A stretch of 63,873 nucleotides of DNA, filler included. It is 10 parts of 10 records of this genome, joined end to end, with 100 filler letters (N's around TTAATTAATTAA, not from the genome) between each part and the next. Parts side by side here need not be neighbours in the genome. Positions count along the whole stretch, not along the records: positions 45,622 to 49,740 come from SRR20825010_4684; 9 more parts are not named here. One strand, 5' to 3'. Of this stretch, positions 1 to 63,873 are shown one piece after another. How positions within the stretch are numbered: position 1 is the first letter of the stretch; each line of letters opens with the position of its first letter. The position numbers and the translations under genes were made by a program. The notes below the pieces were generated by a model. The model searched no databases. It had not been told where the DNA came from and saw nothing but the letters and a program-made list of their open reading frames with translations.

Positions 1-1152
1 AACAACGTCTACCGTATCCTGATCGAGATGCTGGCAGTCACCCTGTCGAAAAATGCCCGTGCGCGCGCCGTCCAATTGCCCGCGTGGAACGAAGCGCTTG
101 GCTTGCCCCGGCCCTGGGATCAGCAATGGTCGATGCGCATGCAGCAGATCATGGCCTATGAAACCGATTTGCTGGAATATGACGACCTGTTTGACGGCAA
201 CCCCGCGGTGGATGCCAAGGTGGAGGTCCTAAAAGAGGGGGCGCGCGCCGAACTGACCAATATCGACAGCATGGGCGGCGCGGTCGAGGCGATCGAATAC
301 ATGAAGGGGCGGCTGGTCGACAGCAATGCCGAACGGCTGAACCGTATTGAACGTGGAGAGACCGTGGTGGTGGGCGTCAACAAGTTCACTCACGGCGAGC
401 CCAGCCCGTTGATGGACGCGGAAGGCGGCATCATGACGGTCGATCCGGCGATGGAGCAGGATCAGATCGGCCGACTGAGCGCATGGCGGGACGAACGTAA
501 CGATGGAGAGGTCCGCGCGGCCCTGGCGGACCTGCGCGCGGCCGCGGCCGAGGGGCGCAATGTGATGCCCGCCTCTATCGCCTGCGCCAAGGCGGGGGTG
601 ACCACCGGCGAATGGGCGGCGCAGATGCGCGCAGTGTTTGGCGAATACCGTGGCCCCACAGGCGTATCGCGGTCGGTGTCCAACAAGACCGAGGGACTGG
701 AAGACCTACGCGAAGCGGTGAACATGGTCAGTGACCGGCTGGGCACGCGGCTCCGATTTCTGGTCGGCAAACCGGGACTGGACGGGCATTCTAATGGCGC
801 CGAACAGATCGCGTTCCGGGCACGGGATTGCGGTATGGAGATCGACTATGAGGGGATTCGTCTGACACCGGAACAGATCGTCGATGCGGCGCGCAACGGC
901 GCGCATGTGGTCGGCCTGTCGATTCTGTCCGGCAGCCATATTCCACTGGTCGAAGACCTGATGGAGCGGATGCGGGCAGACGGACTGGGCCATGTGCCGG
1001 TGATTGTCGGCGGCATTATTCCTGACGAAGACGCCCGGCGCTTGAAAGTCATGGGGGTCGCGCAAGTCTATACGCCCAAGGATTTTGAGTTGAACACAAT
1101 AATGCGCGATATTGTGACTCTTGCCGATCCTGCTTCTGTTGCCGCAGAGTAA
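1..1152 (+). CDS. ecm: Ethylmalonyl-CoA mutase / MeaA, B12-dependent (5' truncated)
   Basis: Open frame from base 1; acyl-CoA mutase family motifs QLPAWNEALGLPRPWDQQWS and C-terminal cobalamin-binding GKPGLDGHSNGAEQIA / VGLSILSGSH. Confidence 0.9.
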   Translation, partial: NNVYRILIEMLAVTLSKNARARAVQLPAWNEALGLPRPWDQQWSMRMQQIMAYETDLLEYDDLFDGNPAVDAKVEVLKEGARAELTNIDSMGGAVEAIEYMKGRLVDSNAERLNRIERGETVVVGVNKFTHGEPSPLMDAEGGIMTVDPAMEQDQIGRLSAWRDERNDGEVRAALADLRAAAAEGRNVMPASIACAKAGVTTGEWAAQMRAVFGEYRGPTGVSRSVSNKTEGLEDLREAVNMVSDRLGTRLRFLVGKPGLDGHSNGAEQIAFRARDCGMEIDYEGIRLTPEQIVDAARNGAHVVGLSILSGSHIPLVEDLMERMRADGLGHVPVIVGGIIPDEDARRLKVMGVAQVYTPKDFELNTIMRDIVTLADPASVAAE

Positions 1153-1180
1153 AAGACGTCAAGCGTCCTGTCATCGCCGC

Positions 1181-1207
1181 AAAGCCCCGCAATTCTTGCG
1201 GGGCTTT
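1181..1207. terminator. Intrinsic terminator after ecm
   Basis: AAAGCCCCGCAA-ttc-TTGCGGGGCTTT perfect inverted repeat with T-tract. Confidence 0.75.
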
Positions 1208-1396
1208 TACATTTTTGCCTCTAGTCAGCGTCAAATCGGCCTAATATTTTCTCGCAACCGCTGGTCATAAGTGGTCACATTGGATTACCTATACTTTTGG
1301 CTACAAATCGCACACCCTTGCAAATGTCACAAAAAAGAAGTTGAAACTGAGTGGAAACGGATAAAGAAGTAGCGTCCTAAATAATGGAGAAGAAAC

Positions 1397-1705
1397 ATGG
1401 ATATTAATCTGGAAAAGCTCTCTCGCGAAGAACTTGTGCAATTGATCGCCGATGCGCAGAAAGCGCTCAAGACTGTCGAGACGCGTAAACGGGCAGAAGC
1501 AAAACGCGCAGCGGAGTTGGCTGTGAAAGAGTTCGGCTTTTCGTTGGATGAGGTGTATTCGGCCAATGTGAAAGGCAGCAAGGGCGCGCCGAAATACGCC
1601 AACCCTGCCGACCCAACTCAAACATGGACCGGGCGTGGTCGCAAACCCAACTGGGTGATTGAGGCGCTGGACGGGGGCAAGTCCCTAGACGATCTCGCGA
1701 TCTAA
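1397..1705 (+). CDS. hns: H-NS family nucleoid-associated protein (HvrA/Spb-like)
   Basis: C-terminal [27 protein letters not shown]-binding motif; GGAGA RBS. Confidence 0.9.
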
Positions 1706-1706
1706 C

Positions 1707-2411
1707 ATGACGATTCACATTGGGGCCGCTGCGGGTGATATCGCCGAAACCGTGCTGATGCCCGGGGACCCGCAGCGGGCAAAGTGGGCCGCAGAAAAGT
1801 TTTTGGATAATGCACTCTGTGTGAACAAAACACGGGGAATGCTGGGGTATACTGGCACCTGGAAAGGCCATCGTGTTACTATCCAGGGGTCGGGCATGGG
1901 AATGCCCAGCCTTTCAATCTATGCCAATGAATTGCTGCGTGACTACGGGGCAAAGACGCTAATCCGGATCGGATCCTGTGGCGCGATGCAGGAACATGTC
2001 GCCTTGCGTGACATCGTCATTGCAATGACGGCATCGACCTTATCCACTCCCTCAAAGGGTCTGTTCCGGGAATTGAGCTTTGCGCCTTGCGCGGATTTCG
2101 GACTGTTGGAAGCGGCAGTCGCTGCGGCGCGCAGGCACGGGGCAACGACCCATGTGGGCGGAATCTATTCGTCGGACGTCTTCTACGACGAACGGCCAGA
2201 CCTGAATGAGCAGATGGTGCGGCACGGCGTTCTCGCGGTCGAGATGGAGGCCGCCGAGCTATATTCTGTCGCCGCCCGTCACAATGCGCGGGCCTTGGCT
2301 GTGCTGACCGTTTCTGATCACTTAGCAACCGGGGCGGCGCTGCCAGCCGAAGACCGTGAACGGTCTTTCGGCGAAATGGTCGAGATCGCGTTGGAAGCGG
2401 CCTTTGATTAA
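1707..2411 (+). CDS. deoD: Purine-nucleoside phosphorylase (DeoD type)
   Basis: [34 protein letters not shown] motifs. Confidence 0.95.
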
Positions 2412-2438
2412 TCGAACGGCGGCGGGCTCGTCCACGCT

Positions 2439-3284
2439 CTAGACACCATGCGTTCTGTCATAGCCGTTGGGCGGCGGGCTTTGCCAGTCGCCCAACGCGC
2501 CTGTAGCAGGGGCAAGCACCTCAACCTTCAGTGGGTGGCACTGTGCCGTATCTGAACTGTGCTGGGCCGAACAATCGCCGCCCGGACAAGCGCTGAGCGC
2601 TCCCAAAAGATCAATCTCAGCAAAAAATGTGATCTGATCTCCCGGTCGGACCGGGCTTGCCTTCATGAAATATTGACCGGTGTCGCGGGTGAACCCAGTG
2701 CACATGAAGACGTTGAGCACGTCGTGGACATGGGTTTCGGCCTCTTCCACGGACATCTGACGCGCCGCCGCCAGGGCGCGTGTCAGGTTGGAGTGGCAGC
2801 AGTGATGGTATTGCGTGCCTGCCAACAGATTGCCGGTGTAAGGATCGCAGCGCGTGCCAATCACATCATGCACGGATCCACCAAAGGCGTCGATGCCGTA
2901 CCAGTCCAGGCTGTCCTCTACGATGGTCGCCATGGGCCGCAGGTTGGGAAAACTGGACCAGAGGCGTTCCCCGGTGGTGACATGGGTGCCGTGCAGGGCG
3001 CGGGTTTTGCCGGAATAGAACCGCTCGGTCAGGTCCTGCGCGTTCCACAGGTTCAGGTCGCCGACCTGCGGACCTTCGACAGAGGAAATACGGAAGAAAT
3101 GCCCGGCAGGCACGGTAAAGCTACAGGCATTGCGGGGCTGTGCCAAAATCGTCTCGCTGACCGCTGCGGATTCCAACGCCGCACGATACATAGACAGATC
3201 GGGCTGTGGCAGCGTGTCATTGGGGTAACAGATCACCGGCGGTATGGCCCGGCGGGCCTCGGCGTCAGAGGGCGGTGTGGTCAT
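2439..3284 (-). CDS. DUF1989 / urea carboxylase-associated family protein
   Basis: EGPQVGDLN, HDVIGTRCDPY, HCCHSNL, LSACPGGD motifs; start taken at MTTPPS after AAGGAG RBS rather than at the longer ORF start 3530. Confidence 0.85.
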   Translation of the reverse strand: MTTPPSDAEARRAIPPVICYPNDTLPQPDLSMYRAALESAAVSETILAQPRNACSFTVPAGHFFRISSVEGPQVGDLNLWNAQDLTERFYSGKTRALHGTHVTTGERLWSSFPNLRPMATIVEDSLDWYGIDAFGGSVHDVIGTRCDPYTGNLLAGTQYHHCCHSNLTRALAAARQMSVEEAETHVHDVLNVFMCTGFTRDTGQYFMKASPVRPGDQITFFAEIDLLGALSACPGGDCSAQHSSDTAQCHPLKVEVLAPATGALGDWQSPPPNGYDRTHGV

Positions 3285-3366
3285 GGCGCGGCTCCTTTTT
3301 CCGGCGAGTGAACCCCCGAGGTCGATATAACGCAAGAGGTGACTGCCCACTCCCACTGCGATGACA

Positions 3367-3579
3367 TCAGCGGCGCGCTTGCGCGTCCGGGCGATGGCAT
3401 TCGCGTGGAGGTTGCCCAATGGCACCTGACAACTGCGCGCCGCAATGCACACAGGTCCATGTACTGAGTCCATCTTTTCGCCGCTCACGCCACCGGCAAA
3501 GGCGGGTGGCCCTGTTGGAAAACACGGCAATCAGGACAAAAGCGATGATAAGACCGACGATGACAAACATGGCGACCAT
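3367..3579 (-). CDS. Small membrane-anchored Cys-rich protein (putative zinc ribbon)
   Basis: N-terminal hydrophobic helix, then CRW...WTCVHCG...PPREC. Confidence 0.55.
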   Translation of the reverse strand: MVAMFVIVGLIIAFVLIAVFSNRATRLCRWRERRKDGLSTWTCVHCGAQLSGAIGQPPRECHRPDAQARR

Positions 3580-3693
3580 GTAGCGGTCGCAGCCGCGTAG
3601 GAAAAGCAGCCTATCGCGCACAGACCGCATTCGGGCGGTGTGGTGCCAGAAGCTCGGAAGCGGATAAAGCCCGCAGCCCACGCCGCTCAGACT

Positions 3694-3720
3694 AAAACGC
3701 CCGGTCCGATGGGCCGGGCG
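3694..3720 (-). terminator. Intrinsic terminator after the 43-aa ORF
   Basis: CGCCCGG..CCGGGCG stem followed by TTTT on the minus strand. Confidence 0.6.
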
Positions 3721-3734
3721 AGATCATCTTGGTG

Positions 3735-3866
3735 TCATGCGGCAAAGGGCAGATCCTCATAGACCGGCACCGTGCTTTCACGTCGTCTTTCAGGAGTGTA
3801 ATAGGCCCAAGCCTGATTGAGGGCTTCAAGGGCGGCGTTCGCCTTGCTATTTTGGTTCTCTGTCAT
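3735..3866 (-). CDS. Small hypothetical protein, 43 aa (absent from the ORF track)
   Basis: MTENQNSKANAALEALNQAWAYYTPERRRESTVPVYEDLPFAA*; GAAAGG RBS upstream and terminator downstream. Confidence 0.55.
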   Translation of the reverse strand: MTENQNSKANAALEALNQAWAYYTPERRRESTVPVYEDLPFAA

Positions 3867-4065
3867 GGGGTTGCCTTTCGATCTACAGCGACCCCCTCCC
3901 TGCCGTGCTACCTAGTCCACCTTTGCGGTCGTGACACCCGTCAAAGCCGCAAACGCGTGTTGCACCCAATGCAAGGGAAGTTGCGTCACCCAAAGAAATG
4001 CGCCCCAACCGCGCAAAGGCGGCCGGGGCGCTTGTGCAATCGACAGGAACCGACCGCCCGCGCGA

Positions 4066-4168
4066 TCAGACTGCGCGATCGACCATCATTTTCTTGATCT
4101 CGGCAATCGCCAGCGCCGGGTTCAGACCCTTGGGGCAAGTCTTGGCGCAGTTCATGATCGTGTGGCAG
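4066..4168 (-). CDS. sdhB: Succinate dehydrogenase iron-sulfur subunit, 3' end
   Basis: Minus strand reads [33 protein letters not shown]. Confidence 0.92.
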
Positions 4169-4268
4169 NNNNNNNNNNNNNNNNNNNNNNNNNNNNNNNN
4201 NNNNNNNNNNNNTTAATTAATTAANNNNNNNNNNNNNNNNNNNNNNNNNNNNNNNNNNNNNNNNNNNN
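4169..4268. other. Artificial contig spacer N44-TTAATTAATTAA-N44. Identical spacers at 21541-21640, 25881-25980, 32649-32748, 37099-37198, 45522-45621, 49741-49840, 56278-56377, 60589-60688
   Basis: Identical 100-nt linker with stops in all six frames; genes are truncated at the spacers and gene context changes across them. Confidence 0.98.
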
Positions 4269-4285
4269 TGAGGGTGCGGCAAAGA

Positions 4286-4333
4286 TGGATGGCCCGATTG
4301 ATACCCCGATCAAGTCGGGGTAGGGCCAAGACG
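4286..4333. repeat. CGTC-tagged REP-like palindrome with nested inner hairpin
   Basis: TGGATGGCCCG...[TACCCCGATCAAGTCGGGGTA]...GGGCCAAGACG, the same family as 7776-7878 and 19303-19332. Confidence 0.7.
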
Positions 4334-4355
4334 CATCTTTGTTGTGTTGGAAGCC

Positions 4356-5612
4356 TTAGGCCGCGGCAGCCTGTGCTTCGTCGCCAGCGCGGATGACTTC
4401 GTCGCGGACGGGTTTGGGCTCGCCGAAGAGGTAGCCCTGACCAAGCTCCACATTCATGTCCAGAATATCGACCACTTCGCGTTCGGTCTCGATCTTGTCC
4501 ACGATGAGCTGGATGCCGTTGCGCTTCAGCACTTCCTTGATGTCGGCGACATGGATGTCGTTATCGGCATCGGCGGCGCCTGTGAGAAGGGCGGCGGGAA
4601 TTTTGACGAAGCGGAAATTCAGGTCGTGCATCTCGGCAGGGTTGAGCTTGACGCTTGTCACCTGATCCATCGAGAAGCGGAAGCCGAGTTCGGCCAACTG
4701 GGCGAGGCTTTCGCGTTCCAGCGGACCCATGCCGTTGACCGTCATCTGGCTGAACTCGAAAATGAGATGCTGGGCCAGATCCTGATTGTGCTGCATGTAA
4801 TCGACAAATTGCGGGAAGAAATCGCTGTCGAGCAGGGAATAGGCGGAGATGTTGCAGAAGACACCTGCATTCTTGTTGCGGGCGGCAAGCTTGCGCACGA
4901 CCTGGATGCAACGGAAGAGCAGGATGTTATCAACTGTCGGCATCATGCCGGCAGGCTCGGCCACGCGCATGTAATCGCGCGGCATGATGAGAGCGCCATC
5001 TTCGGAGCGCAGACGCGACAGGCCTTCATAATAGCGCGTCTTGCGCTGGGGCAATGTCACGATGGGCTGGAGATAGAGGTCCACGCGGTTGCTTTCCAGC
5101 GACCGGCGGATGGTTTCCAGAAGCTCGCTGTCGGAGAGTTCGGAAATATCGGGTTCGGGTGCGACCTCGACCGGCTTGAAAGCCTGAGCAAGGTTTGCCT
5201 GCAGACGCGGCGCACCAGCCTGCACAGGCATGGGGGGCGCTTCGCGGGTTTCGGCAAGACGTTTGACGAGGGATTCGACGACGCGGATTTCAGAGAAGAT
5301 GCGTTCCATGCGCGCGGTGGTCTCGCGCTCGAAGCGTTCTTCCAGTTCGATGATGCGTTCGCCTGCCAGATCAAGTTCGCGCGAGAGGGTCTGTGCGACT
5401 TCGGTCAGCTCGGTGAGTTCGCCGCGCACTTTCTTGCGCTCGACGCGCCGGTTGAAGGCGGCATGGGCTTCCGCACCCAGCAAACAGGCGATGAGACCGG
5501 CCAGAATGGCCAGTTTCGGCTCCAGCAATCCGAGATTTTGCAGCCCGTAAGCCATGGCAAGCGATGGCAGAGCGTAAAGTGCGGTGGCCAATAAGGTTTT
5601 TAGCGTCGACAT
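4356..5612 (-). CDS. TipF-like degenerate EAL-domain protein (2 TM + coiled coil + EAL)
   Basis: N-terminal hydrophobic helices, coiled coil, YLQPIV...YEGLSR, GQGYLFGEP; the DDFGTG loop is replaced by MDQVTS. Confidence 0.75.
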   Translation of the reverse strand: MSTLKTLLATALYALPSLAMAYGLQNLGLLEPKLAILAGLIACLLGAEAHAAFNRRVERKKVRGELTELTEVAQTLSRELDLAGERIIELEERFERETTARMERIFSEIRVVESLVKRLAETREAPPMPVQAGAPRLQANLAQAFKPVEVAPEPDISELSDSELLETIRRSLESNRVDLYLQPIVTLPQRKTRYYEGLSRLRSEDGALIMPRDYMRVAEPAGMMPTVDNILLFRCIQVVRKLAARNKNAGVFCNISAYSLLDSDFFPQFVDYMQHNQDLAQHLIFEFSQMTVNGMGPLERESLAQLAELGFRFSMDQVTSVKLNPAEMHDLNFRFVKIPAALLTGAADADNDIHVADIKEVLKRNGIQLIVDKIETEREVVDILDMNVELGQGYLFGEPKPVRDEVIRAGDEAQAAAA

Positions 5613-5647
5613 GCAATTGCCCCACGGGTGAAACCCGTCTTCCGGAA

Positions 5648-5695
5648 TTGATCCTGTCTTAACCTTGAGCCATAGAATTTGAGAAAAAGTTAACC
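5648..5695. promoter_or_regulatory. Two CtrA-like boxes (TTGA-N7-TTAACC) upstream of the EAL gene
   Basis: 5648-5664 TTGAtcctgtcTTAACC and 5679-5695 TTGAgaaaaagTTAACC; each has one mismatch to TTAA-N7-TTAAC. Confidence 0.55.
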
Positions 5696-6047
5696 AAAGC
5701 GGGCGAAATCGTAACTTTTTACGATCCGGTCACAGCCCGAATAGACCGGAAACCGGCCCAAAAGAGGTGTCAGGCGGGCATGCGTGCGGCGCGGGCGAGC
5801 TTTTTCCAATGCATACGGTAAAGATGCGAAGGGCGGGACCTTGTGCGCACCGGCACGGCAAGGGCCCGTTCGAGCTAGGACCGTTTGGCCTCGTCATTTT
5901 GCAGAACAATTTTGGCAAAGACGGCTTCATTGTCAATGTAAGGTCTTGTTCATCGGAGTCGCGGTCGGAGTTTTCAAAGAGCAACGTGCCGGCTTTGCTC
6001 GCCTGTGGCTGCGCCACGATCATAACGCACATCACATTTGCCCCTCC

Positions 6048-6080
6048 AAGCCCCCACCAAGTAAGTCTTGGTGGGGGCTT
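6048..6080. terminator. 14-bp hairpin, probable terminator of the AT-rich orphan
   Basis: AAGCCCCCACCAAG-taagt-CTTGGTGGGGGCTT. Confidence 0.65.
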
Positions 6081-6106
6081 ATTTTAAATATTCAAAAACT
6101 CGAAGC

Positions 6107-6661
6107 TTACACGTCAAACGGTAAGGTAATGATAAATCCTGCAAGCCGTTCGGCTTCTTTCGCTGTAAGGTCCTCAGGAAGTTCAAATTTAATCGAAATA
6201 TCAGGCCGTAACGCAAATATATGGTCTATTTTGTCTATCATTTTCCCTTTATCTACGTTATCCGCATGAAAGTCAGTGAGTTCGTCCTCTTCATCTTCAA
6301 TCTCGCCTGAAATTTCGGAGAGATTGTTCGTATTACCCAAAGTGGCGGCGCCAATATTGCGCAGGCTATATTTCCATTCGATGCGGCTGGCCGATCCCTT
6401 TCTCCCTACCACAAATCTCGCCAACCCCAATTCTTCGAGCTTCCTTGCGATGGTAATAATGGCATAATATTCAATGCCAGTGCGTGTTTCTATGCGTTCA
6501 ATGTTGGTTACCCGGGCGTCGTTCTTCCGAGCTTCTGCCCATTCAAAAAACGACTTGCTCCAAGAATTTTTTTTGAGAAAGCTCTGAAGTGCTGAAACAT
6601 TGTCTTCGTCAATAGCTGCGTTCATTTTTTTGTTCCTTTTAAATATCAATTTTGGGACCAT
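6107..6661 (-). CDS. Hypothetical protein, AT-rich (putative winged helix + acidic linker + small C-terminal domain)
   Basis: 184-aa ORF with AAGGG RBS; visibly more AT-rich than its neighbours. Confidence 0.7.
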   Translation of the reverse strand: MVPKLIFKRNKKMNAAIDEDNVSALQSFLKKNSWSKSFFEWAEARKNDARVTNIERIETRTGIEYYAIITIARKLEELGLARFVVGRKGSASRIEWKYSLRNIGAATLGNTNNLSEISGEIEDEEDELTDFHADNVDKGKMIDKIDHIFALRPDISIKFELPEDLTAKEAERLAGFIITLPFDV

Positions 6662-6780
6662 TCCCTTTAAGATAGGATCAAAATAACTTTATTATAAGGT
6701 TTTGTAAACCATATAATGCACGGCGACGGATTTTATTGAGAGGATTTTTGCCAATTCACCCGATTAACCCAAGGAACACG

Positions 6781-7257
6781 ATGAACGCCTATCAATTCGA
6801 GTTTCGCACCATCACCGGACAGGCTCTGCCTTTGTCATCCTTTGAGGGCAAGGCTGTGCTGGTGGTCAATACAGCGAGCCGCTGCGGCCTCACCCCGCAA
6901 TATCGCGAGTTGCAAGGCTTGTGGGAACGCTACAAGGCGCGTGGTCTCGTGGTGCTGGGCGTGCCGTGCAATGACTTTGGCGCGCAGGAGCCGGGCACGG
7001 AAGCCGAGATCGTCTCTTTTTGCGAAGTGAATTACGACATCGACTTTCCGCTGACCTCCAAGCAATCGGTGATCGGGGCGGATGCGCATCCCTTTTACAA
7101 ATGGGTCGGCGAAGTGGCAGGCGAGGATGCGCTGCCCAAATGGAATTTTCACAAATATCTGATCGGGCCGAACGGTGATCTTGTGCAGGTCTTTGGCAGT
7201 CGCGTGCCGCCGGACGATGCAGCACTGGTGAAAGAGATCGAAGAGCTGCTCGGGTGA
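6781..7257 (+). CDS. Glutathione peroxidase family protein
   Basis: VNTASRCGLTPQY, VPCNDFGAQEPG, KWNFHKYLI; AAGGA RBS before ATG 6781. Confidence 0.93.
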   Translation: MNAYQFEFRTITGQALPLSSFEGKAVLVVNTASRCGLTPQYRELQGLWERYKARGLVVLGVPCNDFGAQEPGTEAEIVSFCEVNYDIDFPLTSKQSVIGADAHPFYKWVGEVAGEDALPKWNFHKYLIGPNGDLVQVFGSRVPPDDAALVKEIEELLG

Positions 7258-7751
7258 GCGGCTATGCGCCCATAGCGATAGAGCTGGCGCGATATAACAA
7301 ATGGCAGAATGACAAGCTCTATGCGCTTGTGCGTGATCTGCCGCCAGACGAAGTGACGCGCGATCGCGGCATGTTCTTCGGCGATATTCTGGCAACGCTG
7401 GATCATATGCTGATGGTGGAGCGGCATCTGCTCGATTATATCCACGGCATTTTGCCGGATAGTTTTGATGCCAAGCGGCGGATCGAAACCGCGTTCGAGC
7501 CGCTGGCTAAAGCTCGTGTGGCGATGGACGACAAAATGATCGGCATTTGCGAGGCGGCGCGGGCGGTGTGGTTCGATGAGGAAATCACCATGCCGTCGGG
7601 ACGGCGCATGCCGCGCAGTTTCTGGTGGGCGCAATTGTTCAACCACGCGACGCATCACCGCTCGCAGGTGACATCCGAGCTGACCCATATGGGCATCGAC
7701 TATGGCAATACGGACATGCCGTATAATCCGTTGACGCAATTTAGTGGTTGA
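7254..7751 (+). CDS. DinB family protein
   Basis: ARYNKWQN, FFGDILATLDH, FNHATHHRSQV metal-binding His pattern; GTGA overlap with the peroxidase. Confidence 0.85.
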   Translation: MSGYAPIAIELARYNKWQNDKLYALVRDLPPDEVTRDRGMFFGDILATLDHMLMVERHLLDYIHGILPDSFDAKRRIETAFEPLAKARVAMDDKMIGICEAARAVWFDEEITMPSGRRMPRSFWWAQLFNHATHHRSQVTSELTHMGIDYGNTDMPYNPLTQFSG

Positions 7752-7775
7752 GATGTGTGGTGGCGATTACCTTTT

Positions 7776-7878
7776 CGTCTTGGCCCGACTTGATCGGGCC
7801 ATCCACCTTGGCGGCACGGGTGAGGTTCGCTGGATGCCCCGGTCAATACCTCGATCAAGTCGGGGCAGGGGCAAGACG
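7776..7878. repeat. Inverted pair of CGTC-tagged REP-like palindromes
   Basis: CGTCTTGGCCCGACTTGATCGGGCCATCCA ... TGGATGCCCCG[..TACCTCGATCAAGTCGGGGCA]GGGGCAAGACG. Confidence 0.75.
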
Positions 7879-7917
7879 GTTTTCTCGGGTGGGATTGAAG
7901 CGTAATTTTCGGAAATA

Positions 7918-7947
7918 AAAATGCCCCGCACGCATGCGGGGCATTTT
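7918..7947. terminator. Bidirectional intrinsic terminator
   Basis: AAAATGCCCCGCA-cgca-TGCGGGGCATTTT between convergent genes. Confidence 0.8.
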
Positions 7948-7970
7948 GCCTTTTTGTCAGCGGCGGCTGA

Positions 7971-8642
7971 TCACTGTGTCAGCGGTGTCAGTCTGATCTC
8001 GACGCGGCGGTTTTGTTCGCGGCCAGAAGCTGTGTTGTTGGACGCGATGGGCTGGTTTTCGCCCGCGCCGTTCACGAGGAAGCGGCGTTGGTCCGTACCC
8101 TGATTGATGAGATATTGCGCGACGCTGTTGGCACGCTGCTGCGAGAGCTGCATGTTGTAATCCGCGCCGCCCGTCGAATCCGTGTGGCCGGTCACGTCGA
8201 TCAGCGTCTTGTTGTATTTCTTCAAGACGATAGCGACCGAATTCAACACGCCATAGAAATTGGAGTTGATATTGTAGGAGTTGGTGGCAAAGGTCACATT
8301 GCCCGGCATGTTGAGAATAATATTGTCGCCAACACGTGTGACGCTGACGCCTGTGGAGCGCAGCTGCTGTGCCAGTTCTTTTTCCTGGCTGTCCATGTAG
8401 TAGCCAACGCCACCGCCAGCGAGTGCGCCGACGCCTGCGCCGATCAGAGCGCGTTCGCGCCGATCGCTGGCGCTGCCGCCACCAAGAAGGCCCGCACCCA
8501 GCGCACCGACAGCCGCGCCGATGGCCGCGCCATATGTGGTTTTACTGGTCTTCTGTTCGCCGGTATAGGCGTCTTGCGTCTGGCAGGCTGCAAGCGCGAA
8601 AGCGCTGCACATAACAAGCGCGATGGTTCGTTTCATCAGCAT
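7971..8642 (-). CDS. OmpA family lipoprotein (YiaD-like)
   Basis: Lipobox LAAC, glycine-zipper, GYYMDSQE, OmpA_C motifs GHTDSTG / LSQQRA / NRRVEI. Confidence 0.92.
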   Translation of the reverse strand: MLMKRTIALVMCSAFALAACQTQDAYTGEQKTSKTTYGAAIGAAVGALGAGLLGGGSASDRRERALIGAGVGALAGGGVGYYMDSQEKELAQQLRSTGVSVTRVGDNIILNMPGNVTFATNSYNINSNFYGVLNSVAIVLKKYNKTLIDVTGHTDSTGGADYNMQLSQQRANSVAQYLINQGTDQRRFLVNGAGENQPIASNNTASGREQNRRVEIRLTPLTQ

Positions 8643-8835
8643 ATTTGTCCCGATCCTTGATTGGCAGGCTGGTCACGCAAATGCGTCACCCTTTGAGAAA
8701 AGCCCGCGGAATAGTGTAGAAAAGACGTCAGAATTCACGTACCCCGTGCGCAAACTAGCAAACACCCTAAGGTGCGTGAACACAAATCGGAAAATCTTGT
8801 ATAAGCGAAAAACGACAATATTAGGGAGAGAATTG

Positions 8836-9600
8836 ATGACGCTTTTTGATTTGACGGGCAAAGTTGCCATTGTGACCGGTTCCACCAAGGGAATTGGCGA
8901 GGCGATTGTGCATCGTCTGGCTGAACATGGTGCGAAAGTCGTGGTGTCGAGCCGCAAGGCCGATGCTTGCGACAAGGTGGCTGGCGAGATCAATGCAAAG
9001 CACAAGGGTGCCGCCATCGCGGTGCCGTGCAATATCGGCGAAAAAGCCGATCTTCAGCGTCTCGTGGACACGACCAACAAAGAATTCGGCAAGGTGGATA
9101 TTCTTGTCTGCAATGCTGCTGTGAACCCGTTTTTCGGTTCCTCGCGTGACATTCCCGATGATGCTTTCGACAAGATCATGTCATCGAATGTGAAGTCGAA
9201 CCATTGGCTCAGCAATATGGTCCTGCCGCAGATGATCGAACGCAAGAACGGTTCGATCATTATCGTCTCGTCCATTGGCGGTCTCAAAGGCTCGTCCGTG
9301 CTGGGTGCCTATTGCCTGTCCAAGGCGGCTGACTTCCAGCTGGCCCGTAATCTCGCGGTTGAAAACGGCCCGCATAATGTGCGCGCCAATTGCATCGCGC
9401 CCGGTCTCATCAAAACCAAATTTGCGCAGGCGCTTTGGGACAATCCCGATATTCTGAAGCAGTCCACTTCCGGCGCACCGCTGAAGCGCATCGGCATGCC
9501 CGATGAAATCGCCGGTGCGGCCGTGTTCCTTGCCAGCGATGCAGGTGCCTTCATGACCGGCCAGAGCCTCGTCATCGACGGCGGTGCGACGATTTCATAA
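8836..9600 (+). CDS. SDR family oxidoreductase (DHRS4-like)
   Basis: TGSTKGIG, CNAA, catalytic YCLSK; GGGAGAG RBS supports start MTLFDL. Confidence 0.9.
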   Translation: MTLFDLTGKVAIVTGSTKGIGEAIVHRLAEHGAKVVVSSRKADACDKVAGEINAKHKGAAIAVPCNIGEKADLQRLVDTTNKEFGKVDILVCNAAVNPFFGSSRDIPDDAFDKIMSSNVKSNHWLSNMVLPQMIERKNGSIIIVSSIGGLKGSSVLGAYCLSKAADFQLARNLAVENGPHNVRANCIAPGLIKTKFAQALWDNPDILKQSTSGAPLKRIGMPDEIAGAAVFLASDAGAFMTGQSLVIDGGATIS

Positions 9601-9619
9601 CCGGCAAGACAATATCAGC

Positions 9620-10063
9620 ATGAAATATCCCGTCCATATCCGCCCCTTCCGTGCATCCGATCGTGCGGCATGGGACGGCCTATGGGCGGGGTATCTGACT
9701 TTCTACAAAACCGAACTCGATGCCTCGGTGTCCGACCATACATTCGCGCGGCTGCTGAGCGGCGAATTGATCGGGCTGATGGCGTGGGCGGCCGACCAGC
9801 CGCTCGGCATGGCCCATGCCATGCTGCATGCAGGCACATGGAGCCCCAAACCCGTTTGTTATCTGGAAGACCTGTTTGTGGCCGATGCCGCGCGTGGTCA
9901 GGGCGTGGGACGTGCATTGATTGAACATCTGGCGGAACGGGGCCGGGCAGAAGGATGGTTGCGTCTCTATTGGCAGACAGCATCTGACAATATCACTGCC
10001 CAGAACCTCTATGACAGATTGGCGCAGCGCACTGACTGGTTGCGCTACGAGCTTGAACTCTGA
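9620..10063 (+). CDS. GNAT family N-acetyltransferase
   Basis: YLEDLFV...RGQGVGRALI, N..AQNLY. Confidence 0.88.
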   Translation: MKYPVHIRPFRASDRAAWDGLWAGYLTFYKTELDASVSDHTFARLLSGELIGLMAWAADQPLGMAHAMLHAGTWSPKPVCYLEDLFVADAARGQGVGRALIEHLAERGRAEGWLRLYWQTASDNITAQNLYDRLAQRTDWLRYELEL

Positions 10064-10087
10064 TCCGAACAATATCATCTTCCAGAA

Positions 10088-10984
10088 ATGGACAATGACC
10101 GCATAGACGCAACGATAAAACACTATGTCGTGACGGGCGTATCCTCCGGGATCGGTCTTGCCCTTGCCCGCATATTGGTGGCGCAAGGTCATCACGTTTA
10201 CGGCACCCTGCGACAACAGGATGATGCCGACCGCGTTGGGACAGAGCTGGGCGATAGATTCACACCGCTCATCATGGACCTGAGCGACGAGACCTCTGTG
10301 CAGCATGCGGCGCAAACTGTGCGCAGGCATCTGGGATCCCGGACATTGGCAGGCCTCGTCAATAATGCCGGCATTGCTGTGCATGGCCCTTTGCTCGACA
10401 TGCCTATGAGCCGTATCGCAGAGCAAGTGGACACAGGTCTGCTTGGCGCATTGCGTGTCATACGTGCCTTTGCCCCGCAACTTGGTCTGGATACGACTTT
10501 GTCAGGCGCGCCCGGACGGATTTTGAATATCTCGGCCGGGACCGCGACAGTGGTTCCGCCCTTCGTCGGCCCTTACGGGATGACGGTGGCCGGCATTGAC
10601 ATTATGTCGGATGCGTTGCGGCGCGAGCTTCTGCTCGTCGGCATTGATGTTATCATTTTTGCAGTCGGCAATACCGCGACCCCGCTCTGGGACAAGGCCG
10701 AAGCCGAAGATATGCAGCAATACCGCAATTCGATTTTCTTCGAGGCACTGATGCGGTTCAGAATGCGTATTATCGAATATGGTCGGCAAGGTCTGTCGGC
10801 TGAATATACAGCATCGCGTATTGCCAAAGCGCTGACCGCGCGCCGCCCCAAGGCCAAATATCTGGTCAGCCCCAATGTCATCGCCAACCAGATATGGCCG
10901 CGTATGATGCCGCGCCGGATGCTGGACCGCGTTCTGGGGCGCACGCTGGGCCTTTTGGCGCCTAAATCCGGACCGGACGCTTGA
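10088..10984 (+). CDS. SDR family oxidoreductase, paralog with a degenerate active site
   Basis: TGVSSGIG and NNAG present; catalytic YxxxK reads YGMTV. Confidence 0.85.
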   Translation: MDNDRIDATIKHYVVTGVSSGIGLALARILVAQGHHVYGTLRQQDDADRVGTELGDRFTPLIMDLSDETSVQHAAQTVRRHLGSRTLAGLVNNAGIAVHGPLLDMPMSRIAEQVDTGLLGALRVIRAFAPQLGLDTTLSGAPGRILNISAGTATVVPPFVGPYGMTVAGIDIMSDALRRELLLVGIDVIIFAVGNTATPLWDKAEAEDMQQYRNSIFFEALMRFRMRIIEYGRQGLSAEYTASRIAKALTARRPKAKYLVSPNVIANQIWPRMMPRRMLDRVLGRTLGLLAPKSGPDA

Positions 10985-11040
10985 TCTTTCGGCTTGAATG
11001 ACCACTTCTAGCAAACGGGTCATTTGGGGAGAGAGTTCAC

Positions 11041-11892
11041 ATGAAAAGCGTTGTCATTACGGGTGTATCCACAGGCATTGGCTGGGGTGCAACCAAAGTG
11101 CTGATCGGCAAGGGTTTCCGCGTCTTTGGCAGCGTGCGCAAAGCCGAAGATGCCGAGCGACTGAAAAAGGAATTCGGCGAGCGCTTTGTGCCGCTTTTCT
11201 TCGATGTGACGGACGAGCCTGCCATCAAGAAAGCCGCCGAGGAAGTGCGCGCGGCGCTCAACGGCGAAACGCTGGCGGGGCTTGTGAATAATGCAGGCAT
11301 TGCTGTGTCGGGCCCCTTGCTTGATCTCGACGTCGAAGAATTCCGCAAGCAGATGGAAGTGAATGTGACGGGGCCATTTCTGGTCACGCAATCTTTCGCG
11401 CCGCTGCTGGGCGCTGACCGCTCGCTGAAAGGCGCGCCGGGCCGCATCGTCAATATCTCGTCAGTGGGCGGCAAGCAGGCCGCGCCCTTTATCGGCCCCT
11501 ATGCGGCATCGAAATTTGCCATTGAGGGCATGTCGGAAAGTCTGCGGCGCGAACTGATGCTGTTCGGGATCGATGTCATTATTATCGGCCCCGGTGCCGT
11601 GAAAACCCAGATCTGGAGCAAGGCGGAGGAGGTGGATATTACGCCTTTTGCCAATAGCGCCTATTATCCTTCGCTCGTGAAATTCCGCGAATATTTCCTC
11701 GCCAGCGGCAAGACGGGCCTTGCGCCTGAAAAGCTCGGTTGCGTCATCCACAAGGCGCTCACGACTGCAAAACCCAAAGTGCGCTACGCCGTCTTGCGGG
11801 GGCGCTTGCAGAACTGGACCATACCCCAGCTCCTGCCCAAGCGCTTTCTGGATCGCACGATTGGCAAGGCCGTTGGTCTGATCGAGAAATGA
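11041..11892 (+). CDS. SDR family oxidoreductase
   Basis: TGVSTGIG, NNAG, SS, YAASK all intact. Confidence 0.92.
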   Translation: MKSVVITGVSTGIGWGATKVLIGKGFRVFGSVRKAEDAERLKKEFGERFVPLFFDVTDEPAIKKAAEEVRAALNGETLAGLVNNAGIAVSGPLLDLDVEEFRKQMEVNVTGPFLVTQSFAPLLGADRSLKGAPGRIVNISSVGGKQAAPFIGPYAASKFAIEGMSESLRRELMLFGIDVIIIGPGAVKTQIWSKAEEVDITPFANSAYYPSLVKFREYFLASGKTGLAPEKLGCVIHKALTTAKPKVRYAVLRGRLQNWTIPQLLPKRFLDRTIGKAVGLIEK

Positions 11893-11987
11893 ATTCCGCG
11901 ATACGGAATTTATAAGGAAGATGCTCGACGCAGTGTCCGCCATGCGTAATGGTTCCGCCTCAAATCTGAAGAATGAGGGGAACGCAC

Positions 11988-13307
11988 ATGGCCGATCTGT
12001 TGGCACTGTCGGAACGCTTTATCGACAATGACATTTATGAAGGCGCGGGCCTCGTCAACCGCCCGACGATGGAACTGTCGGAACTGGGAAATGGCATCGC
12101 GCTGATCGAGGCCTTTTCCCATGTCGTGACATTCAAGTCCGGCGACGGGCTGGTGCTGTTTGATACGAGCCTTGAAGCCTTTGGCGGCGGTGTTCTGCAA
12201 TCCTTGCGCCGCTGGACAGACGAGCCGGTCAATCATATCTGCTACACGCATGGCCATGCCGACCATGTGGGCGGCACGAACCATTTTGTCTGCGAAGCCT
12301 GCGAGAAGGGCCATCGTCGTCCGCGCATTGTTGGCCACGAAAATGTCAGCCCGCGCTTCCGCCGCTATGAAGCGACCAACGGCTATAATTTCACGATCAA
12401 TGCCCGTCAGTTTGCACCCGCGACCGAGTTGCGCATGGGGCAGGGCGGTGGCGGCGATAGCGCCCGTCGCTTCGGTCCCGATCCGTGGATCGAGCCCGAT
12501 CTGACCTTCCGTGACCGCATGGACATCAAGGTGGGCGATCTGCATTTTGAATTGCATCACGCTATCGGCGAGACGGATGACCATCTCTGGGCCTATGTGC
12601 CGGAGCACAAAGCGATCTGCTCGGGCGATTTTGTGACCTGGGTGTTCCCCAATGCTGGCAATCCGCAGAAGGTGCAGCGCTATCCGCTGGAATGGGCGAA
12701 AGCCTTGCGCGAGATGATCGCGAAAGAGCCGGAGCTTTTGCTGCCAGCTCACGGGCTGCCGATTGGCGGCAAGGATCGCATTGCTACGGTGCTCGGCAAT
12801 ATCGCTTCCGCGCTTGAGACACTGGTCGAGCAGACCGTGGACATGATGAACAATGGCGCGCGCCTCGACGAGATCATCCATTCGGTCAAAGTGCCTGCCC
12901 ATCTGATGGACAAGCCTTACCTGCAGCCCGTCTATGACGAGCCGGAATTTGTGATCCACAATATCTGGCGGCTCTATGGCGGCTGGTATGACGGCAATCC
13001 GGCAAACCTGAAGCCTGCTTCGGAAGCGGCCCTCGCCATCGAAATGGCGCATCTGGCCGGCGGCGCAAAGGCGCTGGCCAAACGCGCGACAGACCTCGTG
13101 GCGGAAGGCGATCTGCGTCTTGCCTGCCATATCGCTGAAATGGCGGGACTGGCCGCACCGGACGATATCGAAGTGCATGGTGCGCGGGCCGAAGTCTATG
13201 CCGCGCGCCGCAAGGCCGAAGCCTCGCTTATGTCCAAAGGCATTTTCGGATTTGCAGAGCGCCAGTCCTTGCAGATTGTCGGCGAGCATAATCAGAAGAA
13301 GAATTAA
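11988..13307 (+). CDS. Alkyl/aryl-sulfatase-like MBL-fold hydrolase (SdsA1/BDS1 family, with dimerization domain)
   Basis: THGHADHVGG, GETDDH, PNAGNPQKVQRY, PAHG, GGWYDGNPANL. Confidence 0.85.
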   Translation: MADLLALSERFIDNDIYEGAGLVNRPTMELSELGNGIALIEAFSHVVTFKSGDGLVLFDTSLEAFGGGVLQSLRRWTDEPVNHICYTHGHADHVGGTNHFVCEACEKGHRRPRIVGHENVSPRFRRYEATNGYNFTINARQFAPATELRMGQGGGGDSARRFGPDPWIEPDLTFRDRMDIKVGDLHFELHHAIGETDDHLWAYVPEHKAICSGDFVTWVFPNAGNPQKVQRYPLEWAKALREMIAKEPELLLPAHGLPIGGKDRIATVLGNIASALETLVEQTVDMMNNGARLDEIIHSVKVPAHLMDKPYLQPVYDEPEFVIHNIWRLYGGWYDGNPANLKPASEAALAIEMAHLAGGAKALAKRATDLVAEGDLRLACHIAEMAGLAAPDDIEVHGARAEVYAARRKAEASLMSKGIFGFAERQSLQIVGEHNQKKN

Positions 13308-13364
13308 AAGAAGGCCTCAAGACCTTCGATGAGACGCCAAGTTTAGGGAGCGTCCGGGAACGGG

Positions 13365-13399
13365 AAGGGCCTGACTGAGAAATCAGTCAGGCCCTTTTT
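13365..13399 (+). terminator. Strong intrinsic terminator
   Basis: 14-bp stem AAGGGCCTGACTGA-gaaa-TCAGTCAGGCCCTT followed by TTT. Confidence 0.75.
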
Positions 13400-13548
13400 G
13401 TGTTTTACCTCCCCGCGAGGGGGAGGTGGGTTTAAAGGCCGGTTTTTTTTGGTCAGGCTTTTCGATTATGGGACGACGCTGAATGAAGCACTATGTAGTC
13501 TTGATGCTGCTGCGGTCTGTAGAGGGTTTTGCGCCCGGGAGTGTGTGA

Positions 13549-13959
13549 ATGTCGTTTCTTCGATCATTCTCGATTCAAATTTCAATGAGCTTGATGGTCA
13601 TTCTCGGTGTGGCCTCAACGCTGATCCTGTTTTTTGCGCAAACGCCTCAGGCAAATGGTATGATCGCCGAAATTGAGAAAGTGATCGAAGATAACAGAAA
13701 CCCGATCATCGACGTGATGCCGATAGTTGAAAAATATCTGGGTCCTTCTATTGCCGAAGGACAAGCTGTCGATTTTCTGGAATCTCAAGGGTTTGATGTT
13801 GCAAGGCTGATGGAGCAGGGCGAGCCCAGAATTCTGGCGCACAGGAAAGTCGGCCCACCTTCGATTTCGGGCTTTCACTATGAAGTCAAAATTCTTCTGA
13901 AATCGAACGAGCAGTTGGCTCAAGTTATTTTGGCGCAGGTCATTTATAGAGCGTTATAG
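13549..13959 (+). CDS. Hypothetical exported or membrane-anchored protein
   Basis: 136-aa ORF with an N-terminal hydrophobic segment, followed by a long hairpin at about 13970-14016. Confidence 0.55.
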   Translation: MSFLRSFSIQISMSLMVILGVASTLILFFAQTPQANGMIAEIEKVIEDNRNPIIDVMPIVEKYLGPSIAEGQAVDFLESQGFDVARLMEQGEPRILAHRKVGPPSISGFHYEVKILLKSNEQLAQVILAQVIYRAL

Positions 13960-14040
13960 ATCGACCGCGCCTCCCAACTCGAAAATCTGTTTGAGATTTT
14001 TTTGAGTGGGGGAGCTTGGCGCAAAACATTGACCTCTGCA

Positions 14041-14078
14041 CCCCCTCCCTAGCCCTCCCCCCTCAGCAGGGGGAGGGG
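14041..14078. repeat. C-rich/G-rich palindromic intergenic repeat
   Basis: CCCCCTCCCTAGCCCTCCCCCCTCAGCAGGGGGAGGGG; related short copy ACCTCCCCGCGAGGGGGAGGT at 13407-13427. Confidence 0.5.
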
Positions 14079-14097
14079 ATTAAAGGCGAAGGGTGGC

Positions 14098-15441
14098 TTA
14101 CGAAACCTTATCCAGCACCTTCTCGAAGCGTTCGAAAATATCCGTGATCTCATTATTGGAGATGATAAGCGGAGGCGAGAAGGCGATTGTGTCGCCTGAG
14201 ACGCGGACCATCATGTTGAGATCGTGGAAAGCGGTGCACATGGCGTCAAAGCCGCGCTTGCCCGGCAAGCCTTCGACGGGCACGAGATCGACGGCGCCGG
14301 CCATGCCGATGCAGCGGATGTCGGCGACGAGCTTGTGGTTTTTCAGGCTCATGATCGCTTCTGCAAAATGCGGTTCCATTTCGCGGGCGCGTTCAAAGAG
14401 CTTTTCGTCACGATAGACATTGAGCGTGGCAAGACCGGCTGCGGCCGCCATCGGGTGGCCTGAATAGGTGTAGCCGTGGAACAGGTCGATCATGTGATCA
14501 GGGCCGGTCTGGAAGGCGTCATAGATGTGCTTGCGCACGACCGCGCCGCCCATGGGGATGGCACCCGATGTAATGCCCTTGGCGAAGGTGAGAATGTCCG
14601 GTGTGACGCCGAAGCGTTCAGCCGCCGTGGCATAGCCCAGACGGCCATAGCCGGTGATGACCTCGTCGAAGATCAGCAGGATGCCGTGCTTGGTGCAAAG
14701 CTCGCGCAGACGCTCCAGATAACCTTTGGGCGGCGGCAGCACACCTGTGGAACCCGCCATAGGCTCGACAATGACGGCAGCGATGGTGGAAGCGTCATGC
14801 AGTTCGACCAGACGCTGCAATTCATCCGCCAGATGCGCGCCCCATTCGGGCTGGCCGATGGTGAATTGCTGCTCGGCGCGATTATAGGTGTGGGGCAGGT
14901 GATCGACACCGGCCAGCAGGGGTCCGAAAAATTTGCGGTTGGCAACCATGCCGCCGACCGAGATGCCGCCAAAGCCGACGCCGTGATAGCCGCGTTCGCG
15001 ACCGATGAGGCGGGTGCGGCTGCCCTCGCCATTGGCGCGGTGATAGGCGATGGCCACTTTGAGCGCCGTGTCGGCGGCTTCAGAGCCCGAATTGCAGAAG
15101 AGCACATGGTCCAGATCGCCGGGCATCAGATCGGTGATGCGGGTGGCAAGCTCGAAAGCCTTGGGGTGGCTGAACTGGAAGCTCGGCGCGAAATCAAGCT
15201 CGGCCGCCTGTTCCTGAATGGCCTTTACGATCTCGTCGCGGCAATGACCGGCATTGGAGCACCACAGGCCCGCTGTCGCATCCAGCACTTCTGTACCGTC
15301 CGGCTTGAAATAGGACGTATCCTTGGCGCGCGAAAGCAGGCGCGGCTCGCGCTTGAACTGGCGGTTGGGCGTGAAGGGAAGCCAGTTGGATGACAGATCA
15401 TTGGGACTGGCTTTGCCTTTGGCGGCTGTATCGGCGCTCAT
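14098..15441 (-). CDS. Class III omega-amino acid:pyruvate aminotransferase
   Basis: WLPFTPNRQF, AGLWC, SGSEA, YHGVGFGG, LLIFDEVITG, PLP Lys in TFAKG, HGYTYSGHP. Confidence 0.92.
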   Translation of the reverse strand: MSADTAAKGKASPNDLSSNWLPFTPNRQFKREPRLLSRAKDTSYFKPDGTEVLDATAGLWCSNAGHCRDEIVKAIQEQAAELDFAPSFQFSHPKAFELATRITDLMPGDLDHVLFCNSGSEAADTALKVAIAYHRANGEGSRTRLIGRERGYHGVGFGGISVGGMVANRKFFGPLLAGVDHLPHTYNRAEQQFTIGQPEWGAHLADELQRLVELHDASTIAAVIVEPMAGSTGVLPPPKGYLERLRELCTKHGILLIFDEVITGYGRLGYATAAERFGVTPDILTFAKGITSGAIPMGGAVVRKHIYDAFQTGPDHMIDLFHGYTYSGHPMAAAAGLATLNVYRDEKLFERAREMEPHFAEAIMSLKNHKLVADIRCIGMAGAVDLVPVEGLPGKRGFDAMCTAFHDLNMMVRVSGDTIAFSPPLIISNNEITDIFERFEKVLDKVS

Positions 15442-15574
15442 GGATGTCTCCGGACGGAATATGGGTACTGAAGCTCCAGATCAGACTGCCGACCCGACCT
15501 GAAATCAAGGGGAGGCGCGGAGCGACCTGAGAGGAATGTTGAGTATCTTAAACGCCCAATCTATCCTCATTCGC

Positions 15575-16195
15575 ATGCCAAAAGACAGTGCCAGAACATT
15601 TCGTCGTGCCCATGGCGGCCAGCCCCCTGCAACAGAGGCGGAGGGCGACCTGCCCGATATCGGCCAGCGCTTGCGCGAATTGCGCACTATGCACGGTCTG
15701 TCGCAACGCGAGCTGGCCAAACGCGCGGGCGTGACCAATGGTACGATCTCGCTGATCGAGCAGAACCGCATCAGCCCGTCCATGGGATCGCTGAAAAAGG
15801 TGCTGGACGGGTTTCCCATCTCGATTGCCGATTTTCTGACGCTCGATCTGAAGCCGCGCTCCAAAGTATTCTATGCCGCCAAGGAATTGCGCGAGATTGG
15901 CGGCGGCGCGATTTCATTCAAGCTGGTGGGGCGCGATACGCAAGACCGCGATATCCAGATGATGCATGAACGCTATCAGCCCGGCGCCGACACAGGCTCC
16001 GACATGCTGTCGCATACGGGCGAGGAAAGCGGCATTGTCGTCTCCGGCCTGATCGAGCTGACAGTGGGCGGCGAGACACGCACGCTGACGGCAGGCGATG
16101 CCTATTATTTTGATAGTCGCCTGCCGCACCGCTTTCGCAATACGGGCACGATTGATTGCGTCATCGTCTCGGCCTGCACGCCGCCGAGTTTTTGA
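15575..16195 (+). CDS. XRE-HTH/cupin transcriptional regulator (PuuR-like)
   Basis: GLSQRELAKRAGVTNGTISLIEQN HTH plus cupin HTGEE...PHRFRN; divergent from the aminotransferase. Confidence 0.88.
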   Translation: MPKDSARTFRRAHGGQPPATEAEGDLPDIGQRLRELRTMHGLSQRELAKRAGVTNGTISLIEQNRISPSMGSLKKVLDGFPISIADFLTLDLKPRSKVFYAAKELREIGGGAISFKLVGRDTQDRDIQMMHERYQPGADTGSDMLSHTGEESGIVVSGLIELTVGGETRTLTAGDAYYFDSRLPHRFRNTGTIDCVIVSACTPPSF

Positions 16196-16237
16196 TTCTT
16201 TCTTCACCTACCCACAAAGGTGAGGGAAGAAAACTCA

Positions 16238-16765
16238 TCAGGCCGCATTTGGCTGATGGATCTGGATATCGGTGGGCGGCTTGGAGAAGGCGGGTTCTTT
16301 CGCATCCAGCGCCGCCAAGGCTTCTTCGCGGTCGGCCTGATTGAACGCGCCGGTTGTCAGGCAGAACTCGACGAAATTGTCGTTCGGGTCTTTGGTGTAA
16401 ACCGAATAGCACCAGTTATGGTTGATTTCGAGCACCTGTAGGCCCGCATCGAGCCAGCGCTGCTTGCGCTTTTGCAATTCCTCCATGTCTTTCACATCAA
16501 AGGAGATGTGATTGATATGGTCGGGCACGCCAGCGGCTTTGGACAGATTGGTCTCGAAATTCTCAGTGCCCGGCATGTCATGCATTTCCCAGAAGGCGAT
16601 GAATTTTGAATCGTCTTCCATGCGATAGAAAAAATGCTTGGCCCAGCCGCCTTGCGGGGAAGGCCCGACTTCGACCTTTACAAGTTCAAAGCCCATCACG
16701 CCTTCATAGAAAGCATGGATTGCCTTGATGTCGCGCGCAGCAAGCGCCAGATGATGATATCCCAT
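16238..16765 (-). CDS. VOC (glyoxalase-like) family protein
   Basis: YHHLAL...FYEGVMG, NHISF, SVYTKDPNDNFVE. Confidence 0.85.
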   Translation of the reverse strand: MGYHHLALAARDIKAIHAFYEGVMGFELVKVEVGPSPQGGWAKHFFYRMEDDSKFIAFWEMHDMPGTENFETNLSKAAGVPDHINHISFDVKDMEELQKRKQRWLDAGLQVLEINHNWCYSVYTKDPNDNFVEFCLTTGAFNQADREEALAALDAKEPAFSKPPTDIQIHQPNAA

Positions 16766-16768
16766 TCC

Positions 16769-17416
16769 TCAATCCTCCTTCTTGTTTGTGTCGACCATGT
16801 TCATGACGTCGTTGGAGCTGCCTGTCGGCGCGGCGATTTCGACAATGCGTTCATCCACATCATCATATTCCAGCCGCAGCGCACGGCTCATCGTGGCGTG
16901 CATCTCATAGGTGCAGGTGGTGTAGGTGAATTCCAGTATCTCCTCGTCGGAGAGATGTTTTTTCATCTCGTCAAAGATCGCATCGGGCACGCGGCCACCC
17001 TGCAGGACGAGGCAGTCTGTATAGGCCAGCAGCGCGCGCTCGACGGGGCTGAAGCATGTGGCGACCTGCCAATGCGGAATGGCCGCGATCTGCTCTTCGC
17101 TGAAGCCGACATCGCGGCAGGCCTTGCAATGCTGCGAGAAGACGAATTGCGAGCCGCGCGCAAAACCTGCCCTGATCTGGCCGAGTTCGCGCAGCTTGGG
17201 CGAAATCTTGCGGTTGGGGCTGCGATAAAACTGGAAGCCCTCGGTCGTGTGTTTGAAAGCGTCCGGCACCAGCGCGAAAACCGTCCACCAATTGCCCGGT
17301 GTGCCCGTGGCCGTGCCCGGCTCTTTCACCGGATCGCGATCACCAAAGAGCAGCTTGTAAATCTGCTGTGCGAACGGATCTGCGTCCGCTTTTGCTACCT
17401 GCCTCAGTCGCGGCAT
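16769..17416 (-). CDS. Carboxymuconolactone decarboxylase/AhpD-like family protein
   Basis: LRELGQIRAG...VFSQH, ERALLAYTD, LSDEEILE pattern; no canonical CxxC at the AhpD position. Confidence 0.75.
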   Translation of the reverse strand: MPRLRQVAKADADPFAQQIYKLLFGDRDPVKEPGTATGTPGNWWTVFALVPDAFKHTTEGFQFYRSPNRKISPKLRELGQIRAGFARGSQFVFSQHCKACRDVGFSEEQIAAIPHWQVATCFSPVERALLAYTDCLVLQGGRVPDAIFDEMKKHLSDEEILEFTYTTCTYEMHATMSRALRLEYDDVDERIVEIAAPTGSSNDVMNMVDTNKKED

Positions 17417-17459
17417 GGTGTTCCTCCCCTTGCAATGCTCCCGAAATCATGGAAAAAAC

Positions 17460-17474
17460 GTAAGATAAACTTAC
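17460..17474. promoter_or_regulatory. Probable MarR operator
   Basis: GTAAG-ataaa-CTTAC palindrome in the 82-bp divergent intergenic region. Confidence 0.55.
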
Positions 17475-17498
17475 AAATCACGCAAGCGGGATTTCGGC

Positions 17499-17969
17499 AT
17501 GGCACGCCCGACCGGACTTTTGATAGCCCAACTGCTCAACCGCTTTATGTGGTTTGACGGGGCGCTGCAGGCCAATCTGGACAGGCGCGGCTTCGGCGGG
17601 GTGCGCCGCCTTGAATCCATGACAATGGTCTATGTTCATGCAGGCATGACCCGCCCGAGCGATCTTGCCCGCGCGATCGGCGTCACGCGGCAATCCATGA
17701 ACACGGCCTTGCGCGAGCTTGAGGAGAAGAAACTTGTGGCGCTCGTGCCCGATCCTGATGACAAACGCTGCAAGATCGTGACATTCGATCCCGCGGGAGA
17801 TGCCATGCGGGCCGAGGCGCAAGATGTGATGGAAGCGCTGGAAGCCTTGCTGGACGAGCGGCTGGGCAAGGGCGCTGCCGACAAGCTGTCGGCCCTGCTC
17901 GGCGCGGATTGGGGAGATGCGCCCATGTTGACGGCGAGTGACGCGAGACAGAAGAAAGACAAGAGATGA
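17499..17969 (+). CDS. MarR family transcriptional regulator
   Basis: RPSDLARAIGVTRQSM...LV..PDPDDKR winged helix. Confidence 0.88.
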   Translation: MARPTGLLIAQLLNRFMWFDGALQANLDRRGFGGVRRLESMTMVYVHAGMTRPSDLARAIGVTRQSMNTALRELEEKKLVALVPDPDDKRCKIVTFDPAGDAMRAEAQDVMEALEALLDERLGKGAADKLSALLGADWGDAPMLTASDARQKKDKR

Positions 17970-18862
17970 ACGCAGCAAAATCCCAGACGAAATCCCAGAC
18001 GAAACCACTGAGCCAGCTTCTGGATGAACCCGGCCTCATCATCGCGCCGGGGGCTTATGATGCCTTGTCTGCGAAACTGGCGGCGCAGGCAGGCGCGGCA
18101 GCTGTTTATATGACGGGTTTCGGGCTTGCCGGTTCGCATCTGGGGTTGCCCGATATAGGCCTGATGAGCGCCGCTGAAATGGTGGACCGTGTGCGCGCCA
18201 TGTCGGCAGCGATCGGCACGACGCCTTTGATTGCTGATGGTGACAATGGTCACGGCGGACCGCTCAACGCCGCACGGCTCGCGCGTGCTTATGAGCAGGC
18301 GGGTGCGCAATGCATCCAGATTGAAGATCAGGTTTTCCCCAAACGCTGCGGCCATATGGAAGGCAAGGAAGTGGTCTCGGTCACGGATGCCGCGCAAAAG
18401 ATTGCAGCCGCTGCCGATGCGCGATCATCGAAGGACTTCAAGATCATGGCCCGCACCGATGCCCGCGCCACGCATGATCTGGATGAAGCGCTCAGGCGCG
18501 GCGAGGCTTTCCTCAAGGCCGGTGCGGATATTCTCTTCATCGAAGCGCCGCGCGATATGGCCGAATTGGAAAAGGTCTGTGCGACTTTCAAGGGCGTGCC
18601 GCTGCTGGCCAATATGGTGGAGGACGGCAAGACGCCGATACTGGATGCGAAAGAGCTGGAAGCACTGGGCTTCAAGATCGCGATCTATCCTGTCTCCGCT
18701 TTGCTCGCTGTGACAAAGCGTTTGCAGGAGGTCTATGCAACATTGCTCAAAGGCGTGGGCCTGCCCGAAGGTGAGAGCCGCGTGAGCTTCCAGAACTACA
18801 ACGAGATAATCGGCCTGCCGGAGATGCTGGCCAGTGCAACGAAGATAGCAGGAAGCGAATAA
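17966..18862 (+). CDS. Isocitrate lyase/PEP mutase family enzyme (PrpB/Dml-like)
   Basis: GAYDALSA, GLPD, ADGDNG, IEDQVFPKRCGH, ARTDA; ATGA overlap with MarR. Confidence 0.9.
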   Translation: MNAAKSQTKSQTKPLSQLLDEPGLIIAPGAYDALSAKLAAQAGAAAVYMTGFGLAGSHLGLPDIGLMSAAEMVDRVRAMSAAIGTTPLIADGDNGHGGPLNAARLARAYEQAGAQCIQIEDQVFPKRCGHMEGKEVVSVTDAAQKIAAAADARSSKDFKIMARTDARATHDLDEALRRGEAFLKAGADILFIEAPRDMAELEKVCATFKGVPLLANMVEDGKTPILDAKELEALGFKIAIYPVSALLAVTKRLQEVYATLLKGVGLPEGESRVSFQNYNEIIGLPEMLASATKIAGSE

Positions 18863-19290
18863 TGCCGAGCTGGTCGAATATTTTAAAGCGCATCGCAGCA
18901 GGCGAAGTCGAAAAAGCACCGCCGCATGTGACCGCGCTCAATCTCTATGCGGGCAAGCTCACCGTGCTGGAACCGGGCCGCATCCGCTATGACTGGCCGG
19001 TTGATCAGGCCTATATGAACCCTGTGGCGGTTTTCGGCGGCTATCTGGCAACGCTGGCCGACCAGACCTGCTCCTTCGCGCTGATGACCATGCTTGAGGA
19101 CAATCAGAATTTCACGACATCGGATCTGCAGATGCATTTCTTCCGTCCCGTGACGAAAGGGATTTTGTCATGTGAAGGTCATGTGGTGAATGTGTCCAAG
19201 ACGCAGGCCTATGTGGAGGCGACCTTCACCAATGATGATGGCAAGATCGCGCTGAAGGCGCGGGCGGTGGAGAAGATTTTGGCGGCGTGA
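18862..19290 (+). CDS. PaaI family hotdog thioesterase
   Basis: NP.AVFGGYLATLAD, T.DLQMHFFRPV. Confidence 0.82.
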   Translation: MPSWSNILKRIAAGEVEKAPPHVTALNLYAGKLTVLEPGRIRYDWPVDQAYMNPVAVFGGYLATLADQTCSFALMTMLEDNQNFTTSDLQMHFFRPVTKGILSCEGHVVNVSKTQAYVEATFTNDDGKIALKARAVEKILAA

Positions 19291-19302
19291 TGGGTTGCAT
19301 TG

Positions 19303-19332
19303 TGGATCCCGGGATCAAGTCCCGAGATGACA
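19303..19332. repeat. REP-like palindrome, single copy
   Basis: TGGATCCCGGGATCAAGTCCCGAGATGACA between convergent genes. Confidence 0.65.
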
Positions 19333-19346
19333 TGTGTGGGCGGAGA

Positions 19347-20186
19347 TCATTCCACCCATTCATCGATCTTGCGCTGTAGCGCGCCGATCTCTTTGAAGCG
19401 GGTGAGCCAGTGGTCCACTTCGGCTTTCAACTCGGGGTCCTTGGGCATCCAATAGGCTTTTTCCGAGCGGTCGAAGGGCGCGTCGGGGTGGACGGCGCAA
19501 AGTTCGGGATGGAGCTTTGACTGTAGCCGCGTCTCGATGGCGTCGGTGATCATCAGATCGGCGTGACCTGCGATGATCTCGTCGAAAATGGTCAGGTTTT
19601 CAGGGTGCAGGATGATCGTCGCCTTGTGGATATTTGCGCGGGCGAATTTCTCGTTTGTGCCGCCGGGATTGACGATGACGCGGGTGCCCTCGCGGTCGAT
19701 CTGGTCGAGCGTCTGGAAGCGGTCCACATTCTCGCATCTTGTGATCGGCGTTTTGCCGTCGCTCATCATGGGGACGGAGAAGAAGCCGATTTCCTTGCGT
19801 GCCTCGGTGACCGAAATGCCGCCCATGCCGACGTCAAACCGGCCTGCGGTCAGATCATCTGACAAGGTGGGCCAGCTTGTGGGCACGATCACCAGTTTGA
19901 GGCGCATGGCACCGGCGAGCGAACGGGCGAGGTCCACATCAAGGCCGGAAAATGGGCCTATGCCTGTATTTGTCTCGGGGCCGGTGTCGGTTTTGGGATC
20001 GCGCATGGAAAAGGGGCGGTAATCGCCTGTGAGCCCGACACGGAGCTCGCCGGTTTGGCGCATTTTGTCCAGTGTTTCGCCCGCTTGGGCACCCGTGGCG
20101 GCAAGACCTGACAGGGCGGCGGCCAGCACGAGGGTGAGGGGGATGAGGCGGGGGAAACGGGGCAGGAACATGGCGATCTGGCTCAT
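19347..20186 (-). CDS. Cyclohexadienyl dehydratase (PheC)-like substrate-binding-domain protein
   Basis: Signal peptide, RVGLTGDYRPF, DGKTPITRC, VNPGGTNEKF, MITDAIE. Confidence 0.8.
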   Translation of the reverse strand: MSQIAMFLPRFPRLIPLTLVLAAALSGLAATGAQAGETLDKMRQTGELRVGLTGDYRPFSMRDPKTDTGPETNTGIGPFSGLDVDLARSLAGAMRLKLVIVPTSWPTLSDDLTAGRFDVGMGGISVTEARKEIGFFSVPMMSDGKTPITRCENVDRFQTLDQIDREGTRVIVNPGGTNEKFARANIHKATIILHPENLTIFDEIIAGHADLMITDAIETRLQSKLHPELCAVHPDAPFDRSEKAYWMPKDPELKAEVDHWLTRFKEIGALQRKIDEWVE

Positions 20187-20455
20187 TTGGCGGTGGGGGG
20201 TCCCTTTTACCCCATTTGGGCTCTTGCCGCTGGGCCTTTACTGGACCTTTAAGGGGTGGGCTGGTAGAAACCTGCCCCATGAGTGACATCACGCGCCATA
20301 CGCGCCCGTTGGGTGCCGGAATAGATATTTCGGGTCTGCGAATTAGCGGCCCGGCCAGAGCTTGAGAGGGCGTATCGCCCGTCTCGTTCGGGTCGGGTGT
20401 TCCGCATTATCATCGCATAATCCCAAAAGCCCCCAAGCCAGTTTCGAGAGCATAA

Positions 20456-21540
20456 ATGCCCAGCGACACGACACCTGACGCCTCATCCGAGCAAGCCCGC
20501 GACTATCGCGATACGATCTTTCTGCCCAAGACCGATTTTCCCATGAAGGCGGGTCTGCCCGCCCGCGAGCCGCAATGGCTGGAACGCTGGGAGAAGATGG
20601 ACCTTTACAAGCGCCTGCGGGAAACCGCCAAGGGCCGCGAGACTTTCACGCTGCATGACGGCCCACCCTATGCCAATGGCGACATCCATATCGGCCATGC
20701 GCTGAACAAGACGCTGAAAGACATCATTGTCCGCTCGCAACAGATGATGGGCAAGGACGCGGCTTACGTGCCCGGCTGGGATTGCCACGGGCTGCCGATC
20801 GAATGGAAGATCGAGGAGAAATACCGCAAGAAGGGCCTCAACAAAGACGAGGTGCCGCCGCTTGAGTTCCGCCGCGAATGCCGCGAATTCGCCCAGCATT
20901 GGGTGGATGTGCAGCGCGAACAGTTCAAGCGTTTGGGCGTGCAGGGCGATTGGGACAATCCCTATCTCACCATGACCTTTGATGCCGAAGCCGCCATTGT
21001 GGGCGAGTTCCAGAAATTCCTGATGAACGGTTCGCTCTATCGCGGATCGAAGCCCGTCATGTGGTCGGTGGTGGAAAAGACCGCGCTGGCTGAGGCGGAA
21101 GTCGAATATGCCGACCATCAGTCGCGTTCGGTCTGGGTGAAATTTCCTGTGGTCAAGGGTGACGGATTTGGTGATGCGACCATCGTCATCTGGACGACCA
21201 CTCCTTGGACGATCCCTGCCAATCGCGCGATCTCCTATTCGCCGAAAATCCAGTACGGCATTTATGAAGTGACGTCGCTGGCCGAACATTCGCGCGCTGT
21301 TGTGGGCGAAAAAATCGTGCTGGCCGACAGTCTGGCCGCTCAAGTGCAGGCGGATGCAAAAATCGAAAGCTGGACGCGTCTCGGCGATGCGCCCTCGCTG
21401 GATGGTGTTGTCTGCGCGCATCCGTTCCGCGGGCAGGGCTATGACTTTGACGTGCCGCTGCTGGCTGGTGACCATGTGACGGAAGAGGCGGGCACAGGCT
21501 TTGTGCATACCGCCCCCGGTCATGGTCAGGATGACTATAT
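20456..21540 (+). CDS. ileS: Isoleucine--tRNA ligase (3' truncated)
   Basis: [44 protein letters not shown]. Confidence 0.97.
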
Positions 21541-21640
21541 NNNNNNNNNNNNNNNNNNNNNNNNNNNNNNNNNNNNNNNNNNNNTTAATTAATTAANNNN
21601 NNNNNNNNNNNNNNNNNNNNNNNNNNNNNNNNNNNNNNNN

Positions 21641-21914
21641 TCGGCACCAGGAAGAAATTGCGTTCGGCCTCGGGGGCATTGGCAAAGATGTCTTCAGCCT
21701 TGTCGCCATCGGTGACGACGTCTTCACGCTTCTTCATCGCCATCGGCATCACCGAGGTCATCGGCTCGACGCCCTCGACATTGACCTCGCCCAGTTGCTC
21801 GACGAAACCGAGGATCGCGTTCAGTTCGCCGGTCATGCGCTCGGCCGCTTCATCATCGACGGCGATGCGGGCCAGCTTGGCAACACGTTTTACGGTCGCG
21901 GTGTCTACGGACAT
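21641..21914 (-). CDS. gatC: Asp/Glu-tRNA amidotransferase subunit C (3' truncated)
   Basis: [17 protein letters not shown]...VEPMTSV...REDVV..NAP...FFLVP. Confidence 0.93.
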
Positions 21915-21986
21915 GAAAGCTCTCCGTTTCTAATTTTCCCCTGACGCTATAAAGGGCGTGACCGCCCTTCGCAACGGGGCAATTGA

Positions 21987-22691
21987 TCAGATGTCGACCG
22001 TTTCGCCGGGTTTCGGCGTCAGCACTTCCGTCGGCCCCGACGCCATGCCGGTGACGAACGACTCCGGCGTCTGATCGATGATCGGGAATGTGCCGTAATG
22101 GATCGGCAGCACCGTCTCGAAATTGAAATAGCGCTGGCAGGCGAGCGCCGCCACCGCGCCGCCCATGGTAAACCGGTCGCCGATCGGCACCAGGCCGACC
22201 TGGGGCGCGTGCAACTCGTTGATCAGCGCCATGTCCGCGAAAATATCGGTGTCGCCCATATGGTAGGTCGTCGGCTCGTCATCGATATGCAGCATCAGCC
22301 CATTCGGATTGCCGAGCGCATGGGACACGCCGTCCTCGGTGATGAAGGCGGAGGAATGCAGCGCATTGGTGAAGGTGACGGTGAAGCTTCCGAAATCGAC
22401 CGTTCCGCCGGTATTGCCGGCCTCCAGTTTCTTCACGCCCTGCTTGCCGAGCCAGGCGGCAAGGTCGGCATTGGCAAGAACGGTCGCGCCCGTCTCTTTG
22501 GCAATCGGGATGGTATCGCCGAGATGATCGCCATGACCGTGGGTCAGCAGGATATGGGTGACGCCCTTGACCGCCGCATCGCGATCAAGCCCTTTGAACG
22601 ACGGATTGCCGCTCAGGAACGGGTCGATGAGAATGGTTGCCTTCGCGGTTTCCAGACGAAACGCGGAATGCCCGAGCCAGGTCAGCTTCAT
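21987..22691 (-). CDS. Metal-dependent hydrolase, MBL fold (UPF0173-like)
   Basis: [38 protein letters not shown]. Confidence 0.9.
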
Positions 22692-22794
22692 TTTGCTTTT
22701 CCTTCTTGCTGGCGTTAAGAGTTCTTCCCAACACCTAACGCGGCCGCGCGCCATTTTCCATCAAAGCGTGGCAAAAGACGCCAAGAAAACATTC

Positions 22795-23271
22795 ATGACA
22801 GTCTATACCATTGAAGAACTGGCCGCAGCGCTTGGCCCCTCCACCGCCATTGCCGGACTCGATCTGGGCACCAAGACCATCGGCCTTGCGGTTTCCGACC
22901 TTTCGCGTCGGTTTGCTACCCCGCGCCCGGTGCTGAAACGGATCAAGTTCACGCAGGATGCCGAAGCGCTGCTGGCCTTTGCCGAAAAGGAACGGATCGC
23001 CGGCTTCGTCATCGGCCTGCCGATGAATATGGATGGCAGCGCCGGACCGCGCGTGCAGGCAACCCGGGCGTTTGTGCGCACCATGGAGGAAAAGACCGCC
23101 CTGCCCTTCTGCTTCTGGGACGAGAGGCTGTCGACGGTCGCCGCCGAGCGCGCGCTTCTGGAAATGGATGTCTCACGGCAGAAACGCGCAGGAAGGATCG
23201 ATTCGGCCGCCGCCGCCTTCATTCTCCAGGGCGCGCTCGATCGGCTGGCGGCAATCGGAGGGCCGGCGTGA
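22795..23271 (+). CDS. ruvX: Holliday junction resolvase-like RuvX/YqgF
   Basis: [39 protein letters not shown]. Confidence 0.93.
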
Positions 23272-23275
23272 CCCG

Positions 23276-23458
23276 CTATTCCTGCGCCGGTTCGAGTTCG
23301 CCGCGCAGCATGCGGTTGGGATCGAACATGTGATCCACGAAGGCGATTGCCATGAGGATCGCGCCGCTTACGGCGAGTTCGACCGGCATGCATGCGAGAC
23401 ACACGCCCAATATCGCCACCTGATAACGCCGCACGCGGACTTCCTGCATTTGCTTCAC
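23276..23458 (-). CDS. Small hypothetical membrane protein
   Basis: About 57-60 aa with a central hydrophobic stretch; fills the gap between ruvX and the AEC gene. Confidence 0.4.
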   Translation of the reverse strand: MKQMQEVRVRRYQVAILGVCLACMPVELAVSGAILMAIAFVDHMFDPNRMLRGELEPAQE

Positions 23459-23554
23459 CCTTCAGCGCTTATCTCTGGCAGAAACCGCATCCGTCTGGCA
23501 AGCAATGATAAGCGGCAAAGTTAACCGCAGAACAATTCAAAACCGGTAACCCGC

Positions 23555-24481
23555 ATGCTCATCATCTTCGAAAGCGTCCTGCCGATCTTCCTGATCATTG
23601 CCTTCGGCGTGGTGTTGAAGCGCGTTCCGCTGTTCAGCGAGGCGTTCTGGGCCGGCCTCAACCAGCTCGGCTACTACGTGCTGTTTCCGGCACTGCTGGT
23701 CACCACGCTGGCGCGCGCCGACTTTTCCTCGCTTGATGCCGGCCGGATCGGCTGGGTCACGCTGCTGGCGGTCGCCGCCATATCCACGCTTTCCATCGCG
23801 CTCTGGCCCATCCTGAAACGCACCGGTCTCGGCCGCCCGGCCTTCACCTCCGTTTTTCAGACGACAACGCGCTGGAATGCCTTCGTGGCGCTGGCGATCG
23901 CCGACAAATTCGCAGGGCTAGAGGGCATGGCGGTGATCTCGCTGATGATGACGGCAACGATCCTCCCGCTCAACATCATCAATGTCCTCGTCCTTGTGTC
24001 GTTTTCGGAGGAAAAGACCAATATCGCGGTGATGGTGCGCAATGTCGTCACCAATCCGCTGATTATCGCCGCACTCGTCTCGATCGTCATCAATGCCCTG
24101 GGGATACCGATCTACGATCCGCTTTACGCCGCCCTCGACCTGCTTGCCCGCGCGGCACTCGGCATGGGCCTGCTTCTGGTCGGCGCGGGACTGGTGATTT
24201 CCGATGCGCTGAAGCCGAAGCCGATGGTGCTGCTGCCGACGGTTCTGAAACTGATCCTGTTTCCGCTGGTCACCTACGCTCTCGCCACCGCTTTCGGCGT
24301 GACAGGCATGCCGCTGACCGTCATGGTGCTCGGCGCCAGCGTTCCCACCGCCATGAACGGCTATGTGCTCGCCCGCCAGCTCGGCGGCGACGCAAGGCTC
24401 TATTCAGCCGTCGTCACCGTGCAGACCGTGGTGTCGATCATCACCCTGCCGGTCGCCCTGCTGCTTGTCGGCGGTGGCTGA
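23555..24481 (+). CDS. AEC family (auxin efflux carrier-like) transporter
   Basis: About 10 TM segments; YYVLFPALL, RWNAF, NPLI, PTAMNGYVLARQLGGD. Confidence 0.88.
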   Translation: MLIIFESVLPIFLIIAFGVVLKRVPLFSEAFWAGLNQLGYYVLFPALLVTTLARADFSSLDAGRIGWVTLLAVAAISTLSIALWPILKRTGLGRPAFTSVFQTTTRWNAFVALAIADKFAGLEGMAVISLMMTATILPLNIINVLVLVSFSEEKTNIAVMVRNVVTNPLIIAALVSIVINALGIPIYDPLYAALDLLARAALGMGLLLVGAGLVISDALKPKPMVLLPTVLKLILFPLVTYALATAFGVTGMPLTVMVLGASVPTAMNGYVLARQLGGDARLYSAVVTVQTVVSIITLPVALLLVGGG

Positions 24482-24485
24482 GGCC

Positions 24486-24863
24486 ATGGCAAAGCCGGTC
24501 TTCATCAATTCGCTGGTTTTCGTTTCCGACATGAAACGGTCGCTCGCCTTCTATTGCGACCTGCTTGACCAGACGATCGCGCAAGACCACGGCGATTTCG
24601 TCCAACTGGAAAACGGCCTCGCGCTCCATCACGGCCCCGCGCTGGAGACCATCATGTTCGGCGTGCCAGCCGGCGACCGAAGCCGCTACGGCCGCGGCAA
24701 TCTGGTGCTCTATTTCGAAACCGACGAACTTGAGGCGATGTTGGCGCGGATGCCTCAAGAGACAGTGCTGATCCACCCGATCAAAACCCAGGCCTGGGGC
24801 CAGAAGGTGTTTCGCTGCTATGATCCGGACGGGCATATCGTGGAAGTCGGGGAGCCGATGTGA
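24486..24863 (+). CDS. VOC family protein
   Basis: VSDMKRSLAFYCDLL, LYFET, QAWGQKVFRCYDPDGHIVEVGE. Confidence 0.85.
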   Translation: MAKPVFINSLVFVSDMKRSLAFYCDLLDQTIAQDHGDFVQLENGLALHHGPALETIMFGVPAGDRSRYGRGNLVLYFETDELEAMLARMPQETVLIHPIKTQAWGQKVFRCYDPDGHIVEVGEPM

Positions 24864-24891
24864 CGCTCTGGCTTCCGCGAGGCAGGAATTC

Positions 24892-25080
24892 CTAGGGCAG
24901 GAATATGTCCTCGATTGCGCGTTCGAACAGGCGCGCAATCGCGAAGGCGAGCGGCAGGCTCGGATCGTAACGTCCGCGCTCAAGCGCGTTGACGGTCTGG
25001 CGGGACACCTTAAGCCGCGTGGCCAGATCCGCCTGCGACCAGCCGCGGGCGCGCCGCAGCTCCTGAATACGGTTGTTCAT
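24892..25080 (-). CDS. Cro/C1-type HTH transcriptional regulator
   Basis: MNNRIQELR..WSQADLA..VSRQTVNALERGRYDPSLPLAF; ATGA overlap with the upstream gene. Confidence 0.9.
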   Translation of the reverse strand: MNNRIQELRRARGWSQADLATRLKVSRQTVNALERGRYDPSLPLAFAIARLFERAIEDIFLP

Positions 25081-25448
25081 CGATAGCGTATCCGCCCGAT
25101 CATCAATCCGGCTACCCACAGCGCCGCCATCAGCGGCCAGACGACGAACATGGAAAGCCGCGGCAGGCCAATGCCTTCCAGAAACCCATAACCGAAGGTA
25201 ATCAGCGCCGTGCCCGCGAACGCGAGCGACAGCGCTTCCAGCTGCAATTTGCGCTGCATTTCATCGAGCCTGGAGATCGAACGAAACACGATCCAGCATA
25301 TCGCCGCCACAGGCAGCATGGGCGCGACCGAGAGAGAAACACGTAACCAGTCTGGCTCCACGCCACCAGCCAGGAGCCTTTGGGCGAGAAAGAGCGTCAG
25401 CATGTATGCGGCGAGACCTGCGAACATCAGGCCAAGGTATTTTCTCAT
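25077..25448 (-). CDS. Hypothetical 4-TM membrane protein
   Basis: Hydrophobic helices with an LDEMQRK loop; GAGG RBS before MRKYLG. Confidence 0.75.
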   Translation of the reverse strand: MRKYLGLMFAGLAAYMLTLFLAQRLLAGGVEPDWLRVSLSVAPMLPVAAICWIVFRSISRLDEMQRKLQLEALSLAFAGTALITFGYGFLEGIGLPRLSMFVVWPLMAALWVAGLMIGRIRYR

Positions 25449-25458
25449 AGCGCACCTC

Positions 25459-25516
25459 ATGTAAAGTTTACTTTACATTGATGCTTCAAAACGAAAATGT
25501 CAAGCCTGCTTTCCAT
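25459..25516. promoter_or_regulatory. Operator palindromes for the membrane protein-HTH operon
   Basis: ATGTAAAGT-tt-ACTTTACAT (25459-25478) and a degenerate copy ATGTCAAG-cctg-CTTTCCAT (25497-25516). Confidence 0.6.
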
Positions 25517-25667
25517 ATATCAACTTCTATCACGGACATCAGAAGAGAGTTGTTGCTATCTTCACTCTACCGATGATGGTAGTCCTGCTCGGCGAATGAG
25601 CACCGCCAGCTCGAAGCTGAATTCGCCCAGCGCTTGCCAGCCAGCTTTCCCTGAAGACAGGTGAAAT

Positions 25668-25880
25668 ATGAGTCAGATCATTTTTCTGCATGGAGCATCG
25701 AGCAGCGGAAAATCCACGCTCGCCCGACATATACAGGCAAAAATCGAAAAGCCATTTTGGCATGTCTCGATCGATCACCTGCGCGATTCAGGTGTGCTGC
25801 CGACGGAGCGGTTCAAGAATGGCGATTTTGAATGGCGCGAAAGCAGATCATCTTTTTTTGCCGGTTTCCACGCCTCACTG
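25668..25880 (+). CDS. Chloramphenicol phosphotransferase-like P-loop kinase (3' truncated)
   Basis: IIFLHGASSSGKSTLA Walker A, then PFWHVSID. Confidence 0.75.
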
Positions 25881-25980
25881 NNNNNNNNNNNNNNNNNNNN
25901 NNNNNNNNNNNNNNNNNNNNNNNNTTAATTAATTAANNNNNNNNNNNNNNNNNNNNNNNNNNNNNNNNNNNNNNNNNNNN

Positions 25981-26010
25981 GATGTGCTCTACCAACTGAG
26001 CTAAAGCGGC
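25981..26010 (-). tRNA. 5' part of a tRNA, probably tRNA-Thr (anticodon lost at the contig end)
   Basis: Minus strand GCCGCTTTAGCTCAGTTGGTAGAGCACATC gives acceptor strand, D-arm and start of the anticodon stem. Confidence 0.75.
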
Positions 26011-26148
26011 ACTGGCAACAGCGACCGGACATTCCGGCCAACCCGTTTGCGGGCCTGAAATACCTTGCGCGGCCCCCTTTGGCAACAGGCTTTCAGGGGG
26101 AAATCGTGCAATCAGGCACTGACCAAGGGCGATCATGCCCCAAATAGA

Positions 26149-27219
26149 TTACTGCGAGCTTGAGGGGGCCTCCTGCCCGCCTTCATCGCCTGTTTCAACC
26201 AAAGCGGCGTCCGATACGGGTTCAGGCGCGACTTCTGGCGCAACAGGGCTTGCCTTGGTGGCATTCACACCAGCCAGAAAAGCCGCCACATCGCCCGCCG
26301 AGCGGGTCGCGACCTCTTCCATCGGGATATGGCCGACATTCTCGTAAACCACCACTTTCGAGCCCTTGATACGCTCACCGAACTCATGGGCATTCTCGAC
26401 GGGGATCAGCCCGTCCTTGTCACCCCAGAGGATCAGCGTCGGCACAGTCATGGACGAAATCTTGTCGGCCACAGCCGTATCGTTGAACGGCAGCGCAAAG
26501 CGCAGGCCCGTGGCCTTGCGGTTCCCCTGATAGAGATTGAGATCATAATAGCGGTCGATCATCTCGTCGGTCACAACGGACTGGTCCACAAAGACCTTAC
26601 GCACACCCTCCTCATACATGCCGCGCGGCGCGACATACTGGAAGACCTTGTTGATGACCGGCATCCGCGCAATGCGGAAGCCCAGCGGAACCTTGGCGTT
26701 CGGGTCCATCTTGCGCGGCAGGCCGGCCGCATCGACCAGAATAAGCGCATTCACTTCCTGCGGATAATCCTGCGCATATTGCAGCGCCACGCCGCCGCCC
26801 ATGGAATTGCCGCCAATCGCGTATTGCGTGAGGCCGAGCTTGCCCGCAACTTCATGCGTGAAAGCCACCATCGCGCCGCGTGAATAATCATCGCCGGGCA
26901 CCGCGCCTGTCAGCCCATGGCCGGGCATGTCCATTGTCACCACACGATAGGTGCCGCCCAATTCAGCAACCCAAGGCTCCCATGTATGCAGCGAGGCATT
27001 GGAACCATGCACCAGCACCAGCACCGGACCGGCCTGATTGCCCTGATCGCACACATGCGCCACCGCGCCGCTCGCAAGCTCAATGAACTGCGAAGGCGCC
27101 TGACCATATTTGGGCAGCAGCTCTTCTTTAGTCTTGTCGAAACGGATCACAGACACAGCGATCACGCCCAGCGCGAGCACAACGAGCAGCCCCACGCCCT
27201 GAAAAATCCGCTTTACCAT
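26149..27219 (-). CDS. Alpha/beta fold hydrolase, membrane-anchored
   Basis: HGSNASLHTW, DMPGHG, nucleophile GNSMGG, WGDKD, GHIPMEE. Confidence 0.9.
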   Translation of the reverse strand: MVKRIFQGVGLLVVLALGVIAVSVIRFDKTKEELLPKYGQAPSQFIELASGAVAHVCDQGNQAGPVLVLVHGSNASLHTWEPWVAELGGTYRVVTMDMPGHGLTGAVPGDDYSRGAMVAFTHEVAGKLGLTQYAIGGNSMGGGVALQYAQDYPQEVNALILVDAAGLPRKMDPNAKVPLGFRIARMPVINKVFQYVAPRGMYEEGVRKVFVDQSVVTDEMIDRYYDLNLYQGNRKATGLRFALPFNDTAVADKISSMTVPTLILWGDKDGLIPVENAHEFGERIKGSKVVVYENVGHIPMEEVATRSAGDVAAFLAGVNATKASPVAPEVAPEPVSDAALVETGDEGGQEAPSSSQ

Positions 27220-28778
27220 TTTGTCGTCCCCCGGCTTACGCCATCCTCGTCCAGATCATCAACCCCGTCAGGACCCGGATCATCGGGCAAGGCCACTGGA
27301 TATTCAATGGTCTCCGCCGCTTCCTCTTCGGCGGCAACACGCTTCAGCGTATCGGCAGGTGCTTCGTCGGGCAGGTCTTCCACAGGCACAGGTGCGGGCA
27401 CGACAGCCACAACATCATCTTCTGTTTCGTAAGACGGTTCGGGTGCTGCCAGCCGCATGCCCGGCACGCGCCATTCCAGCGCGTCGAATTCACCCGTCAC
27501 AGGATTGATCGGCGACCATGTGTAGGAGCGATAGCCCTCGCCCGTCCATGCAGGATCTTCGGGTGCATGCAGCGCACGCGCCAGCCATTCGCGCGCCGAA
27601 CCACGATTGCCGAACTCGCCTTCTTCGATTTCCGCCATCAGCTCGCAGACGCGCTGCGTGGGCCGCTCGACAGCCGCCTCGCCGACAAACACTTCCAACG
27701 CACCGCGCGCCGCCAGCCAGTCCCGCGCGCCGATTGCAGCACGTGCCAGCGCCACACGGCTTTCCACATGATCACGATTGCGACCGGACAGAAGCTGAAA
27801 CCGCTTGAAGCGGTCATAGCCGCTCTCGCCTTGCACCAGCCCCATATAGGCATCGGCAAGTTCGGGATGGGGCGCTTCGGCCCATGCTGTCTCGACAAGC
27901 TTTGCACCTTTACGCACATGGCCCGTCGCGCCCGAAAGACGCGCGGCCAGTGCCACGGCAGGCACGAAATACGGATCAAGCGCCACAGCCTGCATCGCCT
28001 GACGCAAGGCATGTGCATCGGCGCTCTTGCGCGCTTCACCGCTCAGTTGCGCGGCGTCCTGTGCTTCAGCCAGCGCCTGCGCGGTCAGCAGCACTGTGCG
28101 GCGACGACGCGCATCATTGCGGCTCACCTGCTTGGCTTTCAGACTGTCATCCAGTGTGCGCAAGGCCGCACCCCAGTCACTCTGCGCCGCTTCGATTTCG
28201 AACACGGCTTGCGCCGCCCAGCTTGCATTGGGGCGCAGACGGAACGCACGGCGTGCGTAATCCAGCGCCTTTTCGCGGTCGCCCGCGCGACGCGCCTGCA
28301 CGAATAATCCGCGCAATCCCAGAAAGGCTGTTTCCGGTGACGCCAGCATCGCCTCGAAATGTCCGCGCGCTTCGTCCTCATGCCCTTCCAGCTGCGCAGC
28401 CTGTGCGGCCAGCAGCATGGTCAGCGGTGTCTCGTCGAGAAGCTTGCGGGCGCGGCCTGCATAGCGTTTGGCATCCGCCGCATCGCCAGCGGCAACCGCC
28501 ACCATGCCGCGCGACAATGCCAGAAACCCGCGCTTGCTCCGCCGCACATCGAGATAATGCGAAACACTGGCCGGCGTGCGCACCACGCCGCTTGCCATGC
28601 GCCACACCAGCAACACGATAGCCGCCAGCACGACAAGCATGCCGAGCCCCACGACAAAACTCGTGCGCATCTCATAGCCGCGCCAATGCAGCACCAGATC
28701 GCCGGGATTATCAGCAAGCCAGACGCCAAGCGCGGCCAGCACCGCCATGATCGCAAATGTGTAAAGCGCGCGCAGCAT
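27213..28778 (-). CDS. hemY: HemY-domain TPR membrane protein
   Basis: WLADNPG N-terminus, LLAAQAAQ, FLGLRGL, PHPELA, DPAW...WSPINPVTG; position after hemC-hemD-COG4223. Confidence 0.88.
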   Translation of the reverse strand: MLRALYTFAIMAVLAALGVWLADNPGDLVLHWRGYEMRTSFVVGLGMLVVLAAIVLLVWRMASGVVRTPASVSHYLDVRRSKRGFLALSRGMVAVAAGDAADAKRYAGRARKLLDETPLTMLLAAQAAQLEGHEDEARGHFEAMLASPETAFLGLRGLFVQARRAGDREKALDYARRAFRLRPNASWAAQAVFEIEAAQSDWGAALRTLDDSLKAKQVSRNDARRRRTVLLTAQALAEAQDAAQLSGEARKSADAHALRQAMQAVALDPYFVPAVALAARLSGATGHVRKGAKLVETAWAEAPHPELADAYMGLVQGESGYDRFKRFQLLSGRNRDHVESRVALARAAIGARDWLAARGALEVFVGEAAVERPTQRVCELMAEIEEGEFGNRGSAREWLARALHAPEDPAWTGEGYRSYTWSPINPVTGEFDALEWRVPGMRLAAPEPSYETEDDVVAVVPAPVPVEDLPDEAPADTLKRVAAEEEAAETIEYPVALPDDPGPDGVDDLDEDGVSRGTTKW

Positions 28779-30007
28779 CAGTTATTGGCTCCCGCGGCAA
28801 GACGCTTGGTCACATTGGCCGTCAGTCCGGCCAGAAGATCGTCAGTTGTCACACGGGCAGTCACTTGTGCGAGCCATGGCGCTGCGGCCTCAGCCGCCGG
28901 TCCTTGCAGAGCTTTGCCCTCGGCCAGTGCCGCCGAAAGATCACCGCGCTTCACGCGCTCTTCCATCCGCGCCAAAACAGCGTCTGTGTCTTCACCGACA
29001 ATTTCGCCGGTGCGGCGCAGCGTCACCATCTTGCGGGCGTTGGATAAAAACCGCTGCCACAGACTGTCATCGCGTGCGGCGCGTTCGGCATCCATCACAT
29101 CGCGCACCACTTGCGGAAATTGCGCTTCCAAAGTGCTTGCCGTCGGCACGCCGTCGGCTGCCACTGTTTTCAATTCGGCAAGCTCGGCTTCTTCAGGCAG
29201 AAATTGCGCCACCACATCAAGCTCGCGGGCAAAAGGTTCAGCCTTGGTTGCCGCGCGCGACAGGTTCGACAGCGCCAGCCCCAGCGCGGCACGTGCCGCC
29301 GCATCGGGGTCATCCTTCTTGGCTTCTAGTGCGGCCACCCGCGTATCAAGTGCAGTGAGGCGCGGTGCCAAAGTCTCGACACCCGTGTTCAGCACTTTGA
29401 CCAGCGTTTCCAGCCGCTCGATCTGTTCCACAATATCGGCAGGCGGCATGGCCGCGGCCAATTCTTCAATCCGCTTGGCGCTTTGCCCAGCCTGCGTTCC
29501 CGCATCAGCCAATGTCGATTTCAGCTTCGCCGCTTCGCTTTCCAGCGCGTCGATCCTTGCACCCAGCACAGACGCGCTATCGGCGCTTGCGGTGGCACTT
29601 GCCAGATCAGCCTGCATCGCAGCCAGCGCATCGGCGCGGGCAGCATCATTCGTCTCGACTTCAGCCACACGCAACCGGATCGTCTCCAGCGCCAACTGGT
29701 CGCGGTCGCCCTTGTTGATGTAACCACCGGCATAAAGCCCGCCGCCCACCGCGATCGCGCCGGCAAGGCCAGCCATCAGCGCAACGCCGTAAAGCCCCGC
29801 GCCCCCACCGACCGATCCGCCCGCCTTGGGCGCAGCGTCAGGTTTTGCATCCTTGGATTTCGTGTCGCTTTCCGGCTCTGCCTTGGCGTCGATCACCGGC
29901 GGCTCCTGACGCGAAGATTTGGCAGATGGGCCATTGCGTTCGGGTTGCAAAAGCTCAGCCTCGGGTGTCGTGGCAGTATTTTCGCTTTTGTCATTGGGAT
30001 CGCTCAT
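28778..30007 (-). CDS. COG4223 mitofilin (Mic60)-like inner membrane protein
   Basis: Single TM, long coiled coil, C-terminal PFAREL...GVPT...LARME..V.RGDL.AA; canonical position between hemD and hemY. Confidence 0.8.
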   Translation of the reverse strand: MSDPNDKSENTATTPEAELLQPERNGPSAKSSRQEPPVIDAKAEPESDTKSKDAKPDAAPKAGGSVGGGAGLYGVALMAGLAGAIAVGGGLYAGGYINKGDRDQLALETIRLRVAEVETNDAARADALAAMQADLASATASADSASVLGARIDALESEAAKLKSTLADAGTQAGQSAKRIEELAAAMPPADIVEQIERLETLVKVLNTGVETLAPRLTALDTRVAALEAKKDDPDAAARAALGLALSNLSRAATKAEPFARELDVVAQFLPEEAELAELKTVAADGVPTASTLEAQFPQVVRDVMDAERAARDDSLWQRFLSNARKMVTLRRTGEIVGEDTDAVLARMEERVKRGDLSAALAEGKALQGPAAEAAAPWLAQVTARVTTDDLLAGLTANVTKRLAAGANN

Positions 30008-30165
30008 GATCTATCCGTCTCTCGCATCACGTTCCGGCCCTGTCCCGCACCCAAAAAGGGCAGCTTCGCGACCATTCGCCCTCACTATAGAGGCGTTCGT
30101 GGCGGGACAAAGGCACAAGCCGCGTTTTTCTTGCCCAAAACACTAGCACGCATCGCAGCAGACAC

Positions 30166-30891
30166 TTACCCCCGCCCGATCAGGGCCAGCATATCGTCCT
30201 GTGTCGGCAGTCTCGCGACATGAATAGCGGCAAATGGCAGTCCGGCGAGCTTATCTGCCACCGCATCGGACAGACAAAACGCCTGCACCGCCCCCAAAGC
30301 GGCCTCATATCCCGCCTCACGCACCAGCCGCACAAAAGTCTCTGCCGTGCGTGGCGAATAAAGCAGCACCCCGTCTGCCTCATCCGCGCCCAGCGCCGCT
30401 TGCGCCGCTTCGGGCAGACCATCAGGCACAATCGCCTCGTAAAGCACCGCCCGCTCCACCGAAAAGCCTTCAGCCTCCAGCGCCCCTTTCAGGTCGCCCG
30501 CCACCACGCTGCCCGCCACATGCAGCAAGGGTCCGGCGGCATGGTCAAGCCTCTCGCGCACCAAAGCAGCCAGCGAGACAACATCGCCACCGGCTTCCCC
30601 GACACTGCGAAAGCCCGCCTCACGTGCCGCCTCGGCACTCGCCGAACCGACCGCCAGCACAGGCAAATCGCGCGGCAAAGGACGCGCCCGCCGGTTTTCA
30701 TGCGCCAGCAAGGCGCGAACACCATTGGCACTCGTCACCAGCAGTGCCTGCCACGCAAGATCGGGCAGCGCGATATTCTCTAAAAAACGGATATCCAGCA
30801 GCGGCGCTGCAATCACTTCATGACCCAGGCTTTCAAGCGCTGTTGCCAGCGCCGCCTGATCCTCCAGCGGTCGTGTCACAATCAACCGCAT
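30166..30891 (-). CDS. hemD: Uroporphyrinogen-III synthase
   Basis: LIVTRP, TSANGV, AVG..SA, LYSPRTA. Confidence 0.9.
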   Translation of the reverse strand: MRLIVTRPLEDQAALATALESLGHEVIAAPLLDIRFLENIALPDLAWQALLVTSANGVRALLAHENRRARPLPRDLPVLAVGSASAEAAREAGFRSVGEAGGDVVSLAALVRERLDHAAGPLLHVAGSVVAGDLKGALEAEGFSVERAVLYEAIVPDGLPEAAQAALGADEADGVLLYSPRTAETFVRLVREAGYEAALGAVQAFCLSDAVADKLAGLPFAAIHVARLPTQDDMLALIGRG

Positions 30892-30898
30892 GGCCTTG

Positions 30899-31825
30899 TC
30901 AGCTTTCGGTGAAAAATTGCGGACCCGCACGCGACTTCAATTCCTCGCCTGCATCAATGCCCATGGCTATTGCATCTTTTGCCAGCCCGTCGCGCGATGT
31001 CTCCAGCACTTCCTTGCCATCCGGCGTCAGGATCATGCCACGTAGATTCATCCGCTTGCCGGAAATTTCCGCCAGCGCCGCAATCGGTGTGCGGCACGAA
31101 CCATCCAGCACTTTCAGCATGGCGCGCTCGGCATCGATCCGCAGCCCGCTTTCGGCGTGATGGAATGTTGCGAGAAGCCTTGCCGCTTCCTCGTCGCCCG
31201 CGCGCCGCTCCACACCGATCGCACCTTGCGCAACGGCAGGCAGCATTTCATCGGGTGACAATGGGGCCGTCGCCTCGGCAATCAGATCAAGCCGCGTCAG
31301 CCCGGCCATGGCGAGCATGGTCGCATCGGCCACACCATCGGCAAGCTTCTTCAGCCGCGTCTGCACATTGCCGCGAAAGGGCACAATCGTCACATCGGGT
31401 CGCTTGGCCAGAACCTGCGCCCCGCGCCGCAGCGACGAGGTGCCCACAATTGCATTTTTCGGCAACTCGGCCAGCGACGCACCTTTGGTGGACAAAAATG
31501 CGTCCCGCGGGTCTTCGCGTTCCAGAATGCAGTCGATCAGCAACCCGTCAGGCAGCACGGTCGGCATGTCCTTCATCGAATGGACCGCCAGATCAATCCC
31601 GCCATTATGCAAAGCCTCTTCAAGCTCGGCGGTAAAAAGCCCCTTGCCACCGATTTCCGACAAGTTGCGATCCAGCACAATATCGCCCTGCGTCTTGAAA
31701 ATGACGATCTCGGTCACATCTTCCACAGGCGCCCCCAGCGCCTTAGCCAGTTCGGCTGCCACCATATGGGCTTGAACAAGGGCGAGTTTGGAACCGCGTG
31801 TGCCGATGCGGAAGCGACGTTGCAT
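30899..31825 (-). CDS. hemC: Hydroxymethylbilane synthase
   Basis: IGTRGSKLAL, GGKGLFT, AVHSMKD, GTSSLRR, RGNVQTR, LDGSCRTPIA. Confidence 0.97.
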   Translation of the reverse strand: MQRRFRIGTRGSKLALVQAHMVAAELAKALGAPVEDVTEIVIFKTQGDIVLDRNLSEIGGKGLFTAELEEALHNGGIDLAVHSMKDMPTVLPDGLLIDCILEREDPRDAFLSTKGASLAELPKNAIVGTSSLRRGAQVLAKRPDVTIVPFRGNVQTRLKKLADGVADATMLAMAGLTRLDLIAEATAPLSPDEMLPAVAQGAIGVERRAGDEEAARLLATFHHAESGLRIDAERAMLKVLDGSCRTPIAALAEISGKRMNLRGMILTPDGKEVLETSRDGLAKDAIAMGIDAGEELKSRAGPQFFTES

Positions 31826-31962
31826 GGGGCGTCTCTCAGGTGTAAGGCGAAGCAAAATAAGGCTATGAATGGGTCTTATAGACCATTGAGCCCGCCAGCG
31901 AACCCCCTGCCACGCGCCTGTGACACTTCAAGCAGCCGCCCCAACCGAGTTTCAGATCGCCC

Positions 31963-32648
31963 GTGTCCACCAGCCTCACCATTCTCGGCATCGAAACCAG
32001 CTGCGACGAAACCGCGGCCGCCGTTGTGCGCCGCCATGTCGATGATGCAGGCGCAATACGTGGCGAGATTCTCTCCAACGCCGTCTTCTCCCAGATTGCC
32101 GATCACGCGCCTTTCGGCGGCGTTGTGCCCGAAATCGCCGCCCGCGCCCATGTCGAGCATCTCGACGGGCTGATCGCCCGCGCCATGCTGGAAGCAAATG
32201 TCGCTTGGGAGGATCTCGATGCCATTGCCGCCACAGCCGGACCGGGCCTCATCGGCGGCGTGATCGTGGGCCTGATGACCGCCAAAGGTCTCGCCATGGC
32301 GCGGGGCCTGCCCCTTGTCGCCGTCAATCATCTGGAAGGCCACGCGCTCACCGCAAGGCTCACCGACAATGTGACCTTCCCCTATCTGCTGCTCCTCGTC
32401 TCGGGCGGCCACAGCCAGTTGCTCACCGTCGAGGGGGTCGGACGCTATCGCCGCCTTGGCACCACCATTGACGATGCCGTGGGTGAGGCTTTCGACAAGA
32501 CCGCAAAATTGCTGGGACTAGGCTATCCCGGCGGCCCCGCCGTCGAGGCTATGGCCAGACAAGGCGACCCCGCCCGCTTCACGCTGCCCCGCCCCCTCAT
32601 GGGCAAAGCCGGTTGTGACTTTTCTTTCTCCGGCCTCAAAACCGCCGT
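31963..32648 (+). CDS. tsaD: tRNA threonylcarbamoyltransferase TsaD (3' truncated)
   Basis: [42 protein letters not shown]. Confidence 0.96.
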
Positions 32649-32748
32649 NNNNNNNNNNNNNNNNNNNNNNNNNNNNNNNNNNNNNNNNNNNNTTAATTAA
32701 TTAANNNNNNNNNNNNNNNNNNNNNNNNNNNNNNNNNNNNNNNNNNNN

Positions 32749-34357
32749 AATAAGAGGGGTTAAGGACCATCATCGCGCCGACAAACAGCCCCAGCAAGGC
32801 CAGCGGAACGAGCAGGATGCGCAGGCTCCAGTGCAGGCGCGCACGCAGCCAGTTGCCCGCCCGGTGGACATTGCGCGAAAACCGCCCCGACACGCCGCCC
32901 ATGACCGGCAGATAGATCAATGCCACCACCAGCGACGCCAGCAGGACAAAGATCAGTGTGACCGGCAACATCCCCATGAATTCACCCGCGACGCCGGGCC
33001 AGAACAGCATCGGCAAAAAGGCACAAAGCGTGGTCGCTGTCGACGAGACCACCGGCCAGAACATCCGGTGGGCCGCCTCGACATAGGCATGCATTGGGCC
33101 GGTGCCTTCTGAGATGCGTTTGTCCGCGTATTCGACCACCACAACAGCACTGTCGACCAGCATGCCCACCGCTAGAATGAGGCCGAACATCACGATGTTG
33201 GAAATCGTCACGCCCATCAGCGCCAACAACACGAAACACAGCATGAAGCTGGTCGGAATGGCAAAGCCCACCAACAGGGCAGGGCGCAGACCAAGTGAGG
33301 CAAGTACAACGATCATCACCAGTGCAATGGCGGTCAGAACCGATCCCTCCAGCTGGCCCACCATGCTGGCGACCTGTCGGCTTTGGTCGTTGGAGGTTCC
33401 CACGTCCAGCACGGCGCGCAACTCTGGCGGCCAGTTTTCCTGCGCCGTATCGATCACCTCTTGCACTTGCGTCACGGTGTCGATGATGTTGAAGCCCTTC
33501 CGCTTGACCACCTGCAACGCAACCGTCTGGTCGCCATTGAACCGCGCGGTGCCCTTGCGGTCCTCAAAGGTCAGGTTGATCGTGGCAAGCTCGCCCAGGG
33601 TGACCACCCGGTCGCCGTTGACCTTGACCGGCAGATCATAAACGTCGCGCGGCTCGTCAAAGCTGGACGGGATTTTGACTGAAAAGGTGCCGTTGTCCGT
33701 CTCGACCTCGCCTGCCGCAATCAACTGGTTGTTGTTCTGAACCACGCGGATCAGCTCATCGGCGGTGACGTTGTAGCTTTCCAGCCGCAGCGGGTCGATC
33801 ACCACCTCCAGCATTTCGTCGCGGCTGCCGGCAATACCGGCCTCCAGCACGGAATCCAGCCCCTCGACGCGGTCTTGCAGGTCTTTGGCCACCTGGGTCA
33901 GCGTGCGTTCTGGCACTGGACCAGACAGGTTGACGATCAGGATCGGGAATTCGGAAAAGTTGATTTCGTTGATCGAGTATTTCTCGGCCCCGACGGGAAA
34001 GCTCCCCTCGGCGTTGTTCATCCCGTCGCGGACGTCGGCGATGATCTTTGTCTTGTCCCAACCAAATTCGAACTCCAGCGCCAGTCCGGCATACCCTTCG
34101 GCTGCCGTGGCGGTCATGGCCTTCAACCCGTCAAGATCGGACAGCTCCGTTTCCATCGGTTTGACCAACAGCTTTTCCGCGTCCGTGGCGGAAATGCCGG
34201 GAAAGGGAACCGAGACGAACAGCGCCGGGATCTCGATGTCGGGCTCGCCTTCCTTGGGCAAGGACAGATAGGCGTATGTCCCTGCCACAAGACCCAGAAT
34301 GATAAAGGCGATGATCATTCGGGCGCGTTCTGCGGCCCAGTCGATGATGCCGGTCAT
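32749..34357 (-). CDS. RND efflux transporter permease subunit (3' truncated)
   Basis: LPKEGEPDIEIP, PMETEL, GMLVDSAVVVVE, STATTLCAFLP, AcrB-like topology. Confidence 0.92.
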
Positions 34358-37071
34358 TGCAGCACGTCCTCATAGCTTGGGACGACGCGCACGCCATTGG
34401 TGACGTATTCCTGACCCACGGTGATCACGTTGATTTCGTCCGGCAGCCCGGTGATCCAGACGCCCTCGCGGGTGTCACGCAGGATAGAGATGTCCATCCA
34501 CTGGACGCTGTCATCCGCCGTCACGGTTCGCACCCCCAGCTTGCCCTCATCGTTCAGGGTCAGCGTGGATTGCGCCAGAAGGTGCGCCTTTGCCCCCTCT
34601 GCCTCGATGGCGATTTCGGCGGTTTCACCGTCGCGGATTGACAGATCGGCATTTTCTACCAACAGCTCGACAGCAAAGGTGCGGGTCGTGGGATCGGCAC
34701 TGCGTGAGACAAAACTGACCTTGCCCTCGACTGTCCGTCCGTTAGTCAGACGCGCGCCCGCCAGAGCGCCCGGCTTGACGCGGGCAACGGTGGTTTCGGG
34801 AACGTAGCCCACAAACTTCATTGGGTTGATCTGGATGACCGTGGCACAGGCCGACCCCGGCTGCATCAGCGCGCCCAGTTCCGCCGTGTCGGTTTCCAGC
34901 AACCCGGCAAAGGGCGCGTGGATCTTGAGACGCTCGATTTCCTTGCGCGCGGCGGCGACACCGGCCTCGGCGGACTGTATCGCGGCCAGCGCGCTTTCGC
35001 CGCCAGTTCGGGCGGATTGCACACCTGCCTCGGCCCCCTCGAGTTGCGACTTGGCAGCGATCACCGCAGCCTTTGCCCCCTCAACCCCCGACAAGGCCGA
35101 GGATACAGCGGCCTTTGCACCCTGAAGCTGGCTCTCGGCGGTCTGGATGCCGGCAAGCGCGTTCTGGATCTGGCTTTCGGCGGCCTGAACCCCGGCTTTG
35201 GCGGTTTCGATCTGGCTGCGCGCAGTAGTGACTCCGGCCTCTGCGTTGCGGATCTGGGTTTGCGCCGATTGGATCTGCGCCTTGGCCGAAACGATCTGCC
35301 CGCGCGCGGTTTGGACCCCGGCAGTGGCATTTCGGATCTGGCTCTTGGCGGACTGAATGGCGGCACGCGCAGTCTCCAGCTGGCTAGTGCCGGTTTTCAC
35401 CCCTGCCAAGGCGTTCTGGATCTGGCTTTCGGCGGCCTTGATTCCGGCCTTGGCCGTCTGGACCTGACTGCGCGCGGCCTGAACCCCGGCGCGGGCGTTG
35501 ACGATCTGCGCCTCGGCCGTCTGGATGCCGGCCTTGGCGTTTTCGATTTGAGTCTTGGCCGATTGCACGCCGGCCTTGGCGTTGTTGATCTGGCTTTCGG
35601 CAGAGCGGATCGCCGCAAGTGCCGTCTGCACTGCGCCGCGCGCGGCCTCGACCCCGGCGCGCGCGCCTTCAAGTTGAGATTTCGCCGCCTCGATTGCGGT
35701 GGCCGCTGTCTTGAGGCCCGCCAATGCAGTTTGTTCCTGCGCCTTGGCCGACTCAAAGGCCGCCTGCGAACCCGCCAGACGCGTCTGGGCGGCAAAGCCG
35801 TCGCGGGCCAGTTCCTCAGAGGCGCGCAGGGTGATTTCGGCCTCGTTGATGCGGGCGCGGGCCTCTGTCAGACGGGCCTCGGACGCGGGCACCTGTGCCA
35901 AGGCCTCTGCCAGACGCGCCTCGGCGGCGGGCACCTGTGCCAGCGCCTCCTTGAGGCGGGCCTCGGAGGCGGGCAGTTGCGCCTTGGCTTCTGCCAGTCG
36001 GGCCTGTGCCTCGGGGACGCGACTTTCCGCCTCTTCCAGACGGGCAGCGGCCTCGGGAACGCGCGCCTTGGCTTCTGCCAGCCGCGCTTCGGCTTCTGGA
36101 ACGCGGGACAGTGCCTCTTCAAGGCGGGCTTCGGCCTCAGGCAACTTGGCTTTGGCCTCTGCCAGACGCGCCTCGGATTCAGGGACACGGGCGCGCGCCT
36201 CTGCCAGCCGCGCCTCGGCGGCGGGCACACCCGCCTCTGCCTCTGCCAGCCGCGCTTCGGCCTCGGGGACACGGGCCAGCGCCTCTTGCAGGCGAGCCTC
36301 GGATTCGGGCAGCTTGGCTTCGGCCTCGGCGATGCGCGCCTCGGCCTCGGGGATGCGGGCCAACGCTTCCTCAAGGCGGGCTTGCGCCTCGGGGACTTTG
36401 GCCTTGGCCTCGGCCAGACGGGCCTCGGATTCGGGGATTCGTGCCTTGGCCTCGATCAGGCGCGCTTCGGCGGCGGGAACACCGGCGCGGGCCTCAGCCA
36501 GCTGCGCCTCGGCGGCGGGCACAGCGGCTTCTGCCTCAAGGATGCGGGCCTTGGCGGCGGGCACCTGCGCCTTGGCTTCGGCCAGCCGGGCGTTCGCTTC
36601 GGGGAGGCGGGCATTTGCCTCGGCCAATCGGGCCATCGCCTCTTGCAAGGACACATCGCGGGTGCCGGGGTCAATCTCGCACAGCAATTGACCTGCTTCG
36701 ACCAGCGCGCCTTTGCGCAGCGGCTCCGACACGATCTTGCCGTTGGTTTCGGCGCGGACCTCGACCTGGCGGACGGCTTCTGTCTCACCGCGCAGGATAA
36801 CGGCACTGTCGACCACCTGCGCGGTCGAGTGGCGCGCCATCACCCGGACCGCCCCTAGCAGGAGGGCACTATCTTCGGCACTCTCTGGCACTGGGGACGG
36901 GGCTGGGACGGGATCGGAGGTTGCAGGGTTTGGGTCTGCGGCACCCGGCTCACCTGCCAGTGCGGCTGGCGCAACCGCGCGGGCGAACCCGATCAGCCGG
37001 TCCCTCTCCAACACGACGGCATACAGCACCGCAGCAACGACGCAGGCCGTCAGGATCGACATGATGCGCAT
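34354..37071 (-). CDS. RND periplasmic adaptor (membrane fusion protein) with a giant repeat-expanded alpha-hairpin
   Basis: N-terminal TM; lipoyl halves VRAETNG..KGALVEAGQLLCEID and IHAPFAG; beta-barrel GKVSFVSRSADPTTRTF; about 570 aa of heptad repeats between the lipoyl halves; ATGA overlap with the permease. Confidence 0.9.
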   Translation of the reverse strand: MRIMSILTACVVAAVLYAVVLERDRLIGFARAVAPAALAGEPGAADPNPATSDPVPAPSPVPESAEDSALLLGAVRVMARHSTAQVVDSAVILRGETEAVRQVEVRAETNGKIVSEPLRKGALVEAGQLLCEIDPGTRDVSLQEAMARLAEANARLPEANARLAEAKAQVPAAKARILEAEAAVPAAEAQLAEARAGVPAAEARLIEAKARIPESEARLAEAKAKVPEAQARLEEALARIPEAEARIAEAEAKLPESEARLQEALARVPEAEARLAEAEAGVPAAEARLAEARARVPESEARLAEAKAKLPEAEARLEEALSRVPEAEARLAEAKARVPEAAARLEEAESRVPEAQARLAEAKAQLPASEARLKEALAQVPAAEARLAEALAQVPASEARLTEARARINEAEITLRASEELARDGFAAQTRLAGSQAAFESAKAQEQTALAGLKTAATAIEAAKSQLEGARAGVEAARGAVQTALAAIRSAESQINNAKAGVQSAKTQIENAKAGIQTAEAQIVNARAGVQAARSQVQTAKAGIKAAESQIQNALAGVKTGTSQLETARAAIQSAKSQIRNATAGVQTARGQIVSAKAQIQSAQTQIRNAEAGVTTARSQIETAKAGVQAAESQIQNALAGIQTAESQLQGAKAAVSSALSGVEGAKAAVIAAKSQLEGAEAGVQSARTGGESALAAIQSAEAGVAAARKEIERLKIHAPFAGLLETDTAELGALMQPGSACATVIQINPMKFVGYVPETTVARVKPGALAGARLTNGRTVEGKVSFVSRSADPTTRTFAVELLVENADLSIRDGETAEIAIEAEGAKAHLLAQSTLTLNDEGKLGVRTVTADDSVQWMDISILRDTREGVWITGLPDEINVITVGQEYVTNGVRVVPSYEDVLQ
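34945..35721 (-). repeat. Descending-arm coding repeats: 17 x 14 aa plus 3 heptads (consensus AGVQxAxSQIxNAK)
   Basis: Counted from the translation, aa 451-709. Confidence 0.85.
35848..36603 (-). repeat. Ascending-arm coding repeats: 18 x 14 aa (42 nt; consensus PEAEARLAEAKARV)
   Basis: Counted from the translation, aa 157-408, with a Pro every 14 residues. Confidence 0.92.
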
Positions 37072-37247
37072 TTTCTTGGTCCCCCCGATCCGCGAGGCNN
37101 NNNNNNNNNNNNNNNNNNNNNNNNNNNNNNNNNNNNNNNNNNTTAATTAATTAANNNNNNNNNNNNNNNNNNNNNNNNNNNNNNNNNNNNNNNNNNNNGC
37201 AGTGGAAGATCATCATGGAGATGGCGGATACGCCGCTCTGAGGCCGG

Positions 37248-37979
37248 CTAGAGTGCGTCTTCCCCGTCTTCGTCCGGCAGCTCCCGCAGCCTGACCTCGG
37301 CGACGGTCTCCGGCGCGGCACCGCCTGCAAATTTCCGTTTGTAATATGTCACCCAGATGGTGATCACGGCGGTGCCGATCAGTGTCGGCGCCAGCCAGCC
37401 TGCAAGCGGCGGCAGCATGTTGCCGGTATTGACCAGAAATGCCGTGACCGAGGCGATGGTGCCGCCGAGCATCCGGATCATGTGGGTGAAAAACCAAGCG
37501 CGGGGATCGGAGGGTGGTTTGCGGAACCGCTTCAGATCGAAATACGCCATCAGGCTGCCGACGCTTCCAAGCACGACAAGCACCGGCGCCAAGGGTTCCG
37601 TGTACCAATAAACCCCGCCATAGGTCGCCATCGCCGAACAGGCAATCAGGGTGAACTGGGCCGCTCCCTTGTCCAGCGCCCCGACCCGGTAGCGCAGATC
37701 AAGAGATGCCGCAGGCTGTTTCAGGTAAAGCGCCCGGTAACCACTCAGTACCATGTAGAAACTGAAGATGCCGACCGTCATCAGAAACAGGTCGTTTGTC
37801 GCAAGGCTGAGCGCGACCGAGCTGGCGAACACAACCGTCATCGCCAGCACATAAACACGCCCGGCAAGCCGGTGCAGGCGTCTGCCTTTCGATGACACGA
37901 TCGCAACGGCAGCGGCAGCGAGAGAGATCGCTCCCGCCACGATATGCAGGATCAGCAAAAAAGAGGGTCCGGCGTCCAT
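37248..37979 (-). CDS. DUF2306-like membrane protein
   Basis: LHIVAG, KG..LHRLAGRVY, HMIRMLGGTIASVTAF conserved His pattern. Confidence 0.7.
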   Translation of the reverse strand: MDAGPSFLLILHIVAGAISLAAAAVAIVSSKGRRLHRLAGRVYVLAMTVVFASSVALSLATNDLFLMTVGIFSFYMVLSGYRALYLKQPAASLDLRYRVGALDKGAAQFTLIACSAMATYGGVYWYTEPLAPVLVVLGSVGSLMAYFDLKRFRKPPSDPRAWFFTHMIRMLGGTIASVTAFLVNTGNMLPPLAGWLAPTLIGTAVITIWVTYYKRKFAGGAAPETVAEVRLRELPDEDGEDAL

Positions 37980-38018
37980 GATGTCAGTCTGACACCGCAG
38001 CCGCGTTCCGGGGAAGCA

Positions 38019-39197
38019 TCAAACCGGGAACAGTTCCGGCAGAGCCGCAACCCGGTAAGGCTCGGACGCGTATGACAAAGCGCCGTTCACCACGGCGAAA
38101 TCGACCTTCGGCAAAGCCTTGTCGCTGTCATCGACCACGATCAGATCCGCGCGTTTTCCGACCGCGATCACACCGCGATCGTCCAGTCCGCCAACCTTGG
38201 CGGGACCGGCCGAAACCAGTGCCCAGGCGCTGCCCAGCGGCAGGACGCCATCAGTGGCGAGCTTGAAGGCGGCATGGAACTGGGCCGGATAATAATAATC
38301 TGAGATCAGGTAATCACAGAGCCCCTCTTCGATCACCGAGAGAGCGGACACATTGCCCGAAGCGCTGCCGCCACGCAGGGCATTCGGCGCGCCCATGCCA
38401 ACCGGGTTGCCCATTGACCGGGCCGCCCGCGCCGTCTCCAGATTGACCGGGAATTCTGCGATCCGTGCACCCAGTGCATTGTAATGCTGGCGCAACTCCG
38501 GCGTATCGTCATCGTGGGAACCTGTCGGCACGCCGACCTGGCGGGCGAGCTCGGCGATCCGGCGCACGGTTTCCTCCGCCTCATCCTCGCGGGCACGGCG
38601 GGCACGAACCTCGGCCCGGAAATCATCAAAAGTCATGCCGAGCTGATGCGCCCAGCGCTGCATTTTGTCCGGTGTCTCACGCAGGGACTGCTCGAACTGC
38701 GGCAGGTGGTCATTGAACACCAGCATGGAGACGCGGCCATCTTCAAGCCAGCGCATCGCGGTTTCCTGCTCTTCGATGGCGAAGGTTTCGAACCGGAGAT
38801 GGAACTGAAGATCCGCACCAAACCGCTTCCGGCCCCGCTCGATCGCGGTCAGAATTTCTTCCGCGACCCTGGAGCTGCGGATGCCGCCTTCCCAGCTCAC
38901 CCCCTGTGCCAGAAAAGCCGTGGTGATGCCGGATGAGAGGATCGAGCGGTCCGCGTCGACCAGGGCGATGTCGATGGGGAAGTGCGTGCCGGTACGCGGC
39001 ATCAGGCTGCGCTCGTAGCCGTCACCATGAAGATCGATGATCCCCGGCAGGACGAGCCTGTCATCAAGATCGAAGGCACGTCCGGTGACGGCCCCTGTGC
39101 CGATCGCCTGGATGATACCGTCTTCGATAAGAATCTCGGTTTTCTCTACCGAGCCGTCCTCGAGCAGGACACGGGCATTAACCAGGGAAACAGACAT
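38019..39197 (-). CDS. phnM: Alpha-D-ribose 1-methylphosphonate 5-triphosphate diphosphatase (PhnM-like)
   Basis: LPGIIDLHGD..ER..MPR, GITT, HLRFE, FNDH, SHDD, AEFP, GAPNALRGGS.SGN, SDYY, DRG.I..GKRADL. Confidence 0.85.
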   Translation of the reverse strand: MSVSLVNARVLLEDGSVEKTEILIEDGIIQAIGTGAVTGRAFDLDDRLVLPGIIDLHGDGYERSLMPRTGTHFPIDIALVDADRSILSSGITTAFLAQGVSWEGGIRSSRVAEEILTAIERGRKRFGADLQFHLRFETFAIEEQETAMRWLEDGRVSMLVFNDHLPQFEQSLRETPDKMQRWAHQLGMTFDDFRAEVRARRAREDEAEETVRRIAELARQVGVPTGSHDDDTPELRQHYNALGARIAEFPVNLETARAARSMGNPVGMGAPNALRGGSASGNVSALSVIEEGLCDYLISDYYYPAQFHAAFKLATDGVLPLGSAWALVSAGPAKVGGLDDRGVIAVGKRADLIVVDDSDKALPKVDFAVVNGALSYASEPYRVAALPELFPV

Positions 39198-39248
39198 GGA
39201 ACCTCAAGCGGACTGGACTTCGGAAAAGGGAACATGTCCCCCTATTTC

Positions 39249-39266
39249 ATTGCAAAAGAATGACAA
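39249..39266 (-). promoter_or_regulatory. Candidate Pho box upstream of phnM
   Basis: Minus strand TTGTCAT-tctt-TTGCAAT, 11-bp periodicity, about 50 bp upstream of the start codon. Confidence 0.45.
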
Positions 39267-39307
39267 GCGGAAAGAAAATTCCCGCCGCGACCCGAAGCCG
39301 GCCCGGT

Positions 39308-39637
39308 TCAGTCGTCGCCGCCCACGTCTTTCGCAGCCATCATCTCCACCCGCTTCTCGCGGTGAATAAGGAAAAGGTTGCGGATATAGACAATGAGGCC
39401 GGTCGACTGACCGAGGATAAATACCGGGTCCACACGCCAGATCGCATAGATCAACATCATGATACCGCCGGCACAGCTGAAATACCAGAAGGCGACAGGA
39501 ATCACGCTCTTGCGGCCGATCTCGCTGGAGACCCACTGCACCAGAAAGCGCGCCGCGAACAACGCCTGGGCAACAAATCCGAATGTGAGCATGACCATCT
39601 CTTCAATGGAGAGGTCGAAGAAGGCATCCAGGTTCAC
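39308..39637 (-). CDS. Lipid-A-disaccharide synthase N-terminal (LAB_N) domain membrane protein
   Basis: GFVAQALFAARFLVQW.SE...SVIP.AFW...DPVFILGQ...YIRNL. Confidence 0.88.
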   Translation of the reverse strand: MNLDAFFDLSIEEMVMLTFGFVAQALFAARFLVQWVSSEIGRKSVIPVAFWYFSCAGGIMMLIYAIWRVDPVFILGQSTGLIVYIRNLFLIHREKRVEMMAAKDVGGDD

Positions 39638-40410
39638 TGATCGATTTCTTTCGCTTTAAGGCCGCCCGGACTCCGGCGCAGCAACCAGGCCACGCCCAGC
39701 AGGTCGGGAATGCCAACCAATGCACGGCCGAAATTCGAATATTTGGACTGACCATGCTGACGGTGGCGATGGTTTACCGGAACCACATGCACCACGCAAT
39801 TCTCGCGTTTCGCCAGAGCCGGCAGGAACCGGTGCATGTGATCGAAATAGGGAAAGCGCAGGAAGGTGTTGCGGGCATAGAGCTTCAGGGAGCAACCGGT
39901 ATCCGGATTGTCGTCCTTCAACAGCGCGCGCCGCAGCTTGTTGGCATATTTCGACGCCACCCGCTTGGACGCGGTGTCCTGCCGGTTAACCCGGTGACCG
40001 GTGATCATGACCGGCTGCTCCATCGTCGCAGTCTGCCGGTACTTCTCCAGCAGCTTCGGGATATCGGCCGGATCGTTCTGCCCGTCGCCATCCAGCGTGG
40101 CGATGATCTCGCCCCGCGCGGCGGTGACGCCGTTTCGAAGGCCCGCGCTCTGCCCGCAGGTCCGGTCATGCCGGATCACCCGGAGATGCGGGCGATCCGC
40201 CTTCAGGCGCCGCAGGATGTCCGGCGTCTCATCGCTGCTGCAATCGTCGATATAGATGATCTCGAAAATACAGACGCCGGTCAGCGCCGCCTCGATCTCG
40301 CCGACCAGCGGCGCGATGTTCTCGGCTTCGTTCAAAACCGGCACAATGACGGAAAGCAAGGGCGGCGTACCGGCGCCTGCCTCGGGACTGGAAACACTTG
40401 AATGCGGCAC
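39634..40410 (-). CDS. GT2 polyprenyl-phosphate glycosyltransferase (DPM1/RgtE-like)
   Basis: VPVLNEAEN, DDCSSD, GQSA, LDGDGQNDP, DTGCSLK, MHRFLP. Confidence 0.88.
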   Translation of the reverse strand: MPHSSVSSPEAGAGTPPLLSVIVPVLNEAENIAPLVGEIEAALTGVCIFEIIYIDDCSSDETPDILRRLKADRPHLRVIRHDRTCGQSAGLRNGVTAARGEIIATLDGDGQNDPADIPKLLEKYRQTATMEQPVMITGHRVNRQDTASKRVASKYANKLRRALLKDDNPDTGCSLKLYARNTFLRFPYFDHMHRFLPALAKRENCVVHVVPVNHRHRQHGQSKYSNFGRALVGIPDLLGVAWLLRRSPGGLKAKEIDQ

Positions 40411-40506
40411 GTCGGCCCTTTCGAAAATGCCTGCCTTTGCGGTTCATAAGGGGTGGGGACGCCCCGATCAACCGCCAAGGGCGGGACGCTGATTTGTCGC
40501 AGGCGC

Positions 40507-42141
40507 CTAACGGGGTGCGGCGCGGTAGAGCGTAACAGCCACCGGGTCGCCCCGGGAATAGTTCAGCCCCCTGATTGTAGCACCTGCCTCCGGCTGGAGA
40601 TTGAGGATTTCCGCCTCCTTCAGGAAGTCATCACGGTGTCTGGCCTCAACAAGCACAACACCGTCACGAACCGCGTCAAGATAACGGGCGGCCGCCGCAC
40701 CACCGCCATGTTTTGTGCCGGTGCCGAGCAGGAAAACCGCGCTCGGCTCACCAAACCCCGCAATGAACACTGGCGTGGATCGATCCGGAGCGGATTCGGA
40801 AACCGCAGCGGCAAGCCGCGTCCCCACCCAAAGCGGCTGAAGAGACGGCAGCGCGGCTTCGAAGATCAGCACATAGGTACCCGCGGCGCCGATAATCGCA
40901 GCCATCAGGGCCGGACGCATGGTCCCTCGCCAGTAGGCAACGGTGGTGAAGAGCGCGACCGCCAAAGCCGCCAGCCCGGCGCTCCAGAACGCCACCCCCG
41001 GCATTGCCAGGGTCACTGGCGGCATCAGGAAGAGCGGACTCCCCAGCAACCCCACCGCGAGCGCAATCCCGAGAAGCAACCAGATACCGCCCCACCCCCG
41101 GCTCCAGCGCCGCCCGAAGTGACGGGCAATCGCTCCGGTGTCGGTGACGGCCATCGCCGTCAGGATCGCCAGAGCGGGGAATATCGGCAGGGTGTAATGC
41201 GGCAGCTTGGTCGGGATCAGCTCGAACATCAGCCAGACCGGCAAAGCCCAGCAGATCAGGAACCGGACCGGCTTTTCGGCCCTCTTCACCCAGGCTCCCG
41301 CGACGGCCACCGGGAGAAAAAGCGATCCCGGCCAGAATGTCAGCGCGAGAATGGCAAGGTAATAGCCCGGCGGCATACCGTGACTTTCCACCCCGCCGCC
41401 GACCTTGTTCAGCATATCCTCTACCACCGCCTTTTGCAGAAAATGGCCGTCCGACTGCACGATGATCGCAATGAGCCAGGGCAGCGTGACCGCCAGCATC
41501 AACGGAATGCCAAATAGCGGACGCAGCGGCTTTGCCCAAACCAGTGTCCGGTCCCAGATCCCGAGACCGGCAACCGTCGCGAGCGCCGGCACCAGAGCGA
41601 CAGGCCCCTTCAGCATCACCCCGGCCCCGAGCGCGATCCAGAACAGCGGGAAAAGATGGCGGCGATGCTCACCCCGATAGAGCGCCGCCAGGACATATTG
41701 CCCGGCCGTGATCGCCGCGAGCAGCATCGCATCCGTCTTCGCGATATGCGCCTCGGCAACCAGCAGAATACTGGAGGCCAGTATTCCGGCCGCGACGATG
41801 GCGACAGATCGCGAGGTCAGAGTAACGGCTGTCAGATAAGTGAAAATAACCGCCAGCACCGCGCCCAGCACCGATGGCAACCGATAGGCCCAGAGCGCGG
41901 TTTTATCGCCCCCGGCAAACAGCGATACCGACGCGGCCTGCATCCAGTAGATCAGCGCCGGCTTCTTGTAGCGCGGCTCTTCCTGAAAGCGGATATCGAT
42001 ATAGTCGCCTGTTTCGAGCATCTGTTTGGAGGCCTGCATGAATCGCGGCTCGTCCCGGTCAAGCGGCGGCGTGGTTCCCAGGCCGGGCAGGTAAAGCACC
42101 AGGAATAGCGCCGCGAGAGCGATGGCGTGTCGAACAGGCAT
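40507..42141 (-). CDS. ArnT/GT83-like (GT39 superfamily) lipid-dependent glycosyltransferase
   Basis: DRDEPRF.QASKQM, KKP..IYW, AKTDA, LKGP, PTKLPHY. Confidence 0.88.
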   Translation of the reverse strand: MPVRHAIALAALFLVLYLPGLGTTPPLDRDEPRFMQASKQMLETGDYIDIRFQEEPRYKKPALIYWMQAASVSLFAGGDKTALWAYRLPSVLGAVLAVIFTYLTAVTLTSRSVAIVAAGILASSILLVAEAHIAKTDAMLLAAITAGQYVLAALYRGEHRRHLFPLFWIALGAGVMLKGPVALVPALATVAGLGIWDRTLVWAKPLRPLFGIPLMLAVTLPWLIAIIVQSDGHFLQKAVVEDMLNKVGGGVESHGMPPGYYLAILALTFWPGSLFLPVAVAGAWVKRAEKPVRFLICWALPVWLMFELIPTKLPHYTLPIFPALAILTAMAVTDTGAIARHFGRRWSRGWGGIWLLLGIALAVGLLGSPLFLMPPVTLAMPGVAFWSAGLAALAVALFTTVAYWRGTMRPALMAAIIGAAGTYVLIFEAALPSLQPLWVGTRLAAAVSESAPDRSTPVFIAGFGEPSAVFLLGTGTKHGGGAAAARYLDAVRDGVVLVEARHRDDFLKEAEILNLQPEAGATIRGLNYSRGDPVAVTLYRAAPR

Positions 42142-42283
42142 GCAAACTGTTACCGGATGAAGAACGCAACGACGAGCTATATAGCGCCAGATTACTACAG
42201 TTCTGTGAGCATACCCAATGCGACAGAACCCCAGCCTGTCATCGCCAGAGGCATCAAGCTAGACTCACATTGAAGATGCACTA

Positions 42284-43573
42284 GTGGAACTCAACGGAAT
42301 GAGTGACAAGCAACCTGCTTCCATACAAGACGAAACCTCGGTGTCCCAGACATCCGCATCGGAGGTTCTTTCAGAGGCCAATTTGCAAAGTCTTGTGGAA
42401 TGTGTTGGCCCTCTTCTCCAAAGAGGTGGCCGAACACTGGCCTACCAATTGCCGATTGCCTCACGTATCGGCCATCTGACGCTAGAGCCGTTCTGCCTCT
42501 ACAATCTCTTCGGAGAGAGCCACGACAATATTGCTGTTATCACTTACGATCGCCGCCTTCACAAATACAGCAGCGGCGTCCGGCGCCTGCATGAACCACA
42601 GATCACCTTTATCGAGACGATGAAGCGCAAGCTCGTTGCTCTTGGACATCTTGACGCCGGCATCATTGAGTTCGGGACTCTGTCCTGGGCTCTTACTTCC
42701 ATGACGGCCCTGATGCGGGATTTCGTAAAACAGATGGAAGCTGGCAAACCGATCCGACATCTAACCGCCCCCCCCGATCTGCTTGAAGAAGGGGCAAGCC
42801 TTCTCGCTTCAATGGGATACGGTGACGGAAGACCTTCCGTGGTTTTGCATGTCCGGGACAAGCAGTTCCTGCCGGACCAGACTCATAACTTCTTTCGCAC
42901 CGCCAACATTGCCGATTATGGCCCGGCCATAGATTATCTGGTCCAGCGTGGTTACCGCGTCTTCCGGATTGGTGATCCCACATCGACAAGGCTTGAGCAT
43001 GAAAATCCTCTGGTGGTCGACCTGCCGCACCATCCTGACTACTCGGATTTGCTCGACGTTTATTGCATGGCAACCGCTCGGTTTGCCGTAACCTCAGCGT
43101 CTGGTCCGGAAGCGATTGCTCGTGTGTTGAATACACCAATGGTGCAGGTGAACGGATATGCCCAACACGATCACTGGGTGAATCCTGACGATATTCTGCT
43201 GTTCAAGACCTACCGGAACGGCTCGACGGGAGCGCTTCTGTCTTATGACGAGATACTCGGACGCGACCTCTTTACCGAAAACACAGTAGCAGCCTTCGAT
43301 CGCGCCGGGGTTGCGCTCGAAGATAACAGCCCAGCCGATATACTCGCCGCCGTCATGGAAATGGATGCCCGGATTGAAGGCCGCCTAGAACAGGATTGCG
43401 AACTTCATGACCGCTTCCACGATATTTCAAGACAACATCTTGACCGCTATCGAGCCAATCTAGCGAATACAGAAAAACGCCCCCCAAACCGTATTGAAAC
43501 CTACGCCTACGCCCTTCCTTGGACCAATTACAGCCAATCCTTCATGCAGGCCAATCCCTGGTTCCTCCGGTAG
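42284..43573 (+). CDS. TIGR04372-like putative glycosyltransferase
   Basis: RIGHL, LHVRD...R.A.I..Y..AI.YL..RGY.V.RIGD, SASGP, LEDNSP.DI..AV.EM. Confidence 0.7.
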   Translation: MELNGMSDKQPASIQDETSVSQTSASEVLSEANLQSLVECVGPLLQRGGRTLAYQLPIASRIGHLTLEPFCLYNLFGESHDNIAVITYDRRLHKYSSGVRRLHEPQITFIETMKRKLVALGHLDAGIIEFGTLSWALTSMTALMRDFVKQMEAGKPIRHLTAPPDLLEEGASLLASMGYGDGRPSVVLHVRDKQFLPDQTHNFFRTANIADYGPAIDYLVQRGYRVFRIGDPTSTRLEHENPLVVDLPHHPDYSDLLDVYCMATARFAVTSASGPEAIARVLNTPMVQVNGYAQHDHWVNPDDILLFKTYRNGSTGALLSYDEILGRDLFTENTVAAFDRAGVALEDNSPADILAAVMEMDARIEGRLEQDCELHDRFHDISRQHLDRYRANLANTEKRPPNRIETYAYALPWTNYSQSFMQANPWFLR

Positions 43574-43678
43574 GAGACACTCTGCCGCGCCACACTCTTG
43601 CCTCTCTGGGAAGGACATATTAGGTCCAGAGGCTTCTCCCGCGCGTATCGCAGGAGACTATGTTGGGAGACGATAACG

Positions 43679-44167
43679 ATGGCCCGAACCAGCCTGCCGA
43701 TCCTGATCGCTTTTCTCGTCGCATTCAGCGGTAACGCCGCCCATGCCGTGTTCCCCGAAAGCAGCGACAGTGCAATCGAGCGGCCGCCGATCTACTTTGC
43801 CGGCATCAAGGCCATCGAAGACGGGGACTATGCCAAAGGCCTCGAAATCATGCAGTCGTTCGTCGACGAGGATCCGCAGGATGCCGATGCCTGGGCATTG
43901 ATCGGCTTCAGCCTGCGCAAGACCAAACGTTACGTGGATAGCGAGCTTGCCTATCAGAAGGCTTTGGAGGCCGATCCGAAAAACCTCGCGGCCAACGCCT
44001 ATGCGGCAAAACTCTACCTCGAGACCGGCCGCGTCCAGGACGCGGAACAGAAGCTCGCCGTTCTGGATGATCTCTGTGCGGGCGGGAAAGGCTGCGAGGA
44101 GCGGCAAAGGCTGGCCGAGATGATCGAGGCCTACCAGAAGACCGGGAAGGTCGGCTCGGACTGGTAG
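43679..44167 (+). CDS. Exported tetratricopeptide repeat protein
   Basis: Signal peptide AHA, TPR helices ADAWALIGFSLRK, C-terminal LC..GCEE. Confidence 0.8.
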   Translation: MARTSLPILIAFLVAFSGNAAHAVFPESSDSAIERPPIYFAGIKAIEDGDYAKGLEIMQSFVDEDPQDADAWALIGFSLRKTKRYVDSELAYQKALEADPKNLAANAYAAKLYLETGRVQDAEQKLAVLDDLCAGGKGCEERQRLAEMIEAYQKTGKVGSDW

Positions 44168-44170
44168 GCT

Positions 44171-45091
44171 TCAGTCCAGCTCCAGGCCGCCATCCCATTC
44201 GGGATTATCCCGGAACCGCTTGCGCAGAAAGTCGATGAAGACACGCACCTTCAACGGCAGGTTCCGCGCGTTTGGGTAAAGGGCATAAAGCCCTATCGGA
44301 GCAGGAACATAGCCGGACAGGATCTGTTGCAGACGCCCCGCCCGGATACTGTCCCCGGCAATGAAGGTCGGGATCTGGGCGATGCCGCCCCCATGTTCCG
44401 CCATGCTCAGGATGGCATCGCCGTTATTCATCAGCATGCGCGGGACGATACGGTATGGCTGGGACCGCCCCTCGACACGGAAATCCCAGGCCGTGCCTTC
44501 ATTGAGATAGCTGTAGGCGAGATGCTCGTGCCCCGTGAGGTCCCCCGGATGTTTCGGCTCGCCCCGTTTTTTCAGATAATCCGGCGAAGCCACTGTCACC
44601 AGCCGCGCCGGACAGAGCTTGCGGGCAATCAGCGTCGAATCCTCCAGCCGGCCGATCCGGAGCGCCACGTCGTAGCCTTCCTCGACCAGATCAACCCGGC
44701 GGTCATTCAACACCAGCTCCATGCTGAGTTCGGGATATTCGAACAGAAAATCCGGCAGCACCCGCGCGAGATGCAAACGGCCAAAGGACACACCCGTACT
44801 GATCCGCAGGCGCCCGCTCGGGTTTGACTGCAGGGAGCCCGCCTCCCGCTCCGCCGCGTCGACTTCCGCCACAATCCGCTGGCAGCGCTCATAAAGCAGG
44901 GTGCCGGGCTCGGTCAGGCTGAAGCGGCGCGTCGTGCGGTTGAGAAGGCGCGTGCCGAGATGGTCCTCCAGCGCACTTACCTGCTTAGAGACCGAGGATT
45001 TGGAAATCCCCAGACTGCTTGCCGCCTTCGAGAAACCTCCCTCCTCGACGACTTTCGCAAACACCACCAGCCCGGTCAGATTATCCAGCAT
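44171..45091 (-). CDS. LysR family transcriptional regulator (CrgA-like)
   Basis: GGFSKAA..LG.SKSSVSK...LLNRTTR, DLVEEGYDVALR, KVRVFIDFL. Confidence 0.93.
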   Translation of the reverse strand: MLDNLTGLVVFAKVVEEGGFSKAASSLGISKSSVSKQVSALEDHLGTRLLNRTTRRFSLTEPGTLLYERCQRIVAEVDAAEREAGSLQSNPSGRLRISTGVSFGRLHLARVLPDFLFEYPELSMELVLNDRRVDLVEEGYDVALRIGRLEDSTLIARKLCPARLVTVASPDYLKKRGEPKHPGDLTGHEHLAYSYLNEGTAWDFRVEGRSQPYRIVPRMLMNNGDAILSMAEHGGGIAQIPTFIAGDSIRAGRLQQILSGYVPAPIGLYALYPNARNLPLKVRVFIDFLRKRFRDNPEWDGGLELD

Positions 45092-45105
45092 CGCGCCCTC
45101 TCACA

Positions 45106-45121
45106 GTTTCTCATGGGAAAC
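45106..45121. promoter_or_regulatory. Probable LysR recognition site
   Basis: GTTTC-tcatgg-GAAAC containing T-N11-A, just upstream of lysR. Confidence 0.45.
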
Positions 45122-45215
45122 AATTTTATTCGTTTTACCCTAATTGTTCGAACGCAACAATATCCCCAAATCTCATGTCGAAGCGGCGATGCAACCCCGT
45201 CGCGGGAGACACATC

Positions 45216-45521
45216 ATGACGAAACTTCTTGTTCTTTATTATTCATCCTACGGCCATATCGAAACCATGGCCGGTGCTGTCGCCAAGGGCGCCTCCGCTG
45301 TCGATGGCGTCGAGGTCACCGTGAAGCGCGTTCCTGAACTGATGCCGGACGATGTCGCGAAAAATGCCGGCATCAAGCTGGACCAGAACGCCCCCGTGGC
45401 CACACCGTCGGAACTTGCCGACTATGACGCGATCATCTTCGGCACCCCGACCCGGTTCGGCAACATGGCGTCGCAGATGCGCAACTTCCTCGACCAGACC
45501 GGCGGCCTGTGGGCCAAGGGC
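45216..45521 (+). CDS. wrbA: NAD(P)H:quinone oxidoreductase type IV (3' truncated)
   Basis: [44 protein letters not shown]. Confidence 0.93.
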
Positions 45522-45621
45522 NNNNNNNNNNNNNNNNNNNNNNNNNNNNNNNNNNNNNNNNNNNNTTAATTAATTAANNNNNNNNNNNNNNNNNNNNNNN
45601 NNNNNNNNNNNNNNNNNNNNN

Positions 45622-45925
45622 CAACAATGTCGGCCTGATGGAAGACCGCGCGACCTTGCGGATTTCCAGCCAGCATATCGCCAACTGGCTGCATCACGGC
45701 GTCTGCGATGCGGCCCAGGTCGAGGAGACCATGAAGCGCATGGCCAAGGTGGTGGACGGCCAGAATGCCGACGATCCCGCCTATACGCCGATGGCCCCTG
45801 ACTTCGACAAGAGCATCGCCTTCCAGGCCGCCTGCGATCTGGTCTTCAAGGGCCGCGAGCAGCCGAGCGGCTATACCGAGCCGGTGCTGCACGGCCGCCG
45901 TCAGGAAGCGAAGGCCCAGGGTTAA
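45622..45925 (+). CDS. glcB: Malate synthase G, 3' end
   Basis: [22 protein letters not shown]...[11 protein letters not shown]. Confidence 0.95.
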
Positions 45926-45952
45926 GAGCGACCACGGTTAAACACATCCGGA

Positions 45953-45984
45953 AAAGAGACTGGCGATTATTCGCCGGTCTCTTT
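45953..45984. terminator. Intrinsic terminator after glcB
   Basis: AAAGAGAC(T)GGCGA-tta-TTCGCC(G)GTCTCTTT. Confidence 0.7.
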
Positions 45985-46099
45985 GTCTATGTGGGCAGTG
46001 CCGTGTCAGGCCTGGCTTGAAAGCAGGCTGAGCGGGCATTCTCCCAAGAGGGAAAGAGGCTACGGGCACATCACCCGGATCACGGCGAAGATCCGTGAA

Positions 46100-46309
46100 C
46101 TAGTCTTCGTCCGTCGGTGGCCGCAAACCGAGATCCATGACCTGTTTCCGGGCTTCCTCGTCCTCAACGCCGCCCATGGCGGACAGCAGCATTGCGGCGG
46201 CGACGATCCCTTCCATATGCGCTTTCAGGGGTGACAGCCCGCGCTCGAAGGATTCTTCAACCGTCTCAAGATAGGCATCTTCGATCATACTTCTGGTGCT
46301 ATCGTCCAC
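46100..46309 (-). CDS. Small hypothetical protein
   Basis: 69-aa acidic helical ORF, GTG start with AGAGGG RBS. Confidence 0.6.
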   Translation of the reverse strand: MDDSTRSMIEDAYLETVEESFERGLSPLKAHMEGIVAAAMLLSAMGGVEDEEARKQVMDLGLRPPTDED

Positions 46310-46681
46310 GACGCCCTCTATCTGGAACGAGTTCCCTTAAGGCCTATTGCCTCACGGCCCGCAATGCAATGCGCTTGCCCCGGGAAAATAATCACTTTTT
46401 GAAAACGGCATTTATGAATTTCCGGCATGGGGCTGCCGCAAGAAAGCCATAAGAAACCGTCCCCCGTAAGGCCTGCAGTCTGACCGCTCATTTTTCGTGT
46501 CCGAGACATCAATTCCGGCACACTTATTTCGGATTTCTTCGAAACCACCGGGCCACGGCCGCCTGCTGACAAGTGATCACAAATCCTTGATGGCGCGTTT
46601 GAATGCGCATCCTGCCCCCAATCTGGCTTTAGGTTGCGCTCGACGCAGGCGTGAACAGCGTAAAAATGGGAATGTGGGTTA

Positions 46682-47752
46682 ATGGATGTGACTGAGCTGA
46701 TCGCCGGCTGCGGCCTGGACAGGGAAAAGGTCGAGGCGCTACCGGGAGTATGGAAAGGCCACGTCGCGCAGGAACTGAATGGCGCCCTGAAAGCGGCCTA
46801 CAGATTCTGTAAATCCTATGATGGTTTAACCGGGTTTCTCTGGGGCCAGGACGAAGCGACATGGGTTGCGAATCAGAAAGCCCGGTGGGAAGCGGTCTTC
46901 AACACGGGGATCGGCCCAGCACAGGTCGATCAGGTCCGGGAGTACGCCCGGGGCGACCTTGAAAGCGCCATGAACCCGGCGGTCTACGGACAATTCTTTG
47001 CCTGCCTCGGCCGCGAATTGACAGCCCGTGTTCTCGCGGCCGGAAATGGCTCGCCGGAATCGCACGAGGCCGCGCTCCTGATCGGCACTCTGATGAACGC
47101 CGAAGCAACCATCGCCTCCTCCGCCTACAGCGAGGCGCAGACGGAAAAGAACCAGTCCACCATCGAAGAGCTTACCGGCATGATGGGCCAGAATGTCGGC
47201 GACATTATCGGCGGAGTGGCCGGTGCCTCCGACAAGCTCTCCTCCAGCATGGCCACGATCAGCCAGAATGTCGGCCGCAACCTTGAGCTCGCGACCGGCA
47301 TTTCCGGTACCGTGGATTCAGCCGTCTCCAAACTGTCCGAGCTGTCCGCCGCCATCGACGGCATCCTGAAGCTGCTCAATGGCATCAAGTCGATTGCCGG
47401 CCAGACCAACATGCTGGCGCTGAACGCAACCATCGAAGCCGCCCGCGCGGGTGAAGCCGGTCTAGGCTTTGCCGTCGTCGCCCGGGAGGTCAAGATGCTC
47501 GCCACGGACAGCCGGGAGGCCGCCGACGGCATCGCGGAAATGACCAACCGGCTGAGCGACACGCTCGGCATGGTCCAGACCGGGTTCGCGGAGATTACCG
47601 AGCGGGTGTCGACCATGGTGCGCTCCATCGAGGAAAACGGCGCCGCAGCCGAGGAGCAACACCGGGCAACCGGCGAGATCGCGGAACGCATGGCCCGGCT
47701 AGGACAGGAAATCGACGACTCGATCACGGGTATCCGCCAGCATTACGGCTGA
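46682..47752 (+). CDS. Cytoplasmic methyl-accepting chemotaxis protein with a globin-like N-terminal sensor
   Basis: IAGQTNMLALNATIEAARAGEAGLGFAVVAREVK signalling tip; no TM helices; N-terminus follows the HemAT/protoglobin pattern. Confidence 0.85.
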   Translation: MDVTELIAGCGLDREKVEALPGVWKGHVAQELNGALKAAYRFCKSYDGLTGFLWGQDEATWVANQKARWEAVFNTGIGPAQVDQVREYARGDLESAMNPAVYGQFFACLGRELTARVLAAGNGSPESHEAALLIGTLMNAEATIASSAYSEAQTEKNQSTIEELTGMMGQNVGDIIGGVAGASDKLSSSMATISQNVGRNLELATGISGTVDSAVSKLSELSAAIDGILKLLNGIKSIAGQTNMLALNATIEAARAGEAGLGFAVVAREVKMLATDSREAADGIAEMTNRLSDTLGMVQTGFAEITERVSTMVRSIEENGAAAEEQHRATGEIAERMARLGQEIDDSITGIRQHYG

Positions 47753-47780
47753 CGGACGGCAAACAGGGGAGAGCAAGCGG

Positions 47781-48017
47781 ATGATTGAGGTTCCAGCCGT
47801 CGAAACAGCTCAGGGCATTTTCGCCGCCGCCAGCTATTACGGCTATATCGGCATCGCGGTGGCGGCTTTCTTCCTGCTCTACGGGATCGACCGGATCGAT
47901 CCAAGCACGCGCGGCAGCTACCTCTTCCGGCTGTTCCTGATCCCGGCGGCGGTGGTATTCTGGCCGGTCATCCTGTGGCGCTGGGCGAGCATCGCACGCG
48001 CGGGAGCGAAGCCATGA
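47781..48017 (+). CDS. Small 2-TM hypothetical protein
   Basis: GGGAGAG RBS; Y..IG..VA.FF...GI.RIDP...FRL.LIP....FWP..LWRW. Confidence 0.75.
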   Translation: MIEVPAVETAQGIFAAASYYGYIGIAVAAFFLLYGIDRIDPSTRGSYLFRLFLIPAAVVFWPVILWRWASIARAGAKP

Positions 48018-48160
48018 AGCGCCGCCATCAACGCTGGCACCTGCGGATCTGGATCGCGCTCGCCATCCTGTTGCCCACCTTCCTGCTGGTCACTGTGCTG
48101 CAACGCCAGGAGCGCCCGATCGAGCCGCCGCTGCAGCTCGGCAAGGGAGCGGCGCAATGA
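48014..48160 (+). CDS. Small single-TM hypothetical protein (48 aa)
   Basis: MKRRHQRWHLRIWIALAILLPTFLLV...; ATGA overlaps on both sides. Confidence 0.7.
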   Translation: MKRRHQRWHLRIWIALAILLPTFLLVTVLQRQERPIEPPLQLGKGAAQ

Positions 48161-49212
48161 GCGTGCAGTACCGCCCCGTCACCTGGACCCGGAACAAAGT
48201 CGTCTACGACATCGTGCTCGGGTTCGGCATCGCCGCCTTCATCATCCTGTTCCTGCGCTATGCGCCGGGCTGGCTGGAAAGCCCCCGGATCAGCGGGCCG
48301 CAACTCCGCATGCGGGCCTTCGGTACCTGCGCCTTCCTGCTGCTGACCATCCTTCTCAGCATCGGCCCGCTGGCCCGGCTGGACAGCCGCTTCCTGCCGC
48401 TGCTCTATAACCGCCGGCATTTCGGCGTCGCCATCTTCTTCGTCGCCCTGGCGCACGCGCTTGCCGTGACCGGCTGGTATCAGGCCTTCGGTCCGATCGA
48501 CCGCTATGTCGCCCTGCTGGCATCGAGCACCGCCGTCACGTCCTGGCAGGCCTTTCCGTTCGAGTACCTCGGTATCGTCGCCCTCGGCATCCTGTTCACC
48601 CTGGCCGCGACCAGCCATGATTTTTGGTTGAACTTCCTCGGCGCCCCGTTCTGGAAGGCCATCCATATGTCGGTTTACGCGGCCTATGCCGCGATCATCG
48701 GCCATATCGCGCTGGGCGTGCTGCAAGCGGAGCATTCCCCCTGGCTGCTCGGCCTGACTGGCATCAGCGTGCTTCTGGTCTGCGGTCTGCACATCGCGGC
48801 GGGACTGCGCGAGCGGGATATAGCGGACGCGGAACCTGCCGGTGAGGCAGACGGAAACTGGGTCCACGCCAGCTATATCGAAGATCTGCCGGACGAGGGC
48901 GGCGTCACGGTCTTCCTGCCGACCGGAGAGAAAGCCGCCCTCTTCCGCTATGACGGCAAGGTATCCGCACTCTCCAACGCTTGCGCGCACCAGAACGGAC
49001 CGCTGGCCGAAGGCCGGATCATCGACGGTTGCGTCACCTGCCCCTGGCACGGCTACCAGTACCGGCCGGAGGATGGCTGCTCGCCCGCGCCCTTCACCGA
49101 AAAGGTGGCGACCTACCGGCTGCGCCGGATCGGGGACCGCATCCTGATCGACGCGAACGCACTGCCGCCGGGCACACCGGTGCCGCCCATCCAGCTGGAG
49201 CAGAGCGCATGA
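48157..49212 (+). CDS. MsrQ/ferric reductase-like transmembrane domain fused to a Rieske [2Fe-2S] ferredoxin
   Basis: RRHFG, ALAH, LAATS, WKAIH..VY.......H haem-ligand pattern; C-terminal CAH-X16-CPWH. Confidence 0.88.
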   Translation: MSVQYRPVTWTRNKVVYDIVLGFGIAAFIILFLRYAPGWLESPRISGPQLRMRAFGTCAFLLLTILLSIGPLARLDSRFLPLLYNRRHFGVAIFFVALAHALAVTGWYQAFGPIDRYVALLASSTAVTSWQAFPFEYLGIVALGILFTLAATSHDFWLNFLGAPFWKAIHMSVYAAYAAIIGHIALGVLQAEHSPWLLGLTGISVLLVCGLHIAAGLRERDIADAEPAGEADGNWVHASYIEDLPDEGGVTVFLPTGEKAALFRYDGKVSALSNACAHQNGPLAEGRIIDGCVTCPWHGYQYRPEDGCSPAPFTEKVATYRLRRIGDRILIDANALPPGTPVPPIQLEQSA

Positions 49213-49740
49213 GCACACCCTCCAGAGACTTCTTCGTCGGCTATCTGAAGACCCCGCCGAAGCTCGCGGTCTTCATCGCCGTCGTCACCGTGCTGCTGGC
49301 CGGCCTCGGCATCGGTGGCGGCTTCGCCCTGCTGGCGGGACAGCCGGATTATGGCGATGGCGGTTTCAAGGGGGGCTACCAGGAACATCTCGGCGTGCTG
49401 CAGGCGGCGCCCTACCCCATGCTGCGGCTACCGCCGGACGAAGCACATCCCGACGGCCGAACCATCCTGCTCTCCAACCCTGGCAAGCGTGGTGCACAGA
49501 ACCGTGCGGCAAAGCATGATGGCCAGATCGTCGATGTCGGCGGAGTCTTCATCACCCGCGAGGGGACGCGCATTCTCCAAGTCGGCGGCGCCGCGAAGAT
49601 CCGTGATGCGGAAGACCCGGCGCCGGTCGCCGGGTTCGTGCCTCCTGCGGACGTGCCGCTCGGCCCGGTGACACTGCGCGGGGAGATCGTCGATACGAAA
49701 TGCTATCTCGGCGCCATGCGCCCCGGCGAAGGCAAGGTGC
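49209..49740 (+). CDS. Membrane-anchored hypothetical protein (3' truncated)
   Basis: DFFVGY, single TM, then a soluble domain ending VTLRGEIVDTKCYLGAMRPGEGKV; ATGA overlap. Confidence 0.75.
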
Positions 49741-49840
49741 NNNNNNNNNNNNNNNNNNNNNNNNNNNNNNNNNNNNNNNNNNNNTTAATTAATTAANNNN
49801 NNNNNNNNNNNNNNNNNNNNNNNNNNNNNNNNNNNNNNNN

Positions 49841-50596
49841 GGTGTCGACGATGATCTTGCGACCGGTCAGGCCGCAGTCGCCCACAGGGCCGCCGATCAC
49901 GAACTTGCCAGTCGGGTTGATGTGGAACTGGGTATCCTTGTGCAGCAACTCCGCCGGCAGAGCGTGCTTGACGATCAGTTCCATGACGGCTTCTTTCAGA
50001 TCTGCCTGGGAAACGTCTTCGTCGTGCTGGGTGGACAGAACAATGGCGTCGATGCCGGTGACCTTGCCGTTTTCATAGCGGCAGGTGACCTGGCTTTTCG
50101 CATCGGGGCGCAGCCATGGCAGCAAGCCGCTCTTGCGGGCTTCTGCCTGGCGTTGTACCAGACGGTGAGAGAAAGTGATTGGGGCCGGCATCAGCACGTC
50201 GGTTTCGTTGCTGGCGTAGCCGAACATCAGGCCCTGGTCGCCGGCGCCCTGGTCTTCCGGCTTCTGGCGGTCAACACCCTGGGCAATGTCCACGGACTGC
50301 TTGCCGATGATGTTGATAATGCCGCAGGTGTCACCGTCGTAGCCCACGGTAGAGGAGGTGTAGCCGATGTCCTTGATCACGCCGCGCACCAGATCTTCCA
50401 GATCCACCCAGGCGCTGGTCGTGATTTCACCACCGACGATAGCGACCCCGGTCTTTACCATGGTTTCGCACGCAACCCGGGCATGGGGGTCGTCGACCAG
50501 AATGGCGTCGAGGACGGCATCGGAAATCTGGTCAGCCAGTTTGTCAGGGTGGCCTTCAGAGACCGATTCGGAAGTAAAGACGCTGTAATCAGACAT
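49841..50596 (-). CDS. metK: S-adenosylmethionine synthetase (3' truncated)
   Basis: [45 protein letters not shown]. Confidence 0.97.
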
Positions 50597-50706
50597 AGGG
50601 TTGTTCCTCTGTGAGCGTTGCAAATTCGGGCCGGCAATGGATTTTTGAGTGGGGCCGGCAGTTTTGATGTTGGTATCGTAAATCAGTTTTCTGAGTCTGC
50701 ATATTT

Positions 50707-50730
50707 CTATATCAAAAAAAATTGATACAG
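50707..50730. promoter_or_regulatory. SahR-type operator upstream of metK
   Basis: CTATATCAA-aaaaaa-TTGATACAG, matching the palindrome upstream of sahR. Confidence 0.75.
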
Positions 50731-50743
50731 TTTTGTTTCTGTC

Positions 50744-51745
50744 CTATGTGGACTCTGCGGTTTTCCAGAATTCTCTCACTTGCACCTGGAAGCCGTTTCT
50801 CAGCCCGATGAACAGCGACTCACCCGCAGCCAGGCCTGCATCGGTGGCCCAACTGGTAAGCTCTTCCGGTTCAAAGCCCAGCCACAGATCGCCGCAGGCT
50901 TCCTTCGCCCAATCCTGGTCATGGCTGCACAGATCACTGACAAACAGGCAGCCACCGGTGTTCATCAGTGCCGAGGCATCCAGAAAAATGTCCGCGGGGC
51001 TGGGTACGTGATGCAGGACCATGTTGGCCACCACCAGATCAAAATCGTCACCACGAGCCAAAAGGTTGTCGGTGACACCTTCAATCAGATCGACATTGTT
51101 CAGACGTTCTTCGATGCAGGTACGGGTGGCCTTGGCCAGCATGTCGCGGGAGTTATCCAGTGCCACCACGTGCCTGCAGATCTTCGAGAGCACCGGCAGA
51201 AATGCGCCTTCACCGGGGCCGATTTCCAGGGCCGTTTTCCAGTCATGACGCTCGGAACGATTACGAATCAGGTTCGCCACCGGTTCGGCGTAGAGGTCAA
51301 ACGCGGCAATGAGTTCCTGTTGCTCCCGGAATTTTTCGGCGTAACGGGAGAAGAAGGCCTGGGACTGGTCTGCGCGCTGATTGCGGATGGCTTCGATCTT
51401 TTCCTGCAGATGCTCAGGCAGCGGAATACGGTCCACGCTCCGGAAAACCTGGCGGATGGTCTGGTCCGTCAGCTTGTCGCTTTCGAGGTTCAGGGGGCGC
51501 CGGTAGAAAATGGCATTGCCTTCCCGCTGGGGTTCCAGCAGTCCTGCCTTGTGCATCACCTTCAGATGATGGCTCATGCCCGACTGGCGCATCTCGAAGA
51601 GCTGGCTCAGCTCCAGTACACCGAAGGTGTCCCGACGCAACACCCGCAGAATCTCCAGGCGTAACGGGTCACCGCTCGCTTTGAAGATCGGTGCCAGGGC
51701 GTCCACGGAGGACAGGTCAGTTGCAGGTGTGGTCATGGATGTCAT
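50744..51745 (-). CDS. sahR: ArsR-HTH/SAM-methyltransferase-fold regulator (SahR)
   Basis: FKASGDPLRLEIL..ELS...QSGMSHHLK HTH plus LEIGPGEG, NMVLHH; directly upstream of metK. Confidence 0.82.
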   Translation of the reverse strand: MTSMTTPATDLSSVDALAPIFKASGDPLRLEILRVLRRDTFGVLELSQLFEMRQSGMSHHLKVMHKAGLLEPQREGNAIFYRRPLNLESDKLTDQTIRQVFRSVDRIPLPEHLQEKIEAIRNQRADQSQAFFSRYAEKFREQQELIAAFDLYAEPVANLIRNRSERHDWKTALEIGPGEGAFLPVLSKICRHVVALDNSRDMLAKATRTCIEERLNNVDLIEGVTDNLLARGDDFDLVVANMVLHHVPSPADIFLDASALMNTGGCLFVSDLCSHDQDWAKEACGDLWLGFEPEELTSWATDAGLAAGESLFIGLRNGFQVQVREFWKTAEST

Positions 51746-51783
51746 GGGAAAGAAGTGTAGGCATGTCTTTCCGGGCAATCAAC

Positions 51784-51811
51784 ATCTATATCAAAATAAA
51801 TTGATATAGAT
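51784..51811. promoter_or_regulatory. SahR-type operator upstream of sahR
   Basis: Perfect ATCTATATCAA-aataaa-TTGATATAGAT. Confidence 0.8.
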
Positions 51812-51990
51812 TTAGATCTGTTTGAAAAATCAGATAAAATTTCTGTGCAAAAATTCCGGCGTTGAAAACATCCGTAAAACTTCCATAAAAAGAGTGTCGC
51901 CGATTTGCCCCGGTGGTCACTAATCGGCGAAAATACGCGCCTTCTTTTTAACCGTTCACCTTTTGCCGACCAAAAACTGGAGAAACGTCA

Positions 51991-53990
<2,000 letters not shown>

Positions 53991-53991
<1 letters not shown>

Positions 53992-55019
53992 TGAGCACCG
54001 CTGCACCGTATCGCATCGCCATCAATGGATACGGCCGTATCGGCCAGTGCGTCTTGCGTGCACTCTACGAGAATCGTTTTCGCGATCACCTTCAGGTGGT
54101 CGCGATTAACGAGCTGGCGGACATCGATACCATTGCCCATCTCACCCGCTACGATTCCACTCATGGTCGATTCCAGGGTGAGATAAACGTTGAGGGCGAT
54201 TCCCTGCTGGTAAACGGGGACCGTATTCGCGTCGTCCGTTGCGCCGAAGCATCGGAGCTGCCCTGGGACGAGCTGGGCATTGATCTGGTGCTGGAGTGCT
54301 CCGGTGCTTTCACCGACCGTGCGACGGCCGAGCAACACCTGAAGGCTGGTGCTGAACGCCTGCTGTTCTCACAACCGGCGGAATCCGATGTGGATCGCAC
54401 CATTGTTTATGGCGTGAATCAGGACCAACTGGCCGAGTCCGATCGTATCGTGGCTGCTGCCTCCTGCACCACCAATTGCCTGGTACCGGTTATCCAGGTA
54501 CTTGATGACGCATTGGGGGTGGAGCACGGCACGACAACCACTATTCATGCGGCCATGAATGACCAGCCGGTGATCGACGCCTACCACCATCAGGACCTGC
54601 GCCGAACCCGCAGCGCCCTGCACAACATTGTTCCAGTCGACACAGGCCTTGCGAAGGGCATTGAGCGCTTGCTGCCTCACATGGAAGGCAAGTTCAGCTC
54701 GGTGGCCATGCGGGTGCCCACCATGAACGTGTCGGCAATCGACATGGTGGTGAATGTCAGAGAAAACACCTCGGTGGAGGCGGTGAACAACTTACTAAAA
54801 AACGCCGCCCATGGCCCGCTGAAACACATTCTGGGCTACACCGATGAGCTTCTGGCCAGCTCCGATTTTAATCACGACGCCCACTCCGGCATCGTCGACG
54901 GAGGCCAGACGCGCGTAACCGGCGGCACCATGGTGAAGGTGCTGTGCTGGTTTGATAATGAGTGGGGGTTCGCAAATCGGATGCTGGACGTCAGCAAACA
55001 CTGGCTCTCCAGCCACTGA
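53991..55019 (+). CDS. epd: Erythrose-4-phosphate dehydrogenase (GAPDH family)
   Basis: INGYGRIG, ASCTTNC, HAAMNDQPVIDAYHH (Epd signature), WFDNEWGF; tkt-epd-pgk order. Confidence 0.88.
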
Positions 55020-55048
55020 CACATTTTTTGATCAGGGGATGAACAACG

Positions 55049-56209
55049 ATGACTATCAAGAGAATGACCGATCTGGATCTCGCCGGTAAGCGGGTACTGA
55101 TTCGTGAAGACCTCAACGTACCGGTAAAAAATGGCGAAGTGTCCAGCGACGCTCGCATCCGCGCCTCGCTGCCGACCATCAAGGCCGCAAAGGACGCAGG
55201 CGCAAAGGTCATGCTGATGTCCCACCTCGGCCGCCCGGAAGAAGGCGTCTACGACGAAGCCTCCTCCATGAAACCGGTGGCTGAACACCTCAGCAAGGTA
55301 CTGGGTCAGGAAGTTCGCCTGATCACCGATTACCTCGAGGGCGTTGATGTAGCCGACGGCGAAGTCGTCCTTTTCGAAAACGTCCGCTTCAACAAGGGCG
55401 AGAAGAAAGACGACGAAGAGCTTTCCAAAAAGTACGCGGCCCTGTGCGACGTGTACGTGATGGATGCCTTCGGCACCGCCCACCGCGCCCAGGCCTCCAC
55501 TCATGGTGTTGCCCGCTTCGCGCCCGAAGCCTGCGCCGGCCCGCTGCTGGCAGCAGAGCTCGAAGCCCTCGGCAAAGCCCTGGATAACCCGGCCAAGCCC
55601 GTGGTTGCGATTGTCGGCGGCTCCAAAGTATCCACCAAACTGGACGTGCTCAACGCCCTGGAAAAAGTCTGCGACTCCATCATCGTCGGTGGCGGCATCG
55701 CCAACACCTTCCTGGCAGCCGCCGGTCACCCGGTCGGCAAATCCCTGTGTGAACACGACCTGATCGACACGGCCCGGGAAATCGCCTCCCGCGTTGAAAT
55801 ACCGCTGCCTGTGGATGTTGTGGTTGCCAGCGAATTCGCCGAAACCGCGACCGCCACCACGAAGAACATCTCCGACGTCAGCGATGATGACATGATCCTC
55901 GACGTTGGCCCGGAAACCGCTGGCCAGTTCGCCGAGCTGCTAAAAAGCGCCAAAACCATCCTCTGGAACGGCCCGGTTGGTGTTTTTGAATTTGATCAGT
56001 TCAGCAACGGCACCCAGTCCCTGGCGAAAGCCATCGCCGAAAGCGACGCCTTCTCCCTGGCTGGCGGCGGTGATACCGTTGCTGCCGTTGACAAGTACGG
56101 TGTGAGTGACAAAATCTCGTACATTTCCACCGGTGGCGGTGCTTTCCTGGAATTTGTGGAAGGAAAGACGTTACCAGCTGTCGCAGTTCTTGAAGAGCGC
56201 GGCGCATAG
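55049..56209 (+). CDS. pgk: Phosphoglycerate kinase
   Basis: [45 protein letters not shown]. Confidence 0.98.
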
Positions 56210-56377
56210 CAAAAGTTTGAATCGCAAGGAGGGCCGAGAAGCTCTTCCGGGACCGTAAAAAACAGGGATGTTTTTTANNNNNNNNNNNNNNNNNNNNNNN
56301 NNNNNNNNNNNNNNNNNNNNNTTAATTAATTAANNNNNNNNNNNNNNNNNNNNNNNNNNNNNNNNNNNNNNNNNNNN

Positions 56378-56475
56378 AACCCATCCCCAATGGGTGCAAT
56401 ATGCACCGCGGCATGACCATTGGCCGCGGGTTTGGCGGGAAATGGCGATACGATATTAAGCGGAAAATCACGCAT
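56378..56475 (-). CDS. soxG: Sarcosine oxidase gamma subunit, 5' end (truncated)
   Basis: ATG overlaps the soxA stop; expected soxBDAG order; sequence too short to confirm. Confidence 0.55.
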
Positions 56476-59443
56476 GGAGTTTCTCATTCTCTGGATCAAC
56501 AAAGGCGGGATTGCAAATGATGCCGGCGACAGCCGATCCGGCCAGCCCATTCCAAATGACGACCTCGTCGCCATATCGATCAGGCCCACCTTTGACCAAG
56601 GCCAGACCAATCGCATGACCAAGATTGGGGGAATGACACATCGATGTGACATAGCCCTGATCATTCTCAAGGCTCACTTCATCGCCAACATTTAAAATAT
56701 GCGATCCGGTGGCGAATTTATCAGACGGTGATTTTGGCTTGATCCCGACCAAGGCCGGACGGGATGGATCAACCAACCCTTCACGTAAATTCATCACCTG
56801 CCCGATAAAGTCATCCTTTTTAACCGACACCATCCGCCCCATTCCAAGATCGGCGGGGGTAACTGTGCCATTAATTTCGGCATGGGTGACATGGCCCTTT
56901 TCAATACGCATCACGCCAAGGGCCTCTGTCCCATAAGGCGCAATACCATGATCCTTGCCAGCAGCCATGATCGCATCGGCAACACTTTCGCCATACCCTG
57001 CCGGGACTGCGATCTCAAAGGCCAACTCGCCAGAAAATGAAATACGGAACAACCGGCCCTTAAGCCGCCCGCCAAACATCGAAACTTCACGTGCGGCCAA
57101 AAACGGAAAGGCCTCATTGGAAATATCGTCATCAATGATCTGAGACAGCACATCGCGCGTTTTTGGCCCGGCAATCGCCATTTGCGCCCACTGATCGGTG
57201 GCAGATGCCATGCGCACATCAAGCTCAGGCCATAAAACCTGCGCACAAAATTCCAGATGGGTCAAAACGCCTGCGGCAAGGGCGGTTGTCGTCGTCATGA
57301 AGTAATGATTTTCCGCCAAGCAGCTTGTCGTCCCATCATCATACACCAAACCATCTTCGCGCAGCATGATGCCATAACGCGCCTTGCCCACCGGCAATTT
57401 CAAAAACGCGTTGCAATAAACCCGGTTCAGGAATTCCGCCGCATCCGCGCCAAAAATCTCGATCTTGCCAAGGGTCGATACATCACAAATGCCGACATTG
57501 GATCGAACGTTCAAAACTTCGCGGTCAACGCTATCGCGCCAGAATGTTTCCCCGTCTTTCGGGAACCAGCTTGACCGATACCAAAGCCCGGTTTCGACAA
57601 ACTTTGCCCCATTGCGCACCGCCCAGCCATGCAGCGGCGATTTACGCACAGGCTGGAATTCAAATCCTTTGGATGCCCCGACCAGCGCGCCAAATGAAAC
57701 CGGCGTATAAAACGGGCGGAAGGTCGTTGTCCCGATCTCGCCGGGGGAAACACCCTTGTTCTCGGCCAGAATACCAATCGCGTTTACATTCGATGTTTTA
57801 CCCTGATCGGTCGCCATGCCATTGGTGGTATAGCGTTTGGCAAGCTCGACATGATCATACCCCTCGCGCATCGCAAGGTTAATGTCACCTGCCGTCACAT
57901 CGTTCTGATAATCAACAAACGCCTTGCCCATCGATGATGGCACCGACCAAAGGGCAACGATGTCCTGGCGAATATCATCTGGTTTATCCGAACCCAAAAG
58001 ATTTGCAGGCTGCGCTGAAAAACCAAGCGTATCCAACGCCGCCACAGCCGCCTTTCCCCCCGCATCAAAGCAGGCAGCAATCCCGACGTTTCCGGCAACA
58101 GCACCCGCAGGCGTCATGCCATCAGACGTTTCAGGTGGCAGGAACCCGGCATGCTGATCCGACCAAACAGGTTTTGCCCCACGGTGGCAGGCCAGATGCA
58201 CAATCGGGCTATAACCACCTGACACCGCAAGGGCATCAACATTAATCACCTCGTCACGCCCGTCATCATGGCGAACCGTGATGGATTTAATGCCTTTGCG
58301 CCCATCTGTATCGCGCACCATCGCCCCGGCAATATGACGCGCCTTACCTTGATATCGCGTATTCGGGCAAGTGCGCGGGTCAATGATCGCTGCAACCTCA
58401 ATCCCGCGGGCTTCAAGATCAATCGCGGTCTGATAGGCCTGATTGTTATTGGCAAACAATGCAACGCGCTTTCCCGGTGCAACGCCAAATGCGTTCAGAT
58501 ACGTCCGCATGGCACCGGCCATCATCACACCGGGTCGATCATTACCACCAAACACAATCGGGCGTTCTTCTGCACCGGTTGCCAGAATGGTGTGTTTGGC
58601 AACAATTCGCCAAAGCCGTTCCATCGCCCGGTCTGGATTAATCGCACTTTCCGGCAGATGTTTTTGCACCCGTTCAACCGCGCCAAAAACCTGATCGTCA
58701 TAGGCGCCAAAGATCGTCGTGCGGGTCTTAATCTCGACATTGGGTAATACATGCAGCTCGCCAACAATATCGGCCAATGTCGCATCTGCGGGCTTATCCC
58801 CGATCATGCCACCTTCGGCCAAAATCCCACCGCCCAACTGCCCGCCTTCATCGGCAAGAATAACCCGCGCGCCTGATCGCCCTGCGGTCAATGCGGCGGC
58901 CAATCCCGACGGCCCAGCTCCAATCACCAACACATCGCAATGTGCCCAGCATTTTTCATAATGAGCCGGATCGGGGTCATAGCTTGCCCGGCCAAGACCG
59001 GCTGCCTTGCGAATAATCGGCTCATAGACCTTTTCCCAAAAGGCCGCGGGCCACATGAATGTTTTGTAATAGAACCCTGCCCCTAAAAACGGGCCCAACA
59101 ATCCGTTTACCGCCCCAATGTCAAAATCAACATTCGGCCAGCAATTCTGCGATCTGGCTTCAAGCCCGTCAAACAGCTCGGCCATGGTCGCACGGGTATT
59201 GGGATCACGTCGGCCATCGCGCCCGATGGTCAAAAGTGCATTGGGTTCTGCCGCCCCTGCACTCAGAATGCCGCGCGGACGATGATATTTAAAACTGCGC
59301 CCGACCACCTGTTTGCCATTGGCCAACAAGGCCGACGCAACAGTATCACCGGCAAAACCGCTAAGTTTTGTGCCATTGAATGTAAAGCTGCGCACATCAT
59401 TGCGATCAATCAGCATACCGCCATCAATCCGGAAACTGGTCAT
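56468..59443 (-). CDS. soxA: Sarcosine oxidase alpha subunit
   Basis: GDTVASALLANG..RSFKYHRPRG, GAGPSGL, KRYTT.GM.TDQGK, GcvT-like C-terminal domain DVSTLGK / RISFSGE. Confidence 0.93.
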   Translation of the reverse strand: MTSFRIDGGMLIDRNDVRSFTFNGTKLSGFAGDTVASALLANGKQVVGRSFKYHRPRGILSAGAAEPNALLTIGRDGRRDPNTRATMAELFDGLEARSQNCWPNVDFDIGAVNGLLGPFLGAGFYYKTFMWPAAFWEKVYEPIIRKAAGLGRASYDPDPAHYEKCWAHCDVLVIGAGPSGLAAALTAGRSGARVILADEGGQLGGGILAEGGMIGDKPADATLADIVGELHVLPNVEIKTRTTIFGAYDDQVFGAVERVQKHLPESAINPDRAMERLWRIVAKHTILATGAEERPIVFGGNDRPGVMMAGAMRTYLNAFGVAPGKRVALFANNNQAYQTAIDLEARGIEVAAIIDPRTCPNTRYQGKARHIAGAMVRDTDGRKGIKSITVRHDDGRDEVINVDALAVSGGYSPIVHLACHRGAKPVWSDQHAGFLPPETSDGMTPAGAVAGNVGIAACFDAGGKAAVAALDTLGFSAQPANLLGSDKPDDIRQDIVALWSVPSSMGKAFVDYQNDVTAGDINLAMREGYDHVELAKRYTTNGMATDQGKTSNVNAIGILAENKGVSPGEIGTTTFRPFYTPVSFGALVGASKGFEFQPVRKSPLHGWAVRNGAKFVETGLWYRSSWFPKDGETFWRDSVDREVLNVRSNVGICDVSTLGKIEIFGADAAEFLNRVYCNAFLKLPVGKARYGIMLREDGLVYDDGTTSCLAENHYFMTTTTALAAGVLTHLEFCAQVLWPELDVRMASATDQWAQMAIAGPKTRDVLSQIIDDDISNEAFPFLAAREVSMFGGRLKGRLFRISFSGELAFEIAVPAGYGESVADAIMAAGKDHGIAPYGTEALGVMRIEKGHVTHAEINGTVTPADLGMGRMVSVKKDDFIGQVMNLREGLVDPSRPALVGIKPKSPSDKFATGSHILNVGDEVSLENDQGYVTSMCHSPNLGHAIGLALVKGGPDRYGDEVVIWNGLAGSAVAGIICNPAFVDPENEKLHA

Positions 59444-59718
59444 GCGTCGCCTCCAACCTTCAACGTGCTGGCATCAACAACATCACTAATATCGTGGGTC
59501 ACTGTATTGCGGCTTAACACCAGCCACCGCCGACATCCCCCGGCATGGTGCCAATATTCGCGGTGCTCACCGCGCGGATTATCGCGCAGATAAACATGAT
59601 CGAACCATGCACTTTCATCCGCACCCGCCTTGGGGCGCGGGGTTGCGACTTCGCCGCGGATTGCAAATTCCTCGCGGGGGCGAAGGCCACAATTGGGACA
59701 TTTGACAAGACTGCTCAT
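59440..59718 (-). CDS. soxD: Sarcosine oxidase delta subunit
   Basis: MSSLVKCPNCGLRPREEF...YLRDNP.G...EYW.H..GCRRW...RNT.T zinc site. Confidence 0.92.
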   Translation of the reverse strand: MSSLVKCPNCGLRPREEFAIRGEVATPRPKAGADESAWFDHVYLRDNPRGEHREYWHHAGGCRRWLVLSRNTVTHDISDVVDASTLKVGGDA

Positions 59719-59758
59719 TTCCAAAATCCTTATGCCAACGGCTCTAATTGTTGGCGCA

Positions 59759-60588
59759 TCAGTGCAGGTTCGCTTGGGCACCAACGCCCTTTTCGTCCAG
59801 AAGGTATCCACGCGCAAACCGGTCCATCCGGAATTCGGTCGCGGTTTCATGCGGTTCACCCTTTGCCAACAAATGGGCAAAGCAATAACCAGATGCCGGG
59901 GTCGCCTTGAACCCGCCATAGCACCAACCGCCATTGAAATAGAGATTGCCAAGATGGGTGCGATCCATGATCGGCGTGCCATCCATGCTCATATCCATGA
60001 TCCCGCCCCAGCTTCGCAAAATGCGCACCCGTGAAAGGGCGGGGATCATGGCCATTCCGGCCTCGGCAACATGTTCAACACAGGCAAGGTTTCCGCGCTG
60101 GGCATAGGAATTATATCCCTCGATATCCCCGCCAAATACCAAACCGCCCTTGTCTGACTGCGACACATAAAAATGCCCGGCCCCAAATGTCACCACGGTA
60201 TCTATGAATGGTTTTAACCCTTCGGATACAAAGGCCTGAAGCGCGTGGCTTTCAATTGGAAGTCGCATATCGACCATGCCTGCGACATGGCTTGAATTCC
60301 CGGCAACAGCCATGCCGATCTTGTTGCATTTGATCGCACCACGCGTGGTTTGAACCCCAGTGACCTGATCACCCTCACGGTCAATCGCGGTGACTTCGCA
60401 ATTCTGGATGATATCCACCCCGTGCTGATCCGCCCCACGGGCAAATCCCCATGCCACTGCGTCATGGCGTACAGTTCCGCCGCGCTTTTGCATCAGACCG
60501 CCCATGATCGGGAAACGGGCATTTTCATAATCAAGGAATGGCAGTTTTTCACGCAACTGATCACGGCCCAAAAGGTCGGCATCAACCC
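59759..60588 (-). CDS. soxB: Sarcosine oxidase beta subunit (5' truncated)
   Basis: GGTVRHDAVAWG, LQAFVSE, SQSDKGGLVFGG, GGWCYGGFKATPASG. Confidence 0.93.
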
Positions 60589-60688
60589 NNNNNNNNNNNN
60601 NNNNNNNNNNNNNNNNNNNNNNNNNNNNNNNNTTAATTAATTAANNNNNNNNNNNNNNNNNNNNNNNNNNNNNNNNNNNNNNNNNNNN

Positions 60689-60705
60689 ATGTTGAACTTG
60701 CTCAT
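60689..60705 (-). CDS. accB: Probable start of acetyl-CoA carboxylase biotin carboxyl carrier protein (truncated)
   Basis: ATG AGC AAG TTC AAC overlapping the aroQ stop; inferred mainly from the conserved aroQ-accB order. Confidence 0.45.
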
Positions 60706-61160
60706 TTCGATATCTTTTGTGATGGTGTGTGGATCAATCTGCGCATGGCATCCAGGGCGTATTTATAACTCTGGGAGCCAAAGCCATAGATCATACCGTT
60801 TGCAGCTTTCGAGACGTTTGAATGGTGTCTAAACGTATCCCGTTTTTGAATATTGGACAGATGGACCTCGATCATCGGCAAATCTGATGCCCAAATTGCA
60901 TCGAGGATCGCAACCGATATGTGCGTATATGCCCCAGCATTGCAAAGAATACCAGAATCTTCTTGTCGGGTTTCCCAAAACAAGTCAACCAAGTCACCTT
61001 CTTTGTTGTCTTTATGGCAGATGACTGACTGATAAAGTTTTGTGTCGATAGATCACAGTGGCCTTTGATCAGGTTCAAGGTCATTCCATCCCAGACATCC
61101 GTTTGACACATCTTAGTAGGTTCAGATGCAGTTCACCATAATCCCGGTGAAGGGCCGCAT
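60702..61160 (-). pseudogene. aroQ: Decayed type II 3-dehydroquinate dehydratase
   Basis: C-terminal part recognisable (EGDLVD, NAGAYTH.SVAI.DA, IEVHLSNI..R..FRHHS); N-terminus split over three frames (HLNLL | QTDVWDGMTL..HC | QSVICHKDNKEG). Confidence 0.8.
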
Positions 61161-61405
61161 ATGATCTAAGATGCTCAACATATTGGTATTGCGTTTATAA
61201 CATGCCCAAAGCCTGACGCAACTTTGCAATGGTCTTCGCAGAACAGGGTTGCAAAGCCAATTGTCGACCGACTTTTGTCTTTCAAATGACTTTCGGCGGC
61301 TTTAGGCAAAAAAGCGGCGCAAGACCGCTTGCTTCAAGGCCACCTGCTGCGCATACTGCGCGGCAATCATGAAGATTTTAATACGACAGGGATTGAACGA
61401 AAAAG

Positions 61406-62404
61406 ATGCGCCTTACGATCAACGGTGAAGACCGCAATATCGAAAATGCCGCGAATGTTGCGGAACTGCTTGGCGAACTTGGCATTGCCGCGACCAAGGT
61501 TGCCGTAGAACGCAATCTCGAAATTGTTCCCAAAACAGCATATGGCGAAACGCTTCTTTGCGATGGCGATAAATTTGAAATCGTTCATTTTATCGGGGGC
61601 GGTTCACAGGAAGCTGATCTTGCCGCTGCGCAGGGCGATGATGGCTTTGTTGTCGCGGGCAAAAAGTTTTCGTCACGTTTGCTGGTCGGGACCGGAAAAT
61701 ACAAAGATTTCGACGAAACCCGTGTTGCGATTGAAACATCCGGTGCGGAAATCGTTACCGTTGCGGTGCGTCGGGTGAATTTGACCGATCCAAATCAGCC
61801 GATGCTGGTCGATTATGTTGATCCCAAGAAATACACCTATCTGCCCAATACAGCAGGTTGCTTTACCGCTGATGACGCGGTGCGGACCTTGCGTCTGGCC
61901 CGTGAAGCAGGGGGCTGGAATTTGGTGAAGCTTGAAGTTCTGGGTGATCAGGCAACGCTTTATCCTAATATGCCAGAAACGCTGATCGCGGCCGAAGCCC
62001 TGATCAAGGATGGCTTTGATGTTATGGTTTACTGCAGCGATGATCCGATTCAGGCCAAGATGCTTGAAGACATGGGCTGCTGCGCAATCATGCCGTTGGG
62101 GTCGTTGATTGGATCGGGCATGGGTATTCTTAACCCGGTTAATATTGCGCTGATCAAACAGAATGCCAATGTGCCGGTTCTGGTCGATGCCGGTGTCGGC
62201 ACCGCATCAGATGCCGCCGTTGCGATGGAGCTTGGCTGTGACGGGGTTCTGATGAATACCGCAATCGCCGGGGCAAAGGACCCGATCCGTATGGCGCGCG
62301 CGATGAAGCATGCCATCATTGCCGGACGTGAATCGTTCCTGGCAGGACGGATGCCCAAGAAACAATATGCTGATCCGTCCTCGCCTTTGGCCGGGATCAT
62401 CTAG
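61406..62404 (+). CDS. thiG: ThiS-ThiG fusion (sulfur carrier + thiazole synthase)
   Basis: N-terminal ThiS ([22 protein letters not shown]) in frame with ThiG ([26 protein letters not shown]). Confidence 0.93.
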
Positions 62405-62432
62405 GCGTCGTTTAAACGCGATGATCATTTAA

Positions 62433-62470
62433 AACAAAGGGCCGTTTCGAATATGAAACGGCCCTTTGTT
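62433..62470. terminator. Bidirectional intrinsic terminator
   Basis: AACAAAGGGCCGTTTC-gaatat-GAAACGGCCCTTTGTT between convergent genes. Confidence 0.85.
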
Positions 62471-62546
62471 CGTTAATGCATTGTTTGTTTGGCTTGCGAA
62501 ACGGGATGACTGCAAAAGTAGTCAGCGGCGTCAAACCCGTCGCAAA

Positions 62547-63308
62547 TCAGGAAGCGTCTTCAAGCCCTGAGAGAACCAATGAATTCACGCGGTCCATATC
62601 GGCACCGGAAACCATCGTTCCATTGATCAGGAAGGCGGGTGTGCCGCTGATGCCGACAGAACGGGCCATTGCGGAATATTGCGCAAGCATGCCATTGATT
62701 TCGGGCGATTTCATATCTTCGCGCATCTTTGCGACATCCACACCGGCATTCGTAGCAAGATCATTGATGCGTTCTTCATCAAGTAGGCCACGGTTGGCCA
62801 TGAAGGCTTCATGGATTTCCATGTATTTTCCTTGCTTGGCAGCGGCAAGGGCAGCCCGGGCCGCATCAGCACTTTCTTCGCGCAGGATGGGGAATTCGAC
62901 AAAGAGGGTGCGGACTTTGCCGTCATGTTCTTTGGCAATTTTCATCACACCGTCAAAGGCGCTTTTGCAGTAACCACAATGATAATCAAAAAATTCGATC
63001 ACGGTGACAGGCGCGTCAACCGGGCCAATCGATGGAACCGTGCTATCGGCAACCAGTGCATCCCAAACCGGGGCGATCGATGCTGACTGCTCACGGGCTT
63101 GCTCGCTGGCCTGCCAGGCTTGAACATTTTGAATGGCGCGCAAAAGGACATCCGGATTTTTCATCAGATATTCTTCGATGACGCTTTCGACTTCGGTTTT
63201 CTGACCGGCACTCAACATTTCATCAGCTTGCGCCAAGGGTGCGCAAAACAGCATGGTTGCCGCGATTGCGCTACCACCAAGAGTGCGTTTAACGATCTGG
63301 GAGTTCAT
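62547..63308 (-). CDS. DsbA family thiol-disulfide oxidoreductase (ScsC/Com1-like)
   Basis: Signal peptide AQA, IEEYLMKNP N-terminal helix, EFFDYHCGYC, cis-Pro GTP. Confidence 0.9.
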   Translation of the reverse strand: MNSQIVKRTLGGSAIAATMLFCAPLAQADEMLSAGQKTEVESVIEEYLMKNPDVLLRAIQNVQAWQASEQAREQSASIAPVWDALVADSTVPSIGPVDAPVTVIEFFDYHCGYCKSAFDGVMKIAKEHDGKVRTLFVEFPILREESADAARAALAAAKQGKYMEIHEAFMANRGLLDEERINDLATNAGVDVAKMREDMKSPEINGMLAQYSAMARSVGISGTPAFLINGTMVSGADMDRVNSLVLSGLEDAS

Positions 63309-63380
63309 GGAGCGTCCTTTTGTCATTGAAGCTTATCACCGACGGTGAAGGTCATGGTTATGTGATACGTGATCAGGGCG

Positions 63381-63873
63381 CTAACGGGAAAGTAAAATAT
63401 GCGTCAGATAGGTGATCCCACTCACAGAAGTTTGGTTCTTCGTGCCAGATACGATCCCAACCCATACCAGTCGAATTTCATCACCTTTGGCGTCGGGCCA
63501 ATAGCGGCGATAGAGTGTTGATAAGTCGAAATATTCCCGCTGCCATTCGCCGTAACGAACAGACTGCTTTCCGACAGGAATACGCACGGTTTGATCAATC
63601 GAAGGTTTTCCTGATCCCAGATCACTTTCTGACCAGCTTCCTTGGTTTTGCCGACGAAAGCCAAGGATCAGCTCTACATCACCGATTTGGGCTGTGCTGT
63701 TAAATTGCCAGTCAAAGGAAAGGTAGGGTGATGCAAGGACAACCACATTCGTGCGTCGGCCGATGTCAAAATCGCCAAGCCCCGGGCGTGCGGCCAAGGC
63801 GATCCTGCCGTCTTTGTCCTGCCAAGACAACGGTGACGGATCTGGATCGGCACTGCTGTGCTCAATTGAGGCT
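63381..63873 (-). CDS. Hypothetical protein (5' truncated), beta-sandwich-like
   Basis: Frame open to the window end; LASPYLSFDW, WQREYFDLSTLYRRYWP; family not recognised with confidence. Confidence 0.6.
   Translation of the reverse strand, partial: ASIEHSSADPDPSPLSWQDKDGRIALAARPGLGDFDIGRRTNVVVLASPYLSFDWQFNSTAQIGDVELILGFRRQNQGSWSESDLGSGKPSIDQTVRIPVGKQSVRYGEWQREYFDLSTLYRRYWPDAKGDEIRLVWVGIVSGTKNQTSVSGITYLTHILLSR

Follow-up and report, generated by a model that had tools for sequence, protein, structure and literature searches.

The adaptor gene and its RND partner

The window analysed here is a stretch of 63,873 nucleotides, filler included, made of contigs joined by linkers. One of these contigs, of 4350 bp (32749..37098), bears the gene for a periplasmic adaptor (membrane fusion protein) and the 5' part of an RND permease gene. 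It is flanked by artificial joiners of the form N44-TTAATTAATTAA-N44, which have no strand, at 37099..37198 and at 32649-32748, so genes past them need not be neighbours of the adaptor. The adaptor gene (34354..37071, stop codon included) lies on the minus strand, as do all features described below, and encodes P0001, a protein of 905 aa with an ATG start, confirming the open reading frame first read from the letters alone. Its stop codon, TGA, shares bases with the start codon, ATG, of a downstream ORF (32693..34357) that matches Pfam ACR_tran with E 9e-88 over profile positions 10-488 of 1021, and the ATGA coupling to an RND permease is thus borne out. The permease gene (32749..34357) is truncated at the contig end after about 540 aa, with the Ns and linker beginning at 32748; a full-length orthologue has 1273 aa.

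The two genes belong to a conserved Rhodobacteraceae adaptor-RND pair, with a permease of about 1250 aa, that adjoins the divergently placed yfgM-like/bamB/der. The RND gene lies downstream of the adaptor in 80 of 80 related loci, and the permease is well conserved (61-86% identity). The earlier note had suggested looking for a cognate outer membrane factor (OMF). Three OMF genes of ordinary size (468-513 aa) are present in the genome of the 95% identical orthologue described below, none of them linked to the pump. A tblastn search at E 1e-8 with three OMFs of one genome, which divergent OMFs could escape, found no OMF gene within 10 kb of the adaptor at any of the 80 loci.

P0001 is an AcrA/MexA-type adaptor with the ordinary set of domains and a hugely expanded hairpin, as the earlier note had proposed. 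It scores 132.3 bits against TIGR01730 (RND_mfp; cut-off 94.9) in two stretches separated by the hairpin, and matches Pfam HlyD_D23 at aa 704-816 (E 4e-15, 56.1 bits, cut-off 30) and HlyD_3 at aa 716-809 (47.5 bits, cut-off 22.2). The best Foldseek matches of its AlphaFold2 model are AcrA, MexA, and TMexC (E 7e-11 to 5e-10, AcrA having the lowest), and structural alignment with VIA matched the MacA-MexA chimera (Z 15.4) and AcrA 2f1m (Z 14.4, rmsd 2.6 Å, 224 residues aligned). Membership of the EmrA/HlyD class was rejected, the scores being 53.5 bits for TIGR00998 EmrA (cut-off 390.8) and 40.4 bits for TIGR01843 HlyD (cut-off 208.65). TIGR00999 CzcB gave 59.9 bits against a cut-off of 319.3.

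The protein begins with a membrane anchor helix (aa 3-21; 37009..37065), hydrophobic in sequence and helical in the AlphaFold2 model. A signal anchor is more probable than a lipobox, since the family consensus does not conserve Cys 10. A Pro/Ala-rich linker (aa 33-70; 36862..36975) follows, with low alignment occupancy and pLDDT of about 40 at residues 32-68. The N-terminal strands of the membrane-proximal domain, the beta-barrel, and the first lipoyl half (aa 71-136; 36664..36861; model strands 75-133) precede the hairpin. The second lipoyl half and the remainder of the beta-barrel and membrane-proximal domain (aa 716-905; 34357..34926) follow it; this region, placed by the Pfam matches, is modelled with pLDDT of about 95 and aligns with AcrA, MexA, and MacA, strands 817-900 matching the membrane-proximal region of AcrA and MacA. 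AlphaFold2, Foldseek, and VIA agree on this layout, in which the hairpin splits the lipoyl (barrel-sandwich) domain: the biotinyl/lipoyl domain 2d5d aligns with 70 residues spanning 102..746 of the model (rmsd 2.2 Å, Z 10.7). Domain order, split lipoyl domain with helical hairpin, and coupled RND permease are all shared with the AcrA/MexA/TriA-type adaptors of TIGR01730, from which P0001 differs in its far longer arms, its transmembrane anchor with disordered linker, and its strict 14-aa Pro repeats.

Repeat arms and tip of the hairpin

The ascending helix (aa 137-423; 35803..36663) contains the 18 Pro-initiated 14-mers counted in the earlier note (aa 157-408; 35848-36603), a count confirmed by prolines spaced exactly 14 aa apart from residue 157 to 395. 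The unit consensus is P-E-A-E-A-R-L-A-E-A-x-A-R-V, with P1, A5, E9, and A10 each present in 18 of 18 units. The descending helix (aa 429-715; 34927..35787) had been described as 17 14-mers plus extra heptads. The repeats are there, but their arrangement is tidier: a single unbroken 14-residue register of 20 frames runs from aa 431 to 710, with the consensus G/A-V/I-Q-S/T-A-x-S-Q-I-E-N-A-x-A, Gly at position 1 in 11 frames and Ala at position 12 in all 20. Both arms are helical in the model. They are near-equal, as reported, though longer than the reported 285 or so residues when measured between conserved anchors: 290 aa from P135 to G425 ascending and 295 aa from G425 to P720 descending. The units have indeed diverged: their mean nucleotide identity is 0.66 in the ascending and 0.51 in the descending arm, and exact repeats in the gene reach at most 28 nt. 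Units of one arm share on average 0.17 identity with those of the other.

The tip (aa 409-432; 35776..35847) is the best conserved portion of the hairpin. It reads R416-ASEEL-ARDGFA in P0001, which is the R..EEL..DGFA noted before. Across 96 sequences A411, L421, and G425 are invariant, and I413, A417, F426, and R431 are conserved in at least 90%. The tip of a short orthologue aligns with that of TriA, which carries the RxxxLxxxxxxS (RLS) hairpin-tip motif as defined in PMC3391258. In this alignment the family keeps the Leu (L421) and Ser (S428) positions of the motif, while the Arg is replaced by Ala (A417); P0001 itself has A428, and its R416 sits one residue off the Arg register.

Arm length and selection among orthologues

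An orthologue of the same 905-aa length is encoded by the named isolate Antarctobacter heliothermus DSM 11445; 859 of the 905 residues are identical (95%), the 46 substitutions are scattered, and there are no gaps. Run X9 supplies an independent contig over 32987-37098, which shows 27 differences and likewise lacks gaps. At a dS of about 0.42 from the DSM 11445 gene, the 574 repeat codons contain no indels. The dN/dS values are 0.059 (ascending arm), 0.047 (descending arm), and 0.051 (C-terminal domains). Both arms are thus under purifying selection, with dN/dS of about 0.05.

Across orthologues the ascending arm ranges 5.6-fold, from 52 to 290 aa, in steps of 7 or 14 aa. In all 69 measurable genome loci (of the 80), and in 90 of 96 database proteins, the descending arm is exactly 5 aa longer than the ascending one. 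The six proteins with unequal arms, all on contigs of 25 kb or less (five from ENA, one from NCBI), may be misassemblies or real intermediates. The comparison of ascending with descending lengths proposed in the earlier note therefore shows the arms to have changed length in lockstep across relatives, and the matched expansion it had described holds in all the measured loci and in most of the database proteins.

Absolute length behaves differently. The arm measures 52 aa in Ruegeria and 290 aa in A. heliothermus, against 164 aa both in its sister Mameliella and in a protein named Antarctobacter jejuensis, and it varies inside named genera (94, 164, and 178 aa in Pelagimonas; 94 and 122 aa in Jannaschia). 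On a tree of the non-hairpin parts (69 rows), arm length must have changed at least 24 times, with no fewer than three switches between short and long. The matching of the arms to each other is clearly selected, and their absolute length is labile between lineages. Of the selection on length supposed earlier, the part that concerns matching stands; the ruler for absolute distance is not supported.

Predicted shape and role of the hairpin

The predicted hairpin is an extended rod of two helices; judged by arm length, it would measure about 43 nm if straight, close to the 42 nm first estimated. Straight, unbroken helices are predicted for a 647-aa orthologue, for which AlphaFold2 gives single helices at 129-292 (164 residues) and 294-455 (162 residues) with pLDDT of 78-94. 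The whole hairpin of this model aligns with the solved PrgA stalk over 329 residues (rmsd 5.9 Å, Z 19.7) and with a chemoreceptor hairpin over 309 of 309 residues (rmsd 5.5 Å). The 905-aa model is less decisive, having low confidence mid-hairpin (270-298 and 557-589), where alignment depth is 1; its residues 299-547 align by VIA with Smc arm fragments over 237 of 237 residues (rmsd 8.5 Å). Such a rod could be accommodated in the envelope by a locally wide gap, by tilting or bending, or by slack.

We propose that P0001 is probably (about 0.6) the long-hairpin adaptor of a conserved chromosomal Rhodobacteraceae RND pump, grown by matched 14-aa gains. Starting from arms of an ancestral-looking 52/57 aa, the hairpin would have reached 290/295 aa through repeated gain of two-heptad units in both helices. 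Selection would act on the matching of the arms and on an intact heptad register, since a unit gained by one arm alone would shift the conserved tip off the turn. Six copies may assemble into a long helical tube, extending the duct from the RND pump to a shared TolC-like channel through the conserved tip. Weighing against this docking are the Ala at the RLS Arg position, the further Ala at the Ser position in P0001, and the lack of any detected OMF gene near the pump at the 80 loci. Nor does docking at one set distance sit easily with a conserved tip carried on arms whose length differs 5.6-fold.

It is conceivable, though we think it doubtful, that the six copies build a straight tube of 12 helices, about 43 nm long, which would then be the longest known periplasmic duct and more than three times that of EmrA. 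If so, the assembled pump would need about 60 nm between the membranes, by arithmetic from pump dimensions. Either a local, much widened envelope zone would surround a housekeeping pump, or the adaptor would set the local spacing. In that case the members of the family would make up a natural series of tubes, 8 to 43 nm long, that lengthens in quanta of two heptads.

A less likely alternative to the proposed reading is that the pump works without tip-to-tip OMF docking, absolute hairpin length drifting as repeats are gained and lost, and that only foldability, with matched arms and intact heptads, is selected. The 5.6-fold variation among orthologues of the same synteny, with RND identities of 61-86%, would fit this, as would the many length changes on the tree, the absence of a linked OMF in the 10-kb tblastn search, and the missing RLS Arg. 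Drift accords poorly, however, with a tip that is the best conserved portion of the hairpin, with arms whose dN/dS matches the low value of the globular domains, and with the lack of indels at dS 0.42; a costly 570-aa appendage without a role would also be expected to shrink.

In the Lpp spacer, the PqiB/LetB conduits, and the MmpL4/5 coiled-coil stalk, length relates to distance across the envelope. These belong to other protein families. We consider it unlikely that the hairpin of P0001 is the molecular ruler of the earlier note, its length suited to an unusually wide periplasm or additional layers of the envelope, with a straight tube spanning the gap. The exact conservation of length between two lineages, the conserved tip, and the extended model favour such tuning. 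Against a global relation between length and width, the DSM 11445 genome holds seven other adaptor genes above the TIGR01730 cut-off that span the model in 297-386 aa, compared with 805 aa here. A uniformly wide periplasm would strand these ordinary-size pumps, the OMFs of that genome show no unusual length either, and the arms of sister lineages (164 and 290 aa), like those inside Pelagimonas and Jannaschia, are unequal in length from one lineage to the next. A generally widened periplasm, and with it a ruler for absolute distance, is not supported by these data; a locally wide compartment, such as a pole or bud, or a TolC-independent tube is possible.

It is improbable that an elbow turns the rod back on itself to make a four-helix bundle, as in the CusB hairpin (whose fold-back is described in PMC4446572) and SMC elbows, which would reduce its reach to about half of the contour length. 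The 905-aa model does show matched low-confidence breaks (252-298 and 556-589), and the whole hairpin aligns poorly with single straight chains (rmsd 32-105 Å). Yet these breaks coincide with an alignment depth of 1, the double Gly at 557/561 is absent from the 95% identical orthologue (which has GVKTAIS), and the heptad register continues without a break. Two uninterrupted helices are predicted for the orthologue whose alignment is deep, and a single fold-back would aim the conserved tip toward the inner membrane. Finally, the suspicion that misassembly inflated the repeat number, prompted by a short contig, a repetitive gene, and P0001 being the longest member found, can be rejected almost with certainty given the gap-free agreement in length of the isolate and X9 sequences and the divergence of the units: the gene is real.

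In current models of tripartite pumps, the hairpin of the adaptor is assumed to fit a gap of constant width that separates transporter from outer membrane channel. Here one orthologous, conserved pump carries hairpins of about 8 to about 43 nm (if straight), all with the same conserved tip. Either this gap varies, or the hairpin has a function apart from bridging it. The series from Ruegeria (52 aa) through Mameliella (164 aa) to A. heliothermus (290 aa) occurs in culturable, non-pathogenic marine bacteria, in which one can test directly how adaptor length relates to pump assembly and to the width of the periplasm. The gene also offers a clean example of two non-homologous repeat arrays that co-evolve within a single reading frame, and may serve as a scaffold from which to build helical rods or tubes of defined length.

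EmrA and HlyD resemble P0001 as adaptors whose long coiled coil extends the duct. The EmrA hairpin of Aquifex aeolicus measures 127 Å (PMC4158417), and a 2026 review (PMC13328181) describes EmrA as 'unusually long'; the portions of the literature examined, reviews included, mention none longer than these 12.7 nm. The arms of P0001 are far beyond anything found in print, and the predicted hairpin, if straight, is more than three times the longest described there. EmrA is described as having no membrane-proximal domain and a partner transporter with little periplasmic mass (PMC13328181), unlike P0001, which has the domain and an RND partner. P0001 also scores 79 bits against NCBIfam SEC10/PgrA (cut-off 70). 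The enterococcal PrgA stalk, chemoreceptor, and SMC hairpins are alike only in coiled-coil geometry and composition, sharing no globular domains with P0001 and belonging to another cellular setting.

The adaptor-RND gene pair and its repeats

P0001, the 905-aa periplasmic adaptor, is encoded at 34354..37071 (minus strand) on a 4350-bp contig (32749..37098), its ATG start lying 27 nt from the contig end. Its stop codon overlaps, within an ATGA, the start of an open reading frame at 32693..34357 (minus strand). This frame gives a Pfam ACR_tran match (E 9e-88) over profile positions 10-488 of 1021 and is truncated where the contig ends; the coupling to an RND permease proposed in the earlier note therefore holds. 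Nine N44-TTAATTAATTAA-N44 joiners (4169-4268, 21541-21640, 25881-25980, 32649-32748, 37099-37198, 45522-45621, 49741-49840, 56278-56377 and 60589-60688) mark the window as separate contigs strung together, and gene order across them is artificial. Since hemC, hemD, tsaD and DUF2306 lie beyond joiners, they cannot be treated as neighbours of P0001. On a different contig from P0001, a 409-aa protein (28778-30007, minus strand) whose C-terminal domain matches Pfam Mitofilin (Mic60; E 9.5e-11) is encoded beside hemD (30166-30930) and hemC (30899-31855). A Mitofilin-domain gene adjoining hemC/hemD is a known alphaproteobacterial arrangement.

P0001 scores 132 bits against the RND_mfp profile TIGR01730 (cut-off 94.9) and matches Pfam HlyD_D23 and HlyD_3. 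Its AlphaFold2 model (mean pLDDT 80.8) comprises a transmembrane helix (aa 3-21) followed by a disordered linker, beta domains at 75-133 and 716-900 (pLDDT about 95), and hairpin helices at 138-423 and 429-713. The best Foldseek matches are AcrA, MexA and TMexC (E 7e-11 to 5e-10), and the structure aligner VIA superposed the model on a MacA-MexA chimera (Z 15.4) and on AcrA (Z 14.4, rmsd 2.6 Å, 224 residues). VIA aligned a biotinyl/lipoyl domain across model residues 102..746, so the lipoyl domain is split. Profiles, model and structural matches thus agree on an AcrA/MexA-type adaptor, the domain description given in the earlier note.

Proline recurs in the ascending arm at 157, 171 and onwards to 395 at a spacing of exactly 14, giving 18 Pro-initiated units with the profile P1 (18/18), A5 (18/18), R6 (17/18), L7 (16/18), E9 (18/18), A10 (18/18), A12 (16/18) and V/I/L14. 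The descending arm keeps a single 14-residue register from 431 to 710, or 20 frames (G1 11/20, V/I2 18/20, A5 18/20, A12 20/20, A14 18/20). With a mean identity of 0.17 between ascending and descending units, the two sets are, by sequence, unrelated to each other. Units had been described as diverged within each arm as well, and mean DNA identity there is indeed 0.66 (ascending) and 0.51 (descending). The heptads of both arms combine a hydrophobic position with an Ala one, and small residues form a second stripe, a pattern that would be compatible with helix packing on two sides. The ascending arm is acidic (net charge -12) and the descending arm basic (+9). Since one Pro unit and heptads with Gly are already present in the short orthologues, the units were amplified from an ancestral hairpin. 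The pairs 213/297 and 227/311 in the ascending arm and 543/627 in the descending arm are at most suggestive of a six-unit block duplication in both.

Arm lengths across the Rhodobacteraceae

A word-indexed search returned 97 close relatives of 501-718 aa (E 2.5e-94 or better), and all those named are Rhodobacteraceae; when the C-terminal domains seeded the search, the set did not change and 718 aa was once more the longest. The whole protein, queried against a 50%-representative library, retrieved no family member longer than P0001; the third match there was discarded, P0123 (2412 aa) being a low-complexity repeat protein with no relation to the family. A genome scan matched more than 582 stretches, and at the 80 loci examined the adaptor genes begin at about 400 aa and reach 769 aa (locus L007), with 905 aa the next length. 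P0001 and its orthologue in Antarctobacter heliothermus DSM 11445 are the longest members found.

Arm lengths were measured between three conserved anchors (P135, G425 and P720 in P0001). The descending arm exceeds the ascending arm by exactly 5 aa in 90 of 96 aligned proteins and in all 69 measurable genome loci, the other 11 of the 80 having an incomplete gene or a failed motif search, so that orthologue arm lengths prove correlated, as the earlier note expected. By motif positions, the same difference fits P0029 and P0056, which are N-terminally short and lie outside the 96-row alignment. The six exceptions (P0002, P0035, P0042, P0053, P0069 and P0081) have an excess of 14, 42 or 70 aa; their contigs, five from ENA and one from NCBI, measure 2.6-25 kb. 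In five of the six the shorter arm is the ascending one, the more repetitive of the two in DNA; these proteins may reflect repeat collapse or be genuine intermediates changed in one arm.

The ascending-arm lengths found are 52, 59, 66, 73, 94, 108, 122, 150, 164, 178, 192, 206, 234 and 290 aa. A tree of the non-hairpin parts alone requires at least three changes for the long state (94 or more) and at least 24 for exact length, every one of them mirrored in the other arm. Close relatives also differ in length, with 290 aa against 164 in the sister lineage, and arm length varies inside named genera. Such lability is what would be expected were hairpin length free to drift, a reading that we consider unlikely but the strongest of the alternatives. 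Against it stands the comparison of the window with DSM 11445 (dS about 0.42), in which no indel occurs across 574 repeat codons and dN/dS is 0.059 in the ascending arm, 0.047 in the descending arm and 0.051 in the C-terminal domains. Judged by these substitution rates, the hairpin is a constrained part of the protein, and arm length is stable within one lineage. The tip is the best-conserved stretch of the hairpin, with A411, L421 and G425 invariant in 96 sequences. Selection is clearly on the matching of the arms, not on one absolute length; of the molecular ruler suggested in the earlier note, the selected match between arms stands and the single fixed length is not supported.

At a helical rise of about 0.15 nm per residue, the 290-residue arm of P0001 would make the hairpin about 43 nm long if straight. 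A 2015 review describes heptad insertions and deletions that extend or shorten adaptor coiled coils (PMC4446572), and the EmrA hairpin, 127 Å in length (PMC4158417), is termed 'unusually long' in a 2026 review (PMC13328181). None of six hairpin-length terms occurs in 300,000 characters of a Chem Rev review (PMC8277102). In the literature searched, largely outside the subscription journals, no adaptor hairpins of 20-43 nm, Pro-punctuated 14-mers or such a Rhodobacteraceae family are described, and the length does not appear to be one already characterised.

Genomic context and the reach of the adaptor

An RND gene lies downstream of the adaptor at 80/80 loci, a divergent TPR_21 (yfgM-like) gene upstream at 78/80, and bamB and der beside it at 76/80 and 70/80, respectively. 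In locus L001, whose genome served as a stand-in for that of the window, the TPR_21-bamB-der cluster occupies 5876-9642; it keeps its place, divergent to the adaptor-RND pair, Rhodobacteraceae-wide (70-78 of the 80 loci). The RND is 61-86% identical across genera, above BamB (38-82%). Conserved synteny and RND conservation thus identify a pump inherited vertically as part of the core genome, not a mobile resistance cassette, and hint at a role in envelope housekeeping more than in drug efflux. In 43 loci the median RND length is 1251 aa (about 1200-1360 aa family-wide). The L001 orthologue of 32749-34357 (L001:12715-16536) is 1273 aa. Relative to MexK it has extra sequence at about 489-733 and 881-1020, holding two additional hydrophobic segments (514-532 and 549-567) between the usual TM6 and TM7, and its score of 420 bits is far below the NCBIfam multidrug RND cut-offs (1250). 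RND length correlates with arm length (Spearman 0.35, p 0.02; 43 of 69 loci), a result set aside as evidence because kinship is uncorrected and the RND range of 1196-1360 aa narrow.

We put at roughly 60% the probability that the adaptor forms an extended rod which, by analogy with solved adaptors, would assemble into a six-fold tube and, at its conserved tip, meet a shared TolC-like channel. Were units gained on one side only, the tip would be displaced from the turn, and this would account for the lockstep of the arms. Against docking on an outer-membrane factor (OMF), a tblastn search with three OMFs of one genome (E 1e-8) found no OMF gene within 10 kb of the adaptor at any of the 80 loci, and the Arg of the RLS tip motif (RxxxLxxxxxxS) is replaced. 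A fixed docking distance is likewise doubtful, since hairpin lengths span a 5.6-fold range. The genome with the 95% orthologue has three OMF genes (468, 490 and 513 aa), none linked to the pump.

The same genome encodes seven other adaptors above the TIGR01730 cut-off, with model spans of 297-386 aa against 805 aa for the giant one. Because ordinary pumps coexist with it, the generally widened periplasm entertained in the earlier note is unlikely. A wide compartment confined to part of the envelope is improbable in our view, somewhat more so than drift. For Antarctobacter and Mameliella, no relevant study of the envelope or by cryo-ET was found among the matches listed, and TolA was abandoned as a proxy for periplasm width, as Pfam TolA matched 0/5 genomes and, among controls, only E. 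coli.

Predicted shape and assembly of the hairpin

In the 905-aa model, confidence falls at 270-298 and 557-589, matching positions in the two arms, where the alignment consists of the query alone. A folded elbow at these positions is quite improbable. Fragments of Smc arms can be superposed on residues 299-547 (237 of 237 aligned, rmsd 8.5 Å), and a 647-aa orthologue from Mameliella alba (arms 164/169), folded with an alignment covering the whole hairpin, is predicted as two uninterrupted helices (129-292 and 294-455, pLDDT 78-94), not as a compact fold-back. Over its entire length the hairpin of this orthologue has the solved PrgA stalk as best structural match (329 residues, rmsd 5.9 Å, Z 19.7), and it can likewise be superposed on a chemoreceptor hairpin (309 of 309, rmsd 5.5 Å). 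A straight rod is thus predicted, its prolines lying within the helix, and from this prediction we infer that the P0001 hairpin may be straight over its full length. P0001 residues 242-336 also match the NCBIfam SEC10/PgrA surface-exclusion domain (79 bits, cut-off 70); we read the likeness to PrgA as convergence of long antiparallel coiled coils.

An assembly artefact is excluded for practical purposes: the longest exact repeat within the gene is 28 nt, the DSM 11445 orthologue, found by a species-genome scan, is also 905 aa (859/905 identical, no gap) at a DNA identity of only 89%, and over 32987-37098 the Logan contigs of X9, an independent run, show 27 differences without any gap. In 16 of the runs listed, at least half of the sampled words were present. 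One contig of run X2 spans the whole stretch and may be the source of the window DNA. Three 'joints' in run X11 that skip 670-2445 nt were rejected as deletion variants, their sides being merely 21-30 nt and likely from other organisms or repeats. No Rfam match, promoter or terminator emerged when the intergenic region that lies upstream of the orthologue was scanned. In the RNA-seq run X17, two perfect contigs lie inside the P0001 gene (342 nt, 35788-36129; 199 nt, 36869-37067), a weak hint of transcription given that RNA libraries can contain DNA.

Follow-up and report, generated by a model that had tools for sequence, protein, structure and literature searches.

A conserved gene cassette encoding a probable membrane electron-export module with a Rieske-fused FRD protein

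Transmembrane electron export by ferric-reductase-domain (FRD) proteins in bacteria is understood in essentially one case, MsrPQ, apart from NOX-like enzymes. E. coli MsrQ (YedZ) is described in PMC12525009 as a membrane flavocytochrome that carries one haem b and FMN and is reduced by a separate flavin reductase, Fre. Rieske is among the domains listed by Zhang et al. 2013 (PLoS One 8:e58126, PMC3591440) as fused to bacterial FRD 'short forms' (model M4), where it is classed as an electron-transfer agent. The initial annotation of the locus described here knew of no characterised system with such an architecture; the system is indeed uncharacterised, but the combination of FRD and Rieske domains itself is already in the list of Zhang et al. 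Among the papers searched, none on the cassette was found. We report that the locus belongs to a gene cassette that probably forms a conserved membrane electron-export module, composed of a 3-TM protein, g3, g4 and g5.

The window, i.e. the whole stretch of DNA that was analysed (63,873 nucleotides), was put together from ten pieces, with a 100-base spacer (N runs around TTAATTAATTAA) between each piece and the next. The cassette is on the piece at 45622-49740 (4119 bp, 63.2% GC), where four ORFs follow one another on the plus strand: g1 (47781-48017; 78 aa), g2 (48014-48160; 48 aa counted from the ATG at 48014), g3 (48157-49212; 351 aa; an FRD membrane part fused to a Rieske domain) and g4 (49209-49740; 177 residues to the contig end, of about 253). 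These ORFs, and the ATGA overlaps at 48014, 48157 and 49209 by which the initial annotation had chained the four genes, were read directly in the window sequence. The longest g2 ORF has a GTG start at 47975; the homologues start at MKR.H. A hydropathy scan gave 2, 1, 6 and 1 TM segments for g1 to g4, in agreement with the topology first assigned. Across loci, neighbouring cassette genes share 1 or 4 bases. When the cassette of a 93%-identical relative was scanned for promoters and terminators, nothing exceeded shuffled sequence.

Relatives of g3 were present in at least 586 of 600 pattern-matched stretches of GTDB species genomes, and the 80 best loci were analysed. tblastn matches to g1 and g4 were found in 79 and 77 of these loci, respectively, which indicates linkage beyond chance; where a match was absent, the gap falls at contig ends. 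Among 151 sampled genomes of the class, g3 was present in 5, and full-length g4 was found in the same 5, always adjacent (Fisher p 1.6e-9, a value that is not corrected for relatedness and ignores shared ancestry). Co-occurrence of the partner genes with the fusion, on which the initial reading of the locus depended, was thus observed in both samples. The four genes first grouped as the cassette are linked, but the group was incomplete: a fifth gene, g5, which encodes a 2-TM protein, follows g4 in 73 of 78 loci. g3 relatives formed at least 8000 clusters (90% identity) at E <= 1e-20, and g4 relatives formed at least 2104 clusters at E <= 1e-5. Relatives occur in records labelled from several phyla, and the cassette is common in marine Alphaproteobacteria. 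The annotation of g3 and g4 relatives was generic only.

g1 carries the conserved motif GIDRID..ARG.Y.FR.LLIP......WP..LWRW. g1 and g2 are a single fused gene in 56 of 79 loci and separate genes in 20. g1 is therefore the N-terminal two thirds, and g2 the C-terminal third, of one 3-TM protein, which is encoded by a single gene in most relatives and is split in the window lineage. This replaces the earlier view of two small accessory subunits. The N-terminus of g2 is basic (MKRRHQRWH), but the HxxxH pattern that had been pointed out there is not conserved in the fused forms, several of which have no second His. No Pfam family matched g1, g2 or g4 at E <= 0.1, and no Pfam or NCBIfam family matched g1 over its cut-off.

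Residues 56-180 of g3 matched Pfam Ferric_reduct (PF01794; E 2.4e-11, 44.2 bits vs a cut-off of 28). Pfam, alignment and the structural model (pLDDT 85.8) together define a membrane part of MsrQ/STEAP type with six helices (residues 1-225). The modelled membrane fold aligned with STEAP1 (Z 16.3, rmsd 4.3 Å, 196 residues), STEAP4 (Z 16.2, 203 residues) and the NOX5 TM domain (Z 15.4). When g3 was used as query in a PDB sequence search, only Rieske domains were matched, and no FRD chain was found at E <= 1. Identity to E. coli MsrQ was 26% across the membrane part. R86, R87, H100, T152, S153, W166, H170, Y174 and H183 were invariant in all 54 g3 sequences and aligned with MsrQ R77, R78, H91, T134, S135, W147, H151, Y155 and H164; the MsrQ-like signature recognised at first is thus matched by invariant residues, the haem-ligand His residues included. 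H88, H154, D155 and H212 were also invariant. In PMC12525009, the MsrQ counterparts of the shared residues are described as forming the haem and FMN sites. Based on alignment with MsrQ H91/H164, H100 (helix 3) and H183 (helix 5) are the predicted ligands of an outer haem, and R86, R87, S153, W166 and H170 match MsrQ FMN-site residues and are predicted to form an inner site. The canonical inner-haem His position of NOX, on helix 3 and 14 residues before the outer His, is taken in g3 by the invariant Arg86, and MsrQ (R77) and STEAP are likewise described with Arg at this position (PMC12525009). Because Arg86 replaces the canonical His, a single haem with a flavin-type site and a pair of haems are equally likely. 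His88, two residues past Arg86, could from its position serve as inner-haem ligand instead. Of the 'haems' proposed in the initial annotation, the outer one therefore retains an invariant His pair, whereas the second is not secured.

The Rieske domain follows the six helices. Residues 234-320 matched Pfam Rieske (PF00355; E 8.1e-16, 58.2 bits vs a cut-off of 20.3), so both halves of the proposed fusion score above the cut-offs of their families; beyond the membrane part, Pfam gave Rieske families only and no FAD/NADPH dehydrogenase domain. Together with fold matches of residues 233-339, Pfam delimits a [2Fe-2S] domain of ferredoxin type at residues 234-335. The cluster motif is C276-A-H278, 16 residues, C295-P-W-H298, and the ligands C276, H278, C295 and H298 were invariant in 54 of 54 sequences. 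The domain aligned with dioxygenase ferredoxins by fold (target-normalised TM-score 0.82-0.88, rmsd 1.8-2.3 Å, Z 14.1-15.3) and with PDB ferredoxins by sequence (E 1.8e-10 to 2.5e-9), and is closest to the low-potential dioxygenase-ferredoxin type. In NOX, the domain C-terminal to helix 6 is cytoplasmic; the Rieske domain of g3 is placed in the cytoplasm by homology.

The window copy of g4 (last letters before the contig end, ...GEIVDTKCYLGAMRPGEGKV) ends inside a Cys/Met/His site, just past the first Cys and Met. Full-length g4 was recovered from the relative mentioned above, in which the cassette DNA is 93% identical and the g3 protein 91% identical. It has 253 aa in this relative and 257 aa in L009. 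The exported Cys-containing domain foreseen in the initial annotation is thus available in full, and the Cys and His residues of its second barrel are conserved. In the model of g4 (pLDDT 92.7), a TM helix (residues 19-46) is followed by two OB barrels, so that g4 is modelled as an N-in membrane anchor with a periplasmic part of two OB folds. In an alignment of 56 sequences, the second barrel shows the site ..GE.xDxKC..G.M.PG.G..H..CA..C; C169, M174, P176 and G177 are invariant, and H182, C185 and C189 are conserved in at least 90%. Twin CxxxC motifs are present in most g4 proteins, although in the window lineage the first Cys is missing. The cysteines may do no more than form structural disulfides. 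Fold searches with g4 returned generic OB folds only (SSB, RPA, PriB, NlpE C-domain, potempins) at Z <= 7.4, a level rated common by the fold-search tool; neither a cofactor-bearing relative nor a thioredoxin fold was found. CcmE, CusF and similar proteins were missing from these lists, which is not evidence against them. ESM Atlas look-alikes were labelled 'hypothetical' or 'DUF5666' only. An Fe-S cluster in g4 was considered and rejected: the N-termini of g4 (consensus ..PFFVGYL..P..LR.FL) and the leaders of its stand-alone homologue have no RR motif, and this absence of a Tat (twin-arginine) signal argues against such a cluster.

The stand-alone homologue was found with the g4 profile, whose matches were small secreted proteins that bear Sec-type leaders and share the invariant C, M, H and CxxxC with g4. 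Comparison of g4 with this family by hhalign gave 97.3% (E 1.7e-11) over 91 columns, in which the motif is aligned. The gene for a 172-aa secreted protein (unk172) comes next in 22 of 22 loci, with SCO1/SenC after it in 17 of 22. Of the 5 g3-positive genomes, 4 carry a member of the family, the close relative of the window among them. No Pfam or NCBIfam family matched the stand-alone protein; the ESM Atlas gave PF19135 (DUF5818) at 0.87. Its two longer forms are both apparent run-togethers with the next gene and contain no known domain. The possibility that g4 is a fusion of both proteins of the Sco string was rejected because hhalign of g4 with the 172-aa protein gave 1.7%, i.e. no relation.

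A Sco-linked homologue of the Cys/Met/His domain suggests copper handling by g4. The link comes from a paralogue of one g4 domain, not from g4 itself, and a scan of the 73 nearest cassette neighbours gave no match to a Sco, PCuAC, CopC/D or cupredoxin family. The Sco link also fits thiol chemistry, because a role as thiol-disulfide oxidoreductases has been discussed for Sco proteins too. Our preferred but tentative reading is that g4 binds copper; the module would then reduce Cu(II) or otherwise handle copper on the periplasmic side, as a bacterial equivalent of STEAP. In a fuller version, which we put forward with equal reserve, a Rieske-fed MsrQ-type flavocytochrome would reduce Cu(II) on g4, and the Cu(I) would enter the Sco pathway, by which cytochrome oxidases and further cuproenzymes mature; the stand-alone homologue would be a new class of periplasmic copper chaperone, and Rieske-tagged flavoenzymes would be the donors in many marine Alphaproteobacteria.

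Past g4, the 93%-identical relative has a 91-aa 2-TM gene and then PPK2. The initial annotation had g4 in place of MsrP, with the contig end close by; no msrP or oxygenase gene was found in the 19-kb stretch of this relative or among the 73 nearest neighbours in other loci, which agrees with that proposal. Two soluble flavoenzymes with Rieske domains recur beside the cassette. Within 6 kb, a Rieske-TPP enzyme, whose best NCBIfam match is pyruvate oxidase, was present in 33 of the 80 best loci and a Rieske-GltS-like enzyme in 31; 35 loci had at least one of the two and 29 had both. Five genomes without this adjacency had orthologues of the GltS-like enzyme (5/5) and the TPP enzyme (4/5). Among the 151 genomes, each enzyme was present in 3 of 5 that have g3, and in 3 (GltS-like) and 4 (TPP) of 146 that do not. 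The electron donors in many lineages are thus probably these pyruvate-oxidase-like (TPP) and glutamate-synthase-FMN-domain-like enzymes. No orthologue of either was found in the close relative G136 or in G074; the window lineage appears to lack both, so that neither can be its donor. A Na+/H+ exchanger was near the cassette in 18 of the 80 best loci, and other recurrent neighbours were lineage-specific.

From this gene content, conservation, fold assignment and residue conservation, we infer, as the mechanism that is most likely, a one-way electron-export wire. A cytoplasmic donor would reduce the Rieske cluster of g3, and the electron would pass to the inner site of g3, occupied either by a flavin as in MsrQ and STEAP or by a second haem on His88/His170. 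It would then move to the outer haem b (His100/His183) and to the g4 site on the outer side of the same membrane; a contact between g3 and g4 is suggested by their linkage. g5 would be the 2-TM component of the full cassette, located beyond the contig end in the window. Inward electron flow was considered and rejected by analogy: in MsrQ, STEAP and NOX, electrons enter from the cytosol and leave at the outer face, and a Rieske domain of this ferredoxin type would have a low potential.

The substrate of the module would be copper in the tentative reading given above, and other acceptors have to be weighed against it. The haem domain might instead reduce a disulfide of g4 (C169 with C185 or C189) and so supply thiol reductant; we consider this rather unlikely, and equally so the extension in which g4 keeps Sco or other periplasmic CxxxC proteins reduced independently of DsbD/TlpA. 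Three to four conserved Cys on two adjacent helices of the second OB domain would suit such chemistry, as would the gene string shared by the stand-alone homologue and SCO1/SenC, whose CxxxC needs reduction before copper binding. However, a disulfide switch leaves the invariant Met174 and the near-invariant (at least 90%) His182 unexplained, g4 has no thioredoxin fold, and we know of no precedent for one-electron transfer from haem to a disulfide. This alternative lies near the 'thiol chemistry' mentioned in the initial annotation. The outer haem could also reduce O2 to periplasmic superoxide, as in NOX, with g4, g5 and g1/g2 having structural or regulatory roles only. The FRD fold is common to NOX5, NOX2, DUOX1 and SpNOX (Z 11.0-15.4 with g3), and marine Alphaproteobacteria, in which the cassette is common, are reported as producers of extracellular superoxide. 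We nevertheless regard this as improbable: the residue pattern of g3 is of MsrQ/STEAP type with Arg at the inner-haem position, and the strict co-inheritance of g4, whose invariant site resembles a ligand set, speaks for an acceptor bound to a protein.

Reduction of Fe(III) or other metal chelates at the outer face, with g4 presenting the metal, would be in keeping with the Pfam family of g3 (Ferric_reduct) and with its STEAP and Fre relatives, which reduce Fe(III). It is about as improbable in our view, since Cys/Met-rich sites such as that of g4 prefer soft metals, e.g. Cu(I), over iron; no iron-uptake genes recur beside the cassette, and Sco is the only conserved partner of the homologous OB domain. 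Least probable is an arrangement of MsrPQ type, in which g4 would be a mere docking adaptor for a molybdoenzyme or other soluble periplasmic enzyme encoded elsewhere. Every cofactor-site residue of MsrQ is kept in g3; however, g3 scored only 32.4 bits against the NCBIfam MsrQ equivalog NF003831 (cut-off 130), and the 73 nearest neighbours contained no match to the molybdoenzyme family Oxidored_molyb. In the close relative, the 19 kb covered contained no molybdoenzyme, and none of the neighbour clusters present in at least 19 loci belonged to a molybdoenzyme family (Pfam on one representative each). The sole neighbour clusters in more than 15 loci were Rieske-GltS-like, Rieske-TPP, Na/H exchanger and ABC-ATPase-like (one representative each).

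Like MsrQ, g3 has a six-helix FRD fold, and all haem-site and FMN-site residues of MsrQ align with invariant residues of g3. Both presumably pass electrons outward to a protein partner in the periplasm. g3 differs in its C-terminal Rieske domain, whereas MsrQ is described as reduced by Fre, and in the additional invariant H88, H154, D155 and H212. No MsrP gene lies near the cassette, in which the partner would be the membrane-anchored tandem-OB protein g4, together with 2-3 small membrane proteins. STEAP1-4, eukaryotic ferri/cupri-reductases with one haem b and FAD, are the best structural matches of the g3 membrane domain, although their sequences are too dissimilar for a PDB match at E <= 1; they share with g3 the Arg at the NOX inner-haem ligand position, as far as described in the MsrQ source. 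STEAP reduces metal at the outer face, which for the cassette is our proposal. STEAP2-4 are fed by an N-terminal F420-type NADPH oxidoreductase domain, a Pfam family that g3 does not have, and in STEAP the haem face itself binds the metal, with no OB-fold subunit devoted to this task. The Rieske domain of g3 shares fold and cluster ligands with the NDO ferredoxin, BphA3/BphF, T4moC and CarAc and, like dioxygenase ferredoxins, has no bc1-type extra disulfide Cys beside the ligands. Unlike those ferredoxins it is tethered to a membrane haem domain, and unlike dioxygenase systems the cassette encodes no oxygenase or ferredoxin reductase. The account of model M4 in Zhang et al. (PMC3591440) gives its architecture, with no neighbourhood, partners, cofactor analysis or function.

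The Sco-linked secreted protein has the invariant Cys, Met, His and CxxxC of the second OB domain of g4. It differs in being soluble, about 120 residues long and made of one OB domain behind a Sec-type leader, and it is encoded with Sco and not with an FRD protein, whereas g4 sits between g3 and g5. If the copper reading holds, a new copper-chaperone family would stand beside Sco; if the module is a STEAP-like cupric reductase, the Rieske-tagged flavoenzymes would tie copper reduction to central metabolism. If the copper reading fails, the cassette still offers a compact system for studying how a Rieske centre feeds electrons into a membrane flavin or haem, what three Rieske-tagged enzymes do jointly, and what a Cys/Met/His OB domain binds. 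A 2020 review (PMC7558416) lists just one specific cupric reductase for bacteria, CcoG (FixG). According to this review, CcoG is encoded in the ccoGHIS cluster beside cbb3 oxidase genes and uses two [4Fe-4S] clusters to reduce Cu(II); the review treats it in the context of cytosolic Cu(II) reduction. Compared with CcoG by description, the cassette, if it acts on copper, would likewise reduce Cu(II) by a membrane protein via an iron-sulfur centre, and would be a specific periplasm-facing cupric reductase, of which that review lists none for bacteria. Beside MsrPQ, the cassette would represent a second, widespread FRD design, in which the iron-sulfur input is built in and the protein partner belongs to no known family.

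The genes at 47781-49740 almost certainly form a real, conserved and uncharacterised membrane redox cassette. The window is made up of ten pieces of 3.2-17.3 kb each (GC 50.5-64.9%), separated by spacers of 100 bases (N runs around TTAATTAATTAA); adjacency in the window implies neither adjacency in the genome nor origin from a single organism. The cassette lies on the piece at 45622-49740 (4119 bp, GC 63.2%), all of whose genes are on the + strand. ORF calls and Pfam place a malate synthase G gene, of which just the 3′ end is included, ahead of a second gene at 46682-47752. The latter encodes a soluble protein of 356 aa in which no TM segment was called; an MCP signalling domain (Pfam E 1.7e-28) lies at its C-terminus, and its N-terminal half had no family. 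After a gap of 28 bases, ORF calls and a hydropathy scan revealed g1 (47781-48017; 78 aa, 2 TM), g2 (48014-48160; 48 aa, 1 TM), g3 (48157-49212; 351 aa, 6 TM plus a soluble domain) and g4 (49209 to the contig end; 177 readable residues, 1 TM), with ATGA overlaps between successive genes. Pfam analysis of g3 showed Ferric_reduct at residues 56-180 (44.2 bits; cut-off 28) and Rieske at residues 234-320 (58.2 bits; cut-off 20.3), and matched no family in g1, g2 or g4. The initial annotation, which described four ATGA-coupled genes with a fusion of a ferric-reductase domain (FRD) and a Rieske domain as the third, was borne out as written by the ORFs, overlaps, hydropathy and Pfam matches. An NCBIfam scan gave sub-threshold matches only (MsrQ equivalog, 32.4 bits vs. 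130; MamZ, 29.1 vs. 650), and the Rieske ferredoxin models also scored under cut-off. The next piece carries a truncated gene at 49841-50623 (- strand), which we take to encode S-adenosylmethionine synthetase, and two ORFs read by eye: one of 344 aa whose N-terminus resembles ArsR and whose C-terminus resembles a methyltransferase (50744-51778, - strand), and one resembling transketolase (51991-53991, + strand). The genes of this piece look like ordinary housekeeping genes.

The window copy is incomplete, with g4 cut and a fifth gene (g5) missing, as a result of assembly and not of gene decay. In a related sampled genome, G136, g3 is 91% identical to that of the window, the DNA is 93% identical across 2041 aligned bases, and the order malate synthase G, MCP protein, g1, g2, g3 is the same. 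G136 has a complete g4 of 253 aa (tail ...GEGKVHRACANLCLMGG...), and its g5 (91 aa) shares a one-base overlap with the g4 stop. Genes for PPK2, a thiolase, two acyl-CoA dehydrogenases and two HAD hydrolases follow. An msrP or oxygenase gene just past the contig end would have told against the initial annotation, and the G136 continuation after g4 contained none. The pairing of the MCP gene with g1 was repeated in this 93%-identical relative (L082, 7171-8274) and was absent from other lineages; the MCP gene and the cassette may be co-transcribed in the window lineage. Some further neighbours of the cassette were lineage-specific (L015, 6760-7311, +; L051, 7769-9583, +; L035, 6439-7626, -; L047, 1128-2456, +). 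Their products are a DM13 'electron transfer' domain protein, an aminolipid-type acyltransferase/GNAT fusion and patatin-like phospholipases, none of them widely recurrent.

When GTDB was scanned with one genome for each species, at least 586 g3 relatives appeared among 600 pattern-matched stretches, and the best 80 of these (46-60% identity) were taken with their flanks. They came mostly from Alphaproteobacteria (Roseibium, Rhodobacterales, Rhodospirillales, Parvibaculaceae), with a few from records labelled Cellvibrionaceae, Solibacteraceae, Phycisphaeraceae or Planktophila. Searches with tblastn detected g1 in 79 of these 80 loci and g4 in 77, the four misses being loci truncated at contig ends. 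Only 33/80 loci gave a match to g2, because the g1 ORF mostly continues to the g3 start (56/79 loci; split as in the window in 20/79, other arrangement in 3/79). Thus, g1 and g2 constitute a single 3-TM protein that is split in the window lineage. The HxxxH of g2, to which the initial annotation drew attention, is missing from several fused g1-g2 forms. The cassette has a fifth gene, g5. An ORF of 61-99 aa starts between -4 and +26 bases from the g4 stop in 73/78 loci, and all except one of these ORFs are predicted to have two TM segments. Among 151 genomes sampled at class level, five carried g3, and full-length g4 occurred in exactly the same five, adjacent every time (Fisher's p 1.6e-9, uncorrected for relatedness). 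The expected co-occurrence of the fusion with its partner genes was thus evident both in the best loci and in the genome sample. Among named g3 relatives in the protein collection, the closest belong to Nisaea species (91% and 83%), and the names of g3 relatives are all generic ('Rieske 2Fe-2S domain-containing protein' or 'ferric reductase-like transmembrane domain-containing protein').

An AlphaFold model of g3, built from a 54-sequence alignment (pLDDT 85.8, pTM 0.78), comprises six long helices and a C-terminal domain rich in beta structure. When the model was searched against ~48,000 PDB representatives, the membrane part matched STEAP1 (Z 16.3, rmsd 4.3 Å, 196 residues), STEAP4 (Z 16.2), the NOX5 membrane domain (Z 15.4), and NOX2, DUOX1 and SpNOX (Z 11.0-13.9). 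The C-terminal domain, with Rieske ligands C276, H278, C295 and H298, resembled Rieske ferredoxins from dioxygenase systems (Z 14.1-15.3, rmsd ~2 Å). Unlike bc1-type Rieske proteins, it has no extra cysteines; together with the ferredoxin match and what is known of the family, this points to a low-potential, ferredoxin-like centre. Since six helices precede the Rieske domain, as in NOX, the domain should by homology be cytoplasmic.

E. coli MsrQ (K-12 record), the membrane flavocytochrome partner of the periplasmic molybdoenzyme MsrP, was aligned with ten g3 membrane parts. MsrQ R77, R78, H91, T134, S135, W147, H151, Y155 and H164 correspond to g3 R86, R87, H100, T152, S153, W166, H170, Y174 and H183, all nine of which are invariant in the 54-sequence alignment. 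The MsrQ-like signature with haem-ligand histidines reported in the initial annotation was therefore upheld, H100 and H183 being the counterparts of MsrQ H91 and H164. In a 2025 study of MsrQ (PMC12525009), the single MsrQ haem is held by H91 and H164, and the FMN pocket is lined by R77, R78, S135, W147 and H151. In the same study, R77 occupies the site of the inner-haem-ligating histidine of NOX/DUOX, so that MsrQ and the STEAPs carry one haem plus a flavin. By this inner-site residue diagnostic, g3 is predicted to be of the MsrQ/STEAP type. Helices 3, 4 and 6 carry four further invariant residues at their cytoplasmic ends, H88, H154, D155 and H212; the position of H88 is Leu in MsrQ. One possibility is that His88 and His170 form a pair on a second haem; another is that the four residues form a contact to the Rieske centre.

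In an alignment of 56 g4 sequences (numbered after a relative's locus, L009), K97, G156, G162, E163, D166, K168, C169, G172, M174, P176 and G177 are invariant, and C165, H182, C185 and C189 are kept in at least 90%. As C165 is absent from the lineage of the window and from a few others, C169, M174, H182 and C185-x3-C189 make up the core. The g4 model (pLDDT 92.7, pTM 0.84) consists of a TM helix (19-46) and two OB-type barrels (62-137 and 153-249), with the motif on two short helices (167-171 and 179-191) that form an insertion within the second barrel. PDB searches with g4 returned generic OB folds only (Z ≤ 7.4). The charge distribution around the anchor would place the barrels in the periplasm. 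No twin-arginine signal was found in g4, which argues against an exported Fe-S cluster. Relatives of g4 fall into at least 2104 clusters; among the best 120, every source name was 'hypothetical protein' and only one had PF19135.

Short ORFs in other genomes gave a weaker match to the g4 profile, confined to its second OB domain. These encode stand-alone secreted OB proteins (OBs; ~140-180 aa as called, including Sec-type leaders) with the invariant pattern GE.IDxWC...(I/F)M....G.AHH.CA.WCA.GG.P. Profile-profile comparison of g4 and OBs gave 97.3% probability (E 1.7e-11, 91 columns), with the Cys, Met, His and CxxxC in register. The family occurs in 21/401 sampled genomes. In 22/22 fetched loci, OBs is followed on the same strand by a gene for a Cys-containing secreted protein of 172 aa (unk172), and in 17/22 the gene after that is SCO1/SenC (five examples scanned, Pfam E 1e-43 to 1e-50), as at L085, 2994-4526 (- strand); the string was also found at L083 and L086-L104. 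Apart from unk172 and SCO1/SenC, no conserved gene was observed around OBs in the 22 loci, and neither OBs nor unk172 has a family in Pfam or NCBIfam. Sco proteins act in the periplasm as copper chaperones and thiol-disulfide proteins in the maturation of cytochrome oxidases. In the first sample, that of 151 genomes, OBs was present in 4/5 g3-positive genomes, including G136 (locus L083), vs. 5/146 others (p 3e-5, uncorrected for relatedness).

Two soluble flavoenzymes, each with an N-terminal Rieske domain, recur beside the cassette. The Rieske-TPP enzyme (~660 aa) has three TPP-enzyme domains and pyruvate oxidase as top NCBIfam match (E 1.7e-116, under cut-off); the Rieske-GltS-like enzyme (~540 aa) has a glutamate synthase FMN domain. 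Examples are found at L004, 1984-5599 (+ strand), and at L018, 4020-5624 and 8087-10069. Of the best 80 loci, 35 have at least one of the two within 6 kb of the cassette (33 the TPP enzyme, 31 the GltS-like enzyme), and 29 have both. A gene for a Na+/H+ exchanger lies within the same distance in 18 of these loci, upstream of the Rieske-GltS-like gene (L006, 668-1924, and 17 others). The flavoenzymes are 67-88% identical across orders, a conservation exceeding that of g3. Five genomes lacking the adjacency had the GltS-like orthologue in 5/5 (69-72% identity including the Rieske part) and the TPP orthologue in 4/5. In the 151-genome sample, the GltS-like enzyme occurred in six genomes, three with g3 and three without (p 3e-4), and the TPP enzyme in seven, three with g3 and four without (p 6e-4); neither value is corrected for relatedness. 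G136 and another genome, G074, have the cassette and lack both flavoenzymes. The tie is strong, not obligatory, and the flavoenzymes are candidate donors only. In one complete chromosome (G001, contig C1, 190-254 kb), four elements lie inside ~60 kb: the Sco string at ~193.7 kb, the Rieske-TPP gene at 208.7 kb, the Rieske-GltS-like gene at 212.2 kb and the cassette at 252.1-253.9 kb.

Electrons are probably exported from the cytoplasmic Rieske centre through g3 to g4. The Sco-linked homologue, a paralogue of one g4 domain, and the STEAP-like membrane domain together suggest a copper site in g4, with the cassette as a periplasm-facing cupric reductase; the link is indirect, and copper is a tentative candidate for the end point. 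In the part of a 2020 review available to us (PMC7558416), CcoG is the only specific bacterial cupric reductase and haem-FRD cupric reductases are described as eukaryotic. Thiol chemistry fits the Sco-linked homologue nearly as well as copper, and we regard thiol supply as a rather improbable end point. We surveyed the ORFs called nearest to the cassette, one to either side, in other loci (150 ORFs); leaving out known flavoenzyme genes, g5-type ORFs and most ORFs shorter than ~130 residues, 73 were scanned against Pfam. They were heterogeneous and included no molybdoenzyme, oxygenase or copper gene. O2, iron or a remote enzyme partner would each be a very unlikely destination for electrons exported by the cassette.

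Full-text literature searches, mostly outside subscription journals, returned no description of the cassette, g4, the Sco-linked OB family or unk172; in the part of Zhang et al. 2013 available to us, the FRD-Rieske architecture is only listed. The cassette belongs to FRD-based transmembrane electron transfer. It differs from MsrPQ in that g3 scores below the MsrQ equivalog cut-off and carries a fused Rieske domain, and in having a partner other than MsrP, which it lacks. Its mode of working is closest to those of MsrPQ and STEAP, and it is a member of neither.
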